The translations under genes were made by a program, and so were the position numbers. 64,000 nucleotides of DNA. It comes from an uncultured Cuneatibacter sp. (GTDB lineage Bacteria; Bacillota; Clostridia; Lachnospirales; Lachnospiraceae). The notes beneath the pieces were generated by a model. The model did not search any database, had not been told where the DNA came from, and saw only the letters and a program-made list of their open reading frames with translations. Shown here piece by piece: positions 1 through 64,000 of this stretch (positions are counted from its first letter, which is position 1; every line of letters starts with the position of its first letter). The stretch is taken from positions 22,077 to 86,076 of the forward strand of contig CAKQHB010000003.1 of the NCBI GenBank assembly GCA_934234215.1. Reading direction: 5' to 3'.

Positions 1-767
1 TTTTGCTGTCCGGCTTCGCTGACCGAGCAGGCAAGAGGGGTTCCGCAATATCGAATATTTGATTTTCCAACGGTCATGGGCTTATGGATATGTCCAAGCG
101 CCGCATAATCAAATGGCTCCAGCACATCGGCGCATACTTCATCGATATTGCCGACAGTGCGAATCTCCGAATCCATTCGGTCCACAGTATCGGCAGAGAT
201 GCCTTTTGGCACGTAGAACTGATGACTGACCAGAACATTTCGTTCAGAAGTGTCAAACTGTTCCCGTTCAAACAGGCGATGCACCGTGGCATCATAAGAT
301 AAATTGTTGCCGTTTTCATCGGTGCCGACCACCCGTTTTACCATGGAAGGCTTCACAAAAGGAAGCAGGTAAAAATGCACCGGTCCGAAGTCATCGGTGA
401 GTGTAACCTGTTCAAGAAAGTCCTCCTCGGTCTGCGGCGGCAGACCGATCATGTGCACCTGCTGGCGTTCCAGCAGTCTGCGATACAGGTTGATGCGGGG
501 AGCGCTGTCGTGGTTGCCGCTGATCATCAGAAGAGCTGTCTTTGGAACACGCTCCGTCAGTCCCACAACGAAATGATCAAACAGCTCGACGGCTTCCGCG
601 GAAGGAATCGCCTTGTCATAGAGATCCCCGGCGATGACGATAGCATCCGGCTGTTCTGTCTCGGCATATTGTGTGATCTGTTCGAGAATTGCCGCCTGAT
701 CAGCAAGAAGATCCCGCTCCCGCAGCTTCAGACCGAGATGCAGATCTGATAAATGAAAAAAACGCAT
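1..767 (-). CDS. sbcD: Exonuclease SbcCD subunit D-like metallophosphoesterase (N-terminal part; gene continues past window start)
   Basis: Manual translation of the minus strand from the ATG at 765-767 gives MRFFHLSDLHLGLKLRERDLLADQAAILEQ...AIVIAGDLYDK, with no stops down to position 240 where I checked. DLHLG and GDLYD are calcineurin-like phosphoesterase motifs typical of SbcD/Mre11. Not in the ORF track because the frame runs off the window. Confidence 0.6.
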   Translation of the reverse strand, partial: MRFFHLSDLHLGLKLRERDLLADQAAILEQITQYAETEQPDAIVIAGDLYDKAIPSAEAVELFDHFVVGLTERVPKTALLMISGNHDSAPRINLYRRLLERQQVHMIGLPPQTEEDFLEQVTLTDDFGPVHFYLLPFVKPSMVKRVVGTDENGNNLSYDATVHRLFEREQFDTSERNVLVSHQFYVPKGISADTVDRMDSEIRTVGNIDEVCADVLEPFDYAALGHIHKPMTVGKSNIRYCGTPLACSVSEAGQQ

Positions 768-788
768 AGTTTCCTCAATTCCTGTCTG

Positions 789-1853
789 TTAATGGCGATT
801 TTGCAGTTCCGTCATGACTTCCTGCCAGTCGATGCCCTTTTCTGCCATCAAAACCGTAGCATGGTACAGGAAATCCGCCATCTCATAGATGACTTCCTCA
901 GAACCGGGATTTTTGGCGGCAATCAGAATTTCCGCAGCTTCCTCTCCGACTTTTTTCAGGATCTTATCCAACCCCTTGTCGAACAGATAGTTTGTGTAAG
1001 AACCCTCTTTCGGATGGAGTTTACGGTCGGTGACGGTGTGATACAGTTCCTCTAAGACTTCGTTGGAATCTTTCCGCTCCGTCTGTTCGGTCTCCAGAAT
1101 CGGGCGGAAAAAGCAGGAGTGCGAACCGGTGTGACAGGCAGCGCCAATTTGCTTGACTTCCGCTAAGAGGGTGTCGCTGTCGCAGTCTGCTTTTAAAGAA
1201 CGGACATACTGATAGTGACCGGAGGTTTCTCCTTTCAGCCACTGCTCCTGTCTGGAACGGCTGTAGTAGTTCATTAGTCCGGTACGGACCGTCTGCTCAT
1301 ATGCCTCCTCGTTCATGTATGCCATCATCAAGACTTCTTTTGTGTCCTGTTCCTGCACAATGACCGGAACAAGTCCTGCGGTGTCTTTTTTTAATTTCGA
1401 CCAGGGAATGGCACATACCGGTGTGTACAGATCCTGACCGGCATCCAAACGATTCTGCCGCTCTTTCGTAAAATCCGCCAGATAGATCAGACTTTCATAG
1501 GCAAAGCCCTCCGGAAGCGTGATACGCTGCTTCCCAAAACGGGCAGCTGCCGTCTCTGCGATGAGAGAGCCGTCCCGATCCTTTTCTTTTTTGACAAGTA
1601 CGGCAGCGGCACCGGCATACAGATATTTTTTGACATCCTCAAGACGTTTGATGCCGCCCTGAATATATACCGGATGTCCGGTTCCGGCGCAGAGCTGTCG
1701 GACGAGAGAGATTTCGGCTTCGTGCTGCTCGTCGAACAGATAACACTGTTCGCAGAGAATGCCGTCTGCAAAGCGAAGCTGCGTTAAAATCTGCTCCATC
1801 TCCGCTTCTTTCAAGACACCTGCCGGGATGACCGCCAGTAATTTCTTTTTCAT
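789..1853 (-). CDS. hisI: Bifunctional phosphoribosyl-AMP cyclohydrolase / phosphoribosyl-ATP pyrophosphatase (HisIE) with a ~110-aa N-terminal HisA/HisF-like half-barrel remnant
   Basis: The central part ([24 protein letters not shown]...[10 protein letters not shown]) is HisI. The C-terminus ([28 protein letters not shown]...) is HisE. The N-terminus ([29 protein letters not shown]) resembles the last beta-alpha units of HisF/HisA. Start taken at the second Met (MKKKLLAV), 4 nt after the hisA stop. Confidence 0.75.
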
Positions 1854-1857
1854 GGTT

Positions 1858-2580
1858 TTAGTCCCTTTCATATGCTTTCACTGCGTCCGCAAGGCAGATT
1901 TTCTTTTCGTACAGCGCCTTTCCGATCACAACGCCATAGACATTGGCCTCAGCCAGCCGCTCCAGATCCTCCATACAGGAGACACCGCCGGAGGCGATGA
2001 CGGACAGTCCGCTAAGCTCTGCCAGTTGGACGGTCGCAGAAATATTTGGTCCTTGCATCATACCATCTTTTGCGACATCTGTATAGATGATTGTCTGAAT
2101 TCCAAAGTCCCGTACCTGTTTTGCGAGGGTGACAGCGGACACTTCGCTCACCGTCTCCCAGCCGGAAATCGCCACCATGCCGTCTTTGGCATCAATGCCC
2201 ACGACGATCTGTTCCGCACCGAACTCCTGCACGCATTGTTTCACAAATTCCGGATCCTCGATGGCTTTTGTACCGAGGATAACGCGGGAAACACCGGCAT
2301 TTAAAAGCTGTCGGATCTGCTCTGCTGTGCGGACACCGCCGCCCAGCTCCACAGGGATGTGAACGGTCTGGCAGATCTCGCGAATCGCGTCCAGATTGAC
2401 GCTGCAGCCCTGCAGTGCGCCGTCCAGATCCACGAGGTGAAGGAAGCGGGCACCCTGCCGTTCCCATTCGGCTGCGACTGCTGCCGGGGATGTGGCATAG
2501 ACGGTCTCTTTGGTAAAGTCCCCCTGTATGAGGCGCACACACTGCCCATGTTTCATATCAATGGCGGGAAATAATTTCAT
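1858..2580 (-). CDS. hisA: ProFAR isomerase HisA
   Basis: [17 protein letters not shown]...[11 protein letters not shown] is the HisA signature. GGAGA RBS upstream of the Met at 2578-2580. The ORF track's longer 5' extension is likely spurious. Confidence 0.9.
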
Positions 2581-2599
2581 CGGATTCTCCTTTCTCGGA

Positions 2600-3187
2600 T
2601 CAAAGCAGTCCTTTTGTGGACAGTTGTTCTTCGATGCGTTTGTCCAGACAGGTTGCCTGATCCAAAGCCTTCGCAAATGCCTTAAAGCAGCCCTCGATGA
2701 TGTGGTGGCTGTTTTCTCCGGCGAGGAGCCGCAGGTGGAGGTTCATCCCGGCAGCACTTGCTACCGCATAAAAGAACTCCCGCACCATCTCGGTGTCAAA
2801 CTCGCCCACACGCTCTGCCGGGATCGGCACATCAAAGCCAAGGTAAGCTCTGCCGGACAGATCCACAGCACACAGCACAAGGGCATCATCCATCGGCAGG
2901 ATGACAGAGCCGTACCGTACCATGGACTTTTTGTCCCCCACAGCTTTTGCGATTGCCTGTCCCAGCACGATGCCGGTGTCCTCAATGGTATGGTGACAGT
3001 CCACGTACAGATCGCCTTCGGTGTGAGCGGTAAGATCGAACAGTCCGTGTCTTGCGAAGCTATTCAGCATGTGGTCAAAAAAACCGATGCCGGTATCAAT
3101 GTCTGCCTGTCCGCTGCCGTCCAGCTCGATGGCAATTTCTACATTTGTCTCTTTTGTCGTTCTTGTCACGGTTCCTACGCGTCCCAT
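2600..3187 (-). CDS. hisB: Imidazoleglycerol-phosphate dehydratase HisB
   Basis: MGRVGTVTRTTKETNVEIAIELDGSG... is the IGPD signature with metal-binding His motifs. AAAGGAGG RBS before the Met at 3187. Confidence 0.9.
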   Translation of the reverse strand: MGRVGTVTRTTKETNVEIAIELDGSGQADIDTGIGFFDHMLNSFARHGLFDLTAHTEGDLYVDCHHTIEDTGIVLGQAIAKAVGDKKSMVRYGSVILPMDDALVLCAVDLSGRAYLGFDVPIPAERVGEFDTEMVREFFYAVASAAGMNLHLRLLAGENSHHIIEGCFKAFAKALDQATCLDKRIEEQLSTKGLL

Positions 3188-3215
3188 AAGAGCCTCCTTT
3201 TGTTGGAAAGTATCA

Positions 3216-4508
3216 TCAGTCTTCAAAACGAACCCGAATCGAGTTGGCATGTGCCGTCAGCTGCTCTGCCTCCGCAAAGGCAACGATCTCCGGATATACC
3301 GCCTCCAGCGCTTCTTTGGAATAGTAAATAATGCTGGATTTCTTGATATAGTCATCCACGCTGAGCGGGGAGAAGAACCGGGCGGTGCCATTTGTGGGAA
3401 GGACATGGTTCGGTCCGGCAAAATAATCGCCTAACGGCTCCGAACTGTAATTTCCCAGAAAGATCGCTCCGGCATTCTGGATCTTTGGCAGAATCGCAAA
3501 AGGATCTTTTGTGAGAACTTCCATATGCTCCGGTGCGATGGCATTTGCTGTCTCAATGGCTTCCTCCATCGTGTCGGTTACAAGAATGTAGCCGTAATTG
3601 TCCAGAGATTTCTGGATGATGTCCTGTCTGGAAAGAACGCGGGTGAACTCATCCACCTGTTCGGAAACCTGCTTTGCCAGTTGTTCACTGGTGGTGACCA
3701 GAATGGCACACGCTAATTCATCGTGCTCTGCCTGGGATAAGAGATCTGCAGCCACATAGCGGGGATTGGCACCCTCATCCGCAAGAACCAGAATCTCACT
3801 GGGTCCTGCGATGCTGTCAATGCTGACAAAGCCGTATACGGCTTTTTTCGCCAGCGCAACGTAGATATTGCCGGGTCCTGCAATCTTGTCCACCTTTGGA
3901 ATGGTCTCAGTTCCGAACGCCAGCGCTGCAATCGCCTGTGCGCCGCCAACTTTGTACACCTCTGTTGCACCAGCTAACATTGCGGCAGTCAGCGTGACGG
4001 GATTGACTTTGCCTTCGCGGTTGCAGGGGGTCACCATCACGATCCGGGAAACACCGGCAACCTGTGCGGGAACGATGTTCATAAGCACCGTGGACGGGTA
4101 AGCGGCTTTTCCGCCGGGAACATAAATACCGGCGCTGGCAAGGGGTGTGACTTTTTGTCCGAGGATCGTGCCGTCCGGCTTTGCGTCAAACCAGCTGTTT
4201 CGTTTTTGCTTTTCATGGTAAGCGCGGATGTTGGCAAGGGCATGTTTCATGATCTCAATGAGTTTCGGATCAACCTGCGCGGCTGCTTCCGCAATCTCCT
4301 CTTCCGTCACACGCAGCTGATCTGCGGTCAGTGCTGCATGATCAAACTTTTCCGTATAGGCCAACACGGCGGCATCTCCGTTTTGATGAACATCCTCGAC
4401 GATTTTCTGAACAGTATCCGCATACTGGGTGTATTGGTTCGGGTCTCGCTTCAGCAGCTCGGAAATAATATTTTTTCTTGTGGTTTCGTCCATTTTTCGA
4501 ATTCTCAT
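3216..4508 (-). CDS. hisD: Histidinol dehydrogenase HisD
   Basis: 430 aa with conserved HisD motifs and matching length. Overlaps the hisG stop by 4 nt. Confidence 0.9.
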
Positions 4509-5164
4509 TTGCCTGCACCTCCATAATAAGTCTCACAATATGCTCTCAGATCCCGGATCAGCTTCATGATCCGCTCGTGCTCCATCTTCATGCTGACTTG
4601 ATTGACAACAACTCTTGCGGAGAGGGGACACACTTCCTCCAGTACGGTCAGTCCGTTTTCCCGTAGCGTTGTACCGGTCTCCACGATATCTACGATGACA
4701 TCGGAAAGTCCCACGATGGGGGCTAGCTCGATGGAGCCGTTGAGCTTGATAATCTCCACGGTCTGATTTTTCTTGTTATAAAAATAATTTTTTGCAATGT
4801 GGGGATACTTTGTAGCAACCCGAATCTGTTCCTGATGTGCCAGAAGCGCTCGGGCGCTCTCCGGTCCGCAGACGCACATACGGCATTTTCCGAGACCGAG
4901 ATCTAAGACCTCGTATAAGTTTCTGCCTTCTTCTAAGATCGTATCTTTTCCCACAACACCGATGTCCGCGGCTCCGTATTCTACATAAGTCGGCACATCC
5001 GATGCTTTTGCGAGGAAGAAGCGCAGCCCCAGCTCTTCGTTGGTGAAGATCAGCTTTCTGGAATCCGGATCATCCATTTCCTGACAGCGGATGCCGATAT
5101 GTTCCAAAAGCTCCATCGTCTTGTTTGCGAGACGCCCCTTGGCAAGTGCAAATGTCAGATAACG
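4505..5164 (-). CDS. hisG: ATP phosphoribosyltransferase, short form HisG
   Basis: [13 protein letters not shown]... is short-form HisG (~220 aa), which needs HisZ. Start placed at the internal Met, after the hisZ stop at 5170. Confidence 0.85.
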
Positions 5165-5169
5165 CATAC

Positions 5170-6399
5170 TCAGATGTCCTCCTTCCAGAATTGCAGTTCG
5201 CCGTTTGCGGGCAAATACCAGATTTCCGAAAAGCCGTGGTGCAAAGCGTACTGCTTGTAGTCTTCCAACGATTTTTCCCGATACCACTTCATCATCTGGA
5301 TCTGTCTGCCGTCAGCGCGATACTTTGCCGCTACCGTGATGGCTTCCGTCCGTCTTTTGCGGTCGTAAAGCAGGATGACGTCGGACATCATGCCTTTTAG
5401 ATTTAACTTTTGGCTGCGCATACCGGAAAGCAGAGCATCCATGGAAATACCAAATCCAATGGCGGCTGCATTCTTCCCATACTGCGCGAGCAGGCGATCG
5501 TATCTGCCGCCGTTTATGATGCTTGCACCGGTACCATAAGTAAAAGCGCGAAAGATCACGCCGGTATAATATTCATATTTTCCGACAAGACCGAGATCAA
5601 AGGTGACATACTGTGCTTTTCCGTACAGCTCCAGAATGTGATATACCTTTTCCAGCCGGTCAAGAGCAGCGAGACAGGTGGGATTTTGTGTCAGCGTCCG
5701 CGCCTTTGCAAGACAGGATGTATCGCCAAATAATTCAATCATGCCGGTCAGCGTGCGCTGCAGTGATTCGGAAACGCCCCATTGTCGCAGGCAATCCTCC
5801 GCGGCAAAAAGGTTTTTATCCTCCATGTACTGTCGCAGCTCCAGTCGCTGATCATCGGACAGCCCAGCCTCTTCCACAAGCCCCTGAAAAAAGTTGATGT
5901 TTCCGAGCTCAATTTGAAATTCGGTCAGACCGGCGGCAAGCAGACAGTCCGCCATCATGGCAATCATCTCTGCTTCGGAGTCTGTCGTCTCGTCCCCGAT
6001 CAGCTCGGCGCCCAGCTGTGTCTGCTCCCGCAGACGTCCCTGATAGCCCGTGTGGTTCACGAAGGTACTGCCACAGTAGCAGACCCGCAGCGGCAGATCC
6101 TCCTCGCGAAAATACTTTGCGGCGCAGCGTGCCACTGCCGGTGTGATATCTGGCCGCAGGACCAGGGTTTCACCGTCCCGGTCAATAAATTTAAACATCT
6201 CTCTGGAAGAGACGCTTCCCTTTTCTTTGCTGAACACATCAAAAAATTCAAAGGTGGGAGTCTGAATGCCGCGATAGCCATATCGGTGCAGGATGTCCGT
6301 CATCCGCTCTTCCACCGCCTGCTTTTCGGCATATTCTTTTGTGTAATAGTCCCGGACTCCCTCCGGTGTATGCAGCAGTTTTTTGCTGTTTTGTTCCAT
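5170..6399 (-). CDS. hisZ: ATP phosphoribosyltransferase regulatory subunit HisZ (HisRS paralog)
   Basis: A 409-aa class-II aaRS-like catalytic core with no anticodon-binding domain, sitting immediately upstream of short-form hisG. Confidence 0.85.
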
Positions 6400-6479
6400 G
6401 ATCTGACGTCCTTTCTGAGCAGTCTGTCACGAGTACTTTAGTGTGCTACCACATTAGCACGATAAAGCATGCTGGTGAT

Positions 6480-6508
6480 AGTATACCGGGGCATCTCTTA
6501 TTTGTCAA
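6480..6508 (-). promoter_or_regulatory. Putative sigma-A promoter of the his operon (TTGACA-17-TATACT on the minus strand)
   Basis: Reverse complement of 6503-6508 is TTGACA. A 17-nt spacer precedes TATACT (reverse complement of 6480-6485), about 80 nt upstream of the hisZ ATG. Confidence 0.5.
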
Positions 6509-7054
6509 TCAGTTTTCGGAATGGCTGTCCCGAAATTCCAGATCTTTCTGGAGCGGGATGAGATACGGGATCTGTCCTCCTGCCCGGCTTGGGATCCGAT
6601 AGGCTTTGTCGATCTCGTCATAGGCGATGCTCTTTCTGCCGCCCTCTGCGGCGCGGGTCCAGAAACGCTCCAGATCGCGAAAGGGCAGATAATACATCTC
6701 ATTCAGCGCAGTATATGAAATCAGCAGAAAGGCAATCCCTCCCTGCTGTTCAAATTCCCGCATAAATGCCACCTGATGCTCGTGGACGTTTTGCAGCGGA
6801 AAGGTCCGAACATTGCACTCCTTGGCATCAAAGCATATAGGGATCCCCTGTACGGCACCGATGTAGTCTACAGTACTCTTTTGCTCAAAATAAGCAAGAG
6901 TGATGTGTCGGTTTTTGTCCATTTCCACCGGCTTGATGGGGGTTGGAATCTTTTGAATTAATGCCAGCCCCTTCTTACGGTATGCTTCATTTGTATAGTT
7001 GATCAGTTCTTCCAGGGTCGAGCCCCGAAGTCCTCTGGAATTCCAGGTTGCCAT
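6509..7054 (-). CDS. recU: Holliday junction resolvase RecU
   Basis: NSRGLRGSTLEELINYTNEAY... parallels the B. subtilis RecU N-terminal region. About 180 aa. Confidence 0.8.
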   Translation of the reverse strand: MATWNSRGLRGSTLEELINYTNEAYRKKGLALIQKIPTPIKPVEMDKNRHITLAYFEQKSTVDYIGAVQGIPICFDAKECNVRTFPLQNVHEHQVAFMREFEQQGGIAFLLISYTALNEMYYLPFRDLERFWTRAAEGGRKSIAYDEIDKAYRIPSRAGGQIPYLIPLQKDLEFRDSHSEN

Positions 7055-8073
7055 CCGTCTGTCTCCTTGATTCGCCGTATTACTTTCTGAAAATCTGCCG
7101 GGACCGGTGCAGTGATGTGCTTTCCGGAAAGGGCAGGCAGTGTGCTGTCTGCGGGGAATTCCATCCGTGCTGCATGGAGCATCTGTCTGCGGACATGAAA
7201 TGTCCGGGTCTCCGGATGCGCCGCATGTTCCCCGTATTTGGAATCGCCCAGAATCGGGTGTCCGATGGATGCCAGATGAGCACGGATCTGATGGGTCTTT
7301 CCGGTGATCAGTTCAATCTGCAGCAGCGTTGCCCGTCTGCTGGTGGCAATCGGTTCCCATGCCGTCTCTACAAGTGCAGCGCCCGGACGGGCAATGTTGG
7401 TAATAACCACCTGATTGGTCGCTTCGTCCTTGCTCCAGTAGCCTTTCAGATGTTCTGTCCTTGTCATGCGTCCTTCCACGAGGGCATAATAAAACTTTCG
7501 TACTTTGCGATCCCGGATCATGGCAGATAACTGCTGTAATCCGTTCATCGTCTTTCCGGCAGCGATAAGACCGCTGGTATTTCGGTCCAGACGGTTGCAG
7601 ACAGAAGGCTTGACGAGGCGCATCTGTTCGGCGTTCATCCGACCGGTATCCAAAAGCCAGTCCAACAATTGTTCGTTGATGGAATAATCCGAGGGGACTG
7701 CTTTCTGGGACAGGACGCCTGCAGGCTTTGCAAGAAACAAAACATCCGGATCTTCGTAGAGAACATCCAGAGGCGGAAGTTTCTTTTCGGGCTGCTTTGG
7801 AGCGGGAGCTGTCTGCGCCGGACTGCCGGTCTCCACGGAGGAGGGAGCAGTTCCATTCTGAAAAGCCAGGATCGTCTCTTCTGCCAGAAACAGCTTAACT
7901 TCATCTCCGCCCGTCAGCTTTTCTGCGCCGGTAGCTTTTTTTCCATTCAGGGTAATATTCTTTTTTCGCAGCATTTTGTATAAAAAACTTTTTGGTGCGG
8001 TATGGAAATAACGGGACAGCATCTTATCCAGACGCTGTCCTGCTTCTTCTTTTGCGATCGTAATTTGTCTCAT
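7003..8073 (-). CDS. RluA-family 23S rRNA pseudouridine synthase (RluD/RluC-like, N-terminal S4 domain)
   Basis: S4-like N-terminus. Catalytic HRLDRNTSG motif and GKTHQIRAHL are both present. Confidence 0.85.
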   Translation of the reverse strand: MRQITIAKEEAGQRLDKMLSRYFHTAPKSFLYKMLRKKNITLNGKKATGAEKLTGGDEVKLFLAEETILAFQNGTAPSSVETGSPAQTAPAPKQPEKKLPPLDVLYEDPDVLFLAKPAGVLSQKAVPSDYSINEQLLDWLLDTGRMNAEQMRLVKPSVCNRLDRNTSGLIAAGKTMNGLQQLSAMIRDRKVRKFYYALVEGRMTRTEHLKGYWSKDEATNQVVITNIARPGAALVETAWEPIATSRRATLLQIELITGKTHQIRAHLASIGHPILGDSKYGEHAAHPETRTFHVRRQMLHAARMEFPADSTLPALSGKHITAPVPADFQKVIRRIKETDGWQPGIPEDFGARPWKN

Positions 8074-8114
8074 AGAGCCTCTTTTCGGTCTTTGTGAAAT
8101 TAAAAGGTAAAATC

Positions 8115-8708
8115 TTAGAAGGAATTTGCCAGCAGAGCAGACTCGATCCGTTCGATGGTCTTTCTCTGTTCGTCATCCTGCGGTGCCTGCAGCTTGGAAA
8201 GCTGTGCGGCAAACTTCTTTTCCTCCGTGAACAGTTCTACCGGAACATCCAGCTCGCTCAGACGGAGACGACCTTCCAGATAGCGGGAAAACTCTGCTGC
8301 GGAGGGCAGCTTTTTCAGTGTATCCGGCTTTCCGACACGCTCATAATATCCAACAACCCGATCCGCGGAAAATGCCATGTACGGCAGGCTGACGGTAGGA
8401 CCGTTGGGGTTAGTGATTGCCAGCTCAGTGATGACCCTGCAGGGCGCAGCCTGTGCCGTGTAGCGGTCATAATGCGCCCGCTCTCTGCTGTGATATGGGA
8501 ACATCGCAACAAAGTGAACGAAGAAATTGCTAGCTGGCAGTACATTTAAGATTGCACAGATCTTTAATAAAACTGCAACCGTATCGCTGACAAACATCGT
8601 CGCAGTCAACATGGCAATGATGATCAATACAAAGATAAGGACGGTGATGCCCTTTACTTTTTTGGTGTGACTCAGATATCCAGGGGTTCCTTTGATAACT
8701 TTCTTCAT
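8115..8708 (-). CDS. Hypothetical membrane protein (2 N-terminal TM helices plus a soluble domain)
   Basis: Hydrophobic stretches ITVLIFVLIIIAMLTATMF and ICAILNVLPASNFFVHFVAMF. No recognised catalytic motif. Confidence 0.5.
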   Translation of the reverse strand: MKKVIKGTPGYLSHTKKVKGITVLIFVLIIIAMLTATMFVSDTVAVLLKICAILNVLPASNFFVHFVAMFPYHSRERAHYDRYTAQAAPCRVITELAITNPNGPTVSLPYMAFSADRVVGYYERVGKPDTLKKLPSAAEFSRYLEGRLRLSELDVPVELFTEEKKFAAQLSKLQAPQDDEQRKTIERIESALLANSF

Positions 8709-8720
8709 AAGTTCTCCTTT

Positions 8721-9389
8721 TTAGTGGTTGTCTACAAGCTGCTCAAATGACTCAATGTAATCGTCTGCCTGTTCATACTTCTCAGTCCGCATATGTGCAG
8801 ACCAGGTATCCTCCACTGCCCATGCCCGCATTCCGGCACGATGTCCGGCAAGAATGCCAGCCGGGACATCCTCAAATACGAGACAATGCTCCGGTGTGGT
8901 GTTCAGCTCCTGCGCCAGACGGATGTAAATATCCGGCGCGGGTTTCCCATGCTGAACTTCATGGGATGTCAGAACGCAGTCAAAATATTCCGTAATATGC
9001 AGGGCATCCAGTACAGCCTCCGTCAACTGTCTGGAATTACTCGTCGCAATTCCCATCTTCAAGCCCTGTGCTTTTGCCTGCTGTAGAAATTCAAGAACCC
9101 CTTCTTTCAGAGGAACTTCGTGCAGATATTTCTCGTGCGCCATCGCATTCCAGCAATCCATGATCTCTTCTACAGTATCCGGAATCGGGAAATGCTCCTT
9201 GAAATAGATCGCTGTCTCGTGAAAGCCGTAGCCTTCAATGTCTTTCTTCAGTGTGGGCGGCATCGTAAGACCGTAACGGTCGAGAAATTCAATGTCGATC
9301 GCATCCCACATCCACATGGAATCGATCAGAGTGCCGTCCATATCAAACAGCAACGCTGTCACTCCCTCCGGAAGCTGTTTTTTTACCAT
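8721..9389 (-). CDS. HAD-superfamily hydrolase (beta-phosphoglucomutase-like subfamily IA)
   Basis: LFDMDGTLIDS is HAD motif I. Downstream HAD motifs are present. Confidence 0.85.
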   Translation of the reverse strand: MVKKQLPEGVTALLFDMDGTLIDSMWMWDAIDIEFLDRYGLTMPPTLKKDIEGYGFHETAIYFKEHFPIPDTVEEIMDCWNAMAHEKYLHEVPLKEGVLEFLQQAKAQGLKMGIATSNSRQLTEAVLDALHITEYFDCVLTSHEVQHGKPAPDIYIRLAQELNTTPEHCLVFEDVPAGILAGHRAGMRAWAVEDTWSAHMRTEKYEQADDYIESFEQLVDNH

Positions 9390-10078
9390 TTTCGTAATTC
9401 CTCTCTCTCCTCAGCGGTCAGTCGGCGGTACTGTCCCGGCTCCAGAGACTCATCCAGTGTCAGCGGTCCCATAGAAAGCCGTTTCAGACCGGTTACTTTA
9501 CAGCCAATCGCTGCAAACATGCGCTTGACCTGATGGTACTTTCCCTCCTGAATCGTCAAAAGACCGGTGTGCTCCGTCAACACTTCCAGCTTTGCGGGCA
9601 TCGTCTGTCCGTCGCCGTACAGCTCGACACCCTGCTCAAACATCTGAACTGCCGCCTCGGGCATCGTTTCCTCAATGGTGACAAGATAGGTCTTGTCCAC
9701 GTGATGATTCGGGGACAGCAGACGGTGCGCCAGAGCTCCGTCATTTGTGATGAGCAGAAGTCCTTCGGTATCCAGATCCAGTCTGCCCACCGGGAACAGA
9801 TCCTTTCTCTGACTGTCATGAATGAGGGACAGCACAGTGGGATACAGGGCATCTTCCGTTGCGGAAACAACGCCCTGAGGTTTGTTCAGCATAAAATACT
9901 CAAATTTTTCGTAAATGATTTCTTTGCCTTCAAAGTCAACACGGTCATCCTCCTGAACCTGAAAGCCGGGATCTGTCTGTATCACACCATTGACCTGCAC
10001 AGACCGTTTCCGGATCAGATCCTTTACCTGACTTCTTGTTCCGATTCCCATATCAGCTAAGTATTTATCCAAACGCAT
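9383..10078 (-). CDS. rsuA: 16S rRNA pseudouridine synthase RsuA (S4 domain plus PseudoU_synth_2)
   Basis: MRLDKYLADMGIGTRSQVKDLI is an S4 domain. GRLDLDTEGLLLITNDG is the catalytic motif. Confidence 0.85.
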   Translation of the reverse strand: MRLDKYLADMGIGTRSQVKDLIRKRSVQVNGVIQTDPGFQVQEDDRVDFEGKEIIYEKFEYFMLNKPQGVVSATEDALYPTVLSLIHDSQRKDLFPVGRLDLDTEGLLLITNDGALAHRLLSPNHHVDKTYLVTIEETMPEAAVQMFEQGVELYGDGQTMPAKLEVLTEHTGLLTIQEGKYHQVKRMFAAIGCKVTGLKRLSMGPLTLDESLEPGQYRRLTAEEREELRKW

Positions 10079-10091
10079 ATGATCGCCTTCT

Positions 10092-11477
10092 TTACTGCCA
10101 GCGCCAGCCGGCAAGATATTTATTTTTTAAAGTAGCACCCATTCCTTTTGCAAATCCAAGGGGATAACTGTGGCCGCCTGCCTGCACGCATACAAGCACC
10201 CATCCGCGCAGATCAATCCCCTCCGGGGAAGTGATCGTCTCACCTTTCAGATAGCGGATCACGCGGTCATCGTCAATGGAATACTCCGCGCGGTTCGTAT
10301 ACTGGGGAGCATCCAATGCCATCGCAAGCGCCTGACTGGGCTCAAACCGGTTCTTTTTGCGCTCACCCATCAGCAGTCCGCAGCGCAGAATGCGCAATCC
10401 CTCCAGATTCAGAGGCTGATCCGGCAGCTGCTGGATCCATTCTCCACTCGCTGTCATGCGGGACTTATCAAACGTATCCGAAATGCCGGAAAGAAATGTC
10501 TGGAACTCTTCGTCCTGGGCAAGACTGCGCTCCTCCGGGACGGAGATCGGAACATTCGGAGTGCAGATACCGTCCTTTTGCAGAAGCGCTAAGAAATGTC
10601 CCTCGCCCGCCATGCGCTGCGGCCAGATGCGGACGCAGTTTACAAGCTCCGGACTGCCATGCTCAATCTTATCCGGAAGTCCGGGACCGAAGCCCTCATA
10701 GCGCTCCACCGGGATAACATGCATCTCCGGACATTCATCCAGCAAAAACTGGATCGTCGCCTCGTTTTCCTCCGGAGCAAAGGTGCAGGTGGAATAAAGC
10801 AGCTTTCCACCGGGCTTTAACATCTTCACAGCAGCGAGTACGATCTCCCGCTGTAATTTTGCAAAGTAGGAATTTCCCTTTTCCAGCCAGCTCTTCATGA
10901 CGGACGGTTCTTTTCGGAACATGCCCTCGCCGGAGCAGGGAGCATCGATCAGAATCTTGTCAAAATATTCCGGAAATGCCGGAACGAGCTTGTATGGTGC
11001 TTCACTGAGAATCACGGAGTTCGGAACGCCGAATAACTCCAGATTCTTCAGAAGCGCTTTCGCGCGGGAGTTGCTGATGTCGTTGCTGACAAGAACGCCC
11101 CTTCCCTGCAGGGCAGCGCCCAGCTGTGTGCTCTTGCCGCCAGGAGCAGCGCAAAGATCCAGCACACGGTCTCCAGGCTGCGGGTCCAGCAAATGTGCCG
11201 GTGTCATCGCACTCGGCTCCTGCAGATAGTACAGTCCGCCAAAATAAAACGGATGCTTTGCGGGCTTGCTCTCGCCGCGATAATAATAGCCGTTGGGAAT
11301 CCAAGGGATCGGCTCCACGGGACAGGGAGCAATCTGTTCAAACTGCTCTGTCGTCAGCTTGCGGTCATTGATTCTCAGACCATATACCCGCTCCTGGGAA
11401 AAGCTCTCCAGGTATGCCGGAAATTCGTCTCCCAACAGTTGTTTCATCTGTTCTGTAAATGCCTCAGGCAATGCCAT
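10092..11477 (-). CDS. rsmF: 16S rRNA m5C methyltransferase, NOL1/NOP2/Sun family (RsmF-like)
   Basis: DLCAAPGGKSTQL is a SAM-binding motif. About 460 aa with the C-terminal PUA-like region typical of RsmF. Confidence 0.8.
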   Translation of the reverse strand: MALPEAFTEQMKQLLGDEFPAYLESFSQERVYGLRINDRKLTTEQFEQIAPCPVEPIPWIPNGYYYRGESKPAKHPFYFGGLYYLQEPSAMTPAHLLDPQPGDRVLDLCAAPGGKSTQLGAALQGRGVLVSNDISNSRAKALLKNLELFGVPNSVILSEAPYKLVPAFPEYFDKILIDAPCSGEGMFRKEPSVMKSWLEKGNSYFAKLQREIVLAAVKMLKPGGKLLYSTCTFAPEENEATIQFLLDECPEMHVIPVERYEGFGPGLPDKIEHGSPELVNCVRIWPQRMAGEGHFLALLQKDGICTPNVPISVPEERSLAQDEEFQTFLSGISDTFDKSRMTASGEWIQQLPDQPLNLEGLRILRCGLLMGERKKNRFEPSQALAMALDAPQYTNRAEYSIDDDRVIRYLKGETITSPEGIDLRGWVLVCVQAGGHSYPLGFAKGMGATLKNKYLAGWRWQ

Positions 11478-11497
11478 ATAATCGGTCTCCTTATGTC

Positions 11498-12316
11498 TTA
11501 TCGGATGTCACTGTCCAGACCGCTCTGCGCCATATAATTTGCAGCGACGCGATCCAGACGTTTATTGAACTGTCTCAATTCCTCCATGTTGCTGTGGTTG
11601 TAGATCTGGAAAAACTCATTTTGCAGATCCATGACCATCTGCTTGTCCGCAACCCGGAACAGCTGGTTGATGTTGTTCAGGATCTGTGCGACTACATTCG
11701 CTTTTAACTGGAAGGTCATCTGTGCTTCCTGAATCTCCTCTCGGATCTCCGCCATCTCATTGTCCAGACTTAAGACGGCCTCTGCGGATGCGCTCAGGCG
11801 CTGGCGGATCTGATACGGAACATTCTTGCCATACTTATACTGCAGCGAATGCTCTACCGTCGCCCAGAAATTCATCGCCAGTGTGCGGATCTGGATCTCC
11901 ACGGGAAGCTTCTTCTCCCCGGCAGTTGTCTGTACGGTATACTCGATGACCATGTGATAGCTGCGGTAGCCGCTCTCTTTTGCTTCTTTGATGTAATCTA
12001 ACTCCTCCAGGATCACCATGTCGGTGCGGTTTCGGATCAGACCTACTACGGTGTAAATATCCTCAACAAACTGACAGATGATACGGATGCCGGCAATGTC
12101 TTCTAACTTCTCTGTAATCTGATCTTCGGAGATTCCTTTTTTCTTGGCTTTTTCCAGAATACTGGAAAGCGCCTTGACACGCCCCTTTACTTCTTCAACC
12201 GGGCAATATTCTCCCCGGATATGATATTCTTTTGCAATGTGCTCGAATTTAACGACCAGTTCCTTCACTGCCAGTTCGTAGGGCAGCAAAAGTTCTCGCC
12301 ACGATTGTGTAAACAT
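11498..12316 (-). CDS. Small alarmone synthetase (RelA/SpoT-domain GTP pyrophosphokinase, RelQ/YjbM-like) with ~80-aa C-terminal helical extension
   Basis: RelA/SpoT synthetase-domain motifs (GRVK, DIAGIRII, YRSYHMVIE). Confidence 0.8.
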   Translation of the reverse strand: MFTQSWRELLLPYELAVKELVVKFEHIAKEYHIRGEYCPVEEVKGRVKALSSILEKAKKKGISEDQITEKLEDIAGIRIICQFVEDIYTVVGLIRNRTDMVILEELDYIKEAKESGYRSYHMVIEYTVQTTAGEKKLPVEIQIRTLAMNFWATVEHSLQYKYGKNVPYQIRQRLSASAEAVLSLDNEMAEIREEIQEAQMTFQLKANVVAQILNNINQLFRVADKQMVMDLQNEFFQIYNHSNMEELRQFNKRLDRVAANYMAQSGLDSDIR

Positions 12317-12373
12317 CTCCCAGTTCCTTTCTTCGATCAGGTTAAAACTGGTATTAGTATAACACAGCCCCCC

Positions 12374-13078
12374 TCAAATGACAACCGGGAAGCCGTTCTT
12401 TCCGAATGTTCGCAGGATCGGAGCGGGATTGACAGAAAAGAGCGCCCCATCCTCCGTCAGATAAATGCCGAGATGCAGATGCACGACAAATTGACCGGTA
12501 GTGCCTTCCGGTCCATAGCCCGAATCTCCCATATATCCCAACAGTGTTCCAGCGGAGACAATACTGCCCTCTGCGATTCCTTCCGCATAAGACTGCAGAT
12601 GGGCATAGTAATAATACACCCCTCCGGGACTTCGAATCCCAATGCGGTAGCCGCCGAGCTCCAGCCATCCTATCGCTTCCACAATGCCGTCTGTCATACT
12701 TACAACCGGAAGCCTTCCCCGGACATTTTCTGTGGCAATGAGATCGCAACCTTCGTGGGTGCGATCCCCACCGTAGGTTCTTGCACCGCCCCAGGAATCA
12801 TCGAACTGACAGGAACCGATGACGGGAAAGCATTGGATTTCTTTTGAAAAAGTGTCCGTAAGCGCTGTAACAAACATCTGTTCCTGCGGACGTACCAATG
12901 ATAAAAGCGGCTGCTTCCACTGGTGATCTTCCAGCCATGACATGCTTCGAAATTCTGCATTTTCCGCAAGGGGAGCACACATCCACTCGGTCTCCGACAA
13001 CAACTGCACACCGCGCACCGCAATCGTCAGCAGACAAAGCAACAGCAGACTTCCAACCACCCATTTTCGACTCATGCC
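12374..13078 (-). CDS. M23-family peptidase (LytM-like)
   Basis: HEGCDLIA...GDSGYGPEGTTGQFVVHLHLGIY matches the HxxxD ... HxH zinc-site pattern of M23. N-terminal signal/TM starts at MSRKWVVGSLLLLCLL. Confidence 0.8.
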   Translation of the reverse strand, partial: GMSRKWVVGSLLLLCLLTIAVRGVQLLSETEWMCAPLAENAEFRSMSWLEDHQWKQPLLSLVRPQEQMFVTALTDTFSKEIQCFPVIGSCQFDDSWGGARTYGGDRTHEGCDLIATENVRGRLPVVSMTDGIVEAIGWLELGGYRIGIRSPGGVYYYYAHLQSYAEGIAEGSIVSAGTLLGYMGDSGYGPEGTTGQFVVHLHLGIYLTEDGALFSVNPAPILRTFGKNGFPVVI

Positions 13079-13133
13079 ACAGCTCCCTCCAGATGATTCT
13101 TTCTCTATGTATATGTGAGGGCATACTTTTTTC

Positions 13134-14117
13134 ATGCGGCTCATATCGTACTGCATAGAAATTGCTGAAATGGTAGGCGATACTATGCTGCTTTTGCTGT
13201 TAGTCGGGATGATCTGTTTTTCGCAGACAGCGGCGCAGGGCGTTGTATCCGGGCTGCTGCTCTGGTATCAGGCGGTTTTGCCAACGCTGTTTCCGTGCTG
13301 CGTTGTGACAACCATGCTGCTGCAGCGACAGTCCATGCTTCCCCTTGTCCGCCTTGTACAGCCCATTTTTCGTGTTCTGTTCGGAGTATCCGAGGCAGGA
13401 ACGTATGTGCTGCTTTGCAGTCTGTGCTGCGGGTATCCCTGCGCCGCGGTACTGATCGGACAAATGGATGCATCCGGGCGTTTGGCAAAGCAGGAACTGC
13501 ATCATCTGATGGCATTTGCAAATGTTCCGGGACCGGCATTTCTTACCGGATTTTTGCTGAAGCATTGCTTTCCGGACAGCGGAATCTCCGGAGGAGCATT
13601 GGTTATGATTTTCTTTGCTGCGGCAGTCCTGCTGGCGCAGATTTCACGGCTGCTGCATCCAGAAAAAGCAGCCACTTTGCTTCCAGTGCAGGTACAGGAG
13701 CATCCGAACACTCCGTTTTTCGAGAATCTGAACGCAGCGATCCACCAGGCGCTAGCAATCCAACTGCAGATTTGCGGCTGCCTGTTGTTTGCATCGGCAC
13801 TGTCCGCGCTGCTTTCCGCATTGCTGACACACTTCTTCTCGATGGCAGATGGGTTTTTCTGCGGGATTTTGACCGGAATTTTGGAGATGACATCCGGTAT
13901 TCGGCTTCTGGCAAAAAGCACACACATAGCAGCGTTTCCGGCGGCATGTGGAATCGCAGCATTTGGAGGGCTTTCTGTGGCGGCGCAGGTGTTTTCCGTA
14001 TTGCAGGACAGAAAAAAGACCAGATACTCGCTGGTGGAATATCTGGTCTGGAAGATCGGATATGGACTGCTCGTTGCAGCATGTGCTGCTCTCGTGCAAA
14101 TTATTCCTCGGTTGTAG
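13134..14117 (+). CDS. ylbJ: Sporulation integral membrane protein YlbJ-like (nucleoside-transporter/Gate-domain membrane protein)
   Basis: Polytopic membrane protein resembling YlbJ, in conserved synteny next to coaD/rsmD. Start may be an internal Met near 13170. Confidence 0.6.
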   Translation: MRLISYCIEIAEMVGDTMLLLLLVGMICFSQTAAQGVVSGLLLWYQAVLPTLFPCCVVTTMLLQRQSMLPLVRLVQPIFRVLFGVSEAGTYVLLCSLCCGYPCAAVLIGQMDASGRLAKQELHHLMAFANVPGPAFLTGFLLKHCFPDSGISGGALVMIFFAAAVLLAQISRLLHPEKAATLLPVQVQEHPNTPFFENLNAAIHQALAIQLQICGCLLFASALSALLSALLTHFFSMADGFFCGILTGILEMTSGIRLLAKSTHIAAFPAACGIAAFGGLSVAAQVFSVLQDRKKTRYSLVEYLVWKIGYGLLVAACAALVQIIPRL

Positions 14118-14733
14118 CAGCTTTAGCATCCTCCGGTGCAGCAGTCTCCTCAATTGCCTGAGATGCGGTGGGATGTAGCTCCTCCAGATTGCTCCGGATG
14201 ATCTCTGCGGTGCTGTTCAGAGAAGTTAAGAAGCTGTTGTAGCGTGCACTCGTATTCTCTACGGTGTGACTTACAAGGGCTTCCATATTTTTTAACATGT
14301 CCTCAACATAATCAACGCCGCTCTCACGCAGTTCATTGGCATCTGCGGCAGCCTGATCCACGATCATCTGTGCCTGCGCAGTAGCACGCTCAATGATCTC
14401 GTTTGCCTTTTTGTATGCCTGCTGCATGATCTCATGCTCGTTGATCAGCTCCTGCGTCTGCTCCGTTGCGGATGCGATCATAGACTCTGCCTGTGCTTTT
14501 GCATCGGCAATGATGGCTTCCTTGTTGCTCAGGATCTTCTGGTACTTTTTGATCTCATCGGGAGTGCGATGACGCAGCTCTACTAAAAGCTCTTCCAGAG
14601 TGCCCTTATCCACGATGATCTTCGTGGTGGAAAAAGGCTGTGGTTTACAACTGTCTATGTACTCCTCGATCTCTGTGATCAACTGCTCAATTCTGCTCAT
14701 GTTCTGCTCCATTCTGCCCATCGGCTGTTTCAA
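14101..14733 (-). CDS. Hypothetical coiled-coil protein (Ala/Gln/Glu-rich, F-ATPase b-subunit-like heptads, no TM)
   Basis: Entirely helical low-complexity sequence. Its 5' end overlaps coaD by 47 nt; the two 5' starts overlap. Its 3' end converges onto ylbJ with a 17-nt overlap. Confidence 0.4.
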
Positions 14734-15214
14734 GATTTCGTTTATATTTTTTTTGAATCTCTGCTTCTACTTCCGGCGGAATAAACTTCCGCAGATCTCC
14801 GCCGTACATTGCTACTTCTTTCACAATACTGGAACTGAGATAAGCATATTCCAGACTGGTTGTCAAAAACATCGTATCCACAGACTTTGCAATCGTCCGG
14901 TTCATCTGCGCCATCTGCAGCTCATATTCAAAATCCGTCACGGCACGCAGACCACGGATGATCATCTGTGCACCCTGCTGCTGTACATAGTCTACCAGCA
15001 GACCGGAAAAACTGTCAACTTCTACATTCGGATATTTTGCAGTCACAGTCTTTAACAGCTCCACGCGCTCCTCCACAGAAAACAGAGGACTCTTGCTGCT
15101 GTTTTTCAAGACGGCAACGATGAGCTTATCTACCATATGACTGGAACGGGCAATAATATCCAAATGGCCGTATGTCACCGGGTCAAAGCTGCCCGGATAT
15201 ACTCCAACGATCAT
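14687..15214 (-). CDS. coaD: Phosphopantetheine adenylyltransferase CoaD
   Basis: [21 protein letters not shown] contains the conserved T/HxGH motif. Confidence 0.92.
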
Positions 15215-15219
15215 AAAAC

Positions 15220-15786
15220 TTACTCCTGTTCTGATTTCTTTTGCAGGAAAAGATGCTGATTGGTCTTATATTGCTTCTGCTTCAGGATGTCGTATCCCAG
15301 ACTGTCCACATAGTAAAAATCCGTCTCCAGATTCGCTTCGACAATGATTGTCGTATCCGCATCTGCGAGAGGGGAATGTGCCAGACGGGTCAAAACCTGC
15401 TTCTCCAGCTCTTTTCCGTAGGGCGGATCCATAAAAATAAAATCCACCGGTTTTCCGGTACTCTCCAGTTGGCTGATCGCAGACAGGACATCGCAGGCAA
15501 ACACCTGCGCCCGATCCTCCAGATGGGTAAACTGAAGATTCTCTTTAATGCAACGAACGGCTGCCGGAGCTTTTTCTGCGAAACCTGCCCACGCAGCGCC
15601 GCGGCTCAGTGCCTCGATACCGATGCCGCCGCTTCCGGAAAACAAATCCAAAAATCGTGCGCCCGGAAGATCTGCATGGAGCATATTAAACAATGTCTCT
15701 TTGATGCGATCCGTTGTCGGCCGTGTGTCCAATCCTTCGATGGTTTTTAACGGCAGATGTCTCGCCGTACCTGCAATCACTCTCAA
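15220..15786 (-). CDS. rsmD: 16S rRNA (guanine966-N2)-methyltransferase RsmD
   Basis: [18 protein letters not shown] and FMDPPY are RsmD motifs. Confidence 0.9.
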
Positions 15787-15991
15787 TGCAATCCTTCCTC
15801 GCTTCCTTTTTTACGTTTACCTGTTCAGTATAATATTTTTTTAGCAGACAGGCAACCCTTTTCTTCCAGACGTCTGCAGAGAGGCTGTATTTTTTTCAAT
15901 GCAAGCTTTTGGAATTCATACAGCAAAAGAGGGGCTGCCGCGAAGACAGCGCCCTCTTTCAGAAAAATCTCTTTTGAATCCTCTGTCCGGA

Positions 15992-16201
15992 TTACTTTCC
16001 GGCCATTTTCTTTTCCTGCTCCTCGATCATCTTCTTTACCATATAGCCGCCTACGCTGCCGTTCTGGTAAGAAGTCAGGTTTCCATTGTACCCACCGTTG
16101 CTTAACGGTACACCGATTTCATCTGCGACTTCCATCTTGAACTTGTTCATAGCTTCTTTTGCTTCAGGAACTGCTGTTTTTCCAGTCTTGGAACTTGCCA
16201 T
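15992..16201 (-). CDS. Alpha/beta-type small acid-soluble spore protein
   Basis: 69 aa; KFKMEVADEIGVPLSNGGYNGNLTSYQNG is the SASP alpha/beta signature. A hairpin terminator lies downstream at about 15935-15975. Confidence 0.85.
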   Translation of the reverse strand: MASSKTGKTAVPEAKEAMNKFKMEVADEIGVPLSNGGYNGNLTSYQNGSVGGYMVKKMIEEQEKKMAGK

Positions 16202-16284
16202 ATCAGGAACTCCTTTCGTATCTGCCGGTCTTTTGTGACCGGTTGTCCTTTGTTACGTTCCTAGTATATGCAGTCCCATTCGCT

Positions 16285-17250
16285 TTACACTGGAAACTTT
16301 CGGTATCCGGTGGCAAAGTCTACTTCATTGCGAAGCGGTTCGTTTTTTTCAAAATGTTCGAGATTTTCTGCGGAGATCCGGATAATGCGCTCTAAGGTCT
16401 CCTGCAGATGATACGCGCCGGAACAATGAGGCGTGAGAATCAAATTTTCTGCTTTCCACAGCGGATGATCGGAAGGCAGAGGCTCCGGATCAGTCACATC
16501 CACAGCAGCACCCGCCAGCGTGCCATCCTGCAAAGCGGCAAGCAGCGCATCCTGATCCACCGAAGTACCTCTGCCGACGTTGAGCAGATAAGAGCCTTTT
16601 TTCATCTTTGCAAAGCGTTCTGCATTTAAAATGTGGTAAGTCTGCGGCGTGTTCGGCAGACTCATTGCCAGAATATCCGCCCGTGGTAGCACATCGTCCA
16701 GTTCTTCCGTGGTGACCACTTCATCGACAAACTCCGGCTTTGTGCCTTTATGTCTGCGAACACCGATCACATAGCTGCCCAGTGCCTTGACGCGCTTTGC
16801 AAATTCCTGTCCGATATCGCCAAAGCCGAGAATGACAACGGTAGAACCATAGACGGATCTTACACTGCCCTCATCCTGCCACAGGCAATGCTGTTTGTTC
16901 TCATAATAGCGATCCAGCTTTTTCATGAGCATCAAAAGAGATGCCAGCATATGCTCGGAGATTGCCAATCCGTATCCTCCGGTGGCATTTGTCAGCTTGA
17001 CACCCTCCGGGAGAACGCCAGCCTTTGTAAAGTTGTCTGCTCCAGCGCTGTTCAACTGCAGAAACTGCAGAGAGGTCGCCTTTTTCATGCGTTCCGGCGG
17101 CAGATTTCCGATGATGATTTCCGACTGTGCCAGCTGTTCATCCGTCACATCGGATGCTGCACAGTAAGTAAAAATACCATTTGCTACTTTGGATTCCAAT
17201 AGATCCCGGTGCCTTTGTTCTGTCGGGATCGTCACTAAAATGTGTTTCAC
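16285..17250 (-). CDS. D-isomer-specific 2-hydroxyacid dehydrogenase family protein (NAD-binding)
   Basis: VVILGFGDIGQEFAKRVKALG is a Rossmann GxGxxG motif. The catalytic R/E/H triad region is present. Confidence 0.8.
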   Translation of the reverse strand: MKHILVTIPTEQRHRDLLESKVANGIFTYCAASDVTDEQLAQSEIIIGNLPPERMKKATSLQFLQLNSAGADNFTKAGVLPEGVKLTNATGGYGLAISEHMLASLLMLMKKLDRYYENKQHCLWQDEGSVRSVYGSTVVILGFGDIGQEFAKRVKALGSYVIGVRRHKGTKPEFVDEVVTTEELDDVLPRADILAMSLPNTPQTYHILNAERFAKMKKGSYLLNVGRGTSVDQDALLAALQDGTLAGAAVDVTDPEPLPSDHPLWKAENLILTPHCSGAYHLQETLERIIRISAENLEHFEKNEPLRNEVDFATGYRKFPV

Positions 17251-17274
17251 CGCTCACTCCTCCAATATGTGATT

Positions 17275-19335
17275 TTATAGATTTAAGTTTCCGGAAAAGG
17301 TCGTTACCTGCTCCGGTAATGCACATTCAAAACGGTCAGCAGCCTCGCTTGCCATCTGCAAAATCGCGCCGTCCGCGTAAATATCACCGAGAACGAACTC
17401 CATTGCACCGCTCTGGCGAATGCCAAAGAAATCTCCGGGGCCGCGCAGCTTCATATCCTCGGAAGCAATGTAAAAGCCATCGGAAGACCGATTCAGAATA
17501 TCCAGTCGTTTTCTCTTTTCTTCACTGCCGGAGGTGTCCAGCAAAATACAGTAAGATTGCGTTCCGCCGCGTCCGACACGTCCGCGCAGCTGATGGAGCT
17601 GCGCCAATCCGAATCGCTCCGCATTTTCGATGAGAATGACGGAGGCATTTGGAACGTCGATGCCCACCTCGATGACAGTAGTAGATACAAGAATCTGCGT
17701 TTTTCCGGCTGCAAAATCATCCATAATAGCTGTCTTTTCTTCCGGCTTCATCTTGCCATGAAGGATCTGAATGTGAATATCCGGCGGAAATACCTGCCGC
17801 AGCTTTTTGCCGTAATCTAAGACATTTTCTCCTTCCATCTGTTCACTTTCTTCCACCATCGGACAGATGACGTATGCTTGTCTGCCTGCCTGAATCTGCT
17901 TTTCGATGAACTGATACGCGGTCTTGCGATAGCCGGGACCGACAACGCAGGTTTTGATGGGCAGACGATTGCCGGGAAGCTCGTCCACAACCGACAGATC
18001 GAAATCGCCGTACAGAATAATCGCCAGTGTGCGGGGAATCGGTGTCGCACTCATAACCATAACATGAGGCGTCCAGCCTTTTGCCCGGAGCGCCTCTCTC
18101 TGCTTCACGCCAAAGCGGTGCTGTTCATCGGTCACGACAAGCGCCAGATCGTCATATTCGACTTTTTCCTGAATCAGTGCGTGGGTTCCAAGAATCATAT
18201 CAGCCTCATGCTCTTTGATCTGACGGTAAACTTCCCGTTTTTGCTTGGCGGTCAGAGCACCGGTCAAAAGCACCGGATGAATGTCCAGGTGGTACTGCTC
18301 TTTCAAGCTGCACAGCTTCTGATAATGCTGTGTCGCCAAGACTTCCGTGGGAGCCATTAGAACGCTCTGATAGCCGCACAGAGTGGTCTCATACATCGCA
18401 AGAAAGGCAAGAATCGTCTTGCCGGAGCCAACATCTCCCTGAATCAGCCGGTTCATAATATAAGGACCTTCCAGATCGGCGCGGATCTCGCCCCACACCC
18501 GTTTTTGCGCTCCAGTCAGATCATAGGGCAGTGCCCGGATCAGATCGTCCACCTCCGACATCTGTTGCAGCGCAAAATGATTTTTGTCCTGCTCCAAAGT
18601 CTCCTTTAACTGGCGCACAGTGCAGATAAAGACATAAAATTCTTCGAAGACGGCCCGCTTTCTTGCCTCCTGAAAGACAGACATTTCTGCCGGAAAATGC
18701 AGATTATAAAGACTCTCTCTGCGAGGCATGAGATGATAGGCCGATAACACTTCGGCAGGCAGCGTCTCCGGAATATCCGCAACGGCATCAAAAGCTGCTT
18801 TGACATATTTGCCGATGGATTTGCTTGTAATACCTGCCGTCACAGGATAGATCGGATGCAAGTGTCCGCATTCCTGCTCGTACACATCACCCGCGTAAAT
18901 CTCCGGCTGTTCTAATGTCAGGCTCTTTCCCTGGTGTCCGATGCGCCCTCTGGCGACCAGCACCATGCCGGGACGGACGGTTTTGCGAATCCACGGGGCA
19001 CGGAACCATTTGAGCTGGATGCGTTCCCCGGCTTCGTCCTGCAGCGTCGCTGTCACAATGGGCATGCCATGGATAGAAATCATCGCAACCTGACTGCTGA
19101 TGATCCCGCGAATCGCGCAAAAATCCCGCTCCCGCGCTTCCATGACAGAAACCGGCGGTTCCATCCGGTCGTAATCTCTGGGATACCATCCGAGCAGATC
19201 TCCAACTGTCTCAATTTCCAATTTCTGAAACAGCTGAGCTGTCTTTTCTCCAATGCCCTTTAATTCTTTTATGGAAGAAGAACTGTTCATCTGTCTCATC
19301 CTTTCCTGATGCAGAAAAAGATTGCGCAACTGCAC
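17275..19335 (-). CDS. recG: ATP-dependent DNA helicase RecG
   Basis: Wedge domain and superfamily-2 helicase motifs (GDVGSGKT, DEQHRFG). True start may be the Met at 19287 (MNSSSSIKEL). Confidence 0.9.
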   Translation of the reverse strand: MQLRNLFLHQERMRQMNSSSSIKELKGIGEKTAQLFQKLEIETVGDLLGWYPRDYDRMEPPVSVMEARERDFCAIRGIISSQVAMISIHGMPIVTATLQDEAGERIQLKWFRAPWIRKTVRPGMVLVARGRIGHQGKSLTLEQPEIYAGDVYEQECGHLHPIYPVTAGITSKSIGKYVKAAFDAVADIPETLPAEVLSAYHLMPRRESLYNLHFPAEMSVFQEARKRAVFEEFYVFICTVRQLKETLEQDKNHFALQQMSEVDDLIRALPYDLTGAQKRVWGEIRADLEGPYIMNRLIQGDVGSGKTILAFLAMYETTLCGYQSVLMAPTEVLATQHYQKLCSLKEQYHLDIHPVLLTGALTAKQKREVYRQIKEHEADMILGTHALIQEKVEYDDLALVVTDEQHRFGVKQREALRAKGWTPHVMVMSATPIPRTLAIILYGDFDLSVVDELPGNRLPIKTCVVGPGYRKTAYQFIEKQIQAGRQAYVICPMVEESEQMEGENVLDYGKKLRQVFPPDIHIQILHGKMKPEEKTAIMDDFAAGKTQILVSTTVIEVGIDVPNASVILIENAERFGLAQLHQLRGRVGRGGTQSYCILLDTSGSEEKRKRLDILNRSSDGFYIASEDMKLRGPGDFFGIRQSGAMEFVLGDIYADGAILQMASEAADRFECALPEQVTTFSGNLNL

Positions 19336-19391
19336 GCAATCTTTCTGCTGTTTTCGTTCTCACAGCCAAGAAGCTGTAGAAACGCTCTTTG

Positions 19392-21062
19392 TTATTCTAC
19401 GGACATAATGTAATAATATACGGGCTGACCGCCGAAATGTACTTCTACATCACAGCTGTCAAACTTCTCTTCTAACTTTGCAGCAAGTACCTGTGCCTGC
19501 TCTTCGGTCGTCTCAGCGCCATAGTAAACACTGATCAGCTCAGACTCATCGTCTACCATGCAGCCCAATGTCTCGACTGCAATGTCATCCATATCACGGC
19601 CAACTGCCAGAATACCGGAATCGCCAAGTCCCATAAAGTCGCCCTCATGGATCTCCTTGTCGTCAATGATTGTGTTGCGCACCGCATAAGTAACCTGTGC
19701 GGACTTTACGCGGCGCATCTCACGGGTCATGTTCTCTGCATTCTCCTCCGGAGTGCTCTCTGGGTTAAAGTTGATCGCTGCTGCGATACCCTGCGGTACA
19801 GTGGTGCTGGGGATCACCATGATCTTCTTCTCTTTTGTCAGCTTGCATGCCTGCTCTGCTGCAAGAATGATATTCTTGTTGTTCGGAAGAATGTAGATCG
19901 TCTCTGCGTGAACCTTCTCGATGGCATTCAGCATGTCCTCGGTACTTGGGTTCATAGTCTGTCCACCTTCAATCAGATGATCGATGCCAAGGCTGGTGAA
20001 GATCTCGTTCAGTCCCTCGCCAACGGAAACGGAAATGAATCCGTAAGGCTTCATGGGAATTTCCTCTTCCGGCTCTAATACATCGGGACCGCGATCCTTA
20101 CCGGAATTGCGGAATAAAGTCTCTTTGTGCTCCTCGCGCATGTTGTCGATCTTTAACTTCGTCAGAGAACCGTAGGTCAGCGCCTTCTGGATTGCAAGAC
20201 CCGGATCATTGGTGTGAACGTGGATCTTTACAATATCGTCATCGGCAACGCAAACGATAGAATCACCGATAGACTCCAGATATGCCTTCATCTCTCTCTC
20301 ATCTGCGGAGGAGAACTCTTTCTCTAACAGAATGATGAACTCGGTGCAATAGCCGAACTTAATATCTGCGGTGTCGATGTTCTCACGGTCTACAGACTGT
20401 GTATTTGCAGCAGGAGCCGGTGCCTCTACAGAAATCGTGATTTCTTTGCCCATGTAGCCGTCAAAAGCACCCTTTAATACCTGCATCAGACCCTGTCCGC
20501 CGGAATCCACAACACCTGCCTGCTTCAAAACCGGCAGCATCTCCGGTGTCTGACCCAGCACATAATCGCCGTGCTCTAAGATCTGCTCCAGAAAGCTCTT
20601 CATATCGGTCTCGCTGACAGCCAGCTCGGCAGCTCTCTCGGAAATTCCTCTGGCAACTGTCAGGATCGTACCTTCCTTCGGCTTCATAACAGCCTTGTAA
20701 GCAGTTTCTGTTGCTCTTGCAAAAGCATTTGCAAGGGTCGGAATATCAATCTGCTCTGCGGTCTTGATCTCCTTGCAGAAGCCTCTGAGTAACTGAGATA
20801 AAATAACACCGGAATTTCCTCTCGCTCCACGCAGGGAACCGGAAGAGATCGCCTTGGAAAGCGTCTCCATCGTAACATCGGTCAGAGCTGTTACTTCTTT
20901 CACTGCGGAAAGAATCGTCAGCGTCATATTCGTACCGGTATCTCCGTCCGGAACCGGGAATACATTCAGATCATTGATCCATTCTTTGTTAGCTTCCAGA
21001 TTCTGTGCGCCTGCAAGAAACATCTTCTTGAGCAGAATCTGATCGATTTGATTGACTGGCAC
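19392..21062 (-). CDS. DAK2-domain fusion protein YloV
   Basis: N-terminal DhaL/DAK2 domain plus C-terminal YloV region. Conserved neighbour of asp23 and recG. Confidence 0.85.
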   Translation of the reverse strand: MPVNQIDQILLKKMFLAGAQNLEANKEWINDLNVFPVPDGDTGTNMTLTILSAVKEVTALTDVTMETLSKAISSGSLRGARGNSGVILSQLLRGFCKEIKTAEQIDIPTLANAFARATETAYKAVMKPKEGTILTVARGISERAAELAVSETDMKSFLEQILEHGDYVLGQTPEMLPVLKQAGVVDSGGQGLMQVLKGAFDGYMGKEITISVEAPAPAANTQSVDRENIDTADIKFGYCTEFIILLEKEFSSADEREMKAYLESIGDSIVCVADDDIVKIHVHTNDPGLAIQKALTYGSLTKLKIDNMREEHKETLFRNSGKDRGPDVLEPEEEIPMKPYGFISVSVGEGLNEIFTSLGIDHLIEGGQTMNPSTEDMLNAIEKVHAETIYILPNNKNIILAAEQACKLTKEKKIMVIPSTTVPQGIAAAINFNPESTPEENAENMTREMRRVKSAQVTYAVRNTIIDDKEIHEGDFMGLGDSGILAVGRDMDDIAVETLGCMVDDESELISVYYGAETTEEQAQVLAAKLEEKFDSCDVEVHFGGQPVYYYIMSVE

Positions 21063-21090
21063 GTCAGGTCCTCCTTAACATACGTTAAAA

Positions 21091-21447
21091 TTAGTCGATC
21101 ACCCGTACACCTTCAACGAAGATGTTGATTTTCTCTACGGTAAGACCGGTAAACTCTTCTACCTTATACTTTACATTGGATACCAGGTTATCTGCAACTG
21201 CAGAAATGCTGACACCATAGGATACGATCACATGGAAATCAATCGTCAGCTTGTTATCATTCAGTGTGACATTGATTCCGTGTGTCAGACTCTCCTTCTT
21301 CAGGAGCTTTACAAGGCCGTCTTTCATACTGATGGCTGCCATACCGACAATACCAAAACACTCGACTGCACAGGTACCGGCATATTTTGCGATCACGTCC
21401 AGGTCGATCATGATGTCGCCCAACTGATTCGTAATGCGTCCTTTCAT
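21091..21447 (-). CDS. Asp23/Gls24-family envelope stress protein (alkaline shock protein)
   Basis: MKGRITNQLGDIMIDLDVIAKYAGTCA... is Asp23-family. Start placed at the internal Met. Confidence 0.8.
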   Translation of the reverse strand: MKGRITNQLGDIMIDLDVIAKYAGTCAVECFGIVGMAAISMKDGLVKLLKKESLTHGINVTLNDNKLTIDFHVIVSYGVSISAVADNLVSNVKYKVEEFTGLTVEKINIFVEGVRVID

Positions 21448-21620
21448 AGAATACCTCCATCTGTCATTCTCTGCACGATCTGAAATGGTTGTGTACAGGA
21501 AATGATTTTTCATCCGTGCGCAACAGGGCACACTAATAAAATTATTATATACTGAAACCGGCGAAAAAGGAATAGTTTTCCGCTTATTTTTTTGTTTTTG
21601 AAAAAAATCGAAAAATGTAC

Positions 21621-21649
21621 TTGCGTTATTGGGAGATATCTGCTATTAT
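21621..21649 (+). promoter_or_regulatory. Putative sigma-A promoter of rpmB (TTGCGT-17-TATTAT)
   Basis: Spacing and sequence seen directly, about 45 nt upstream of the rpmB RBS GGAAGGAGG. Confidence 0.45.
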
Positions 21650-21694
21650 ATCTTTGTTATGCCTGATGGTAAATATACGGAAGGAGGTGCGATC

Positions 21695-21880
21695 ATGGCA
21701 AAGTGTGATATCTGTCAGAAAGATGGCCACTTCGGTAATAATGTCAGCCATTCCCATAGAAGATCTAATCATATGTGGAAGGCCAACGTAAAGTGCGTAA
21801 AGGTTAAAGTGAACGGCGGATCCAAGAGAATGCACGTTTGTACTTCATGCTTGAAGTCCGGTCTGGTTGAGAGAGCATAA
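21695..21880 (+). CDS. rpmB: 50S ribosomal protein L28
   Basis: MAKCDICQKDGHFGNNVSHSHRRSNHMW... is L28. Strong RBS. The ORF-track N-terminal extension is discarded. Confidence 0.92.
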   Translation: MAKCDICQKDGHFGNNVSHSHRRSNHMWKANVKCVKVKVNGGSKRMHVCTSCLKSGLVERA

Positions 21881-21907
21881 TGCACATCGAATGCGCTATG
21901 AATAAGG

Positions 21908-21954
21908 GGCATCGTAGAGTCAGTTTCTGATTCTGCGGTGCCTTTTATTTTTTT
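21908..21954 (+). terminator. Intrinsic terminator of rpmB
   Basis: 15-bp stem (ggcatcgtagagtca / tgattctgcggtgcc, 3 G-U pairs), loop gtttc, followed by TTTTATTTTTTT. Confidence 0.7.
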
Positions 21955-22019
21955 ATAGGAAATTGCGCTGCATTTCCTATGACGCAAAAAAGCGCTCCGC
22001 GTGGATCGCACTGCGGCGG
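21952..22019 (+). repeat. Truncated copy B of terminator-abutting structured repeat (AT-rich palindrome tataggaaattgcgctgcatttcctat plus linker plus 5' arm of GC hairpin)
   Basis: About 68 nt, nearly identical to the start of the element at 49035-49162. Begins inside the rpmB terminator T-tract. Confidence 0.75.
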
Positions 22020-22110
22020 AAAAGCAAAAAGAGTAATCCTCTAAAACTGGTACAATTGTTTTATACGGATTACTCTTTTCGCATTTGCGGAGTGTTTCTC
22101 TCGATTAAGT

Positions 22111-22248
22111 TTAACATCGAAACATATGATAGCCGACAAGCATGAGTCCAAGGATGAGAAAGCTGGTATAAAAACGAATGGGAAACAGGATCATAAGTCC
22201 CATGCCGAAGCCAATACAAAACAGCATTAAACCAATCTTTCGTTTCAT
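22111..22248 (-). CDS. Possible 44-aa hydrophobic peptide (MKRKIGLMLFCIGFGMGLMILFPIRFYTSFLILGLMLVGYHMFRC)
   Basis: Hand-translated. Sits just downstream of ytfJ on the same strand. Weak RBS. Below the ORF-track size cutoff. Confidence 0.3.
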   Translation of the reverse strand: MKRKIGLMLFCIGFGMGLMILFPIRFYTSFLILGLMLVGYHMFRC

Positions 22249-22318
22249 TATTACTTCTGCTTTCCAGAACATAAATGCTTACTATATTTCTATGCTGAGA
22301 ACTCTTTCACTAGACGAA

Positions 22319-22735
22319 TTAAATTAAGTCGCTGTCACCGGAGGTTTTGATGTCCTGCACTGCGGCATCGACATCGGGATCTTCGTCTTTGCCGGTGAAT
22401 TTATTGATGATGTCCGGCACGATGTCTAACAGACGACTGACAGAATCCCGGTCTTTGATGTTGATGACACGGGTGGTGCCGTCTTTCATAACAAGAACTG
22501 CGGACGGGGAGATCTTGCCGGTCACGCCGCCTGCACCGCTGTTCTTGCCGGGCTTTGTGAATGCGCCTGCGCCCATGCCGAACTGCACATCTGCCAACGG
22601 CAGAATGGTCGCATCTTTCACGGTGATCGGCTCACCCACAACGGTCTTTGTGGACAGATACAGGTTCAGATTTTTCATCAGAGTCTCTACTGTCTCATTC
22701 AAGGTCAATTTTTCTTTTTCCATTGCTTCCTCCAT
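22319..22735 (-). CDS. ytfJ: Sporulation protein YtfJ (GerW family)
   Basis: PLADVQFGMGAGAF...GAGGVTGKISPSAVLVMKDG matches the GerW/YtfJ family. Confidence 0.85.
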   Translation of the reverse strand: MEEAMEKEKLTLNETVETLMKNLNLYLSTKTVVGEPITVKDATILPLADVQFGMGAGAFTKPGKNSGAGGVTGKISPSAVLVMKDGTTRVINIKDRDSVSRLLDIVPDIINKFTGKDEDPDVDAAVQDIKTSGDSDLI

Positions 22736-22742
22736 TCTGCCA

Positions 22743-23705
22743 TCAGGCTTCCTGTTTCCATTTTTTCAGAACAGCCCGCACAAAGCGGACATTGCGGCTG
22801 AACAATACCTGAAGCACATTCAGGAGCAGCCAGCCCGGAATGATTCTTCCGGATAAATTCAGGCTGCCGTCCAGCACCTTTTCCTCGTAGTCTGGTTCAA
22901 ACTCCACTTGTTCTCCGTACAGAGGATAGAGCATAGAGGCAAACACGAGAATCTGTCCCATCAATCCCGGACTGTCCGGAAAACCAATATGAATCCATCC
23001 CTGCATCCGACGGGGGCGTATGTGTTGCAAAATTCTCCAGATATTGCGCTTCACGAGACGAATCGCTGCCTGCGTCCGCTCATGGAAAAGAAGTTTCTTT
23101 CCTTTTTCCAGCTTTTCCTGGGCATCCTCGTATCGCTCGTGCAAGGAGGTATACGTTTCTTTTATGCGTTCAACCAGAGCATACACACACTCTTTCAAAC
23201 TTTTCTTTTCGGTCTCAGGCTTCTTTTTTGCATCCGGATCCTGCACCGGACTTTTACCGGCTGTCGCTGCTTTCTGCTCGCTGTGCGGATCAGGAGAAGA
23301 CTTTCTGGAAGTGGCTTCGTGCTTCTCTTCTACTGCTGCGGCCGGGAGCTCTTTTGGTTCTTCCGAAGAAGACTTCGGGGACTCCACGGATTCTGAAGAC
23401 ACCTCGTCCTTTTCTTCCTCCCCGGAGTGTCCTGCTCCGAGGGGGATTTCTTTTTTGAAAAGAGGAATTCCTACAAGCCGTAGGCAAATCTGTAGTTTCC
23501 GATCTGCGAAGATGATTCCGGCATACACCAAATGAAACAGCCAGGAGACCGTTCCGTTTGCATGGATCTGATCGCTTTGCTTGTCTGCGGTGAGTCGGTA
23601 GCGCAGTGGGACAAATAAAATGAGCAGAACCAGCAACAACAGCAAAAGCAGGATTCCCAGAAGCAGCATGCCGATCCCTTTTAGAATCCATCCCAGTATC
23701 TTCAT
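22743..23705 (-). CDS. DUF2953-family sporulation-associated membrane protein (YtfI-like) with a long Ser/Glu/Lys-rich insert
   Basis: N-terminal TM (LLLGILLLLLLLVLLILFVPLRYRL). Conserved partner of ytfJ. C-terminal core resembles YtfI. Confidence 0.65.
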   Translation of the reverse strand: MKILGWILKGIGMLLLGILLLLLLLVLLILFVPLRYRLTADKQSDQIHANGTVSWLFHLVYAGIIFADRKLQICLRLVGIPLFKKEIPLGAGHSGEEEKDEVSSESVESPKSSSEEPKELPAAAVEEKHEATSRKSSPDPHSEQKAATAGKSPVQDPDAKKKPETEKKSLKECVYALVERIKETYTSLHERYEDAQEKLEKGKKLLFHERTQAAIRLVKRNIWRILQHIRPRRMQGWIHIGFPDSPGLMGQILVFASMLYPLYGEQVEFEPDYEEKVLDGSLNLSGRIIPGWLLLNVLQVLFSRNVRFVRAVLKKWKQEA

Positions 23706-24025
23706 CCGGAAAACCTCTCCTGCTTAAAATATTTTTTGACCTGAAGATCGCCGGCAGCTGCCCACACATCTTCGAGAATGTGCTGGATGATTTCGATTGC
23801 CTCGGGTTCTCCGAGGGCAATGCCAACGATCTTTGGATCGGCGTCCTGCATCCACGGCATCAACAACTGCCAGGAAGGATAATATTCCAACAGATCCGAC
23901 TCTGTCTGTGCCAATGCAATAATCCAGGTGTCCGGCAGAATCTCCTGATTTTTGATCTGCTGAACTCTTTTTTTGTAAGTGCGGCTTTTGCCGTCACCAT
24001 AATACAACGTCTGATACCACTTCAT
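23702..24025 (-). CDS. Hypothetical 107-aa protein
   Basis: No recognised motif. Start overlaps ytfI by ATGA. Confidence 0.5.
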   Translation of the reverse strand: MKWYQTLYYGDGKSRTYKKRVQQIKNQEILPDTWIIALAQTESDLLEYYPSWQLLMPWMQDADPKIVGIALGEPEAIEIIQHILEDVWAAAGDLQVKKYFKQERFSG

Positions 24026-24037
24026 GTGGCGGCTCCT

Positions 24038-25486
24038 TTACTCCTCCCGCAGGAAGGACTCCAGAATCTCAACGCAGGCTGTTTTTTCTGCCGCATCCTT
24101 GCAGTTTACAAGGCTGGAAGAAATATATTCCCGCAGCTCTTCGTAGGTCATCAGAAACGGCGGAAGGAAGGTCAGAATCTTTGCCATCACCGCACGCATC
24201 CGATATTTCGGGATTTCGTGGAACGAATCTTTTAATTCGGTATAAAGTGCTGCAAACTGCTCCTGCAGATAGCTCTCAGTGCAGGGATCTTTTGCGTCCT
24301 TTGCATCTTCTAACTCAACATACAGGCTGCCGGACATCAGACGGCTGATGTAATCCAGTTTGTGATAGATCTTATCCAGCATCAGGTTTTCAATCCGGCT
24401 GTTGTTTGTCTCAGTGATCTCATTTAGAGAAGAAATACCTGCCTGCCAGGAACCTGCGATCTGCTCCTGCTTGCCCTCCAGTGCTTCAAACAGCTGATAA
24501 ACAGATTCTTCCACCGGATCACAGCCACCTGCTGCAAACAGCCCGGAAACAGCACCAAGGATCTCACCGATCCGTTGCTTTTCTTCTACTTCTGCCATTG
24601 CATAGGGCAGAGCCAACAACTGTACATACAAATCATTCACCAGCTCCGTCAAAAGAGAGGTCAGGCTGATGAGCTGCTGCAGGCGCTCACCGTCCTGCTT
24701 CATCTGGTGCTGCAGCTGCTCAAACTGCGCAGCGTCCAGATTTTCATAATCTGCATTCTGGAGGATCTGAATGCCCTCATAGAGTACGGTGTAATCCTCT
24801 TTCAGATGAGCCGGCTCCGTCAGAAGAGCACTTGTCCGGATCATGTATAAAATGTCGTCCAGACTCTTCTTCTCGCCGCCCTTGTAGATTGTCAGACCAC
24901 TCTCTAAAATCTGGAAGAAGCGGCTTCTTGTCATACGCATCGGCAGCTGTTCGATGACCTGTGTGCATTTCATGCGCATGAGCTGTTTATCGGATGTGAT
25001 ATACGCCATCAGTGCGTTTGTCAGCGTGTCGTCGTCATAATGATCGGGCAGGGTTGCTCCGGTGAACAGCGCTTCCTTGCGGTTCAGGCAATATTCATAG
25101 ATCGTGTAACGGTCTGCCAGTGCAGTCAGACTGGTCATGACATCCGTGGTATCTTTTCGCAGCTGATCTACAGCTTGAACCGCCTGCTCCAGCGTCTCGC
25201 CGTCCTGCTCCTCAGAGAGAAGAACGCGCACCTGTTCGTTCAGACTGTCCACTGCTTTCTGAAGCTTTTCCGGCATCCAATCGGAAGTGCCGTCGGAGAA
25301 CTGTTCTGCCTGTGCAAAACTCTTTCTTTCCTGCAGTGCTTCATAAAAAGTGACATAATTCATGACGAAACGCAGAGAGGAAAGTCTATGAGACAGATTC
25401 ATCATCTGATTTCCATAGCCGGAAAGGGAATGATCCAGATCCTTTCCCCGTTCAATGTTCGCAAGATATTGATTTACTGATGGCAT
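24038..25486 (-). CDS. Hypothetical 482-aa all-helical soluble protein
   Basis: No recognisable family. First gene of an apparent operon with the 107-aa ORF, ytfI and ytfJ. Confidence 0.55.
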   Translation of the reverse strand: MPSVNQYLANIERGKDLDHSLSGYGNQMMNLSHRLSSLRFVMNYVTFYEALQERKSFAQAEQFSDGTSDWMPEKLQKAVDSLNEQVRVLLSEEQDGETLEQAVQAVDQLRKDTTDVMTSLTALADRYTIYEYCLNRKEALFTGATLPDHYDDDTLTNALMAYITSDKQLMRMKCTQVIEQLPMRMTRSRFFQILESGLTIYKGGEKKSLDDILYMIRTSALLTEPAHLKEDYTVLYEGIQILQNADYENLDAAQFEQLQHQMKQDGERLQQLISLTSLLTELVNDLYVQLLALPYAMAEVEEKQRIGEILGAVSGLFAAGGCDPVEESVYQLFEALEGKQEQIAGSWQAGISSLNEITETNNSRIENLMLDKIYHKLDYISRLMSGSLYVELEDAKDAKDPCTESYLQEQFAALYTELKDSFHEIPKYRMRAVMAKILTFLPPFLMTYEELREYISSSLVNCKDAAEKTACVEILESFLREE

Positions 25487-25505
25487 AATCCTTTTTTACT
25501 CCTTG

Positions 25506-26795
25506 TTACTTTTTCTTGTCCGGTGCTTTTTTCACCGGGGCGGATTCTGCGGTGCGGCGCACCAGATCCAGTGCACGGATCACCGTCTGTTCCCGTACTT
25601 TTGCCCGGTTGCCGTTAAATACATGGCGTTCTACCGTGACTTCCTCACCGCAGGCACATGCGATATAGACAAGTCCTACGGGCTTTTCCGGAGTGCCGCC
25701 GTCCGGGCCGGCAATTCCGGTGACTGCAACAGCGATGTCCGCTTTTGCAGCATCCGCTGCGCCAAATGCCATTTCACAGGCAGTTTCTTCGCTGACAGCG
25801 CCATATTCCTTTAAAGTAGACTTCTTGACATGCAGTCTGCGGTGCTTTGCCTGATTGGAATAGGTGACAGCAGCCTCGTAAAAGACATCGGAAGCACCGG
25901 CAACATTGACAATGCGACCGGCAATCAGACCACCGGTACAGGATTCTGCGGTTGTCAGTGTCATGCCTTTCTTTTTCAGAAGGCATACAACCGCTTCCTC
26001 CAGAGTTTCATTTTCTTTGGTCGTGTAAATAGCAGCGCCAAAGCGCTTTTTCAATTCTTTTAAAAGCGGCTTTTTCAGCTCTTTTGCTTCCTTCTTTGTG
26101 GGAGCGGCTGCGGTGACGCGGAAATGAACCTCCGATGTCTTGGCATAAGGGGCAATGGTGGGATTGGTCTGCTTGTCGATCAAATCCAAAATCATCGTCT
26201 CCGCCTCGCTTTCTCCGATACCACAAACCTTTACCATATCGGAGACGAGAACCATCGACTGTTTTTTCTTCAGCCACGGCACAACTTTCTTTTCAAACAT
26301 GGGCAGAAGCTCATTGGGCGGACCGGGCAGCAAAATAGCGGTATGTCCTTCCGGAATCAGATCACTCTTTTTGGCAGTAAGCAGCAGTCCGGGAGCGGTT
26401 CCGTTGTCGTTTTCCAGAATTTTGGCTCCTTCCGGCACCATTGCCTGACGCCAGTTGTTATCCGGAGCCGTTCTGCCGGTGCGGGCAAAATAATCCTCAA
26501 TCCGCTTTTTCGTGGTGGAGTCTTCGGACAACTGCCAGCCGAACACCTCCGCGGTCATCTCGCGGGTAATATCATCCTCTGTGGGTCCGAGACCGCCGGT
26601 TAAGATCACAAGTTCCACACGGTTTAATGCGGTGCGGACAGCGTCTTTCAGGCGTTCCGGATTATCCCCCACAACAGACTGATACAGGACCGGATAGCCA
26701 AGTCCGGTCAATTGCTTTGCTAAATACTGCGCATTGGTATTGACAATATTGCCCATGAGCAGCTCGGTTCCTACTGAGATCAGTTCAACGTCCAT
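25506..26795 (-). CDS. cinA: Competence/damage-inducible protein CinA (MocF-like plus NMN amidohydrolase PncC domains)
   Basis: MDVELISVGTELLMGNIVNTNAQYLA is the CinA N-terminus. C-terminal PncC domain is present. Confidence 0.9.
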   Translation of the reverse strand: MDVELISVGTELLMGNIVNTNAQYLAKQLTGLGYPVLYQSVVGDNPERLKDAVRTALNRVELVILTGGLGPTEDDITREMTAEVFGWQLSEDSTTKKRIEDYFARTGRTAPDNNWRQAMVPEGAKILENDNGTAPGLLLTAKKSDLIPEGHTAILLPGPPNELLPMFEKKVVPWLKKKQSMVLVSDMVKVCGIGESEAETMILDLIDKQTNPTIAPYAKTSEVHFRVTAAAPTKKEAKELKKPLLKELKKRFGAAIYTTKENETLEEAVVCLLKKKGMTLTTAESCTGGLIAGRIVNVAGASDVFYEAAVTYSNQAKHRRLHVKKSTLKEYGAVSEETACEMAFGAADAAKADIAVAVTGIAGPDGGTPEKPVGLVYIACACGEEVTVERHVFNGNRAKVREQTVIRALDLVRRTAESAPVKKAPDKKK

Positions 26796-26815
26796 GTCTG
26801 ATTTCTCCCTGTTTT

Positions 26816-27361
26816 TTATTCGTCTTTCATGACAAACCAGTTTTTATACAGATAGTCTGCCAGTGAAATCACAGTCAGTACCAGTGATGCGTATACCAAA
26901 ATCTGCTGCAGCCAGTAGAAGAAAGCACCGGGCAGACTGGCAATGACAACGCATACCATTACCATCTGACAGATTGTCTTGCTCTTGCCCCACCAGGATG
27001 CGGCGAGAACCACACCCTTGTCTGATGCAACAAGACGAAATCCACTGATGACAAATTCTCTTGCAATGATAATCAAAACGATCCAGGTGGGGATCGCCTG
27101 TGTGTGCACAAAGCAGATCAGCGCGGAGCACACCAGCAGCTTATCTGCCAACGGGTCCATAAATTTTCCGAAGTTCGTGATCAGCTTGTACTTTCTTGCA
27201 AGATAGCCGTCTAAGGTATCCGTCAGGCCGGCAACGATAAAGATACCAAGCGCGACATATTTCTGACCGGCAAATCCGAAATCAGCCAGCATAAACAGTA
27301 CAAAAAACGGTACAAGGATCACACGCAGCATGGTCAGTTTATTTGGAAGATTTAATTTCAT
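26816..27361 (-). CDS. pgsA: CDP-diacylglycerol--glycerol-3-phosphate 3-phosphatidyltransferase
   Basis: DTLDGYLARKYKLITNFGKFMDPLADK is the CDP-alcohol phosphatidyltransferase motif. Confidence 0.9.
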   Translation of the reverse strand: MKLNLPNKLTMLRVILVPFFVLFMLADFGFAGQKYVALGIFIVAGLTDTLDGYLARKYKLITNFGKFMDPLADKLLVCSALICFVHTQAIPTWIVLIIIAREFVISGFRLVASDKGVVLAASWWGKSKTICQMVMVCVVIASLPGAFFYWLQQILVYASLVLTVISLADYLYKNWFVMKDE

Positions 27362-28686
27362 AAGATCAACTCTCCAATCAGATCATATTCTTCTGCTCCG
27401 GTCACGCGAACACGGACGAAATCGCCGCTCATCAGCGCTTCGCCAGTCTGTACGAACAGATATCCGTCCACACCCGGCGCATCCATATAGGTACGGGCAA
27501 CATAAGCAGCCTCATCGGCTACCTTTCCTTCGATCATGACGGTCAGTTCTTTTCCGATCATCTCCTGTCCGAGGTCGTAAGAGACTTCCTGCTGAAGCTC
27601 CATAATCTCATCCCGCCACTGCTCTTTCGTCTCTTCCGGCACCTGATCTGGCATCTCAGCCGCAGGGGTTCCCTCTTCCGGCGAGTACGTGAAGACGCCA
27701 AGCCGTGTGAACTCCATTTCATTGACAAATGCCATCATCTTTTCATGGTCTTCCTCGGTCTCACCGGGGAAGCCTGTGATCAGTGTCGTGCGAAGTGCAA
27801 TATCCGGAATCTCCTCCCGAAGAGTTCCGATGATGCGGCGCAGATCTGCCTCAGAGGTCTTACGTCCCATCCGGCCGAGAATCCGATCCGAGCAGTGCTG
27901 AATCGGAATATCGAGATAATCGCAGACCTTCGGCTCTGCCTTGATCGTCTGGATCAGCTCGTCCGTGATTTCCTCCGGATAACAGTACAAAATACGGATC
28001 CAGTAAATGCCTGAAATCTCAGCAAGGCGATGCAGCAACTCCGGCAGAGATTTCTTTCCATACAGATCCGTGCCGTACACCGTCGTCTCCTGTGCAACAA
28101 GAATCAGCTCTCTGACACCGGAAGCAGCAAGATCCCGGGCTTCCTTGAGTAAATCTTCCATCGGCACACTGCGGAAATCACCGCGCACCTTCGGGATGAT
28201 ACAGTAAGTACAGTGCTTGTCACAGCCCTCTGCGATCTTCAGATAAGCGTAATAGCCGCCTGTAGTGACAACACGGCCAGCCTCTGAGCGGGGCATCTCC
28301 CGCAGATCATGGAAAATCTCCGGCTTTGTCTGCTTCTTTTCCGCTTCTTCCACCAGATCCACGATATCCTGCCAGGAATTTGTTCCGAGAATACCGTCTG
28401 CTTCCGGAAGTTCTTTCAGAAGCTCATCCTGATAGCGCTGCGCCAGACATCCGGTCACAAGAAGGAGCTTGCAGTTTCCCTCTTCCTTCATGCGTCCCAT
28501 CTCGATAATTGTCTGGATGCTCTCTTCCTTGGCATCGCCGATGAAACAGCAGCTATTGACAACAATCACTTCCGCTTCGGTCTCATCGTCGGTAAACGTA
28601 TGTCCTTTTTGCTGCAGCAGTCCCAACATCTTTTCGGTATCCACCAGATTCTTGTCGCAGCCCAGTGACACAAACATAATTTTCAT
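27358..28686 (-). CDS. rimO: Ribosomal protein S12 methylthiotransferase RimO
   Basis: MTTase N-domain, radical-SAM CxxxCxxC (CTYCIIP) and TRAM domain. Confidence 0.9.
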   Translation of the reverse strand: MKIMFVSLGCDKNLVDTEKMLGLLQQKGHTFTDDETEAEVIVVNSCCFIGDAKEESIQTIIEMGRMKEEGNCKLLLVTGCLAQRYQDELLKELPEADGILGTNSWQDIVDLVEEAEKKQTKPEIFHDLREMPRSEAGRVVTTGGYYAYLKIAEGCDKHCTYCIIPKVRGDFRSVPMEDLLKEARDLAASGVRELILVAQETTVYGTDLYGKKSLPELLHRLAEISGIYWIRILYCYPEEITDELIQTIKAEPKVCDYLDIPIQHCSDRILGRMGRKTSEADLRRIIGTLREEIPDIALRTTLITGFPGETEEDHEKMMAFVNEMEFTRLGVFTYSPEEGTPAAEMPDQVPEETKEQWRDEIMELQQEVSYDLGQEMIGKELTVMIEGKVADEAAYVARTYMDAPGVDGYLFVQTGEALMSGDFVRVRVTGAEEYDLIGELIL

Positions 28687-28759
28687 ATAACTATTTTCTC
28701 CATCCTAATCCAGAAAACGAAGAGGCTTCCAATGAAAGTCCCTTCGTTCCCCAAATTTC

Positions 28760-29086
28760 TTATTCCTCAGTTGCTTCCTCTGCAGCAGTCTCTTCTTCTG
28801 CGGCTTCTTCGGTCTCTTCTACAGCAGTCTCAACAGTCTCCACTTCTGCTTCGTCCCCATCCCGCAGAATCTGTACTTCGGACTTCTCTAATTCCTCAAC
28901 TGCGATGGACAGCGGCTTCTTGCCCTCTGCATCTGCTACGCGAGGCTCATCGCCGGATACGATCTGTCTGGCTCTCTTTGCGGCTGCCAGTACGATAGAG
29001 TAACGGCTTGTAACGATCGGCTCCTCTCCGGCTTCTACGTTCTTATTTGCGGTTGCGATCAGGTCATTATAAGACGGATGTAACAT
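28760..29086 (-). CDS. rpoZ: DNA-directed RNA polymerase subunit omega with acidic C-terminal tail
   Basis: MLHPSYNDLIA...RYSIVLAAAKRARQI matches RpoZ. Confidence 0.85.
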   Translation of the reverse strand: MLHPSYNDLIATANKNVEAGEEPIVTSRYSIVLAAAKRARQIVSGDEPRVADAEGKKPLSIAVEELEKSEVQILRDGDEAEVETVETAVEETEEAAEEETAAEEATEE

Positions 29087-29152
29087 AATTTTTCCTCCAG
29101 AATTTTATTCTTTTTATTTATGGAACGATATCGCTATCGTCGTTTGCTGAAA

Positions 29153-29776
29153 TTATAAAAACTTTTTGACACCTTCCTGCATGTCTGTGATCAGATCCAT
29201 GCATTCAGAAGTGCGCATACGCTGAGACTGGATCAGGTGGTGAACTTCCTCCACACAGGTCTCCAGATCATCGTTTACAACAAGGTAATCATACTGCTCC
29301 ATAGACCTGGACTCCTCCACAGCACGGCGCAGTCTCGCGCGGATCACCTCGTCAGTCTCAGTGCCTCTTCCCCGCAGGCGGTTCTCCAGCTCATCCGCGG
29401 ATGGCGGCATCAAAAACATCAGGATTGTCTCCGGCAGCTTGTTCCGGATCTGCAAAGCACCCTGCAGTTCGATCTCTAAAATCACATTGCGTCCGGCATC
29501 CATCTGCTCTTTTACATAGGCAGCAGGTGTGCCGTAATAATGATCGACATACTTGGCATGCTCCAGAAAAGCATCCTCTGCGATCATCTGCTCAAATTCT
29601 TCATTTGTCTTGAAAAAATATTCTCTGCCGTCCTGCTCGCCCGGTCTGGGGCTGCGGGAGGTGCAGGAAATCGAGAGCGCATATTCTTCCGGATATTTCT
29701 CCAGAAGGCGCTTCATCACGGTTCCTTTTCCGGCTCCGGAAAAACCGGAGATTACCGTCAGAATCCCTTTACGCTT
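29153..29776 (-). CDS. gmk: Guanylate kinase
   Basis: GILTVISGFSGAGKGTV is a P-loop, followed by GMP-binding motifs. Confidence 0.9.
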   Translation of the reverse strand, partial: KRKGILTVISGFSGAGKGTVMKRLLEKYPEEYALSISCTSRSPRPGEQDGREYFFKTNEEFEQMIAEDAFLEHAKYVDHYYGTPAAYVKEQMDAGRNVILEIELQGALQIRNKLPETILMFLMPPSADELENRLRGRGTETDEVIRARLRRAVEESRSMEQYDYLVVNDDLETCVEEVHHLIQSQRMRTSECMDLITDMQEGVKKFL

Positions 29777-30032
29777 CATCTTTTCCTCCATTCTCTTCCG
29801 AGATCACTCCGGCGCGGGCTGCGATGGTATCCGGTAGAAGTGCGGATAATACGACTGCACCGGAGACGGTCAGGATCGCAGCTTTTGTCTTGCGTCCCTG
29901 AGTTCCGTCCACGACATTGCCGGATTCCTTCGCTTCCTGTACAAGACGCTTGACAGGGGCAGAATCTAACCGGCTGATGGAAACGATCTGATCGGAATTG
30001 ACATAATTACCATATCCAATATTGATAAACAC
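29769..30032 (-). CDS. remA: Extracellular matrix/biofilm regulator RemA (DUF370)
   Basis: MFINIGYGNYVNSDQIVSI...SAPVKRLVQEAKESG closely parallels B. subtilis RemA/YlzA. Confidence 0.85.
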   Translation of the reverse strand: MFINIGYGNYVNSDQIVSISRLDSAPVKRLVQEAKESGNVVDGTQGRKTKAAILTVSGAVVLSALLPDTIAARAGVISEENGGKDEA

Positions 30033-30047
30033 GGGAAACCTCCGGCT

Positions 30048-30929
30048 TTACTCGATGTTCTGGATCTGCTCTCTGACCTTTTCAATCTCAGTCTTCAAAG
30101 AAATACCAAGCTCTGATACCTGCAGATCATTTGCCTTGGAAAGGATCGTGTTTGCCTCACGGTTCATCTCCTGTGCCAGAAAGTCTAACTTACGGCCAAG
30201 ACTTCCGCCGCTCAGCAGGTTGTCTTTCATCATATAGATGTGGCTGTGCAGTCTGACGGTCTCTTCGTCCGTGCAGACCTTATCTGCAAACAGTGTTACC
30301 TCTGCAGCGATTCTGGAATCATCTACCGAAGTATTTTCCAGAAATTCTGTCACTTTTGCAGTGATGCGCTCGCGGTATTCCTGCATTACGCCCGGAGAGC
30401 GGTTCTCAATCTGGTTCACAACTTCTTCCATATGATCCAGCTTACCGACCAGATCCCGCTTGAGATTCTCCCCTTCTTTGATCCGGGTCTGGTTAAAATT
30501 CTCGACTGCGCCGCAAATGCCTTCCTGAAGCATCTGCCACAGTTCTTCTTCATCGTCCTCTTCCTGTTCGATGGTGAGGACTTCCGGCATTCTCGCCAGT
30601 GTGGACGCCCGAAGGTCATTCTCCACGCCCAGTTCCTCCTGCATCCGGCGGAATACAGAAACATATTCCTGTGCCAATGCCGCATTGAATTTCAGTGTGC
30701 CCTGCTCTTCTTTGTAATCTTCACAGTTAATGAATACGTCTACTTTTCCGCGCTCAACACCAAGCTCTTTGATCTTGGCACGAATGGCGGATTCGTATAC
30801 ATTAAACCGGCGGGGCATCTTAATTCCGAGATCGAGATAGCGATGGTTCACAGCCTTCATTTCGACAGTGATCTTTGCATCCTCATTCACGATCTCGCAG
30901 CGGCCAAATCCCGTCATACTTTTTATCAT
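30048..30929 (-). CDS. YicC/YloC-family protein
   Basis: MIKSMTGFGRCE start with conserved C-terminal DUF1732 region. Conserved synteny yicC-remA-gmk-rpoZ. Confidence 0.85.
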   Translation of the reverse strand: MIKSMTGFGRCEIVNEDAKITVEMKAVNHRYLDLGIKMPRRFNVYESAIRAKIKELGVERGKVDVFINCEDYKEEQGTLKFNAALAQEYVSVFRRMQEELGVENDLRASTLARMPEVLTIEQEEDDEEELWQMLQEGICGAVENFNQTRIKEGENLKRDLVGKLDHMEEVVNQIENRSPGVMQEYRERITAKVTEFLENTSVDDSRIAAEVTLFADKVCTDEETVRLHSHIYMMKDNLLSGGSLGRKLDFLAQEMNREANTILSKANDLQVSELGISLKTEIEKVREQIQNIE

Positions 30930-31104
30930 GTTGTTCCTCGTTTCTGCATCTTTCTGGTTCTATCTCTGACCAGAATCTGCTTCATTGTATTATAAAGCAA
31001 TCGGAAGCATTAGTCAATATTTCACTTTCAGTTGCGATTCGAGACAAAAAAAGTTATACTTAGTAACAGTATGATAATTTGAAATTTCACTGAATGGAGA
31101 TAGT

Positions 31105-32871
31105 ATGGCTTTTGATGGATTAACTGTTGCCGCACTGGCACGTGAATTATCGGAACGGCTGACCGGGGGCAGAGTTGCCCGGATCGCACAGCCGGAACCT
31201 GACGCAATTTTTCTGACGATCAAGACAAGGCAGGATACCTGCCGTCTCATGCTTTCCGCGGATGCCAGCCTGCCGCTGTGCTATTTGACGGATCAGAACC
31301 CGCCGAATCCCACGGTGGCACCGAATTTTTGTATGCTGCTGCGCAAGCACATGGGAAACGCCCGCATTTTGTCTGTGACGCAGCCGGGATTGGAGCGTAT
31401 TCTGGATTTTGAGTTGGAGCATCTGAACGAAATGGGCGATCTTTGCCGCAGACACTTGATTCTGGAGCTGATGGGCAAGCATTCGAACCTGATCTTCTGC
31501 AACGAGGATCTGACCATCGTGGACAGCATCAAGCGAATCTCGGCGCAGATGAGTTCTGTAAGAGAAGTGCTTCCGGGTCGTACCTGGTTCATTCCCGATA
31601 CGATGAATAAGTTAGACCCGTGGAAGTTAGATCGGGAGTCTTTTGCCGCGCATCTTCGCACTCTTGCGAGACCGTGTGCAAAGGCGATCTACACTTCTGT
31701 CACCGGATTTTCTCCGCTGATGGCGGAGGAGCTGTGTGCTCAGGCGGATATCGACTCTTCACTTCCGGCAAATACATTATCCGAAGCAGAGGCACTGCAC
31801 CTTGCCGGTCAGGTGTGCCTGCTGATGGAGGATGTGGCAACGGGACAGTTCTCCCCTGCGATTTATTACCGCGGAGACATGCCGGAAGAATTTTCAGTCT
31901 GCCCGTTGAGCTCCCGCCTTGAGGAGGAAAAACAAAACCCGGAGCTGCACCACACGGACTGTGAATCTGTCAGTCAGATGCTCTCTGTCTACTATGAGGA
32001 GCGCAACCGCATGACCCGCAGCCGCCAGAAGACCGCGGATCTGCGCAAAGTCATTCAGACCCATCTGGAGCGCAGTCTCAAAAAGTACGATCTGCAGCAG
32101 CGGCAGTTAAAAGACACCGAAAAGCGGGAAAAGTATCGTCTGTACGGAGAGCTGCTGCACACCTACGGCTATTCTGTGCCGGCAGGTGCCAAGAGCACGG
32201 TTGTGACAAACTACTATGACAATACCGAACTGACGATTCCGCTGGATGAGACATTGTCTGCAACAGACAATGCCAAGCGCTACTTCGAGAAATATAACAA
32301 GCAGAAACGTACTTACGAAGCATTGACAACGCAGATAGAGGAGACGCAGTCCGAGATTGAACATTTGCAGTCCATTGCAGCTGCACTGTCGATGCCACTG
32401 GAGCAGGAAGACCTGACTGAGATCCGTCAGGAGATGGTGCAGTACGGCTATCTGAAAAAAGCGCCGGTGTCCGGTAAGAAGGGCAAAATCAAGATTACCA
32501 GTAAGCCGCATCACTACATTTCTTCCGACGGTTTTCATATGTATGTAGGCAAAAACAATTTCCAGAACGATGCGCTGACGTTCCACTTTGCAGAGAACAA
32601 TGACATGTGGTTTCATGCCAAAAAACGTCCCGGCTCTCATGTGATCGTTCGAACTGAGGGAAAGGAATTGCCGGATCGCACTTACGAGGAGGCGGGACAG
32701 TTAGCTGCTTATTATTCCTCCGGCAGAGATGCAGATAAGGTAGAGATCGACTACGTTGAGAAAAAGCAGGTCAAGAAACCGGCAGGCGGGAAGCCCGGCT
32801 TTGTCATTTACCACACGAACTACTCTCTCATGGCAAAACCGGATATTTCCGGATTGAAAGAGATCATATAA
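31105..32871 (+). CDS. rqcH: Ribosome quality control protein RqcH (NFACT / fibronectin-binding protein A-like)
   Basis: N-terminal NFACT-N, coiled coil and C-terminal NFACT-R (DUF814) motifs. About 590 aa. Confidence 0.85.
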   Translation: MAFDGLTVAALARELSERLTGGRVARIAQPEPDAIFLTIKTRQDTCRLMLSADASLPLCYLTDQNPPNPTVAPNFCMLLRKHMGNARILSVTQPGLERILDFELEHLNEMGDLCRRHLILELMGKHSNLIFCNEDLTIVDSIKRISAQMSSVREVLPGRTWFIPDTMNKLDPWKLDRESFAAHLRTLARPCAKAIYTSVTGFSPLMAEELCAQADIDSSLPANTLSEAEALHLAGQVCLLMEDVATGQFSPAIYYRGDMPEEFSVCPLSSRLEEEKQNPELHHTDCESVSQMLSVYYEERNRMTRSRQKTADLRKVIQTHLERSLKKYDLQQRQLKDTEKREKYRLYGELLHTYGYSVPAGAKSTVVTNYYDNTELTIPLDETLSATDNAKRYFEKYNKQKRTYEALTTQIEETQSEIEHLQSIAAALSMPLEQEDLTEIRQEMVQYGYLKKAPVSGKKGKIKITSKPHHYISSDGFHMYVGKNNFQNDALTFHFAENNDMWFHAKKRPGSHVIVRTEGKELPDRTYEEAGQLAAYYSSGRDADKVEIDYVEKKQVKKPAGGKPGFVIYHTNYSLMAKPDISGLKEII

Positions 32872-32952
32872 TTTCTTTTCAGATGACAAACAGGGCTTTC
32901 ACTTTGCAAACGGTGCATCGCGAAAGCCCTGTTATTATGTTGAAAAAAGCTT

Positions 32953-33198
32953 TTACCGAATCTCTTTTCGCATCAGATAAATACATCCGCCGAAAAATCC
33001 GATGCCAACCATGCAATATCCCGGCATAATCCACATGGCATCATTCCAGGTTCCGAATCCGGAAATAAGTCCGTTCCCAATCCACATGATCACATACGGA
33101 ACAACAAGCCATAACAGACAATTTACAACTAAAAAGCACGCAATCTTCCACTTCGGATTCCAATCTTTTACTTCCAGTACATTCCAGAATTTCGACAT
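32953..33198 (-). CDS. Hypothetical small 2-TM membrane protein
   Basis: MSKFWNVLEVKDWNPKWKIACFLVVNCLLWLVV... with AAAGGAG RBS. Start refined by hand. Confidence 0.45.
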   Translation of the reverse strand: MSKFWNVLEVKDWNPKWKIACFLVVNCLLWLVVPYVIMWIGNGLISGFGTWNDAMWIMPGYCMVGIGFFGGCIYLMRKEIR

Positions 33199-33261
33199 AT
33201 CCCCCATCTCCTTTTCTATGCACAAGTATAGAGATGGATTGTAAAAAAGAAACGGAAACTC

Positions 33262-33300
33262 ATGTAAAGTTTCCGTTAAATCTTTTTTTCTATTTTCCTT
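33262..33300. terminator. Bidirectional hairpin terminator (aacggaaact...agtttccgtt flanked by A- and T-tracts) downstream of phoR
   Basis: Perfect 10-bp stem with T-tract on both strands. Confidence 0.6.
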
Positions 33301-34975
33301 GATTCGAGTCGCTGGGGAAAATCAGAGTGATTGTGGTGCCCTGTCCTACCGTGCTGTGCACGCGGATCTGTGCATCGTGCAGTTGTGCGCCGTGCTTTAC
33401 AATGGACAATCCAAGACCAGTACCGCCAAGTTCTTTGGAATGACTCTTTTCCACCCGATAGAATCGCTCGAAGATTCGCTCCCGATGCTCATAAGGAATC
33501 CCGACACCAGTATCCTGCACCGAAAGGCAGATGCCCTCTTCGGTCTTCTGGATCCTTACTGCGAGAGAACCCTGTTCTTTGTTATATTTGATTGCGTTGT
33601 CACAGAGGTTAAATACCATATCATCCAGAACCTGTCTCTGACCGAGTACCGATTCATGGTCTCCAGAAAGTTCCATGTGAATGTCACGCTTTTCTGCCTG
33701 CGGCTGCAGTCTGGATAAGATCTGCTCAGACAGAGAGTACAGATCCACCGATTCCTTCTCCGGGAGATCTACATCCTCATCGAGACGGGAAATTTTCAAA
33801 ATGTCATTTACCAGTGTCAGAAGGCGCATCGCTTCTTCATGAATTTTTCCTGCGAAGCGACTGATATCCTCTTCTTTGACAATACCGGCCTCGATAATCT
33901 CCGCATACCCGGAAATCGACGTCAGTGGTGTCTTCAATTCATGGGAGACATTGGCGGTAAATTCCCGACGCATTGCTTCCTGCTCCATCCGCTCCGTCAC
34001 ATCCATCAGCAAAATAACAGCGCCGACAATCTGATCATGTTGGCGAACGGGATTTGCAAGGAACTGATACTGCCGCTCTTTGTACTGAAAGATCGTCTGA
34101 CTATGGCGACCGGCCAGTGCCTTTTCCAGCACTCCACGAAAACCGCTGCTGCGGTTGATTGCCAAAACGGTCTCATGTTCCGGCAGATTTTCGACTCCCA
34201 GCATCCGTTTCGCGCTGCTGTTATAAGAAAGCAGATTCGTGTGGCTGTCCACAATGAGAAAACCTTCACTCATGTTTTCTGTGATGGCCTCGAATTCTCT
34301 GCGCTGTCTCTGCAGCTGCTCTACCTGCTCCTCGATACGGCGGCTCTGGCTCGAAATCTTCGTCAGAAGAGGCGACAACTCCTCGTAAGGCTCAGTGTCT
34401 TCCACATGATCGAGATCGATATCATTGATCGGACGCACTGCCTGCTTCGCAATTCTGCCAGAAAGTACTGCTGCCAGAAAGACCAGAAGTCCCAGAACGC
34501 CGATCAGCGGAAGCAGCAGACGATATAAGAGCTGAAAAACGGAGGTATGGTCTACTGCAATTCGGAGGATCGTGCCATCCTCCAGTTTTCTGGCGTAATA
34601 CTCCGTCTTCACAGAGAGTGTTCCGGAATAACGGCTGGCAAACCCGGTGCCATTTTCAATCGCATCTGCAACTTCTCTTCGATCCAGATGATTGTCCATC
34701 GTGGAGGTATCTGCATAGTTATCAAACAAAACGGTGCCGTCCGCATCGATCCAAGTCACACGATCTACAACACTGCCAGATAAGCGGTTCAGATAAGACT
34801 GCTCATCGTCATTTGCCTGCTCCATCCCCGCGGAGACGAGGAGGCTTTCCTGCCGGAGCTGGTTTTCCACGCTCCGCTCAAAGGAAATATAGTTTAAGGA
34901 AAAGGTCAAAATAACACTAAGTGCGATCATCAGCAGCGATACGAGGATCGTATACTGCATAATTTTTCTTTTCAA
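33290..34975 (-). CDS. phoR: Sensor histidine kinase PhoR-like (TM, PAS, HisKA, HATPase_c)
   Basis: H-box EFTANVSHELKTPLTSI, N/G1/G2 boxes. Adjacent to the OmpR-type regulator and phoU-pst genes. Confidence 0.85.
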   Translation of the reverse strand: MKRKIMQYTILVSLLMIALSVILTFSLNYISFERSVENQLRQESLLVSAGMEQANDDEQSYLNRLSGSVVDRVTWIDADGTVLFDNYADTSTMDNHLDRREVADAIENGTGFASRYSGTLSVKTEYYARKLEDGTILRIAVDHTSVFQLLYRLLLPLIGVLGLLVFLAAVLSGRIAKQAVRPINDIDLDHVEDTEPYEELSPLLTKISSQSRRIEEQVEQLQRQRREFEAITENMSEGFLIVDSHTNLLSYNSSAKRMLGVENLPEHETVLAINRSSGFRGVLEKALAGRHSQTIFQYKERQYQFLANPVRQHDQIVGAVILLMDVTERMEQEAMRREFTANVSHELKTPLTSISGYAEIIEAGIVKEEDISRFAGKIHEEAMRLLTLVNDILKISRLDEDVDLPEKESVDLYSLSEQILSRLQPQAEKRDIHMELSGDHESVLGQRQVLDDMVFNLCDNAIKYNKEQGSLAVRIQKTEEGICLSVQDTGVGIPYEHRERIFERFYRVEKSHSKELGGTGLGLSIVKHGAQLHDAQIRVHSTVGQGTTITLIFPSDSNQGK

Positions 34976-34987
34976 TGTGCCGCCCCC

Positions 34988-35671
34988 TTAGTTGTCTTTC
35001 TCAGAAAAACGGTAGCCGATGCCACGCACAGTCTCGATCAGGTTGCTACAGGCTCCTAACTTCATGCGCAACGTCCGGATATGTACGTCTACCGTTCGGC
35101 TCTCACCGTCAAAATGATAGCCCCAGATTCGATCCAGAATCTGATCTCTCGAAAATACCAGCCCGCGATTTTCCAGAAGAAACGTCAACAGCTCGTATTC
35201 TTTTAAAGTCAGAAGGACTTCCTGTCCCTGAACGGTCACACGGTGTCTGGATTCATCCACGCACAGATCCCCGATCTGAATGCCGGAAGACTCTTTCTGC
35301 ACTGTCGTCTGTGTCCGACGCAGCAATGCCCGGACTCTGGAGACAAGCTCCATCATGCCAAAGGGCTTTGTCATATAATCATCGGCTCCGGAATCGAGAC
35401 CAACGACCTTGTCATACTCCGTGCCTTTTGCAGTCAGCATCATCACGGGAAGTTTCTCGGTGCGGGGATTTGCCCGCAGCTTTTTGAGGATGGACAGACC
35501 GTCTTCCTCCGGCAACATAATGTCCAGTAAAAGCAGTGAAGGCTGTTCCTCCTCCATCGCTTTCCAAAACGCAGAAGGAACCGCAAATCCCTTTGCGGTC
35601 AATCCTGTCTGATTTAAGGTATATATTACAAGTTCTCTGATGCTGTCATCATCTTCCAGACAATAAATCAT
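34988..35671 (-). CDS. phoP: OmpR-family response regulator PhoP/PhoB-like
   Basis: Receiver domain with DD...D...K pattern and winged-helix C-terminus (RTVDVHIRTLRMKL). Confidence 0.85.
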   Translation of the reverse strand: MIYCLEDDDSIRELVIYTLNQTGLTAKGFAVPSAFWKAMEEEQPSLLLLDIMLPEEDGLSILKKLRANPRTEKLPVMMLTAKGTEYDKVVGLDSGADDYMTKPFGMMELVSRVRALLRRTQTTVQKESSGIQIGDLCVDESRHRVTVQGQEVLLTLKEYELLTFLLENRGLVFSRDQILDRIWGYHFDGESRTVDVHIRTLRMKLGACSNLIETVRGIGYRFSEKDN

Positions 35672-35689
35672 CGTCTCATGCCCCTTTGT

Positions 35690-36334
35690 TTACTTTTTTA
35701 CATGTTCACCAGTGATAGAATACTCTACCCATTCTGCGATGTTTACGGCATGATCTCCGATACGTTCCAGATATTTGCTGACCATCAGGACATCCACACC
35801 CATCTCGCCATCGGAATTTTTATCCCGAAGCAGCTCGATCAGGCGGGTCTTGACATCTGCAAAATACTGATCAATCACATCATCCTGGGTCATGACATCT
35901 CGCGCCAAGGAAAGATCCTTCTGAACGAAGGAATCCACACTCGCTGTCACCATGCGGCAGACAGCCTCGCCCATGTCCTGAAGCAGACTGCGGATCTCCG
36001 TTTTTTTGCCAATCAGGTATGGAATAATATCTGCAATATCCGATGCCTGATCCCCGATACGCTCCATATCTGAAATCATCTTCAAGGCAGAAGAAATAAC
36101 ACGCAGATCTTTTGCGACCGGCTGCTGCTGCAGCAAAAGCTTCATACAGAGAGACTCGATCTCACGCTCTTTGTGATCCACTTCTTCTTCCAGTTCATGA
36201 ACAAGGGCGATCTTTTCCATATCGTCATGTTCCAGTGCCGCCATCACGTTCTGAATGGCTTCCTCACAATATGCACCCATCCGGATCAGTTCCAGATTTA
36301 ACTGCTGCAGTTGTTCATCAAATCTTGTTCTCAT
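35690..36334 (-). CDS. phoU: Phosphate signaling complex protein PhoU
   Basis: Two PhoU repeats with conserved E/DxxxD motifs. Confidence 0.9.
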   Translation of the reverse strand: MRTRFDEQLQQLNLELIRMGAYCEEAIQNVMAALEHDDMEKIALVHELEEEVDHKEREIESLCMKLLLQQQPVAKDLRVISSALKMISDMERIGDQASDIADIIPYLIGKKTEIRSLLQDMGEAVCRMVTASVDSFVQKDLSLARDVMTQDDVIDQYFADVKTRLIELLRDKNSDGEMGVDVLMVSKYLERIGDHAVNIAEWVEYSITGEHVKK

Positions 36335-36336
36335 CT

Positions 36337-37086
36337 TTAACCAAACCTTCCTGTGATATAATCTTCGGTTCTCTTGTCTTTCGGCATCGAGAATAACTGT
36401 TCTGTTTCACCATACTCGATCACCTCTCCCAGAAGGAAGAAAGCGGTTTTGTCTGAGATACGCAGAGCCTGCTGCATATTGTGTGTTACAATGATGATAG
36501 TATAATCTTTTTTCAGTTCCAACGCAAGGTCTTCTATTTTCGAGGTGGAAATCGGGTCCAGCGCACTGGTGGGCTCATCCATCAGAAGAACTTCCGGATT
36601 GACTGCCAGAGCTCTTGCAATACACAGACGCTGCTGCTGTCCACCGGACATACCAAGGGCACTCTTTTTCAGACGATCCTTTGTCTCATCCCAAATTGCA
36701 GCATCCCGCAGAGAGCGCTCTACGATGTCGTCCAGCTTTGCCTTGCTGCGGATCCCGTGGGTACGGGGACCAAATGCGATGTTGTCATAAATGCTCATGG
36801 GGAAGGGATTAGGCTTCTGGAATACCATGCCAACCCGCTTGCGCAGCAGATTGACATCCATATCGCCATAAATGTCTTTGCCGTCCAGCTTGACGCTGCC
36901 AGTGATCCGACATCCCTCCACGAGGTCATTCATACGGTTTAAGGATTTCAGCAGGGTAGATTTACCGCAGCCGGAGGGTCCGATAAAAGCCGTAATCTCG
37001 CCTTCTTCCATATTGAGATTGATATTTTTCAGTGCATGGAACTTGTCATAATAAAGATCCAGACCTGAGACTTCAAATTTACTCAT
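36337..37086 (-). CDS. pstB: Phosphate ABC transporter ATP-binding protein PstB
   Basis: Walker [10 protein letters not shown], signature LSGGQQQR and Walker B. Confidence 0.95.
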
Positions 37087-37130
37087 CCTTTATTTTCTCC
37101 TGTTTCAGTTTCTAACACAATGCGTGTCTA

Positions 37131-38045
37131 TTACTGCGCTGCCTGACCGGACAGCTTCTTTGCAAAGTGGCCGGACAAAGCATTGATGCCGATGACGACA
37201 ACAAGCAGTACAACGGCAACTGCGTAAGGCTTATCGCCGTAGAGACCTTCGGAAAACATGGCGTACATATGCACGGCCAGTGTACGTCCGGGTTTCATCA
37301 GATTGGTTGCAACTGCCGGTTCTGTGCCGGTAACAAAAATCAGTGCAGCCGTCTCACCAACGATACGTCCAATTGCCAGGATCACGCCGGATAAAATACC
37401 GGGCATTGCAGGCGGCAGTACGATCTGAAAGACGGTGCGCAGTCTGCCGGCACCGAGACCGAAGCTGCCTTCGCGGTAAGAATCCGGTACCGATTTCAAA
37501 GCTTCCTCTGTTGTACGCATAATAAGCGGCAGTACCATGATGGCCAGTGTCAGTGCACCACCGATCATGGACAGTCCAAAATGCAGTGTGATCGAGAAAA
37601 ACAGATATCCAAACAGACCATATACAATGGACGGGATACCGGACAATGTTTCAGTGGTCAGCGATACGACCCGGACAAGCTTGCTTCCTTTGGAAGCATA
37701 TTCCACCATATAAATTGCAGCAAAAACTCCGACAGGCACTGCGAGAAGCAGTGTCACTGCAGTCATGATCAATGTGTTCAAGATCGCCGGTGTCATAGAA
37801 GCGTTCTCACTGGTATATTTCCAGGCGAACATATCCAGTGTCAAATTTGGGATTCCCTTAATGAGAATAAAGGCGATGATGGAGACAAGCACCAACACCG
37901 TCAGAATCGCGGAGGCATCCACAAGGATTCGTTCCAGCAGAGAGGTGGGATGCTTGAGATATCCTTTCCATCTTGCTTTTGCGGAGAGCCGGTTGATCGG
38001 CTGTGCGGGAATGTCCGCTTCTTTTTTGGTAGTTGCAATTTCCAT
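37131..38045 (-). CDS. pstA: Phosphate ABC transporter permease PstA
   Basis: Six-TM permease with an EAA-like motif. Operon position. Confidence 0.9.
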   Translation of the reverse strand: MEIATTKKEADIPAQPINRLSAKARWKGYLKHPTSLLERILVDASAILTVLVLVSIIAFILIKGIPNLTLDMFAWKYTSENASMTPAILNTLIMTAVTLLLAVPVGVFAAIYMVEYASKGSKLVRVVSLTTETLSGIPSIVYGLFGYLFFSITLHFGLSMIGGALTLAIMVLPLIMRTTEEALKSVPDSYREGSFGLGAGRLRTVFQIVLPPAMPGILSGVILAIGRIVGETAALIFVTGTEPAVATNLMKPGRTLAVHMYAMFSEGLYGDKPYAVAVVLLVVVIGINALSGHFAKKLSGQAAQ

Positions 38046-38060
38046 GCTTGCTTTCCTTCC

Positions 38061-38957
38061 TTATGCCTGCTCTTTCTTCTTAATCAGAGAGAACAGCAGG
38101 TTGATTATCAAAATAAAGGTGAACAGAACAACAGCGGTTGCAATCAGAGCCTGTCTGTGCAGATCCGTTGCATAGCCCATTTCCAGTACGATATTTGCTG
38201 TCATGGTACGGACACCGGACAGAAGGCTTGTGGGCAGGATCGGCTGGTTTCCGGCAATCATGATAACGGCCATTGTCTCACCGATGGCACGACCAACACC
38301 GAGGATTACAGCTGCGGTGACGCCGGACTTTGCAGCGGGTACAATTACCGCAAAGACGCTTCTCTCATGAGTTGCGCCGAGAGCCAGTGCACCTTCGTAA
38401 TACTGCTCCGGCACTGCTAAGAGGGAAGCTTCGGATACGCTGATGATGGTCGGCAGGATCATGATACCGAGCAGTAAAGATGCGGTCAGAAGACCTTTGC
38501 CGCTGGCATCCGCAAACATGCCGCTGATCATTGGAACAAGTGCTGCCAACCCAAAGAATCCGTATACGATGGATGGAATACCGGCTAACAGGTCTACGAC
38601 CGGCTTTAAGATTTTGTGCACTCTCGGAGACGCAAACCGTGCCAGATAAATTGCACACAGCAGACCGATCGGAACACCGACGAGAATTGCTCCAATTGTG
38701 ACGTAAATACTTCCCACAATCATGGGGAAGATGCCGAACAGGTTATTGCCCGGCATCCATTTCTGTCCCAGTAAAAACTTGACAGGTCCAATTTTCATGA
38801 TCGTGGGGATTCCATTCTGAAAGAGGAAGATGCAGATCAGCAGTACGCTGAGAATGGAGAGGCAGGCAGCGCCTGCGAAGACGATCCGCATCACAAGTTC
38901 CTTTACCTGTGATTTTGATTTCATAGTGAACCCCGCGTCTTTCTTTGTATGTATCAC
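38061..38957 (-). CDS. pstC: Phosphate ABC transporter permease PstC
   Basis: Permease paralog upstream of pstA. Confidence 0.9.
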   Translation of the reverse strand: MIHTKKDAGFTMKSKSQVKELVMRIVFAGAACLSILSVLLICIFLFQNGIPTIMKIGPVKFLLGQKWMPGNNLFGIFPMIVGSIYVTIGAILVGVPIGLLCAIYLARFASPRVHKILKPVVDLLAGIPSIVYGFFGLAALVPMISGMFADASGKGLLTASLLLGIMILPTIISVSEASLLAVPEQYYEGALALGATHERSVFAVIVPAAKSGVTAAVILGVGRAIGETMAVIMIAGNQPILPTSLLSGVRTMTANIVLEMGYATDLHRQALIATAVVLFTFILIINLLFSLIKKKEQA

Positions 38958-39931
38958 TTACCGATTTCGTCCCACTTTGTCAGCTCGCCGGTGTAGATAC
39001 CGAGAACTTCGTCAGAAGTGATGTTGGTCAGAGGGTTTGCAGGATTTACGATAACTGCGATACCGTCCATTGCAATGACGGTTCCTTCAACACCCTGCTC
39101 GGTCTCACTGTCCTTCAGCTCTCTGGATGCCATACCGATATCAAAGATGCCTTCTACAGTAGAGGTAACACCGGTACTGGAGTCAGACTGCTGAACACTT
39201 ACTTCTACGTTCGGGTTTGCTGCTGCGTATGCTTCCTTCAGCTTTTCCATAACAGGTGTTACAGAAGAAGAACCACCTACGGAAACGGTACCGCTTACAT
39301 CAGCTGCCTCGTAAGCAGGAGCATCGCCAACAGATACATAACCATTGTCTTCTACAACCTTCTGACCTTCTTCACTCATGATGAAGTTGATGAAATCCTG
39401 AGCCGCGTCAGATACATCGCCGATTCTGGTTACGATATTGAAAGGTCTTGCTACGGAATAAGAACCATCCTTTACATTCTCAGCGGTTGCATCCACACCG
39501 TCAACCTGCAGAGCCTTTACCTGCTTCTCATCCAGAGAACCAAGGGATACATAACCGATGGACTTCTCATTGCCTGCGATGGTGGTCATCATAACGGAAG
39601 TGCTGTTTGTGATTTCTGCGGTCTGAACCGTCATATCAACCTTCTCGCCAGCATCGTTCTTCTGCTCGATACCGAACAGCTCGATGAATGCGCCTCTTGT
39701 ACCGGAACCATCTTCACGGGTCAGAACGTAGATGTTACCATCCAGGCTGCCGGTTGTATCTGCCTCACTGTTGTTATCTGCAGCGGATTCGGTCTTTGCC
39801 TCAGTACCTGCTGTGCTGCCCTGCGTATCAGGAGTGCCCTGATCTTTATTTCCGCAAGCTGCCAGTCCAAGACCTGCTACCATCATTGTTGCCAGTAAAA
39901 CTGCTAATTTCTTTTTCATTTTCTCCTCCAT
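38954..39931 (-). CDS. pstS: Phosphate-binding lipoprotein PstS
   Basis: Lipobox LAAC and PBP superfamily. First gene of the pst operon. Confidence 0.9.
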   Translation of the reverse strand: MEEKMKKKLAVLLATMMVAGLGLAACGNKDQGTPDTQGSTAGTEAKTESAADNNSEADTTGSLDGNIYVLTREDGSGTRGAFIELFGIEQKNDAGEKVDMTVQTAEITNSTSVMMTTIAGNEKSIGYVSLGSLDEKQVKALQVDGVDATAENVKDGSYSVARPFNIVTRIGDVSDAAQDFINFIMSEEGQKVVEDNGYVSVGDAPAYEAADVSGTVSVGGSSSVTPVMEKLKEAYAAANPNVEVSVQQSDSSTGVTSTVEGIFDIGMASRELKDSETEQGVEGTVIAMDGIAVIVNPANPLTNITSDEVLGIYTGELTKWDEIGK

Positions 39932-40063
39932 AGCCGGGCTTGCTATCTTCTTTGTTTCAGCCCTGTTCTTGTTTACAGCAATGAGTATAAGGAAGAGACG
40001 TAAAGTTCAAAATAGTGCTTCTGTAAAGTTTTTGTAAAAGAATTGCAGGAAAGTAAAAACATA

Positions 40064-40183
40064 AAATCCAGCCTGCTGGATTCTTCGCCTGCGGCGGGTC
40101 GCGAAGCGACAAATTCTTTTCCGCCGCAGTGCGATCTGAAACACGTTTTTGCGTTATAGAAATTTATATTTTCTATATAACGC
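40064..40183 (-). repeat. Copy C (inverted orientation) of the terminator-abutting structured repeat
   Basis: Its reverse complement aligns over about 120 nt with the element at 49035-49162. The GC hairpin gcactgcggcgg...ccgccgcag is present. Hairpin 3 carries a compensatory change. Element abuts the purL terminator A/T-tract. Confidence 0.8.
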
Positions 40184-40224
40184 AAAAACGCTGTACAGAA
40201 CGTAAAATCCATTCTGTACAGCGT
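40184..40224 (-). terminator. Intrinsic terminator of purL (12-bp perfect stem acgctgtacaga / tctgtacagcgt, then U-tract on the minus strand)
   Basis: Seen directly, 30 nt downstream of the purL stop. Confidence 0.8.
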
Positions 40225-40254
40225 CTAACCTTTGAAAAATATTTTATTTCAAAA

Positions 40255-43200
40255 TTACTTGAAGTAGTCTACACCGGATTCAAACAGCTTCAGATCCTGC
40301 TCGCCATAGATGTTGACTGCAACGGAATCACCGCGTCTCTCGGAGTGTGCCATCTTACCATAAATACGGCCATCCGGGCTTGTGATACCCTCGATTGCAC
40401 AGTAAGAACCGTTGACGTTCCACTCTTCGTTCATCTCAAGATGTCCGTCTGCATCTACATACTGAGTTGCAACCTGGCCATTTGCGAACAGCTCCTTCAG
40501 CCACTTATCATTGGCAACGAAGCGACCTTCGCCGTGAGAGATCGGGTTGACATATACGCCGCCAAGCTCTGCCTTCTGCAACCAGGGAGACTTGTTGGAG
40601 ACAACCTTCAGATAGGACATTCGGGAAATGTGACGACCGATAGTGTTGTAGGTCAGCGTCGGGGAATCCTCGGTCTGTGCCTGAATATGACCATAGGGAA
40701 CAAGTCCCAGCTTGATCAGTGCCTGGAAACCGTTACAGATACCAAGTACAAGTCCATCTCTCTCATAGATCAGCTTTTCAACCGCTTCTTTTAACTTTTC
40801 ATTGCGGAATGCAGTTGCAAAGAACTTTGCGGAACCTTCCGGCTCATCACCAGCAGAGAAACCACCGGGGAACATCATAATCTGTGCTTTGCGGATGCCT
40901 GCCTCATATGCTTCAACAGACTCACGGATATCGGCTGCGGACTGATTCTTCATAACACAGGTGATCACATCTGCACCAGCTGCCTCAAATGCCTTTGCAC
41001 TGTCGTACTCACAGTTTGTTCCCGGGAATACCGGAATGAAGACCGTGGGCTTTGCAACTTTATTTTTGCAAACGTAGATGGAATCTGCGTGATAAAGCTT
41101 CTCTTCTACCGGCTTCTGAGCGGTGCCGGAGTTGGTCGGGAATACCTTCTCAAGTGGAGCTTTCCAGATGTCCAGTGCCTGCATCAGATCAACCTTTGCA
41201 TCGCCGTACTGGAAAACAGCCTCTTCTGTCACTTCACCGACTACCTCATAAGCGCCCTGCAGTGCCAGTACCTGATCGGCAGGTACTTCTGCGATCAATG
41301 CGCCGTAAGAAGGCGCGAACAGTGTATTCGCAGATACTTCGCCGGCATTGATCTTAACACCAAGGTGATTACCAAATGCCATCTTGGAAACAGCTTCTGC
41401 AATACCCTTTGCGCCAAGTGCATAAGCGGAAATGATTCTGCCAGCCTTAACATTTTCAAAGAAGTCTGCATACTGTCTCTTTAATTCGTTGTAATTCGGC
41501 AGCTCATCTGCATTGCGGTGCATCGTGAACTTCACAAGCTTGTTGCCGGCTTTCTTTAATTCCGGTGTTACAACAGTCTTATCCGATGCAACATCGACTG
41601 CGAAGGAAACAAGAGTCGGCGGAACACTGATGTCACCGAAAGTACCGGACATGGAGTCCTTACCGCCGATGGACGGCAGACCAAATCCGAGCTGTGCATC
41701 GTATGCACCTAACAGTGCAGAGAACGGCTCGCCCCAGCTATGAGGATCGGTGGTCATACGACGGAAATATTCCTGATAGGTCATACGGATCTTGCTGTAG
41801 TCACCGCCGGATGCTACGATCTTCGCGATAGAATCAACGATTGCATAGACAGCGCCGTGGTACGGGCTCCAGGAAGACAGATACGGATCAAAACCATATG
41901 CCATCATCGTTACACAGTCCGTCTTGCCCTTTGCTACCGGCAGTTTTGCGATCATCGCCTGAGTCTCGGTCATCTGATACTTACCACCATAAGGCATCGT
42001 TACGCTGCCTGCACCGATGGAAGCATCGAACATCTCTACAAGACCTTTCTGGGAGCAGACATTCAGATCGCCCAGCATATGCTTCCATGCACCGGCTACA
42101 TCCGCAGGTGCTTCCTTACGGAAGAAATCTCCCTCTGCGGAAGGCGGAGTTACGGTAACATCTGTCTCCTGATGAGCGCCGTTGGTATCAAGAAATGCAC
42201 GGCTGATATTTACGATTTCTTTTCCTCTCCACTTCATAACAAGGCGGGGAGATTCGGTTACCTCTGCAACAACGACTGCTTCCAGGTTTTCGGAAGCGGC
42301 ATATTCTAACATCTGGGGAACATCCTCTTTGCGGACAACAACTGCCATTCTCTCCTGAGATTCGGAGATCGCAATTTCGGTTCCATCCAGACCTGCATAC
42401 TTTTTCGGAACCAGATCCAGATTGATCTGCAGACCGTCTGCCAGCTCACCGATGGCAACGGAAACACCGCCTGCACCAAAGTCGTTACACTTTTTGATCA
42501 TGTGGCTGACTTCTTCTCTGCGGAACAGACGCTGAATCTTACGCTCGGTAGGGGCATTACCCTTCTGAACCTCGGCACCGCAAGTCTCAATCGAAGTAAC
42601 AGTATGTGCCTTGGAAGAACCGGTTGCACCGCCACAGCCGTCACGACCGGTACGACCACCTAACAGAATGATCTGATCGCCGGGATCGGAGGTCAGGCGA
42701 ACAACCGCTCTGCGGGGAGCTGCACCCATAACAGCACCGATCTCCATTCTCTTTGCAACGTAGTTCGGATGATAGATTTCTTTTACATAACCGGTTGCCA
42801 GACCAATCTGGTTGCCGTAGGAGCTGTAGCCGCTGGCAGCGGAACGAACGATCTTCTTCTGGGGAAGTTTGCCCTCCAATGTCTTGGAGACACTGACGGT
42901 AGGATCAGCGGCACCGGTAACACGCATTGCCTGATAAACGTAGGTACGTCCGGACAGCGGATCACGGATCGCACCGCCGAGGCAGGTAGCGGCACCACCG
43001 AAAGGCTCGATCTCTGTCGGGTGGTTATGTGTCTCATTCTTGAAGTTGACCAGCCACTCTTCGGTCTTGCCGTCTACTTCTACCGGGACTACGATGGAGC
43101 AGGCATTGATCTCATCGGATTCTTCCTGATCGTCCAAAAGTCCCTCTCTCTTTAACTTTCTGGCCCCCATCGTTGCCAGGTCCATCAGGCAGACAAACTT

Positions 43201-44007
43201 GTCATTTCTGCCTGCAAAAATTTCCTTGTGATCGGAAACATACTGCTGGAATGCTTTCTCGATGGCATCCTTTGCATAACCTTCCTCGAAAGTGACATTT
43301 TTCAGTTCGGTCTGGAAGGTGGTGTGACGGCAATGGTCAGACCAGTAGGTATCCAGCACACGAATCTCCGTCATGGAAGGATCTCTCTTCTCCTCATCAT
43401 GGAAATACTTCTGAATATGAAGGAAGTCCTTGAATGTCATCGCCAGATTCAGGGAAGTGTATAATTCCTTTAATTCTGCTTCCGGCATCGTGGAAAATCC
43501 ATCGAAGATCAGAACGTCTGCCGGTTCTTCAAACTTTGTTACCAGAGTGTCCGGAATCTCTTCTCCGGCTTCTCTGGAATCTACCGGGTTGATACAGTGG
43601 GACTTGATCGCAGCAATCTCCGTCTCACTGACCTGACCGGAAATAACATAAGTCGTAGCGGTCTTGATGACCGGCTCTTCCTCCTCTGCCAGCAGGCGAA
43701 CACACTGCTCTGCAGAATCCGCTCTCTGGTCGAACTGTCCAGGCAGATATTCTACGGAAAAGATGGTATCATCCGCTTCATGGGGAAACTCTCCCTCATA
43801 AAGATCATCTACCGGAGGCTCCGAAAAAATGGTGTTTAATGCTTTTGCATATACGTCCTCTGAAATATTTTCTACATCATACCGGATCAGAACACGAACC
43901 GCCTTTGCTGTGTGAATATTCAGATAGCTGGCGATCTCTTCTTCCAGCTCTCTGGCTTTTACAGCAAAGTCTATTTTTTTCTCCACATATACTCTCTTTA
44001 CGCTCAT
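40255..44007 (-). CDS. purL: Phosphoribosylformylglycinamidine synthase, large single-chain form
   Basis: 1250 aa with fused PurS-like, FGAM synthetase (AIRS/AIRS_C duplications) and C-terminal glutamine amidotransferase domains. Confidence 0.92.
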   Translation of the reverse strand: MSVKRVYVEKKIDFAVKARELEEEIASYLNIHTAKAVRVLIRYDVENISEDVYAKALNTIFSEPPVDDLYEGEFPHEADDTIFSVEYLPGQFDQRADSAEQCVRLLAEEEEPVIKTATTYVISGQVSETEIAAIKSHCINPVDSREAGEEIPDTLVTKFEEPADVLIFDGFSTMPEAELKELYTSLNLAMTFKDFLHIQKYFHDEEKRDPSMTEIRVLDTYWSDHCRHTTFQTELKNVTFEEGYAKDAIEKAFQQYVSDHKEIFAGRNDKFVCLMDLATMGARKLKREGLLDDQEESDEINACSIVVPVEVDGKTEEWLVNFKNETHNHPTEIEPFGGAATCLGGAIRDPLSGRTYVYQAMRVTGAADPTVSVSKTLEGKLPQKKIVRSAASGYSSYGNQIGLATGYVKEIYHPNYVAKRMEIGAVMGAAPRRAVVRLTSDPGDQIILLGGRTGRDGCGGATGSSKAHTVTSIETCGAEVQKGNAPTERKIQRLFRREEVSHMIKKCNDFGAGGVSVAIGELADGLQINLDLVPKKYAGLDGTEIAISESQERMAVVVRKEDVPQMLEYAASENLEAVVVAEVTESPRLVMKWRGKEIVNISRAFLDTNGAHQETDVTVTPPSAEGDFFRKEAPADVAGAWKHMLGDLNVCSQKGLVEMFDASIGAGSVTMPYGGKYQMTETQAMIAKLPVAKGKTDCVTMMAYGFDPYLSSWSPYHGAVYAIVDSIAKIVASGGDYSKIRMTYQEYFRRMTTDPHSWGEPFSALLGAYDAQLGFGLPSIGGKDSMSGTFGDISVPPTLVSFAVDVASDKTVVTPELKKAGNKLVKFTMHRNADELPNYNELKRQYADFFENVKAGRIISAYALGAKGIAEAVSKMAFGNHLGVKINAGEVSANTLFAPSYGALIAEVPADQVLALQGAYEVVGEVTEEAVFQYGDAKVDLMQALDIWKAPLEKVFPTNSGTAQKPVEEKLYHADSIYVCKNKVAKPTVFIPVFPGTNCEYDSAKAFEAAGADVITCVMKNQSAADIRESVEAYEAGIRKAQIMMFPGGFSAGDEPEGSAKFFATAFRNEKLKEAVEKLIYERDGLVLGICNGFQALIKLGLVPYGHIQAQTEDSPTLTYNTIGRHISRMSYLKVVSNKSPWLQKAELGGVYVNPISHGEGRFVANDKWLKELFANGQVATQYVDADGHLEMNEEWNVNGSYCAIEGITSPDGRIYGKMAHSERRGDSVAVNIYGEQDLKLFESGVDYFK

Positions 44008-44129
44008 GGTTTCCTCTCATTTCTGCTGCATCAGGCAGCTAATTTCGCAGTCCATACACGCCCAAGTATAGCACGCGCCTCATTTACCGACAAGTAACAA
44101 TCTCCTGTGAAAAAATACGACTTTATTCG

Positions 44130-44693
44130 TCACTGCTGATTTTCTGCGGATTCTTCCGTCAGACCGGCGGCAGTGTCACCAGCTGTCATGGCATTGACTG
44201 CCAGACGCATAATGTCCTTTACTTCTTCCTCAGACATCTGCATCTTTTCTGCAAGCTCCGGCAGAGTTGCTTCTCTGCCATAATCCTGTGCCAGTTTTTC
44301 TGTTACTGCATTTAACAGTTCAACGCGGTCTAACATTCTCTTCGCGGTTTTGTCAGAAAGATTCTGCTTATCAACTTCTTTCTGCATGGCACTGCGGATT
44401 TCTTCCTCAATAAAAGGAATAAAATCGCCGTAATTGCCATCAGAGTAATCTCCTACTGCCATCGTCAGCGCCATATTGCCTTCCTGAACAAGATCTGTGA
44501 ACAGAACACCTTTGTCCTGAAGTTCCTTTGCGATGGGCAGTACCCGGAACAGATTGCCCTCGATCAGACGCTCTGTCACGGAGAAATCTCCATCTAACAG
44601 TTTCGGCAAAAGCTCTGCCAGTTCCGCATCCTCACAGGGACGGATCCCCTGCAATTCCTGTAAATACATCTGATAAAAATTCGGTTCTTCCAT
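44130..44693 (-). CDS. Sigma-70-like protein lacking region 2.4 and region 4 (region 1.2, 2.1-2.2 and 3.0/3.1 only)
   Basis: FYQMYLQELQGIRP (region 1.2), GVLFTDLVQEGNMALTMAV (region 2.2) and GREATLPELAEKMQMSEEEVKDIMRLA (region 3.1) parallel RpoD. No -10 or -35 recognition segments. AAAGGAGTG RBS sits 5 nt upstream, and the ATG is 4 nt after the helicase stop. Confidence 0.6.
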   Translation of the reverse strand: MEEPNFYQMYLQELQGIRPCEDAELAELLPKLLDGDFSVTERLIEGNLFRVLPIAKELQDKGVLFTDLVQEGNMALTMAVGDYSDGNYGDFIPFIEEEIRSAMQKEVDKQNLSDKTAKRMLDRVELLNAVTEKLAQDYGREATLPELAEKMQMSEEEVKDIMRLAVNAMTAGDTAAGLTEESAENQQ

Positions 44694-44697
44694 AGTT

Positions 44698-47106
44698 TCA
44701 CTCCTTTCGGTCCCGTTTCTCCCAAAAAGTTCTGGCAAGGATCGCTGCGTCGGAGAGAGAAACTCTTCTGCAGTCCGCCCATTCTCTGGGAAACAATTCC
44801 TGATATTCTCTTTGCCAAAAGCGATGATCCAACAGAAAGATCACGCCCTCGTCCTGTGTCGTGCGGATGAGACGTCCCGCCGCCTGCTGAACTTTGTTCA
44901 TGCCCGGATACAGGTATGCATAGTCAAATCCGTTCTTTCCATGCTGCTCATAATAATCCTTCAAAATCTCCCGTTCCGCACACACTTGCGGAAGTCCGGT
45001 TCCGGCAATAAAAACACCGATGAGCGTATCTTCTCGCAGATCGATCCCTTCCGAAAAAATACCACCTAAAATACCGAGTCCCACCAGCGTCCCCGTCCGC
45101 TCCTCGTGAAACAAAGCAAGGTAGGCTTCCCGTTCCGGCTCGCTCATACGACTTCCCTGACAGACGATCTGAATGTCCGGATGCGTCTCCGGAATCCTGC
45201 GTCGAAGCGCCTCGTACAGCCGTTCCTGATAGGCGTAGGACGGACAGAATACGAAATAATTTCCGGAACGAATCGCAGTTACCGTCTCAATATAAGCAGC
45301 CATCTGGTCAAAGCTCTGCTCACTGCGATCCCGATAACGGGTCGTCACATCTCTCGCTGCGCAGAGCAGGCGATGATCCTGCGAAAACGGAGATGGCACA
45401 TAAATGGCCGGATCGTCCGTCTCTCCCGACAGCAGACTTTTATAATAATTAACCGGCAGCATCGTGGCGGAGAAAAACAACGCACTGCTGCCCTGATCGA
45501 GGCATTCCCGCAAATTTTTTGAGGGATCGACACAAAACAATTTTAACAGGAAACCACCGTCCTCCTGTAACTGGGTGTAGACCTGGTAATGGGAATCCAG
45601 CTTTTCGGAAACGAGAAGAAAATCCCGCAGAGAAAAGAAAAAGCGGCTTTCCTCTGAATCCATTGATTCATTGGGGTGTTCCTCGTACCAGGTCACAATC
45701 TCGTCGTACAGATGATCAACGGCAAATGTCAGCTGTGAGACATCCTCCGGAATAAGCTTGTCCATACGATCACACTCCCGCTTCATCTCCAGCAGCAGTT
45801 TGTTGCACCGGGTCAGCGCTTTCGAGAGCTTGACGCTGCGCTCTTTGTAATGTCTGGCAGAATCCAGAAAGTCTTCTTTACAGAGGGTCGCGCTGTACAT
45901 CTCTCTGGCACGTTCCACCAGGTTGTGCGCCTCGTCAATGAGAAACACATAGTTTCCCTCCTGTCCGTCTCCAAAATACCGCTGCAGACGTACATTGGGA
46001 TCAAACACATAATTATAATCGCAGATAATCGCATCCGTCCAGTTACTCACATCCAGACTCATCTCAAAAGGGCAGACGCGGTATTCTTTGGCATAGGCAG
46101 CAATGTCTTCCCGCAGGATTTCATTTTTTCGGGTGATCAGTGCATAAACAGCATCATTGACCCGATCAAAATGGCCTTTCGCATAGGGGCAGCTGACTGG
46201 ATTGCAATCCGCCTCTTTGCCTTCCTCACAGACAAGAGGACAGATCCGCTCTTTGGCTGTCAACGTCACACTGGACACGCACAGATTTCCATCTGTAGAA
46301 TCCCGCAAAATCCGAAATGCCTCCTCCGCGACAGAGCGGGTGATGGTTTTTGCGGTCAGATAAAAAATCTTATCCGCCCGCTCTTCGCCCAGAGTGCGCA
46401 CTGCCGGAAATACAACGGACAATGTCTTTCCAATGCCGGTAGGTGCCTGCACGAACAGACGCTGTTTTCGCTCCATCGCCCGATAAGCGGACACAACCAG
46501 ACTGCGCTGCCCCGGCCGATACGGATAGGGAAACTCCAGCCCCTGAATCGAGGCAATGGATGCCTGGCGATGAAAGCTGGCAAACTCCGCCCATTTCTGA
46601 TAGTCACGGACAAGCATCTTCACAGCAGTTTCCAGCTGTTCAAACGTATAATAATCCTGAAACCGCCTGATCTCCTCGGATTCCAGATTGCAATAAGTGA
46701 GCTGGATCACCATGCCGTCTAACTGTTCATGAAAGGCATACATATACCCGTAGCAAAGCGCCTGCGCCTTGTGTACCGGAATCGGCTCCTCCAGACGGTT
46801 TACATCCCGGTAGATGCCTTTGATCTCGTCGATGCCGCGCCGTCCGTCCCGATCGGTAAAGATACCATCGGCTCGTCCCTCCAGAATCAGTGTCGCAGGT
46901 CCACAGTCCAAATGACACGTTAAGGACACCTCGGCATGGTAGTCTCCACCCATCTGCTTTTGAATTCTGCGATGGATGCGGCTCCCCTCTGCCATGGCGT
47001 CCTTTGCGGCTCGTCCTCTTCGATTATCCAGATCTCCGGTGCGTAGCACAAATTCTACCAGGCTGCGCACCGAAAGACGGATGACTTCCTTGTTCTCCTC
47101 AGACAT
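44698..47106 (-). CDS. Fusion of N-terminal Cas4/RecB-like PD-(D/E)xK nuclease with XPD/DinG-family Fe-S superfamily-2 helicase
   Basis: Nuclease motifs GRADG, DEIK and QALCYGY. Walker A APTGIGKT, DEAH box LIDEAHNL and a 4-Cys cluster (ICPLVCEEGKEADCNPVSCPY). C-terminal helicase_C_2 region. Confidence 0.8.
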   Translation of the reverse strand: MSEENKEVIRLSVRSLVEFVLRTGDLDNRRGRAAKDAMAEGSRIHRRIQKQMGGDYHAEVSLTCHLDCGPATLILEGRADGIFTDRDGRRGIDEIKGIYRDVNRLEEPIPVHKAQALCYGYMYAFHEQLDGMVIQLTYCNLESEEIRRFQDYYTFEQLETAVKMLVRDYQKWAEFASFHRQASIASIQGLEFPYPYRPGQRSLVVSAYRAMERKQRLFVQAPTGIGKTLSVVFPAVRTLGEERADKIFYLTAKTITRSVAEEAFRILRDSTDGNLCVSSVTLTAKERICPLVCEEGKEADCNPVSCPYAKGHFDRVNDAVYALITRKNEILREDIAAYAKEYRVCPFEMSLDVSNWTDAIICDYNYVFDPNVRLQRYFGDGQEGNYVFLIDEAHNLVERAREMYSATLCKEDFLDSARHYKERSVKLSKALTRCNKLLLEMKRECDRMDKLIPEDVSQLTFAVDHLYDEIVTWYEEHPNESMDSEESRFFFSLRDFLLVSEKLDSHYQVYTQLQEDGGFLLKLFCVDPSKNLRECLDQGSSALFFSATMLPVNYYKSLLSGETDDPAIYVPSPFSQDHRLLCAARDVTTRYRDRSEQSFDQMAAYIETVTAIRSGNYFVFCPSYAYQERLYEALRRRIPETHPDIQIVCQGSRMSEPEREAYLALFHEERTGTLVGLGILGGIFSEGIDLREDTLIGVFIAGTGLPQVCAEREILKDYYEQHGKNGFDYAYLYPGMNKVQQAAGRLIRTTQDEGVIFLLDHRFWQREYQELFPREWADCRRVSLSDAAILARTFWEKRDRKE

Positions 47107-47114
47107 GAGCAGAA

Positions 47115-48689
47115 TCAGTCCTCTCTCGTAACTTTATCTACGTTCAGGATCTCAACAGGTTTTCCCTCTGCTCCCTCTACGGTAACATTCTTCATGATCA
47201 GCTCTTTGACATTGTTGATATAGATACCCTTCTTAGTGCAAGGCTCTACATCTGCCATCATCGCCGGGTACTCCGGAGTCGGATTCTCGGTAAAGTCTAC
47301 ATGAACATTTTCGAAAGTCAGCTTGTCAATCTTTGCTTCCGGCAGACCATAGATAAAGGTCGCTGCAACGTGGCAGTTATGTGCTTCAATGTCCTTGAAA
47401 TACAGCTCACGAATGAACGGGGTGCGCTCATCCACCGGAAGCGGTTCCTTGGAGCGAACGTACTCACTGTGTCCATCAGGATCACAACACCAATAGAAAG
47501 AGTTTACAACGAAAGGAGTCAGAACACCATCCATCTTAATATTCTCAAAGGTAATATCCTCAATGACAGCATCGTTGCCACGTCCTCTTCTCGTCTTAAC
47601 ACGCAGACCACGATCAGTATCCTCAAAAATACAATCCTTAACCATCAGATGCTTGACACCGGCCGCCATCTCAGAACCAAGGGTGACGGAGCCGTGACCA
47701 TGCTGCATATAGCACTGGCGGATCTCCATATGCTGAGAAGACTTCTTATACTTGTGTCCCATGTAGAAACGACCGGACTTTACTGCGATACAGTCATCAC
47801 CCAGAGAGAAGTGTACGCCTGCGATCTCCAGACCGTCAACAGACTCCGGATCAATACCATCGGTGTTGGGGGAGATCTTCGGATTGATAATCTCCAGATC
47901 CAGATAGCGCAGATGATCGGAGAAATACGGATGCAGATTCCATGCCGGGCTGTTCTGTACGCGCAGACCATGTACCACAACATTCTCGCAGTGATTCAGG
48001 AAGATCATGCGGGGACGATATGCTCCGCCAACCTTTTCTCTGCCATTGCCTTCCCACCAGTTCTCATAGCTGCTGTTGCCATCCAGTACACCAGCACCGG
48101 TGATCACGATATTCTTGACATTGATACCAGTCAGGATCGAAGCGAACATATCTTCGGGATCGCCCTCCCAGGTACCAAGGTTGTACTCCTTCTCGCCGTC
48201 GGTGGACGGAATCAGACCGGGCAGGATCGGGAACTTCGCACGATCGGTGAATGCCAGCAGAGTTGCGCCCTCTGCGAACTCCAGAACCAGATCATCCTTC
48301 AGGAACAGCGCAGATGTGCGGTAAGTGCCGGCGGGAACAAGAACACGGCCATCCTTCGGGCAGGCATTGATCGCAGCCTGAATAAAGATCGTATCATCAT
48401 GCTCGCCGTCACCCTTTGCACCGAACTGTCTGACATCCAGCGTCACAAACTCGTAATTGGTCTTTACCTTCACCGGTTCCGATACATCTGCACCATCCGT
48501 GCTCTTTACCTGAATGGTATATTCGGTATCCGGGTTCAGTCCGTAAATCGTCTGAATGACCTTCTTGGAAGTCAGAACCTCCTGACCGTCTACAAAAATC
48601 GTATACTCCTTATTTGTAAAGTATACACCGTAATTCAACATCTCAATAACAACTGCATGTCCAGTCTGAAATAAAATACGAAATTCCAT
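47115..48689 (-). CDS. Glycoside hydrolase family 28 (polygalacturonase/exo-galacturonosidase-like), no signal peptide
   Basis: GH28 motifs NTDGID, GDDC, GHG and RGLRVKTRRG. N-terminal beta-sandwich domain. Start at the internal Met MEFRIL. Confidence 0.8.
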   Translation of the reverse strand: MEFRILFQTGHAVVIEMLNYGVYFTNKEYTIFVDGQEVLTSKKVIQTIYGLNPDTEYTIQVKSTDGADVSEPVKVKTNYEFVTLDVRQFGAKGDGEHDDTIFIQAAINACPKDGRVLVPAGTYRTSALFLKDDLVLEFAEGATLLAFTDRAKFPILPGLIPSTDGEKEYNLGTWEGDPEDMFASILTGINVKNIVITGAGVLDGNSSYENWWEGNGREKVGGAYRPRMIFLNHCENVVVHGLRVQNSPAWNLHPYFSDHLRYLDLEIINPKISPNTDGIDPESVDGLEIAGVHFSLGDDCIAVKSGRFYMGHKYKKSSQHMEIRQCYMQHGHGSVTLGSEMAAGVKHLMVKDCIFEDTDRGLRVKTRRGRGNDAVIEDITFENIKMDGVLTPFVVNSFYWCCDPDGHSEYVRSKEPLPVDERTPFIRELYFKDIEAHNCHVAATFIYGLPEAKIDKLTFENVHVDFTENPTPEYPAMMADVEPCTKKGIYINNVKELIMKNVTVEGAEGKPVEILNVDKVTRED

Positions 48690-48865
48690 CTCTCTTTGTT
48701 CGTGGCTGCTGCCACGCCTCCTCTTTTTTGATAGTTCCAGTATATCCGATTTTTTCCTCTGCTTCAAGTAAAAATACCGACCGTGCGCAGGAATAATCTG
48801 TATTGTTGCAGCAGGACTTATTTGGCTCAATTAAAAAATTGAATTTATTTAAAAAAAGTATTTGA

Positions 48866-48900
48866 CAATACCTATAGGTTATGATATAACAATAGAGCAG
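48866..48900 (+). promoter_or_regulatory. Putative sigma-A promoter of tRNA-Trp (TTGACA-17-TATAAC)
   Basis: Consensus -35 and near-consensus -10, about 30 nt upstream of the tRNA 5' end. Confidence 0.5.
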
Positions 48901-48926
48901 TTGCGAGAGCGACAGCAAATCAATAA

Positions 48927-48997
48927 AGGGGAATAGTTCAATGGCAGAGCAACGGTCTCCAAAACCGTTAATGGGAGTTCGAATCTCTCTTCCCCTG
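48927..48997 (+). tRNA. tRNA-Trp (anticodon CCA)
   Basis: Hand-folded cloverleaf. Acceptor AGGGGAA/TTCCCCT, anticodon stem ACGGT/ACCGT with loop CTCCAAA, T-arm GGGAG-TTCGAAT-CTCTC, discriminator G. Close to the B. subtilis tRNA-Trp sequence. The 3' CCA is not encoded. Confidence 0.85.
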
Positions 48998-49007
48998 CTT
49001 CAAAGAT

Positions 49008-49033
49008 CAGTCGATTGAGACTGGTCTTTTTTT
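49008..49033 (+). terminator. Terminator after tRNA-Trp (cagtc-gattga-gactg plus T-tract)
   Basis: Short hairpin followed by nine T residues. Confidence 0.5.
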
Positions 49034-49034
49034 A

Positions 49035-49162
49035 CTTTATAGGAAATTGCGTCGCATTTCCTATAAAGTAAAAAAGCGCTACGCATGGATCCGCACTGCG
49101 GCGGAACAGAATTTGTCGCTTCGCGACCCGCCGCAGGCGGAGAATCCTGCGGAGCAGGATTC
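49035..49162 (+). repeat. Full copy A of the terminator-abutting structured repeat (three hairpins)
   Basis: Hairpin 1 is an AT-rich palindrome ctttataggaaat-tgcgtcgca-tttcctataaag. A linker aaaaagcgctacgcatggatc follows. Hairpin 2 is gcactgcggcgg...gtcgcttcgcgac...ccgccgcaggcgg. Hairpin 3 is gaatcctgc-gga-gcaggattc. The other two copies are at 21952-22019 and 40064-40183. Confidence 0.8.
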
Positions 49163-49194
49163 TATTTTTATTTCCGACAAGCAGATAATATTAA

Positions 49195-49250
49195 AAGAAG
49201 GAAGAAATTCGGTATGTAATAAGGAACTTCTTCCTTTTTTTGTTCTGCAA
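49195..49250. terminator. Bidirectional terminator between the repeat and radA (aaggaagaaatt...aacttcttcctt plus T-tracts)
   Basis: 12-bp stem with one mismatch, flanked by A and T runs. Confidence 0.5.
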
Positions 49251-49264
49251 ATTTTTTGCTGATT

Positions 49265-50647
49265 TTATTTTTTCTCTTTTTTCAAATACTGCAGCACTTC
49301 ACTGAGATTTTTTACACCGACACAGTGCATCCCCTTGGGAATATCCAGTCCTTCCAGTGCTACCTGCGGTGCAATGCAAGTAGAAAATCCCAGCTTTGAA
49401 GCTTCCTGCAATCTCTTCGCACACTGACTGACGCTTCGCACTTCGCCGGAAATACCAACTTCTCCGAATGCCATCGTGTGTTCGTCCACTTCAATATCCA
49501 GATAGCTGGAAATCAGTGCGATCACGATTGCCAGATCCATAGACGGCTCGGATACCCGCATACCGCCAGTGACATTGACATAGGCATCACACTGCCCCAG
49601 AGATAGGTGCAGGCGTTTTTCCAGCACTGCCATGAGCAGGTTCACACGGTTATAATCCGTGCCGACTGCAGTTCGTCTCGGCATGCCAAAGTTTGTCCGG
49701 CATACAAGTGCCTGTACTTCCATCAGGATCGGCCTCGTTCCCTCCACGGAACAGGACACAACCGAACCGGATGCATGCTCCGGTCTTCCCTGCAGCAGAT
49801 ATGCCGAAGGGTTTTCCACCTCCCGCAGACCGGTATTCTGCATCTCAAAGACACCAATCTCGTTTGTGGATCCAAAACGGTTCTTTACGGCACGCAGGAT
49901 ACGATAAGAAGCACTGCGGTCGCCCTCAAAGTACAGAACTGTATCTACCATATGTTCCAGAACACGGGGACCTGCCACCATGCCCTCTTTCGTCACATGA
50001 CCAACCAGAAATGTGGCAATACCCTCTCCCTTTGCCAACTGGAGCAGCTGATTCGTACACTCCCGCACCTGTCCGACACTGCCCGGAGCCGAAGAAATAT
50101 CCTCCCGAAACATTGTCTGAATGGAATCAATAACAACAAGATCCGGCTTTTGCTCCCGGATCGTCTCCGAGATCGTATCCAGATTTGTCTCGCACAGCAG
50201 ATACAATCCCTCTTCGAATTCGCCCATACGGTCTGCACGCATCTTAATCTGCCGTTTGGACTCCTCGCCGGAAATATATAAGACCTTTTTACCGGAAGAA
50301 ACGAGATTCCGACACATCTGCAGCAAAATCGTGGATTTTCCAATGCCGGGATCTCCGCCGATCAGTACAAGAGATGCCGGGACAATTCCGCCTCCCAGCA
50401 CACGATCCATCTCTAAAATCCCGCTGGAAAAGCGAGGCTCCTCCTCAGTGGAAATCTCCCGAAGTCGTACCGGAATTCTTTTTTCCCGGCTCTCTGCAGC
50501 GGACAGCTTTCTGCCCTTCCCGGAAGACTTCGGTGCAGTCGGTTCTTCTACCAGCGTATTCCAGTTTTTGCAGCTGGGGCATTGCCCCAGCCACTTTGGT
50601 GTTTCATATCCGCATTCTTTACAGAAAAAGACGCTGGTGCTCTTCAT
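49265..50647 (-). CDS. radA: DNA repair protein RadA/Sms
   Basis: N-terminal zinc finger CKECGYETPKWLGQCPSC, RecA-like Walker A GDPGIGKST and Lon-like C-terminal domain. Confidence 0.92.
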   Translation of the reverse strand: MKSTSVFFCKECGYETPKWLGQCPSCKNWNTLVEEPTAPKSSGKGRKLSAAESREKRIPVRLREISTEEEPRFSSGILEMDRVLGGGIVPASLVLIGGDPGIGKSTILLQMCRNLVSSGKKVLYISGEESKRQIKMRADRMGEFEEGLYLLCETNLDTISETIREQKPDLVVIDSIQTMFREDISSAPGSVGQVRECTNQLLQLAKGEGIATFLVGHVTKEGMVAGPRVLEHMVDTVLYFEGDRSASYRILRAVKNRFGSTNEIGVFEMQNTGLREVENPSAYLLQGRPEHASGSVVSCSVEGTRPILMEVQALVCRTNFGMPRRTAVGTDYNRVNLLMAVLEKRLHLSLGQCDAYVNVTGGMRVSEPSMDLAIVIALISSYLDIEVDEHTMAFGEVGISGEVRSVSQCAKRLQEASKLGFSTCIAPQVALEGLDIPKGMHCVGVKNLSEVLQYLKKEKK

Positions 50648-53115
50648 TCAGCCTCCTTTGCAGGCTCCGGACAAAACTCGATGGCGCCATCCTTTGCATC
50701 GATCCGAACATCCATACCCTTTTGAATGTTGCCAACAAGGATCTCTTCTGCCAAACGATCCTCGATGAGATTTTGGATCACACGGCGCAACGGTCTTGCA
50801 CCATATTTTTCATCGTAGCCCTTTTCAATCAGAATCTCCTTCGCCGCATCGGTAATCTGCATCGTCAGCTCCATCTGCTCAGAAGCTCTCTTCTCGATCG
50901 TCTTCATCATAATCACAACAATCTCGCTGATGTTCTCCTTTGTCAGCGGATGGAAAACGATCGTCTCATCGATACGATTCAGAAACTCCGGCTTGAATGT
51001 CTGCTGAACCTCTTCCATGACGCGGCTCTTCATAAACTCGTAATCCTGCTTCGGTGCATCTGCCACAGTGCCAAAACCAAGACGCTTCTGTGTCAGGATG
51101 TTGGCAGCACCACAGTTTGATGTCATAATAATGACGGTATTTTTAAAGTCGATGCGACGTCCCTGAGAATCGGTGATCTGTCCATCGTCCAATACCTGCA
51201 GCAAAATATTAAACACATCCGGATGCGCCTTCTCGATTTCATCAAACAGTAAAATCGAGTACGGATTTCTCCGAACTTTTTCGCTGAGCTGACCACCCTC
51301 CTCATAACCGACATATCCGGGCGGAGAACCGATGAGCTTGCTGACGCTGTGCTTCTCCATATATTCCGACATGTCAACACGAATAATTGCATTTTCCGAG
51401 CCAAACATTGCTTCTGCCAATGCCTTTGACAGCTCTGTTTTGCCGACACCGGTAGGTCCAAGGAACAGAAAGCTGCCGATGGGACGCTTCGGATCCTTCA
51501 ATCCGACACGACCTCTGCGAATTGCCTTTGCAACGGCTGCGACTGCGGCATCCTGTCCAATAACTCTCTTATGCAAGATTTCTTCCAGATGGCGCAGACG
51601 CTCTGCTTCTCCCTCTTCCAGACTCTTGACTGGAATTCGCGTCCAGTCAGAGACAACTTCTGCAATCTGCTCGACACCAACGATGGGACAACTGTTTTTC
51701 TTTTCTTCTTCCCACTGCATCGTGCGAACCTGAATCTCCTGCTTTTTTTCCTGCTGGAGACGTTTGATCTCACCGGCACGCTCATATGCCTCAGCGCTGA
51801 TTGCCTGCTCTTTTTCTTTTTCCAGATCCTGTACTTCTTTTTCCAGATCTTTGATATCTGCCGGTGTAACATACGTCGTCAGACGTACTTTGGACGATGC
51901 CTCATCAATCAGGTCGATGGCTTTGTCCGGCAGAAAACGATCGTTGATATAGCGGGCAGACAGGGAAACAGCTGCCTCCAGTGCTTCATCTGTGATTGTA
52001 ACTTTGTGATGCTCCTCATAAGCGCCCCGCAGTCCGCGAAGAATCTCTACTGCCTCTTCCGCAGACGGTTCCTCCACCATGACCGGCTGGAAACGACGCT
52101 CCAGAGCGGCATCCTTTTCGATGTGCTTGCGGTATTCCTGAATGGTTGTTGCACCGATGATCTGAATCTCACCGCGGGCAAGCGCTGGTTTCAAGATATT
52201 GGAAGCATCCATCGCGCCCTCTGCGCCGCCGGCACCGATGATCGTATGCAGCTCATCAATAAACAACAGGACACCGCCATCATTTCGCACTTCGTTGATG
52301 ACGGTCTTGATCCGTTCCTCGAACTCACCACGGTACTTAGAACCTGCCACCATGCCGGACAGATCCAGCGTCACCAGTCTTTTTCCGGAGATCGTCTCCG
52401 GGATGTTCCCCTCCACGATCCGCGCCGCAAGACCCTCTGCAATGGCAGTCTTACCGACGCCGGGTTCTCCGATCAGACAGGGATTGTTCTTCGTACGGCG
52501 GCTCAAAATCTGAATGACGCGCGTGATTTCCGTCTCTCTGCCAATGACCGGATCAAGCTTTCCCTCTTTTGCCATCGCAGTCAGATCTCTGCCATACTGA
52601 TCCAGTGTGGGCGTGGAACTGTTCTTATTAGAGCCCTTGGGGGCAGAATTTTTCATCTCCTCCCGCACAGACGCGGCATCCTGTCCGCTGCTGACATACA
52701 GATCCAGATACATCTTTCGGATATCGACATTCAGTGTATTCAACAGGCGGATCGCACCGCAATCCGGCTCCTTCAAAATCGCAACAAGAATGTGCTCCGT
52801 TCCGATCAGCGGAGATCTCGTATGCAATGCCTCTTTATAGCTGTTTTCCAACACGCGGCGTGCCTTCGGAGTATATCCCTCCGGATCGGCAATTCCAACT
52901 GCTGCGTTCTGCGTCATGAACTGCTGGATCAACTGGAAGACACGCTCCTCGCTGATGCCGTGATTGTCCAGGACTCTGGCGGCAACACCGGTTCCCTCCT
53001 GAATCAGGCCAATCAGAAGGTGCTCTGTCCCGACAAGAGGATGTCCCAGAGATTCTGCGGCATCCACAGCCAGCGACAGGGCATCTTTTGCTTTATTCGT
53101 AAAACGATCTGTCAT
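50644..53115 (-). CDS. clpC: ATP-dependent Clp protease ATP-binding subunit ClpC
   Basis: Clp_N repeats, two AAA+ modules ([16 protein letters not shown]) and a UVR motif. 823 aa. Confidence 0.95.
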
Positions 53116-53119
53116 AAAT

Positions 53120-54163
53120 TCACTCTTCCTCCTTGCACTCCGGAAGATGCTTCCGGATATATTCCGCCCGATAGCGGTTCTGCTCCTCCTCGCTCATCTC
53201 CCGATGATACATCGTCTGGAGCGATGCACTCTGGCAGCACTGCATCATCTGAAACAGCGAAACCGGTGTTTCAAACTGAATCAATCCCAACGTTGCGCCA
53301 AGCCGCAGCTTGGATAAATAATGCAGGGCATCCTTGATCGTCAGAGAGCGGGCATAGCGCAGCAATCCATATGCGCGATAGGTCTGATCTTCTCTGGCAT
53401 CCTTCTGATTCTGCATCGCCAGCTCCCGCAGTTTTTTCTCCTGCTCCAGAATCCTGCGTCCGATTTTATTCAGTACCGCAATCAAATCCTCCTCGGACTG
53501 CCCCAGTGTCTTTTGATTATAGATTACATACATATCTCCGTAGGCTTCCCCATCAGAGCCGAATGCCTGCTTCATCACGATTCCGAACCGGCTAACCTCC
53601 TGCATCGTAGCGGAAAATCGCTTACTGCCGGAAAGGAGCGGCAGATGCAGCAGCAAATATGCCCGCATGCCAGTACCAAGATGTGTCGGATATGTCGTCA
53701 TATATCCGAACTTCGGATCAAAAGCATATTCGTATTTTTCGTTGATCTGATCGTCCAGTCGATCTGCCTGCGCCCATGCTCCTTCCAGATTCAGGCCACT
53801 GCAGCTGACTTGCAGGCGAATATGATCCTCTCCATTAAAAATCAAGCCGACAGACTCATCCTTGGAAAGCATCATGGACATCGGGTGCGTGTTCTCCGCA
53901 ATTCCATGACTGATGAGCTGCCGCTCCTGAAGCGCCATCCGCGCCCGGTCGCTGAGTTGCTGCAGATCCATCGTATCGTAATCCAACCCGGTGGTCGTCT
54001 GCAGGCAGGCAAAAGAACTTTCCAACTGCTGATCCAGAGTTGCCAGGTCTTCATCTGTCATCTTTACCGGAAACAGGTATCCCTTCAGGTTTCGCTGTAA
54101 ACGTACACGACTGGCAACAACGATATCATCGTCAGCGCCTTCTCTCTCGTACCATTTAAGCAT
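53120..54163 (-). CDS. mcsB: Protein arginine kinase McsB
   Basis: ATP:guanido phosphotransferase domain with a CPxNxGT-like motif. Position between mcsA and clpC. Confidence 0.85.
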   Translation of the reverse strand: MLKWYEREGADDDIVVASRVRLQRNLKGYLFPVKMTDEDLATLDQQLESSFACLQTTTGLDYDTMDLQQLSDRARMALQERQLISHGIAENTHPMSMMLSKDESVGLIFNGEDHIRLQVSCSGLNLEGAWAQADRLDDQINEKYEYAFDPKFGYMTTYPTHLGTGMRAYLLLHLPLLSGSKRFSATMQEVSRFGIVMKQAFGSDGEAYGDMYVIYNQKTLGQSEEDLIAVLNKIGRRILEQEKKLRELAMQNQKDAREDQTYRAYGLLRYARSLTIKDALHYLSKLRLGATLGLIQFETPVSLFQMMQCCQSASLQTMYHREMSEEEQNRYRAEYIRKHLPECKEEE

Positions 54164-54704
54164 CAATACCCTCCTCCTGCAGCTTCCGGATCTCATCCCG
54201 GTATCGCGCCGCTTCTTCATATTCTTCTTCGGAGATGGCCTCCTGCAGACGGGATCGCAGCACAGCTAAGCGATCCTCCATCGTCTCCTGAGGTGCACCG
54301 GCAGCAGAACCATCTTCGGTCTGCGTCTCCGTCTGATAACGGGGATGCTTTCCCACATGAGTATCACTGCCCTGCAGCTTCTTAATGTTGCTGCTCATCA
54401 AAATGCTGAAGGTATCATAACAGTCCGGGCAGCCAAACTGACTGTCCCGTACAAACTCTCCATAACTCATACCACAGGTAGGGCATACGATCTGGTCATA
54501 ATTCTCTTTCTCTTCGGTCTGGTCGTCTCCGTTTAATCCAAGAATACCGGACAGCAGCTTTCCAAACGGAAAATCATCGAAAAGCTGTGCCAGCTCTGTC
54601 TCTTGTGCACATGCCGAACAGAGGTTATGCTCATGCACAACTCCGTTGACAACTTCTTTTATTACAATATTTGCTTCCCTTTCATGGCAGCGTTCACATA
54701 ACAT
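54156..54704 (-). CDS. mcsA: Arginine kinase activator McsA (zinc-finger pairs plus UVR motif)
   Basis: Cys pairs CERCHE...CSAC and CPTCG...CPDC. C-terminal EEYEEAARYRDEIRKL is a UvrB/C-type motif. Confidence 0.85.
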   Translation of the reverse strand: MLCERCHEREANIVIKEVVNGVVHEHNLCSACAQETELAQLFDDFPFGKLLSGILGLNGDDQTEEKENYDQIVCPTCGMSYGEFVRDSQFGCPDCYDTFSILMSSNIKKLQGSDTHVGKHPRYQTETQTEDGSAAGAPQETMEDRLAVLRSRLQEAISEEEYEEAARYRDEIRKLQEEGIDA

Positions 54705-54727
54705 GATCTCTCACTCTCCTACTCTCG

Positions 54728-55099
54728 TCAGCCACAATAATCATCATACATCTCTTCTACCAGTGCGATCATCTCTTCTTTCGTGACCGAACGGCATCGC
54801 GCCTTTGCAAGAATCACACGAAGATCTCTCCGCAGCTCCTGAATCGTCTGGAGCTTATCCGCATCCAGTGCGATCACAGCACCTTTTCTGCGGTCGATCT
54901 TGACAAAGCCCTCCTGACGCAGCATCGCATATGCCTTATTTACTGTATGCATATTGATGCCGATACTGTCCGCCAGCTGGCGAACAGATGGAAGGGAGTC
55001 TCCCTCCTGAATCTCATCCGAGGCAATGCCCAGAATTACACGGTTGCAGATCTGCAAATATAAGGCTTCATCACTGTTAAAATCTATTTCCCAAAGCAT
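54728..55099 (-). CDS. Short GntR-family (YtrA-like) transcriptional regulator in the position normally held by CtsR
   Basis: Winged HTH GDSLPSVRQLADSIGINMHTVNKAYAMLRQEGFV. Lies 23 nt upstream of mcsA, which has a GGAGAG RBS. Confidence 0.75.
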   Translation of the reverse strand: MLWEIDFNSDEALYLQICNRVILGIASDEIQEGDSLPSVRQLADSIGINMHTVNKAYAMLRQEGFVKIDRRKGAVIALDADKLQTIQELRRDLRVILAKARCRSVTKEEMIALVEEMYDDYCG

Positions 55100-55204
55100 G
55101 GTATACCAACCCCTTACACGATTGTTATATATATTCTATAACAAAAGTCGAAATTAAGCAAGCGAATTTTCAAGAAAATCGAACGTATGTTTTTAAACAA
55201 CAAA

Positions 55205-55245
55205 ACAGACGCGTCTCCCACCGGGAAAAGCGTCTGTCTGTCCAT
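55205..55245 (-). terminator. Intrinsic terminator ending the cohesin/GH73 operon
   Basis: On the minus strand: cagacgc...gcgtctg stem followed by a T-rich tract, directly after the 55259 stop. Confidence 0.55.
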
Positions 55246-55258
55246 TTCTTTTTAACGG

Positions 55259-56995
55259 TTAGTCTCCTTTTTTATCCAAGTCGATGACTTCCATATCATC
55301 CTCTTCTTTTGTCGTAGGCGTGTCTTTCGGAGTTTCCGATGCGAAATCAATCACTTCCTCTTCTTCCGGGACGATCGGTGCTGCATCAACCTCTTCGAAA
55401 AGATCTTCCGGCTGATCTACCTCTGTTTCCGGTTCCGAAGTCTCCTCGCTGTTAGAAGGTTCTTCCGCGAGATAGTCCACTGGCTCTGCTGCCCGCAGTT
55501 CATCCAGCTCGTCTTCCAGATCATCCTGTTTCTTCTTTGCACGAAGCAGCAGGATCTGTACTGCGATAAAGCCAATTAATAAGGCAATCGTCAAAACAAG
55601 GAAAATGGTCATCAGGAGACGATTCCGAAATACCTGCTGATCTTTCTCCGCAAGCTCTTTTTCATGTGCTGTCTGCAAAGCATCCAACTCTTCCTGCGAA
55701 TCTCCGTCACTCACATAGCGGAAAAAGCTGCCGCTTTCCGCATCGTAGCGATACCACTGTGCATCGCCTGCGGCATTCATTCCATAGACAAGATAAAGAT
55801 TTTCGTCGGAATCCTCTTTCTGGTAAGCGATGATCGTCTTTCCATTTACCTCAAGCTCGACTGTATTGTAACCCTCTGGAACCGTTTCTTCCGCAGGCAA
55901 GGCCAGAAATACAAGGCTGTCTTCCGGCTGGTTTGCTGTCACATAAGGATATGCTTTCTTTTCAGCTTCATCCCAGATATAAAAAGCTCCATTTTTGCCA
56001 GACTCATCAGTCAGGTAAACAAGAACCAAACCTCTGGAATCTTTTGCAGCTGCAATCGAGCCCTTCTCCAATACAAGCTTTTCTTCCTTGAAATTTTTCG
56101 GCAGTTCAATTCCGGAAAGAGAATCTACACCATACAACGTGGAGCCGTTTTCCAACTGTACCGGAACCTTTTCCTGTTTCGCTTCAGTCTCGGTCTCACT
56201 CTCTGTCTCCGAACCGGACTCTGTTGTGCTGGATTCTGCAGAGGAAGAGCTTGCCGCTACAGAAGAAGACGGTGCCTCCGAAGAAGCAACAGCTGCTGCC
56301 GCGCGAACAACACAGATTGGGTAATCTCTTGCAGTCGCACCGTCCATCGCAACAACATGAATGTTAAACCAGTTTTCACCGGGCTGTAAGCTATCAAAAG
56401 GACCGCTGACAGACACCGTACCATAGGAAGCACGGGCATCTACTGCAAAGTTGGTAACGCCACTATCTGCATTTAGCCTCCAACTGCCAGCTGACGGATC
56501 TAACTGTCCCAAAGAAGTGTTCAGAAAGCTCAGAGAAACGTCACTGTAGCCTTCCGGTGGCTGTACAGGTGCCGGATTTTGTACAGTGATAGCAGAACTT
56601 GCAGACGCAGTACCATTATCGCCATCCATATATCCGATTACAACATCACCGAGACGAAAACTAGCAGTTCCCTGTGCTTTCGAAGTAAATGTGTAAGAAA
56701 AGCTTTTTGTTGCGGCAGTATTATCCGTCTCTAAAATCTGAATCATGCCACTGCCACCATCGGGGCCAGTTACAATACCACTGTCATAATACAGGTTCAT
56801 CTGGCAGATCATTTCTTTCGGAGTGCTCAGAGTAACCGTAACGGTAAAACTTTCTCCAACTGCTACCTGAGATGCACTCACGCTGATGGAAGCGCTGCCG
56901 TTTGTTTCTGCATGGCTCTGCATTGCGGGAGCCGCGGTTAAGACACAGATTACCGTCAGAAGCATCGCCATTATTTTTCTGTAGGAAATTTTCAT
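55259..56995 (-). CDS. Type-I membrane protein with cohesin-like domain, cadherin-like beta-sandwich, Ser/Glu linker, conserved membrane-proximal domain, TM and acidic cytoplasmic tail
   Basis: Signal peptide. SISVSASQVAVGESFTVTVTL...NLYYDSGIV is a cohesin-like pattern. SLSFLNTSLGQLDP...ARDYPICVVR is a cadherin-like beta-sandwich (Lachnospiraceae type). TM IFLVLTIALLIGFIAVQILLL. Paralog of 59061-60710. Confidence 0.65.
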   Translation of the reverse strand: MKISYRKIMAMLLTVICVLTAAPAMQSHAETNGSASISVSASQVAVGESFTVTVTLSTPKEMICQMNLYYDSGIVTGPDGGSGMIQILETDNTAATKSFSYTFTSKAQGTASFRLGDVVIGYMDGDNGTASASSAITVQNPAPVQPPEGYSDVSLSFLNTSLGQLDPSAGSWRLNADSGVTNFAVDARASYGTVSVSGPFDSLQPGENWFNIHVVAMDGATARDYPICVVRAAAAVASSEAPSSSVAASSSSAESSTTESGSETESETETEAKQEKVPVQLENGSTLYGVDSLSGIELPKNFKEEKLVLEKGSIAAAKDSRGLVLVYLTDESGKNGAFYIWDEAEKKAYPYVTANQPEDSLVFLALPAEETVPEGYNTVELEVNGKTIIAYQKEDSDENLYLVYGMNAAGDAQWYRYDAESGSFFRYVSDGDSQEELDALQTAHEKELAEKDQQVFRNRLLMTIFLVLTIALLIGFIAVQILLLRAKKKQDDLEDELDELRAAEPVDYLAEEPSNSEETSEPETEVDQPEDLFEEVDAAPIVPEEEEVIDFASETPKDTPTTKEEDDMEVIDLDKKGD

Positions 56996-57016
56996 CTTTT
57001 TAATTTTATCCTTCCT

Positions 57017-59032
57017 TTATTTCTGCGGTACCTTTGCCGTACCCATGATATCGCGCTTGATCGGGACGATATCCAAGACGTTAATCGTTCCATTACGATC
57101 CAGATCACCGGCTGCTTTTTGCAATGCGGTCAGCGTCTGTGTGCCAAGAATCTGCCGCTTCTGCATTACAATATCCAAAACATTCAGAACGCCGTCTCCG
57201 TTCAGATCACCGCGAATGACAACCCTATATTCGTACTTCGTCTGTCCATCTTCGATAGCACGAATGATCTGACCGGTCTTCATCTTCTCGGAATCACCAA
57301 GCTGCGTCTTGCCATCGGAAGAGAAAAACTGAATCGTACAGTTCGTACCGACAATCAGAGACTTGGCATCTTTTATGGTAGAACCGACGGTAAAGCCATT
57401 AATAAATTTACTGGATTCGTCCACATTCAATGTCTGAGAGAATGTGATCTTGCTCTCCTTGTTGCCAGGATCTGGAGTTGGTGTCGGGGTTGGATCTGGC
57501 TCCAATGCCTTCTCCCGATTAATGACGATCGTATATGTCCGGCTCACTCCGGTCTCCGATGTCACAACAACCGGAACTGTGTTATTACCCACATTCAGAT
57601 TCACATAAGTTGCCACTGCGGCATTATTATCCGACTGCAGCTTCTGTCCGGCAATGGTGATAGAGGCTGTCCGGTCAAATGCCTGCGCATCGATTCGAAT
57701 GCTGCTGTAGGAGTTCGGAACAACGGTGGAATAGGATGTCTGATCTACTCCAAAGGTACCGATGGAATATTGTCCGCCTGCAACTGCCAGGCCCTTGAGC
57801 TTGTAGTTCGGATTGCCGTCTCCGGTAGGCTTTGCACACAGGGTTTGCGGCATGTTCCGATAAACCGGGATGACAAATTGAAATGCGGTGGTGCTGATAA
57901 CACCGTTTGCATCTGCATCGGATGCTAATCCGATATTTTTCAGAGTGTTGTATGTATTGCGAGACTCAGACTCCGCACTGAAAACAGCGGTCATATACGG
58001 CAGATACGTCACAACGCCGGAGTTATTGGCAACAACATTGTACTTCAACAGATACGGCGTGTTTCTTCCATTATTTACATAACGGGTCGTGTACTTTTTC
58101 GCACCGCCGAGAAGTGCTTTGTATGGGCTGTTCCAGCCACAATTTTTTGCCTCAGTCAAACCGTTTTTATAGATTTCTTCGTTATTCTTGCCGGTGGCGT
58201 TCATATTAAAGTAGTTGTAATAGCCTTTGAATTCGTTGTTATAATTTCCGGAAATCAGAGGATTATTACCATTTACGCCCTGCTCCATACGGACACGGTT
58301 TGCCAGCGCCAGTGCGCTGACACCCAGCTCTTTTGCCAGACGGCAGAATATCTCGGCATAGGTCATCTCTATCGTCTCATAATTCGATTTCGCATCGGAG
58401 ACCTTGCCATTATTATCTACGGTTATATCTGAAAAGTTTTTCGGTGCAGTCAGCTTCGTTCCTTTGTTGCTGCTATAATCATAGTACATGAACGTACCTT
58501 TCAGCGCAGCATTGATTGTATCGACATTATCTACCGACTCATTATAGGATGTACTCAGAAAGCTGAAAATACCGGTTTCAGTCAGGAAGTTTCGCGGGTC
58601 TACGTAATACTGAATCAGCTTTTCAGAAGCTTGCGTCCAGCCGCCCTCCTGTACTGCCCACTCATTCTGAGTGAAGATAAAGGCATTATTAAATTCAACT
58701 CCCTTATAAGAACTGGGGTAATTGTACTGCCCGGAACTGTTTTTGGAATTCGGGATTGTACAGCGGTATGGATAATAAAAAGAATCGGCCTGGAACAGTG
58801 CACTCCATTCCAGCCCGGTATCGTAGTAAACGAAGCTGGCATTGGGATATGCACGCTTGACTGCATTCAGTCCTGCCTGATAGCTGGAAGGAAACTCGCC
58901 AATCTGAGCGACCCAGCGGGACTGTGTCACCGCTGCATAGCTCTTTTTCATAAAATTTCCGTCCAGCGCCACGAGACACACCGTCATCGCGACGCACACC
59001 AACATTGCCACGCTTCGTTTAATATATTTCAT
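57017..59032 (-). CDS. Secreted GH73 N-acetylglucosaminidase (peptidoglycan hydrolase) with cadherin-like beta-sandwich and C-terminal type-I dockerin
   Basis: Signal peptide MKYIKRSVAMLVCVAMTV. GH73-like LGVSALALANRVRMEQGVNGNNPLISGNYN...YYNYFN. Two dockerin calcium loops, DLNGDGVLNVLD and DLDRNGTINVLD. AGGGGAG RBS. Confidence 0.7.
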   Translation of the reverse strand: MKYIKRSVAMLVCVAMTVCLVALDGNFMKKSYAAVTQSRWVAQIGEFPSSYQAGLNAVKRAYPNASFVYYDTGLEWSALFQADSFYYPYRCTIPNSKNSSGQYNYPSSYKGVEFNNAFIFTQNEWAVQEGGWTQASEKLIQYYVDPRNFLTETGIFSFLSTSYNESVDNVDTINAALKGTFMYYDYSSNKGTKLTAPKNFSDITVDNNGKVSDAKSNYETIEMTYAEIFCRLAKELGVSALALANRVRMEQGVNGNNPLISGNYNNEFKGYYNYFNMNATGKNNEEIYKNGLTEAKNCGWNSPYKALLGGAKKYTTRYVNNGRNTPYLLKYNVVANNSGVVTYLPYMTAVFSAESESRNTYNTLKNIGLASDADANGVISTTAFQFVIPVYRNMPQTLCAKPTGDGNPNYKLKGLAVAGGQYSIGTFGVDQTSYSTVVPNSYSSIRIDAQAFDRTASITIAGQKLQSDNNAAVATYVNLNVGNNTVPVVVTSETGVSRTYTIVINREKALEPDPTPTPTPDPGNKESKITFSQTLNVDESSKFINGFTVGSTIKDAKSLIVGTNCTIQFFSSDGKTQLGDSEKMKTGQIIRAIEDGQTKYEYRVVIRGDLNGDGVLNVLDIVMQKRQILGTQTLTALQKAAGDLDRNGTINVLDIVPIKRDIMGTAKVPQK

Positions 59033-59060
59033 GTTCTCCCCTAACTTTTGTTGCTTTGTC

Positions 59061-60710
59061 TTACTTCTCCCGATTCTTCTTAACACGGTCCGCATCAACG
59101 CGAGTCGTCATGTCACTGACACGGCTGCGATTCACGGTCGGCTTTTCCGGTCTGGCGCTTCTGGCTCTTTTGACTTCGGAAGCCGGAATGGAAGCAGTCT
59201 TGCTGCCATATCTGCTAACTTCGCGCTCAATACCCTCTTCCATCACCTGAATATCGACACCGAAAACTTCTTCCTCAGAATCCTCGTCGTCATCCTCATC
59301 TTCCTTGTCTTCTAGGACATCTTCATAGGTGTCTTCTTCGGAATCCGAATCATCCTCGTCTTCTGTCATCCAGGAATCTACGTCCTCTTCTTCATCATCC
59401 TCAGATTCTTCATAAGATTCGTAAGTATCCTCCGATGCGTCCCTATCACGCTGTCTTCTGTCAGAAGATGCCTGAAGCTCTCTGACCTGTCTCTTTCTGT
59501 GGTGAACGCGATGGGCAAGGATGATATTGATTGCCAGCAGGATCACGATGATCACACCACCGATAATCATATATAAAAGAGCGTCTCCAGCACCGGATAA
59601 CACTGCGCCGGTCTGTACATACGGGAAAATCACACCGTCTGATTCGCGGAACCAGCAAAGTCCCGGATCTCCGCCATTTTCACCGGCATAGATCAGGTAC
59701 AGACCTTCATGCTCCTCACTGGTGTAAGCCGGTACTTCGTACTCGCCGATCTTTACCGTCGTATACACATAGCTCTTCGGAATGGAAATTCCACCGGGGA
59801 ATGTTGTAACGTGGAACTGTCTTGCCTCTACGGTCCAGTCAAAGCCCTCTACACCGTCAGCGCTGAGAGATTCCGTCTCAGCCGTCTCCTCACCGGATGC
59901 GGCACGGATGACATGAATCGTGTATTCCTGAAAACCGCCATCATCTGCGGTGACATGTACGGTTACGAGATTCTCCCCTTCCTGAAGGTTGTCCATACCC
60001 TCTACAACATAGGTTGCCTTGTCCGACTCGGTTGCAGCGTGAACAGCAATTTTTGTGACATCGTTTGCAACGTGTACGGTATATTCCTTTACGGAAGGAT
60101 CAAAGGTGATGGAGCCCGGCTCTATCTCTAATGTGCTCAGCTTGCAGGAGATACTCTCTTCCTCAGATGCGGATTCTGTCTCCTGAGATGATCCACTGTT
60201 TTCTTCGGAGGACTCCGCCTGAGAAGACTCTGCCTGAGACTCAGAGGATCCGGCAGCTACGGTAACAGCAGCACTGGGATTTGCAATATTGATACCATCC
60301 AAAGCCTGCTCGTTCTCATCGGTTGCTGTAACATCCGATAAGGTAAAGGTACAGGTGCCATCTTTTAAGGCAGTCATGGTGAATGTCTCTTCGTAGGTGC
60401 TGTAGCCAACTGCGCCGGACTTCCATGTAATCTTGCCGGCGGGGAAAATATCCTTATATTTATCCGGCAGCTGGAACATCGAACCGTCATACTGCAAGGT
60501 ATAACCAACCGGACCAAGTGTGGTATCGGCTTTGATCACAACCGATACATCCACGGTATCGCCCTGCTTTACCTCTGTCTGAGATACCGATACACTAGCT
60601 TCGGCGGATGCCGCCTTGACCTGCATCGGAACTGTCATGCACAGAACCATTGCCAGCATACAGAATACTGCACTGATTCTCTTCCAACTGCGTACTTTCA
60701 TTTTTTTCAT
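59061..60710 (-). CDS. Type-I membrane protein with cohesin-like and cadherin-like domains, TM and long acidic cytoplasmic tail (paralog of 55259-56995)
   Basis: SVSVSQTEVKQGDTVDVSVVIKADTTLGPVGYTLQYDGSMFQL is a cohesin-like pattern. The membrane-proximal domain aligns with its paralog (LYLIYAGENGGDPGLCWFRESDGVIFPYV versus LYLVYGMNAAGDAQWYRYDAESGSFFRYV). TM LLYMIIGGVIIVILLAINIILA. Confidence 0.65.
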   Translation of the reverse strand: MKKMKVRSWKRISAVFCMLAMVLCMTVPMQVKAASAEASVSVSQTEVKQGDTVDVSVVIKADTTLGPVGYTLQYDGSMFQLPDKYKDIFPAGKITWKSGAVGYSTYEETFTMTALKDGTCTFTLSDVTATDENEQALDGINIANPSAAVTVAAGSSESQAESSQAESSEENSGSSQETESASEEESISCKLSTLEIEPGSITFDPSVKEYTVHVANDVTKIAVHAATESDKATYVVEGMDNLQEGENLVTVHVTADDGGFQEYTIHVIRAASGEETAETESLSADGVEGFDWTVEARQFHVTTFPGGISIPKSYVYTTVKIGEYEVPAYTSEEHEGLYLIYAGENGGDPGLCWFRESDGVIFPYVQTGAVLSGAGDALLYMIIGGVIIVILLAINIILAHRVHHRKRQVRELQASSDRRQRDRDASEDTYESYEESEDDEEEDVDSWMTEDEDDSDSEEDTYEDVLEDKEDEDDDEDSEEEVFGVDIQVMEEGIEREVSRYGSKTASIPASEVKRARSARPEKPTVNRSRVSDMTTRVDADRVKKNREK

Positions 60711-60877
60711 GTTTGTCTCCTCATTTTCTTCTGATCTGTATCAAAATGCCCCACCAAGCTTTTTCATTTTGGTTTTGACACGTTTTTCAATCTGTAAAAA
60801 CAACTGTTATTATAATTCGTCTGCAGTTTGTGTGTCAACCGTTCCCGACAAATTTCCTATTATTTCCGCGACGGGAC

Positions 60878-60906
60878 TTGACGAATCGTGTCAGTTTTTC
60901 TATAAT
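60878..60906 (+). promoter_or_regulatory. Sigma-A promoter of the thiT riboswitch unit (TTGACG-17-TATAAT)
   Basis: Near-consensus hexamers with 17-nt spacing, immediately upstream of the THI element. Confidence 0.6.
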
Positions 60907-60914
60907 ACAGCTCA

Positions 60915-61013
60915 AGCAGATGCTGGGGGAGCCTGAAAAGGCTGAGAAATGAAAGTTGACCCTTATTACTTGAACCGGGTAATGCCGGCGTAAGGAAGCG
61001 CTCTTTTCTTTCA
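60915..61013 (+). ncRNA. TPP (THI-box) riboswitch
   Basis: Conserved motifs CTGGGGGAGCC...GGCTGAGA...ACCCTT...GAACC...AATGCCGGCG...AGGAAG. Confidence 0.85.
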
Positions 61014-61048
61014 CCCCTCCTGCAAATAAATCTTCAGGAGGTTTTTTT
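61014..61048 (+). terminator. Riboswitch expression-platform terminator whose 3' arm contains the thiT RBS
   Basis: cctcctg-caaataaatctt-caggagg plus TTTTTTT, ending 1 nt before the ATG. AGGAGG lies inside the stem. Confidence 0.75.
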
Positions 61049-61714
61049 ATGTTCTTTTACTTTGACGACGGGTATTATTACCCTACCACCGCAGGTACGA
61101 TCCTGCTCGTTGCACTTTTGCTTGTTGCCGTTGTTCTTGCAGTAATCGTTGCATCGAAAAACAGTGACCACAAGACCTTTTCTGCAAAGAAGCTGGTCTT
61201 CTCCGGAATGGCGATCGCGATAGCGTATGTTCTCTCGTTCATTCAGGTCATCAAGCTTCCTTATGGAGGTGCGGTCACTCCGTTTTCCATGCTGTTTATT
61301 TGTCTGATCGGATATTGGTACGGTGTCAAAGCCGGCTTACTGACAGGCTTTGCGTACAGCATTCTGCAGTTTTTGCAGGACCCGTACATTCTGACTCCGT
61401 TTCAGGTTTGCTGTGACTACTTCTTCGCCTTTACCGCACTGGGTCTGTCCGGACTGTTCTCCGGCAAAAAACACGGACTGCAGATTGGCTACCTGGTAGG
61501 TGTTCTCGCTCGTCTGTTTTTCCATGTTCTCGGCGGATACATTTACTGGATGGAATACATGCCGGAGAACTTCCCGGTAGCCTTGAAGTGGGCTTACCCG
61601 GTTATTTACAATGGTTCTTATATCGGTCTGGAAGCAGTCATCACACTGATTCTGCTGGCAATTCCCGCCGTGGACAAAGCGATGAAGCGTGTCAAGACGA
61701 TGGCATTAAACTGA
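61049..61714 (+). CDS. thiT: ECF-type thiamine transporter S-component ThiT (YuaJ-like)
   Basis: A polytopic membrane protein of about 220 aa downstream of a TPP riboswitch. Confidence 0.7.
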   Translation: MFFYFDDGYYYPTTAGTILLVALLLVAVVLAVIVASKNSDHKTFSAKKLVFSGMAIAIAYVLSFIQVIKLPYGGAVTPFSMLFICLIGYWYGVKAGLLTGFAYSILQFLQDPYILTPFQVCCDYFFAFTALGLSGLFSGKKHGLQIGYLVGVLARLFFHVLGGYIYWMEYMPENFPVALKWAYPVIYNGSYIGLEAVITLILLAIPAVDKAMKRVKTMALN

Positions 61715-61723
61715 TTTTCTTTA

Positions 61724-62767
61724 TCATCTATGTAAGAAAAGTTTCGTCACAACAAAGCCGAGGATGCCGCATCCCGGAAATGTCACGATCCAGGTCAGCA
61801 TCATTTCGGAAGCTAATTTCCAGTTCACGGAGGATCTGGACACGGCAGCTCCCGCACCAAGGATCGCCGCTGTTTTGGCATGGGTCGTGCTAACCGGGAT
61901 GCCAAGCATGGTTGCGAGTGTGACCGACAGGATTCCAGCCACATCTGCGGCCAGCGCCTGGGGCGGTTCCAGCGGCACGAGTTCATTGCCGACTTTTTGA
62001 ATAATCCGTCTGCCGCCGAGAGCCGTTCCAAGCGCCATCGTTCCGGCACAAAGCAGCACCATCCAACCAGGGATCGGATACCCTGACTCATAAAACATCC
62101 GACTATGCAGGTGAATCCCAAGCAGCAATACTCCCAGAAATTTTTGTCCATCCTGCGCGCCATGCAAAAAGGCCATGACGCCGCAGGCAAGGATCTGGAG
62201 ATGGCGCTGTCGTCTGGAATTCACCTGTTTTTTTGTCTCAAGCTTCCGAAAAAGCAGACAAAAAGCAGCACCGGCGATGCAGCCGATTGCAATCGAGCCG
62301 AACAGTCCCACAAAAACGCGTATCCATTCAAAGCGGTTGATGCCCGATACACTGCTGCCCAGCGCAACCGAAGCGCCTGACAATCCGGCAATCAACGCAT
62401 GACTTTCACTGGTAGGGATTCCCCACCACCATGCAAAGATCGACCAGAGAAGGATGGCGGAAAATGCCGCACAGAGCGCCACAATCCCCCTTCCACTTCC
62501 ATCCTCAAATTCTGCCAGGTGATAGAGAGAGGCTGCAACCGCAGAGTTCCCTCTTGTTGTAAGCCACAGACCGAGAAAATTCATTGCGGCAGCAAAAAAA
62601 ATGGCTGAACGGATTCCCAATGTGCCAGTTGCAACCGTAGTTGCTATGGCATTTGGGGCATCTGTCCAGCCATTTACCAGGATGACCCCAAGGATCAGAA
62701 CCACCGTCACAGCAAATGCCGGTGTCTTTATCATTGCGGTAACAAGCTCCTGGATTGTTACATTCAT
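61724..62767 (-). CDS. Inorganic phosphate transporter, PiT family
   Basis: GWTDAPNAIATTV and the C-terminal repeat match the PiT/PHO4 signature. Polytopic membrane protein. ATG directly abuts the purD stop. Confidence 0.8.
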   Translation of the reverse strand: MNVTIQELVTAMIKTPAFAVTVVLILGVILVNGWTDAPNAIATTVATGTLGIRSAIFFAAAMNFLGLWLTTRGNSAVAASLYHLAEFEDGSGRGIVALCAAFSAILLWSIFAWWWGIPTSESHALIAGLSGASVALGSSVSGINRFEWIRVFVGLFGSIAIGCIAGAAFCLLFRKLETKKQVNSRRQRHLQILACGVMAFLHGAQDGQKFLGVLLLGIHLHSRMFYESGYPIPGWMVLLCAGTMALGTALGGRRIIQKVGNELVPLEPPQALAADVAGILSVTLATMLGIPVSTTHAKTAAILGAGAAVSRSSVNWKLASEMMLTWIVTFPGCGILGFVVTKLFLHR

Positions 62768-64000
62768 TTAAGCCTCATCAATCGCCTTTCCGATATCATG
62801 ACGCATATATTTGTTTGCAAAAGAAATCCACTCCGTCGCTTCATATGCCTTCGCCCGCGCTTCTTTCAAAGTTGCACCGGTTGCAGTGATTCCCAGAACA
62901 CGGCCGCCGTTTGTCACGATCTGACCATCCTGAAGCTTGGAACCCGCGTGGAATACAAAATAATCATCCTTGCCGTCAAACTTTTCAAAACCATACATCG
63001 GGATGCCCTTCTCGTAATGTCCAGGGTATCCGTCGGATGCCAGCACAACGCACACAGCCGCATTGTCCTCAAACTCCAGTGTGATATCTGCCAGAGTGCC
63101 GTCAATGCACGCTTCGAACACATCTACGATATCATTCTTCATGCGGGGCAGAACAACCTGTGTCTCAGGATCCCCGAAACGGGCGTTATACTCCAGTACA
63201 CGAGGACCGTCTGCGGTCAGCATCAATCCAAAGAAAATGATTCCCTTGAACGGTCTGCCTTCTGCTTTCATGGCATCAACGGTCTTCTGATAAATGTGTT
63301 CTTTGCAGAACGCATCCACTTCTGCTGTATAGAACGGGCTGGGAGAAAATGTTCCCATACCGCCGGTATTCAGACCGGTATCGCCATCCCCGGCACGCTT
63401 GTGATCCTGCGCACTGGTCATGATCTTGATCGTGTCACCGTCTACAAACGAGAGAACAGAAACTTCCCTTCCGGTCATAAACTCTTCCACAACGATGCGG
63501 TTTCCGGCAGCGCCGAACTGCTTATCTTCCATAAGAGACTTGACACCTGCCTTTGCTTCCTCCAGATTCATGCAGATCAGCACACCCTTGCCCAGCGCCA
63601 GACCATCCGCCTTCAGCACGATGGGCATTTTTGCAGTTTCCAGATAAGCAAGTGCATCATGGGGATTGTCAAACGTCTCATAAGCAGCAGTGGGAATGCC
63701 GTACTTCTTCATCAGGTCCTTGGAAAATGCCTTGGAAGCCTCCAAAATCGCCGCATTGCTGCGGGGTCCAAAAACGCGAAGTCCCCGCGCCTCTAAAGCA
63801 TCCACGATTCCAGCTGCCAGCGGATCATCCGGTCCAACAACCGTCAGATCCACTTCATGCTTCACTGCAAAGTCTGCCAGCTTTTCAAATTCCATCACAC
63901 CGATTGGCACGCACTCTGCCAAAGAAGCAATTCCTGCGTTGCCGGGTGCACAGTAAATCTTCTCAACGCGATGGCTCTGTGCGATCTTCCAGACGATCGC
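62768..64000 (-). CDS. purD: Phosphoribosylamine--glycine ligase PurD (C-terminal ~410 aa; N-terminus beyond window end)
   Basis: ATP-grasp motifs. The frame stays open to the window edge, and upstream codons read ...IYCAPGNAGIA. Confidence 0.9.
   Translation of the reverse strand, partial: AIVWKIAQSHRVEKIYCAPGNAGIASLAECVPIGVMEFEKLADFAVKHEVDLTVVGPDDPLAAGIVDALEARGLRVFGPRSNAAILEASKAFSKDLMKKYGIPTAAYETFDNPHDALAYLETAKMPIVLKADGLALGKGVLICMNLEEAKAGVKSLMEDKQFGAAGNRIVVEEFMTGREVSVLSFVDGDTIKIMTSAQDHKRAGDGDTGLNTGGMGTFSPSPFYTAEVDAFCKEHIYQKTVDAMKAEGRPFKGIIFFGLMLTADGPRVLEYNARFGDPETQVVLPRMKNDIVDVFEACIDGTLADITLEFEDNAAVCVVLASDGYPGHYEKGIPMYGFEKFDGKDDYFVFHAGSKLQDGQIVTNGGRVLGITATGATLKEARAKAYEATEWISFANKYMRHDIGKAIDEA

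Follow-up and report, generated by a model that had tools for sequence, protein, structure and literature searches.

Class IIC group II introns insert in a single orientation a few nucleotides downstream of the stem-loop of an intrinsic terminator, and their splice sites are located 3-11 nt after the stem-loop (PMC1702495). These introns are ribozymes of at least 600 nt, with a GUGYG 5′ end, domains I-VI and usually an ORF encoding a reverse transcriptase; their T-rich 5′ flank pairs with an internal sequence (IBS1-EBS1) and no target duplication is generated. Other relevant systems are the PATEs of the IS200/IS605 group and the REP/BIME sequences associated with RAYT, i.e. small, non-coding, multi-copy elements with subterminal hairpins, which lack inverted terminal repeats and target duplications, and which insert in a strand- and orientation-specific manner 3′ of a short motif. 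IS608 reads its flanking cleavage site through base pairing with a "guide" located inside the element. BIMEs are mosaics of different hairpin modules located downstream of genes. Classical MITEs (Correia, RUP, bcr1) are small, numerous, intergenic, polymorphic between strains and rich in stable hairpins, and some of them also supply terminators; they derive from DDE transposons, carry terminal inverted repeats and generate target duplications of fixed length. Finally, the attC sites recombined by IntI and the attP site of CTX phage recombined by XerCD are imperfect hairpins with an extra-helical base and a one-sided loop, whose structure is conserved far above the sequence of their stems; they are found at the 3′ ends of genes, and their recombination point lies in a stem partly composed of neighboring DNA. 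Apart from the class IIC group II introns, we know of no mobile element family that has an intrinsic terminator as its structural target, and a literature search yielded none.

The DNA analyzed here (the window, 64,000 nt of contig CAKQHB010000003.1 of an uncultured Cuneatibacter sp. of the Lachnospiraceae) contains three copies of an element of approximately 130 nt, which carries no ORF: (i) a full-length copy at 49034-49171 on the plus strand (copy 1), (ii) a full-length copy at 40183-40053 on the minus strand (copy 2) and (iii) a truncated copy at 21955-22024 on the plus strand (copy 3). All three had been noticed in a preliminary description made from the sequence alone, and reading and alignment of the sites confirmed their presence at or near the positions given there. 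Identity between copies 1 and 2, which lie in inverted orientation, reaches 95% over a 59-nt stretch; between copies 1 and 3 it is 85% over 66 nt. The 15-mer CGCACTGCGGCGGAA occurs exactly three times, while the pattern of the AT-rich palindrome that opens the element (H1) gives two matches versus 0.00 expected. Each copy starts directly 3′ of the hairpin and T-run of a resident terminator. The genes concerned (tRNA-Trp, purL and rpmB, respectively) and the lack of sequence similarity between their terminator hairpins were as originally proposed.

Copy 1 is located downstream of the tRNA-Trp gene (48927-48998). The intrinsic terminator of this gene (49002-49033, plus strand; stem at approximately 49005-49026, T-run at 49027-49033) constitutes the target and lies outside the element; it was listed as a terminator-like site (49002-49029) and folds as a hairpin of its own. 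The element begins with H1 (49034-49075, plus strand), which is composed of a variable pentamer, ACTTT (49034-49038), the core ATAGGAAAT, a loop and the complementary core ATTTCCTAT (within 49039-49064), followed by AAAGT and an A-run reaching position 49075. The core of H1 is conserved in all of the subfamilies described below. The arms 49028-49047 and 49056-49075 are complementary at 20 of 20 positions and form a 20-bp stem. Since the A-run pairs with the T-run of the terminator, this long stem includes the terminator's own T-run; the palindrome of the preliminary description is thus present, although its outer part is made with DNA of the target.

H1 is followed by a linker (49076-49091, plus strand) that contains a mini-hairpin, GCG-CTA-CGC (49076-84), and a conserved GGAT motif. 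The mini-hairpin had been overlooked, and the element therefore forms four hairpins instead of three. The next module, H2 (49092-49140, plus strand), is a GC-rich forked hairpin consisting, in order, of CGC, a bulged A, a 9-bp outer stem, a 10-nt purine-rich loop on the 5′ side, an inner hairpin (GTCGC-TTC-GCGAC, 49115-27), the complementary strand of the outer stem and GCG. The right end of the element (49141-49171, plus strand) is formed by H3, a stem-loop of the form AGAATCCTGC-GGA-GCAGGATTCT (49141-49163), together with the T-rich tail TATTTTTAT. The same tail recurs at a different locus (L144), where another flank follows it. The identity of this 9-nt segment at two sites indicates that it belongs to the element, which therefore extends a few bases beyond the end first assigned to it.

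The region 49000-49172 folds as the tRNA terminator followed by the four hairpins, with an energy of -85.9 kcal as RNA (z = -9.7) and -54.4 kcal as DNA (z = -11.3); none of 200 shuffled sequences folded as well. Copy 2 adopts the same fold. In both full copies H3 was predicted as terminator-like (49141-49163 and 40084-40063), being a GC-containing stem-loop followed by a T-rich run.

Copy 2 (40053-40183, minus strand) is placed between purL (40255-44007, minus strand; 1250 aa, FGAR-AT/AIRS_C/GATase_5) and pstS. Its target is the resident purL terminator (40184-40225, minus strand; stem 40225-40189, T-run 40188-40184). It contains the variable segment GCGTTAT, a degenerate core (ATAGAAAA / TTTCTAT), H2 (40133-40086), H3 (40084-40063) and then the tail. 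Copy 3 (21955-22024, plus strand) is inserted behind the terminator of rpmB, whose product is a Ribosomal_L28 protein. This terminator (21915-21954, plus strand) has a stem extending to 21942, a T-tract, TTTTATTTTTTT, at 21943-21954, and a free energy of -25.3 kcal. Copy 3 is truncated at the 3′ side: H1 and the linker are present, and H2 is represented by its first strand, as far as GGCGGAAAAG.

The preliminary description pointed to class C group II introns as elements with comparable behavior. This analogy is a good one: in both cases the target is of the same type, insertion occurs in one orientation and with a similar spacing relative to the terminator stem-loop, the T-rich 5′ flank pairs internally (in the element, the T-run with the A-run of H1) and, as far as the junctions of the element can be resolved, no target duplication is found. 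That the element is itself a remnant or derivative of a class IIC intron is extremely improbable. It measures about 130 nt, compared with at least 600 nt for the introns, and starts with ACTTT-ATAGG (i.e. with ATAGG or the variable pentamer) and not with GUGYG. It has no domain V/VI, and a search of 48900-49300 against Rfam with E values up to 10 returned no Intron_gpII model, the only matches on the element being generic hairpin (miRNA) noise. Neither an intron-encoded protein nor any other reverse transcriptase was found near the copies. Furthermore, the 5′ end is the constant one here, whereas truncated retroelements keep their 3′ end.

In order to describe the distribution of the element, one genome per species was scanned with an 18-nt motif of H2, which yielded at least 111 loci. 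Among the matches listed, about 45 further copies of the window's type (type A) were found in about 25 Lachnospiraceae genomes, and the hosts listed were all of the Lachnospiraceae type: Blautia, Roseburia, Eubacterium sp. 14-2, Lachnoclostridium and several MAGs. Copy numbers reach at least 10 in one MAG and at least 6 in one isolate. The remaining matches to the 18-nt motif were chance occurrences in GC-rich coding DNA, lacking H1. The element is also present on a Roseburia megaplasmid and in a Lachnospiraceae-derived island of a C. perfringens plasmid. A second scan, of metagenomes with the H1 core, gave at least 120 loci, 14 of them of type A among the matches listed; the loci sharing H1 comprise at least 10 different bodies, all built on one architecture. 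The similarity is therefore not confined to the three loci of the window as a result of local duplication, but extends over a dispersed family. Spread by phages was considered and rejected: the 22 matches in GenBank entries named "Bacteriophage sp." are at least partly bacterial (one carries rpmB), and the scan of IMG/VR phage contigs gave no true match.

The association with terminators holds in two independent samples. As a measure we used the best hairpin ending at the start of the T-run, with a threshold of -9 kcal or better. The 40 genome copies with H1 had a median free energy of -13.7 kcal and 31 of them (77.5%) passed the threshold, compared with medians of -5.5 kcal at random positions (24% passing) and -5.4 kcal at random T5 runs (21%). 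The metagenome sample consisted of 99 non-identical copies picked by the H1 core alone. Here the median was -13.5 kcal and 80% of the copies passed (Fisher p = 1e-29), versus -4.6 kcal and 17% for random positions. Between the beginning of the T-run and the ATAGG core, distances of 11-14 nt are the most frequent. The copies are always oriented in the sense of the terminator; the outcome of a test against the local gene strand mirrors no more than the orientation of the upstream gene.

The upstream hairpins are unrelated to each other in sequence and belong to a variety of transcripts. Some are those of protein genes; tRNA genes precede 6 of about 50 copies, and rpmB is occupied both in the species of the window and in a second species. 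Further targets are T-box leaders (L010 and L102, recognized by Rfam, and L043, recognized by eye) and the terminators of glycine (L054) and TPP (L078) riboswitches, both identified by Rfam. The 3′ hairpin of another copy may also serve as the target, which gives rise to tandem and mixed arrays (L009, L010, L054, L080, L063, L094, L098); the mixed arrays combine elements of types A, B and C. In three cases (L102, L078, L010) an intact H3 with its T-run is situated between a T-box or riboswitch attenuator and the regulated ORF. A terminator-like H3 between an attenuator and its gene is not accounted for by the interpretation preferred below and counts against it.

Direct evidence of mobility came from other strains of the window's species, retrieved by exact-protein look-ups. 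In three of them (L112-L114) the rpmB site is empty (...GGTGCC TTTTATTTTTTT/GCTTTAATTG..., the slash marking the junction), and the sequence of the terminator is identical to that of the occupied allele. It is also empty in L115 and L116, which represent a diverged strain. Compared with L112-L114, the left junction in the window and in L117 is T-tract/ATAGG, and L117 carries a different copy at exactly the same point. The allele of the window runs from ATAGG up to GGCGGAAAAG and is joined there to flanking DNA lying 33 nt further on, so that, relative to the empty alleles, the remainder of the element and 33 nt of the flank are gone. The same break point is found in L069, and in L022 it is located one base later. 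The right junction is visible in the full copy L144 (...GCAGGATTC TATTTTTAT/ATGTGCC, the right end also being given as ...GGATTCTATTTTTAT/ATGT), which may be compared with the empty site of L116 (...TCTTATTTTTT/ATGTATC).

True empty alleles were found at a single site, rpmB, and its left and right junctions are derived from different strains. The full 12-nt T-tract is kept, and these junctions place the insertion at the 3′ side of the T-tract. The ends of the element (ATAGGAAAT... and ...GGATTCTATTTTTAT) are not inverted repeats, and the junctions reveal no target duplication beyond T residues, a comparison in which a few duplicated T could pass undetected. Most of the strains are occupied at the tRNA-Trp site, where several contigs break off within the element, as is to be expected of a repeat with many copies; in L123 and L127 a different repeat ("B") stands against the same right flank. 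The short purL-pstS allele of L130 and L131 was examined as a candidate empty site, which would imply that 21 nt of the target had been copied in inverted form. Neither end of the element is missing from it: the left core and arm are present, as are the tail and a remnant resembling H3. We therefore interpret this allele as an internal deletion. The empty and filled rpmB alleles within one species, the second copy at the same point and the contigs broken inside the element all bear out the mobility suggested in the preliminary description.

The position of the left junction relative to the target stem depends on the variable pentamer. This segment recurs at unrelated loci (ACTTT in copy 1, L137, L150 and L228; GCTTT in L155 and L157) and is therefore probably borne by the element, in which case the target stem and the junction would be 5-8 nt apart. 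At the right, the boundary is found 8-9 nt past the stem of H3. Intrinsic termination releases RNA 8-9 nt after the stem. These distances could be accounted for by an RNA-mediated (retro) element, whose transcript would end at its own H3, be reverse-transcribed and be joined where other transcripts or transcription complexes terminate, for instance by a template switch onto a terminated RNA 3′ end or by priming in the A/T-tract. The constant sense orientation relative to the terminator agrees with such a route, as does the apparent enrichment of the targets for abundant terminated RNAs (tRNA at 6 of about 50 copies, riboswitches or T-boxes at five, four of which were confirmed by Rfam, and rpmB in two species). 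We nevertheless regard it as unlikely. The scan for sigma-70-like promoters detected no site inside the two full copies of the window, and the 5′ boundary lies in the variable segment; no reverse transcriptase was found near the copies; the truncated copies (copy 3, L069, L022) have lost their 3′ part, which is the opposite of what incomplete reverse transcription predicts; and the 12-nt T-tract at rpmB is longer than a typical released U-tail. In addition, we know of no route by which such a cDNA would be integrated at its downstream side. A promoter within H1 was also considered and rejected, since the -10-like strings change with the variable segment and the scan found nothing there.

Comparison of the subfamilies revealed a common plan. 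At the left are a T-run, a 5-nt variable segment, ATAGGAAAT, a loop, ATTTCCTAT, the complement of the variable segment and an A-run. The middle part is composed of a small hairpin with the GGAT motif and of the forked hairpin, in which GCG or CGC is followed by an invariant bulged A, an outer stem of 8-10 bp, an inner hairpin stacked on the 3′ strand and the closing strands; the loop (10-11 nt, purine-rich, with the motif ..GAAWWT) is present on the 5′ side only. The right part is a terminal hairpin with a T-rich tail. The outer stems of different subfamilies are wholly different in sequence (CTGCGGCGG, CTGGTGCGC, GAGGCGCGG, CGATGTGC, GATGCGCG, CCAGATGCA) and still complementary; at least seven unrelated outer-stem sequences keep their pairing. 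In an alignment of 20 sequences, the covariation score of H2 was 0.302 versus 0.116 in shuffles (0/500) and at most 0.118 in slid controls. The proportion of paired cells was 83% versus 71% (0/500), and changes on both sides were found at 10 pairs. When type A is taken by itself, the outer stem does not vary and covariation is limited to the inner hairpin, the sequence of H2 being conserved across genera. The pairing of the extended H1 stem is also maintained, by concerted changes (L063 versus the orthologous L094; also L085, L074 and L117), which implies that the hairpin is either under selection or subject to hairpin-templated correction.

The bulged base, the one-sided loop and the conservation of structure far above stem sequence recall attC and the CTX attP, and so do the location at gene 3′ ends and the participation of neighboring DNA in the H1 stem; this is a likeness of architecture only. 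In contrast to those sites, no integron integrase, attI or cassette organization was seen with the element, and it is found scattered over the genome behind housekeeping genes. Inspection by eye brought no R-box (GTTRRRY) to light. The core of H1 may recall the arm of the Bacillus dif/Xer site, in which the arms are arranged differently.

Functional sRNAs or 3′-UTR RNA modules, duplicated because they are useful, would also be expected to have a stable fold, covarying pairs (here in H2, in its inner hairpin and in H3), unpaired motifs that are conserved (the bulged A and ..GAAWWT) and a terminator-like 3′ end; a 3′-UTR-borne sRNA family was one of the possibilities named in the preliminary description. 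Several features make this very unlikely. The two full copies of the window contain no promoter-like site and are placed behind strong terminators, while positions are non-orthologous and polymorphic between strains, and tandem arrays, chimeras and truncated copies are common. Moreover, G.U-compatible mismatches are not in excess on the sense strand (G.T and A.C mismatches number 14 and 11, counts that do not discriminate an RNA from a DNA structure) and the DNA fold is equally significant. Neither at the gathering threshold nor under permissive settings did a search of the window and of 48 loci against Rfam 15 place a family on the element, and E values up to 10 gave no family match either; the models matched in the loci were those of tRNA, rRNA, T-box and the TPP, glycine, THF and NiCo riboswitch aptamers only. 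The sequences analyzed thus lend no support to an sRNA family. A literature search found no published description of such an element.

The preliminary description proposed a search for a RAYT, an IS200-like transposase or an intron that could act as the mobilizer. None was found near any copy. ORFs were clustered over 2.5 kb around 122 H1 copies and over loci of up to 8 kb for 48 copies of type A, and no family of transposases or reverse transcriptases recurred among them; the ORF clusters that do recur near copies encode only ABC transporters, two-component systems, chemoreceptors and RNase Y, or are spurious. Among about 230 loci there was no autonomous relative with the same ends, and no tnpA, tnpB or RAYT gene carrying these sequences or flanked by them; an IS with tnpA (Y1) and these ends was not found in 48 + 120 loci of 2-15 kb. 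That neither an enzyme nor an autonomous relative was detected in these loci counts against the mobile-element interpretation given below. The element is multi-copy, present in several genera, polymorphic in its presence with defined junctions, associated with terminators and endowed with a covarying structure, and it has no linked gene. A terminator-targeting superfamily of gene-less hairpin elements is accordingly a well-supported finding.

It is probable that the feature at 49034-49171 is a copy (type A) of a gene-less, non-autonomous mobile DNA element that targets terminators and is moved in trans, probably as folded single-stranded DNA. H1 is the left module, an AT-rich palindrome whose A-rich distal arm pairs with the T-run of whichever terminator precedes it, and H3 is the right module, a look-alike of an intrinsic terminator with a T-rich tail of 8-9 nt. 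Integration takes place in a single orientation, either within the T-tract behind the terminator hairpin or where this tract ends, and restores a terminator-like end ("hairpin + T-rich tail"). Each insertion thereby creates a fresh target of the same kind, from which tandem and mixed arrays result. Movement would be catalyzed in trans by a structure- and strand-specific enzyme acting on the folded single strand, for which the candidates are (i) an HUH/Y1 transposase of the IS200/IS605 or RAYT kind and (ii) a tyrosine recombinase, such as IntI acting on attC or XerCD acting on CTX phage DNA. Such an enzyme would read the hairpin and 8-12 T-rich nt, and then cut, both at the right end of the element and at the target. 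By analogy with the guide of IS608 and with the IBS1-EBS1 pairing of class IIC introns, the pairing between the T-run of the flank and the internal A-run would set the left junction.

The element fits the general description of the PATEs and REP/BIME sequences in its small size, multi-copy and non-coding nature, subterminal hairpins, the absence of inverted terminal repeats and of any resolvable target duplication, and its insertion on one strand and in one orientation, on the 3′ side of a short motif. It also resembles REP/BIME in that H2 is a GC-rich imperfect palindrome and that mixed arrays of different hairpin modules are found 3′ of genes. Four differences may be listed: (i) the end hairpins of IS200/IS605 elements are alike, whereas the H1 core (ATAGGAAAT/ATTTCCTAT) and H3 (GAATCCTGC/GCAGGATTC) are unrelated in sequence, a dissimilarity that we count against the mobile-element interpretation, (ii) guide pairing in IS200/IS605 involves 4 nt, whereas the pairing with the flank extends over 6-12 nt or more and is continuous with the hairpin, (iii) the target of the element includes an upstream hairpin and (iv) no GTAG-type 5′ tetranucleotide, typical of REP/BIME, is conserved in the copies. 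With classical MITEs the element shares size, copy number, intergenic location, strain polymorphism and stable hairpins; the terminal inverted repeats and fixed-length target duplications of the DDE type are both lacking, and the orientation of the insert is fixed with respect to a target defined by its structure. The superfamily works like class IIC introns, PATEs and BIMEs, and is a demonstrable member of none of these groups. The strong sequence conservation that H2 shows in different genera, like the concerted changes in H1, could also reflect a function for the host, or at the RNA level, instead of transposition signals.

A further and rather unlikely reading is that of a new class of element, both boundaries of which would coincide with points of transcript release. 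The target would be the intrinsic terminator itself, the terminating complex or the terminated RNA 3′ end, with the forked hairpin recruiting a novel machinery (RNA-guided or RNA-templated, or a hijacked host enzyme). If so, the superfamily would be a widespread remodeler of 3′ ends and riboswitch leaders in the Firmicutes of the human gut.

The fact that no linked enzyme gene was found near the copies also fits spread that requires no dedicated protein. The nascent strand would slip between T-runs at replication, copy the unit and return via the T-rich tail (copy-choice, or microhomology), and copies would be retained by host selection as back-up terminators or 3′-end stabilizers, in the manner of REP/BIME. 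Both junctions are T-rich, neither inverted terminal repeats nor target duplications were seen, H3 scores as a terminator, and microhomology is found at many hybrid or truncated junctions (e.g. AAAAG/CAAAAAG in copy 3, the A-B chimeras and the recurrent break after GGCGGAAAAG). We consider this rather unlikely, because a microhomology of 5-8 T would not pick out one particular sequence. Dozens of copies are present per genome, and the core ATAGGAAAT, the bulged A and the loop motif are kept in at least 10 subfamilies and several genera, which points to specific recognition; the two copies at one exact position behind rpmB and the occupation of rpmB in a second species suggest efficient targeting. 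A mobile DNA element moved in trans therefore remains the interpretation that we prefer.

Under this preferred interpretation, a gene-less element of 130 nt combines terminator specificity with the rebuilding of a terminator look-alike upon landing, and the latter may explain why its copy number in essential regions appears to be so high. The superfamily abounds in dominant bacteria of the human and animal gut (Blautia, Roseburia, Eubacterium and relatives), where it breaks metagenome assemblies; it occupies the 3′ ends of tRNA and ribosomal-protein genes as well as riboswitch and T-box leaders, and is absent from Rfam. A catalog of its members would improve the annotation of 3′ UTRs, sRNA candidates and terminators. 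The mobilizing activity, once found, could reveal a new mechanism of structure-guided DNA insertion.

Some of the loci depart from the common plan. Solo copies of H1 are present, and three loci (L024, L037, L106) carry A-B chimeras. The mini-hairpin of the linker occurs in other copies as GCCC/GGGC, GCAC/GTGC or GCGC/GCGT. In a single case (L097), the apex of H2 contains an insertion of 58 nt.

Several copies of the hairpin element end within the loop of H2, its GC-rich forked hairpin. In the 3′-truncated copy 3 of the window, which follows rpmB, the break point (22017-22024) lies after GGCGGAAAAG and is identical to that of locus L069, while in locus L022 it is placed one base further. In chimeras between the window's subfamily (type A) and a second repeat family (repeat B), the switch point is located a few bases past these three breaks. 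This region looks like a hot spot of recombination or cleavage. In the purL-pstS spacer, a short allele (L130, L131), compared with the window (40053-40183), retains the left arm of the AT-rich palindrome H1 and the tail, together with a diverged remnant, CAGCAAAGCTTGATTTT, resembling the terminator-like hairpin H3. The remnant carries three clustered differences from the H3 of the window; these aside, the short allele probably arose by internal deletion.

The site occupied in the window by copy 1 (tRNA-Trp/radA) contains repeat B instead in two other strains (L123, L127), and elsewhere it is combined with type A, in chimeras or in arrays. Repeat B was also noted in L063 (6572-6642), L094, L024, L037, L106 and L074. 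When full-length, repeat B carries an H1 of its own, together with an H2 built on the same architecture. The sequence of this family comprises CCCCTCATGAATGAGGGG and, further on, GGGGAGTTGA, with a terminal hairpin and a T-run.

Seven metagenome loci (L163, L172, L174, L175, L189, L244 and L245) contain a "solo" H1 devoid of any H2/H3 body, arranged in the order T-run, variable segment, core, loop, complementary core, complementary variable segment and A-run. These palindromes are also sited behind hairpins, and they represent either what deletions have left behind or a mobile module in its minimal form. In some individual copies, hairpins are enlarged or interrupted: the H3 of L004 (reverse complement, about 2250-2480) has been extended and, with flanking bases counted in, forms a 21-bp perfect palindrome, the H2 apex of L097 (reverse complement, 5200-5540) carries a 58-nt structured insertion, and L016 has insertions within H3.

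Some T-box or riboswitch attenuators are separated from the ORF under their control by copies with an intact terminator-like H3 (L102, 133-500; L078, 50-331; L010, 5768-6240; L054, 5937-6400). An unconditional terminator in this position should be harmful. In both tandem cases, the last copy has lost H3.

The element is also present in records from human faeces deposited as "Bacteriophage sp." (MT835xxx-MT839xxx). In one of these (L137; MT835478.1, 25077-28188), the C-terminus of ribosomal protein L28 is encoded directly upstream of the element, so that this record, at least, appears to be a piece of bacterial chromosome and not a phage. Another copy (L270, 4232-4333), about 100 nt 5′ of a THF riboswitch and folT, was identified in Clostridium perfringens plasmid p21-D-5b, where it is part of a mobilisable island that carries genes of Lachnospiraceae type. 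This hints that the element has passed between families as a passenger.

Two further features of the window lie outside the element. An AT-rich hairpin between A- and T-runs (49192-49246), separate from copy 1 and located between it and radA (49265-50647, minus strand), is probably a bidirectional terminator or that of radA. The TPP (THI element) riboswitch aptamer at 60915-61013 (plus strand, 66 bits) has no connection to the hairpin element.

Follow-up and report, generated by a model that had tools for sequence, protein, structure and literature searches.

The window, a 64,000-nucleotide stretch of an uncultured Cuneatibacter sp. genome (contig CAKQHB010000003.1), carries a gene for a dockerin-bearing peptidoglycan hydrolase between two genes for membrane proteins with cohesin-like N termini. 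Does this locus encode a cohesin-dockerin system that holds a wall-cutting enzyme on the surface of the cell that makes it? Here, we report the layout, domain content and conservation of the locus, and weigh tethering against the alternatives.

Gene layout and domain architecture

All features lie on the reverse strand (Table 1). The start of gene B was taken as the ATG beginning MKYIKRS; a longer TTG-start open reading frame from 59098 was regarded as mechanical and set aside. A first-pass annotation of the same DNA had described three tightly packed genes with a terminator after the last one alone. Open reading frame coordinates bear out the packing, with gaps of 28 nt (A-B) and 21 nt (B-C) and a purine-rich ribosome-binding site in each. 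So do the folding results for the terminator: the hairpin at 55239..55195 was the sole strong hairpin with a U-run, and 0/200 shuffles folded equally well. The three-gene locus is real and its layout operon-like.

Table 1. Features of the hydrolase-anchor locus (window positions; aa, amino acids of the product)
Feature	Position	Strand	Details
Putative promoter 5' of gene A	60809..60838	-	TTGACA-18 nt-TATAAT; 12/12 consensus positions; consensus match alone
Gene A, upstream anchor paralog	60710..59061	-	549 aa
A, signal-like segment		-	aa 1-33
A, cohesin-like module, then Ser/Glu linker	60240..60611	-	aa 34-157; Pfam Cohesin 9e-4, 19.9 bits, sub-threshold; part of profile A1, which matched cohesin structures
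A, Cadherin-like	59904..60137	-	aa 192-269; Pfam PF12733 1.5e-11, exceeds cut-off
A, partial membrane-proximal domain		-	aa 290-366
A, transmembrane span		-	aa 378-399
A, cytoplasmic tail	59064..59513	-	aa 400-549; acidic then basic
A, tail segment VFGVDIQVMEEGIEREV	59217-59267	-	common to A-type orthologs
Gene B, dockerin-bearing GH73 hydrolase	59032..57017	-	671 aa
B, signal-like segment		-	aa 1-33
B, N-terminal conserved region and GH73 domain		-	up to ~aa 400
B, GH73 catalytic region	57833..58645	-	family profile vs PDB; E250 codon 58283-58285
B, Cadherin-like		-	aa 426-507; Pfam 1.5e-14, exceeds curated cut-off
B, Pro/Thr linker		-	aa 511-522
B, uncharacterized domain		-	aa 526-603
B, type I dockerin	57047..57211	-	aa 608-662; Pfam Dockerin_1 (PF00404)
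B, calcium loop 1, DLNGDGVLNVLD	57173-57208	-	aa 609-620
B, calcium loop 2, DLDRNGTINVLD	57071-57106	-	aa 643-654
Gene C, conserved anchor	56995..55259	-	578 aa
C, signal-like segment		-	aa 1-29
C, cohesin-like module	56561..56908	-	aa 30-145; Pfam Cohesin 20.5 bits, sub-threshold
C, weak Cadherin-like		-	aa 146-235
C, Ser/Glu/Thr linker		-	aa 236-275
C, membrane-proximal all-beta domain	55712..56170	-	aa 276-428; two similar sub-repeats read by eye
C, transmembrane span		-	aa 460-484
C, acidic cytoplasmic tail	55262..55543	-	aa 485-578
C, tail terminal motif DD-MEVIDL-DKKGD	55277-55294	-	positions of MEVIDL
Terminator-like hairpin and U-run 3' of gene C	55195..55239	-	dG -26.7 kcal/mol, z -4.6
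gntR-type regulator (syntenic context)	55099..54728	-	
gntR-type regulator, mcsA, mcsB, clpC, radA (syntenic context)	49265..55099	-	

A and C, previously called type I membrane proteins, each begin with a hydrophobic signal-like segment and have one further hydrophobic span with basic residues behind it, in line with that topology. They are paralogs (28.5% identity over 270 aa; E, 1e-13), and the identical cluster mates of A are named [quoted passage not shown] at NCBI. The anchor ectodomain comprises three folded domains with linkers of ~30 to 50 residues. Both anchors had been credited with the same Cadherin-like and membrane-proximal domains. This stands for the Cadherin-like domain of A and the membrane-proximal domain of C (233.6 bits); the Cadherin-like match in C is weak (E, 0.078), and the membrane-proximal match in A is partial (24.7 bits).

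A GH73-family protein that carries a type I dockerin

Gene B is assigned to GH73 because its family profile matched solved GH73 structures (SagB, 2e-23; Atl glucosaminidase, 2e-22; AtlE, 2e-21) and because E250, invariant in 121 family sequences, aligned with the LxETG (LLETG/LVETG) glutamate of Atl, AtlE and SagB, a residue that we take to be the catalytic acid, as in AtlE and SagB. The profile also matched Clostridium perfringens Acp (2e-17), and the single sequence of B matched solved GH73 enzymes at 1e-7. The match to the NCBIfam SagB model ("peptidoglycan release complex glucosaminidase SagB"; 4.5e-8) was far under the equivalog cut-off. These comparisons agree with the earlier description of the middle protein as a secreted GH73 enzyme, one predicted to hydrolyze the GlcNAc-beta-1,4-MurNAc bond of peptidoglycan.

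Pfam searches had been proposed for Glucosaminidase, Dockerin_1, Cadherin-like and Cohesin, and gave a mixed outcome. Glucosaminidase (PF01832) found no match in B or in any of 21 relatives (0/21). Dockerin_1 and Cadherin-like matched B above their cut-offs, and Cohesin stayed below its own on both anchors.

Dockerin_1 scored 38.3 bits on B (E, 1.5e-9; curated cut-off, 22.9) and was matched by 21/21 hydrolase relatives scanned; the closest type I dockerins in the PDB were 2ccl_B (5.9e-10) and 1ohz_B (5e-9). Both calcium-loop strings quoted in the first-pass annotation are present at the C terminus, where the sequence fits two ~22-residue repeats, each a helix preceded by a 12-residue EF-hand-like loop (D-x-[DN]-x-[DN]-G...D). 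After each of the loops DLNGDGVLNVLD and DLDRNGTINVLD comes IV..KR..(L/M)G; in both repeats, as read from the sequence, V-L occupies loop positions 10 and 11 and K-R positions 17 and 18.

A cohesin-like module linked to the hydrolase

Neither anchor module reached the Pfam Cohesin (PF00963) cut-off of 24.1 (A, 19.9 bits; C, 20.5 bits, or 23.7 for the domain alone), and C exceeded the cut-off of the BatD/DUF11-like family (PF13584; 25.1 bits against 24.1). The structure model of the C module (117 aa; pLDDT, 91.8) has 8 DSSP strands, against 9 strands and ~140 aa in classical cohesins, which have a jelly-roll beta-sandwich fold and bind dockerins via the 8-3-6-5 sheet face. These results suit an alternative in which dockerins are not bound by the N-terminal domain, a generic beta-sandwich of Ig-like or BatD/DUF11-like type. 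The conserved adjacency would then have another cause: the membrane protein might regulate or inhibit the hydrolase, present substrate to it or sense the wall for it, and the dockerin would have a cohesin partner encoded elsewhere (the survey for other cohesins covered the 64-kb window) or serve purely as a calcium-stabilized module.

Against that alternative, cohesins ranked top for the anchor N-terminal domain by three independent methods. The anchor N-terminal profile matched mostly cohesins among solved structures (best, 3.8e-7), in alignments that span chiefly the N-terminal half. Modules of relatives do match Pfam Cohesin (best E, 4.2e-10), and precomputed PF00963 matches exist for two of them, P0134 and P0140, the latter a 47%-identical homolog of A. 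Across the family, Cohesin was matched at an E value of 1e-3 or lower by 28/72 anchors and BatD by 1/72. The one BatD match among the 72 is C itself, and we treat it as an idiosyncratic cross-match between beta-sandwich families. Profile and, for the C module, fold support the cohesin-like designation given to these domains at the outset.

Gene linkage also bears on the question. A set of 98 loci was grouped into 20 dereplicated lineages, in 18 of which the hydrolase stop coincides with, or is closely followed by, the start of a C-type anchor gene (this count takes in L018, whose anchor gene was called 19 nt past the hydrolase); the other two, L019 and L070, have a dockerin-hydrolase without an adjacent anchor. 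A search begun from two distant anchors (26 to 28% identity) found a dockerin-hydrolase directly upstream of both. The adjacency of hydrolase and anchor is near-obligate, and their expected co-occurrence in other genomes was borne out. Co-conservation of the whole triad was not, as the upstream anchor A was present in 2/15 evaluable lineages, confined to the closest relatives. The conserved unit is the pair of hydrolase and downstream anchor C, and A is a duplication. As judged by sequence, this pair recurs across many gut Clostridia.

The one anchor examined that lacks a cohesin-like module (P0133) has no hydrolase neighbor. With the catalytic domain controlled, dockerin distances co-varied with cohesin-like distances among lineages that are not independent (partial r, 0.27; reached by 10/2,000 permutations); in the same non-independent lineages, dockerin and membrane-proximal domain distances did not (r, -0.003). 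This specific co-variation of dockerin with cohesin-like module, together with the top-ranked cohesin matches, the family-wide counts and the cohesin-less anchor, makes a generic beta-sandwich unlikely. We consider it moderately probable that the locus encodes a cohesin-dockerin tether dedicated to a peptidoglycan hydrolase and separate from any cellulosome, the contact between the two modules being something we infer.

A cellulosome, with a multi-cohesin scaffoldin and many dockerin enzymes, was considered and rejected for the 64-kb window and the related loci. The window has a single dockerin and two membrane proteins with one cohesin-like module each, with no other dockerin-loop or cohesin-like open reading frame, and related loci show the same one-to-one pairing of hydrolase and anchor. 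The absence of cellulosome components nearby is as the first-pass annotation had it.

Proposed tethering, genomic setting and precedents

In the tethering mechanism, the product of B, a predicted GH73 N-acetylglucosaminidase that ends in a type I dockerin, would be exported via its signal peptide. With calcium, this dockerin would engage a single-pass membrane protein through the cohesin-like module that forms the outer tip of that protein. The protein would be the conserved anchor C and, in this lineage, paralog A too. The anchor stalk (Cadherin-like domain, disordered Ser/Glu linker and membrane-proximal domain) would keep the enzyme on the producing cell, so the module probably ties it to that cell's own membrane. 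Once docked, a catalytically active enzyme would cut the producer's own wall near the membrane rather than diffuse off.

The genomic setting bears on where such an enzyme would act. Usually, the module lies directly upstream of clpC-radA: clpC is within 5 kb downstream in 9/13 evaluable lineages, and in one abundant human-gut lineage the anchor gene is 5 nt from the clpC start. The position is kept even in the lineage with a cohesin-less anchor and no hydrolase neighbor. The module is single-copy and in conserved synteny with these core genes.

An outward-directed surface weapon or scavenger (a "lyticome") acting on competitors' walls or other GlcNAc-containing gut glycans, and not on the wall of the producer, would fit the published interpretation of dockerin-bearing lysozymes and carboxypeptidases in rumen metagenomes (PMC6487960), the "lyticome" proposal itself (PMC6403190), and the long anchor ectodomain, which could extend to the wall surface. 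We think this improbable, as the catalytic domain has its nearest relatives among the housekeeping autolysins of staphylococci and clostridia (SagB, Atl, AtlE and Acp), the single-copy module sits beside clpC-radA and not in a mobile or competition locus, and neither immunity-like genes nor multi-enzyme scaffoldins occur nearby.

A sporulation- or germination-specific role (cortex remodeling, engulfment or mother-cell lysis, with anchors in forespore or mother-cell membranes) would suit a member of the Clostridia, and some sporulation processes involve GH73 enzymes; the first-pass annotation had raised spore-cortex cleavage as one option, beside a septal role. An open reading frame at 22319-22735 also looks, by eye, like a YtfJ/GerW-type sporulation protein. 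Such a role is very improbable: the sole promoter-like element upstream is a perfect match of the vegetative sigma-70/sigma-A type, the neighbors are vegetative housekeeping genes (thiT and the clpC operon), and the module is present in a metagenome-assembled genome of Agathobacter, a genus not known to sporulate.

Tethering of this kind has partial precedents. Staphylococcus aureus SagB, the closest solved relative of the B catalytic domain, is a GH73 glucosaminidase that trims nascent glycan strands in a membrane complex with SpdC. There, as predicted here, a GH73 enzyme resides at the membrane together with a membrane protein partner, an arrangement that would limit cleavage to membrane-near peptidoglycan. 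SagB, however, is anchored in the membrane by its own N terminus, and SpdC is polytopic and CAAX-like, whereas here a soluble enzyme has a predicted dockerin tether to a bitopic protein, in an operon without an SpdC-like gene.

The C. perfringens complexes (NagJ/GH84C cohesin with NagH FIVAR-dockerin; NanJ GH33 cohesin; PDB 2ozn, 2jh2, 2w1n and 2vo8) likewise use cohesin and dockerin to assemble secreted glycoside hydrolases without a cellulosome. Their cohesins lie within other secreted enzymes and form enzyme-enzyme complexes against host glycans. In the present locus, the two genes are adjacent, the predicted cargo is a peptidoglycan hydrolase, and the cohesin-like module is the outermost part of a single-pass membrane protein that also has a cytoplasmic tail. 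Anchoring scaffoldins of cellulosomes and amylosomes (SdbA, OlpB and Orf2p, by SLH; ScaE or Sca2, by sortase; the single anchoring cohesin of Ruminococcus albus) resemble the proposed tether in that a cell-bound cohesin captures a dockerin enzyme on the producer surface (PMC5817068, PMC6118326, PMC4611034). They differ in wall attachment by SLH or sortase, against a transmembrane helix with a conserved cytoplasmic tail here; in cargo, since each cell usually displays many scaffoldins or enzymes that degrade polysaccharides, against one predicted GH73 cargo here; and in having no counterpart of the membrane-proximal domain.

The first-pass annotation knew of no characterized autolysin-anchoring cohesin pair. 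The system is indeed uncharacterized, but links between GH73, cohesins and dockerins have been published (PMC4611034, PMC4081043), and a "lyticome" has been proposed (PMC6403190). For R. albus, a published table lists GH73s that carry dockerins (PMC4081043). [quoted passage not shown] 2014); the likeness is by description, the mention being a one-sentence genome note without architecture, conservation or function. The system reported here is a real, widespread and uncharacterized variant of probable non-cellulosomal cohesin-dockerin tethering. New here are a membrane-proximal domain without a fold neighbor in the PDB, a conserved tail motif and the clpC-radA position.

Anchor tails and possible control from inside the cell

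The membrane-proximal domain of C has no Pfam entry and no PDB fold neighbor, and was found in at least 2,500 sequence clusters. Both cytoplasmic tails are acidic, as first described (A, 52 D+E in the 144 residues counted; C, 33 in 83), and bear different conserved motifs. The C-type motif (DD-ΦEΦΦDL) is C-terminal in 45/101 long-tailed representatives (shuffled tails: mean, 0.35; maximum, 3) and is also present in anchors from many loci. The A tail lacks it; its basic C-terminal segment, like VFGVDIQVMEEGIEREV, is common to A-type orthologs. The tail is not essential to the anchor family, because ~40/142 representatives have tails of <30 residues. Where present, the C-type and A-type motifs probably link the anchors to cytoplasmic partners that would set where, when or how much anchor is deployed.

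A further reading, speculative and rather unlikely, goes beyond a passive tether and makes the anchor a transmembrane adaptor, through which a system in the cytoplasm would be coupled to wall hydrolysis outside the cell. It draws on the conserved C-terminal tail motif, the different A-type tail module and the anchor position upstream of clpC-radA. FtsEX-PcsB, FtsEX-CwlO and FtsEX-EnvC, in which a peptidoglycan hydrolase outside the cell is under the control of a membrane component that also faces the cytoplasm, share this logic of transmembrane control, if the tails of the present anchors do signal; the present system differs in lacking an ABC transporter and a coiled-coil hydrolase, and is unrelated to them in sequence. 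Were the adaptor reading true, the tail would serve a cytoplasmic partner, possibly the ClpC machinery or a factor of division or elongation, as docking site or degron, the membrane-proximal domain would be a second functional element, e.g., a wall sensor, and the internal state of the cell would set the amount and place of autolysin docked outside.

Locus layout and flanking genes

The gene for the dockerin-bearing GH73 hydrolase (B) lies between two membrane-anchor genes, the upstream A and the downstream C (see the table). Translation of B was started at the ATG opening MKYIKRS; the longer TTG ORF of the mechanical list overlaps A. A and B are separated by 28 nt and B and C by 21 nt, with a purine-rich ribosome-binding site in either gap, and the hairpin with a U-run after C is the only strong one at the locus, as the first-pass annotation had described (spacing of 21 to 28 nt, a terminator behind the last gene only). 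This operon-like layout fits a single predicted A-B-C transcript.

Features of the window and their positions
Feature	Position	Strand and placement	Basis
A, upstream anchor	60710..59061	minus	ORF, 549 aa
A, cytoplasmic tail	59064-59513		
B, GH73 hydrolase	59032..57017	minus	ORF, 671 aa, from ATG opening MKYIKRS
B, domain at aa 526-603	57224-57457		
C, downstream anchor	56995..55259	minus	ORF, 578 aa
C, tail motif MEVIDL	55277-55294		
Promoter-like TTGACA-18-TATAAT	60838..60809	minus, upstream of A	consensus match (perfect)
Strong hairpin and U-run	55239..55195	minus, after C	dG -26.7 kcal/mol, z -4.6
TPP riboswitch	60915-61013	+, upstream of A	Rfam RF00059, 66 bits
221-aa membrane ORF, ThiT-like transporter	61049-61714	+, preceded by TPP riboswitch	
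GntR-type regulator, mcsA, mcsB, clpC, radA	49265-55099	minus, downstream of C	gene calls and profile matches
123-aa GntR-family (YtrA-like) regulator	54728-55099	opens the clpC operon	Pfam GntR 5.9e-13
tRNA gene	48927-48997	+	

The syntenic counterpart of the 221-aa membrane ORF in two related loci (L011 and L013) matches ECF_trnsprt/Thia_YuaJ, the S component of a thiamine transporter. First position in Bacillus-type clpC operons is occupied by ctsR; here it is held by the GntR-family regulator, which also precedes mcsA-mcsB-clpC in L001-L003 and L007-L009. Nearly every protein-coding gene of the window lies on the other strand from the tRNA gene. The sigma-70-type promoter-like site and the housekeeping neighbours weakly favour vegetative expression, which argues against a sporulation-specific role of the module (hydrolase plus anchor genes), a very improbable reading. 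A septal or spore-cortex role, floated in the first-pass annotation, is speculative.

Domains of the hydrolase and its anchors

B has a signal-peptide-like N-terminus. Of the Pfam families suggested as search models in the first-pass annotation, Cadherin-like (1.5e-14) and Dockerin_1 (1.5e-9) exceed their curated cut-offs in B, whereas Glucosaminidase (PF01832) matched neither B nor the 21 relatives scanned. The GH73 assignment therefore rests on matches of the B-family profile to PDB entries, namely, S. aureus SagB (2e-23), Atl glucosaminidase (2e-22), AtlE (2e-21), and C. perfringens Acp (2e-17). All 121 family sequences compared have E250, which in the alignment falls on the LxETG glutamate of Atl, AtlE, and SagB. 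The dockerin resembles solved type I dockerins (2ccl_B, 5.9e-10); its two loops, DLNGDGVLNVLD and DLDRNGTINVLD, are EF-hand-like. Read from the sequence, both of its repeats have V-L at positions 10-11 and K-R at positions 17-18, the classical contact sites, a symmetry typical of dual-binding-mode type I dockerins. B was thus correctly described at the outset as a secreted GH73 enzyme with a textbook type I dockerin, although of a divergent GH73 subfamily. The combination of Cadherin-like and Dockerin_1 domains, often with an added SH3_3, is common to hundreds of relatives, and human gut metagenomes supply many of the >14,000 sequences in a single hydrolase cluster. B also has, after the Pro/Thr linker and ahead of the dockerin, an uncharacterised domain of ~80 residues (aa 526-603) with no Pfam match, alignable in some relatives (L008, L009) and weakly matching the C. 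perfringens NagH FIVAR-dockerin (2jnk/2ozn; E 0.32 as a single sequence, 0.0028 as a profile).

The two anchors are paralogous, with 28.5% identity between A and C across 270 aa (E 1e-13). Each begins with a signal-like segment, has a single further hydrophobic span with basic residues behind it, and carries an acidic tail; NCBI labels A only as "cadherin-like beta sandwich domain-containing protein." The N-terminal domains alone fall just below the Pfam Cohesin cut-off in both anchors, and that of C falls just above the BatD cut-off. Across 72 family members (E≤1e-3), Cohesin matches 28 and BatD matches C alone; a BatD identity, not being common to the family, was set aside. A profile built from the N-terminal domains of A, C, and relatives retrieved mostly cohesins from the PDB (best 3.8e-7; C. 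perfringens NagJ cohesin included), in alignments spanning mainly the N-terminal half. When aa 29-145 of C were modelled with AlphaFold2 (117 aa, 8 DSSP strands; pLDDT 91.8), the top five Foldseek matches were all cohesins. The cohesins of C. perfringens toxin complexes, which are established non-cellulosomal cohesin-dockerin pairs, are the best structural matches. We conclude that the N-terminal module is a compact, predicted cohesin-like domain, modelled for C and scoring below formal Pfam Cohesin membership in A and C; the cohesin-like fold first proposed for both anchors is supported by the profile matches and, for C, by structure comparison. It seems rather unlikely that the domain is instead a generic beta-sandwich and that its gene adjoins the hydrolase through another relationship.

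Between the Cadherin-like domain and the transmembrane (TM) span, C has an all-beta membrane-proximal domain in which two similar sub-repeats are visible by eye. Its model is confident (pLDDT 89.4), and it has no Pfam match and no structural relative in a fold comparison against the PDB. The first-pass annotation had placed this conserved domain in both anchors, which holds for C (233.6 bits) but only partially for A (24.7 bits). Word-indexed searches gave only 14 relatives for the ectodomain of A and 16 for that of C; the extent of the family was seen through an exhaustive search with the membrane-proximal profile, in which the representatives of 2,507 clusters (50% identity) matched at E≤1e-3 and those of 1,438 at E≤1e-10. 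Among the best 150 matches, a TM span follows the domain in 143, and the cohesin-like N-terminal module is present in 78 of the 85 complete-looking sequences. The anchors thus form, by their architecture, a large and coherent family absent from domain databases.

Cytoplasmic tails were compared in the best family representatives, 101 of which have tails of ≥30 residues. A Φ-x-Φ-Φ-[DE]-Φ motif after acidic residues (e.g., DDLEFIDL, DDMEIMDLNDL; representatives within P0151-P0296) terminates 45 of these 101 (shuffled tails: mean, 0.35; maximum, 3). It ends the C tail (…EEDDMEVIDLDKKGD), and an acidic run with a Φ-E-Φ-Φ-D-L end recurs in the anchors of L004, L012, L015, L055, L066, L076, and L091. 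The tail is not a universal feature of the family, being very short in ~40 of 142 representatives. The tail of A is without the C-type terminal motif; A-type tails (P0140, P0141, L011 5304-6974, L013 1258-3075) share FG(I/V)DIQ(L/V)M..GIEKE, followed by the basic RPxKPxVN..R....TTR(I/V)D....NRE. These sequences suggest that A-type and C-type anchors probably have different cytoplasmic connections.

Conservation of the hydrolase-anchor pair and of the clpC neighbourhood

Exact look-ups of relatives, together with one scan of genomes and one of metagenomes, yielded 98 loci, which were scored with the cohesin-like and membrane-proximal profiles. The genome-contig scan (single-protein query) gave 4 loci, and the statistics rest on the alignment-based metagenome scan; as a few human-gut species dominate the latter's 80 loci, hydrolases were dereplicated at 70% identity, giving 20 lineages. 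In 18 of these, the start of an anchor gene coincides with the hydrolase stop or follows it closely; the exceptions are L019 and L070. Hydrolases of the two exceptions (L019 4974-8840, L070 4848-7649) continue for ~300 to 690 residues beyond the dockerin in a Cys-rich stretch that contains CxxC pairs and weakly matches a zinc ribbon; the idea that this extension is a fused cohesin was dropped, as neither Pfam nor the cohesin-like profile matched it. When two distant anchors (26 to 28% identity) were used as start points, a dockerin-hydrolase adjoined both. P0133, an anchor relative without the cohesin-like module (one lineage only), has no hydrolase neighbour and still lies upstream of clpC-radA. 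Across 16 pairs, dockerin and cohesin-like distances were correlated with the catalytic domain controlled (partial r 0.27; reached by 10 of 2,000 permutations), which is weak evidence given that the lineages are not independent; dockerin and membrane-proximal distances were uncorrelated (r -0.003).

The upstream A-type anchor occurs in 2 of 15 evaluable lineages, both the window's closest relatives. What is conserved is thus the pair, a local duplication having produced the triad. The arrangement is real, clearly more than chance would give, and was largely read correctly at first; co-conservation holds for hydrolase and adjoining anchor, and the triad was overstated.

Within 5 kb downstream of the module, clpC is found in 9 of 13 evaluable lineages, directly or via gntR-mcsA-mcsB (the window, L004-L006, L015, L020 and following). 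In one lineage abundant in human-gut samples, 5 nt separate the anchor stop from the clpC start; L014 and L016 are without this neighbourhood. In L099 and L100, loci of the lineage with the cohesin-less anchor, this anchor occupies the same place ahead of clpC-radA, with no adjoining hydrolase gene. The gene after radA in these loci (L099 8509-9764, L100 7569-8824) encodes a further wall hydrolase with a PcsB-type coiled coil and Hydrolase_2 (SleB-like). The module-clpC order may be inherited within Lachnospiraceae or may be functional. The recurrent adjacency may hint that proteostasis and wall turnover are connected; a more far-reaching and unlikely reading is that the anchor, by the conserved motif of its tail, ties hydrolysis of the wall outside the cell to a cytoplasmic system, possibly ClpC.

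A proposed tethered autolysin and its significance

The best-supported reading, which we hold to be moderately probable, is that B is held by its dockerin on C (plus A here) and acts on the producer's own wall. B would be secreted and would dock on the cohesin-like tip of a membrane anchor, C everywhere and additionally A in the window's lineage; the glucosaminidase would thereby be kept on the producer, cutting the peptidoglycan of that cell as far as the stalk reaches. The domain identities, the operon-like layout, and the adjacency of hydrolase and anchor are shown by the data; we infer the cohesin-dockerin contact, the activity and substrate of B, and any regulatory role of the tails. A complex of hydrolase and anchor that instead serves as an outward-directed lytic or scavenging device is distinctly unlikely. 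For the tethered enzyme, the nearest functional analogy is S. aureus SagB, which operates at the membrane with SpdC, trimming glycan strands; by analogy with Acp or Atl, B could equally act in daughter-cell separation.

Cohesins that serve as cell-surface anchors are established parts of cellulosome and amylosome systems, where they are attached by SLH domains or sortase (PMC5817068, PMC4611034), unlike the predicted transmembrane anchoring of A and C. Genome surveys have recorded wall hydrolases with dockerins (PMC4081043, PMC6487960), and PMC6403190 put forward the notion of a 'lyticome'. The single cohesin and dockerin of Ruminococcus bicirculans have been noted in connection with a GH73 enzyme (PMC4611034). 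A full-text literature search found no characterised pairing of a GH73 dockerin enzyme with a transmembrane cohesin anchor, and no description of the membrane-proximal domain or the tail motif. The claim of no precedent made in the first-pass annotation was too strong. The module, widespread in gut Clostridia and uncharacterised, is probably a non-cellulosomal cohesin-dockerin system for tethering an autolysin via a transmembrane anchor.

To our knowledge, only a few model species have shown how a Gram-positive cell can have active wall-cutting enzymes of its own and take no harm from them; for Lachnospiraceae, which are dominant in the human colon, this is hardly understood at all. The locus exposes two unstudied elements, a confidently folded extracellular domain without a PDB relative and a conserved cytoplasmic C-terminal peptide, and the signature domain of the anchors marks out no fewer than 2,500 clusters (50% identity). 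As a natural one-to-one cohesin-dockerin pair, the module may serve surface display in gut commensals. If the tethering reading is true, these bacteria would have a new solution, in which the plug-and-socket pair of the cellulosome keeps a GH73 autolysin on a membrane stalk, and the reach of cohesin-dockerin pairs would extend into wall remodelling.
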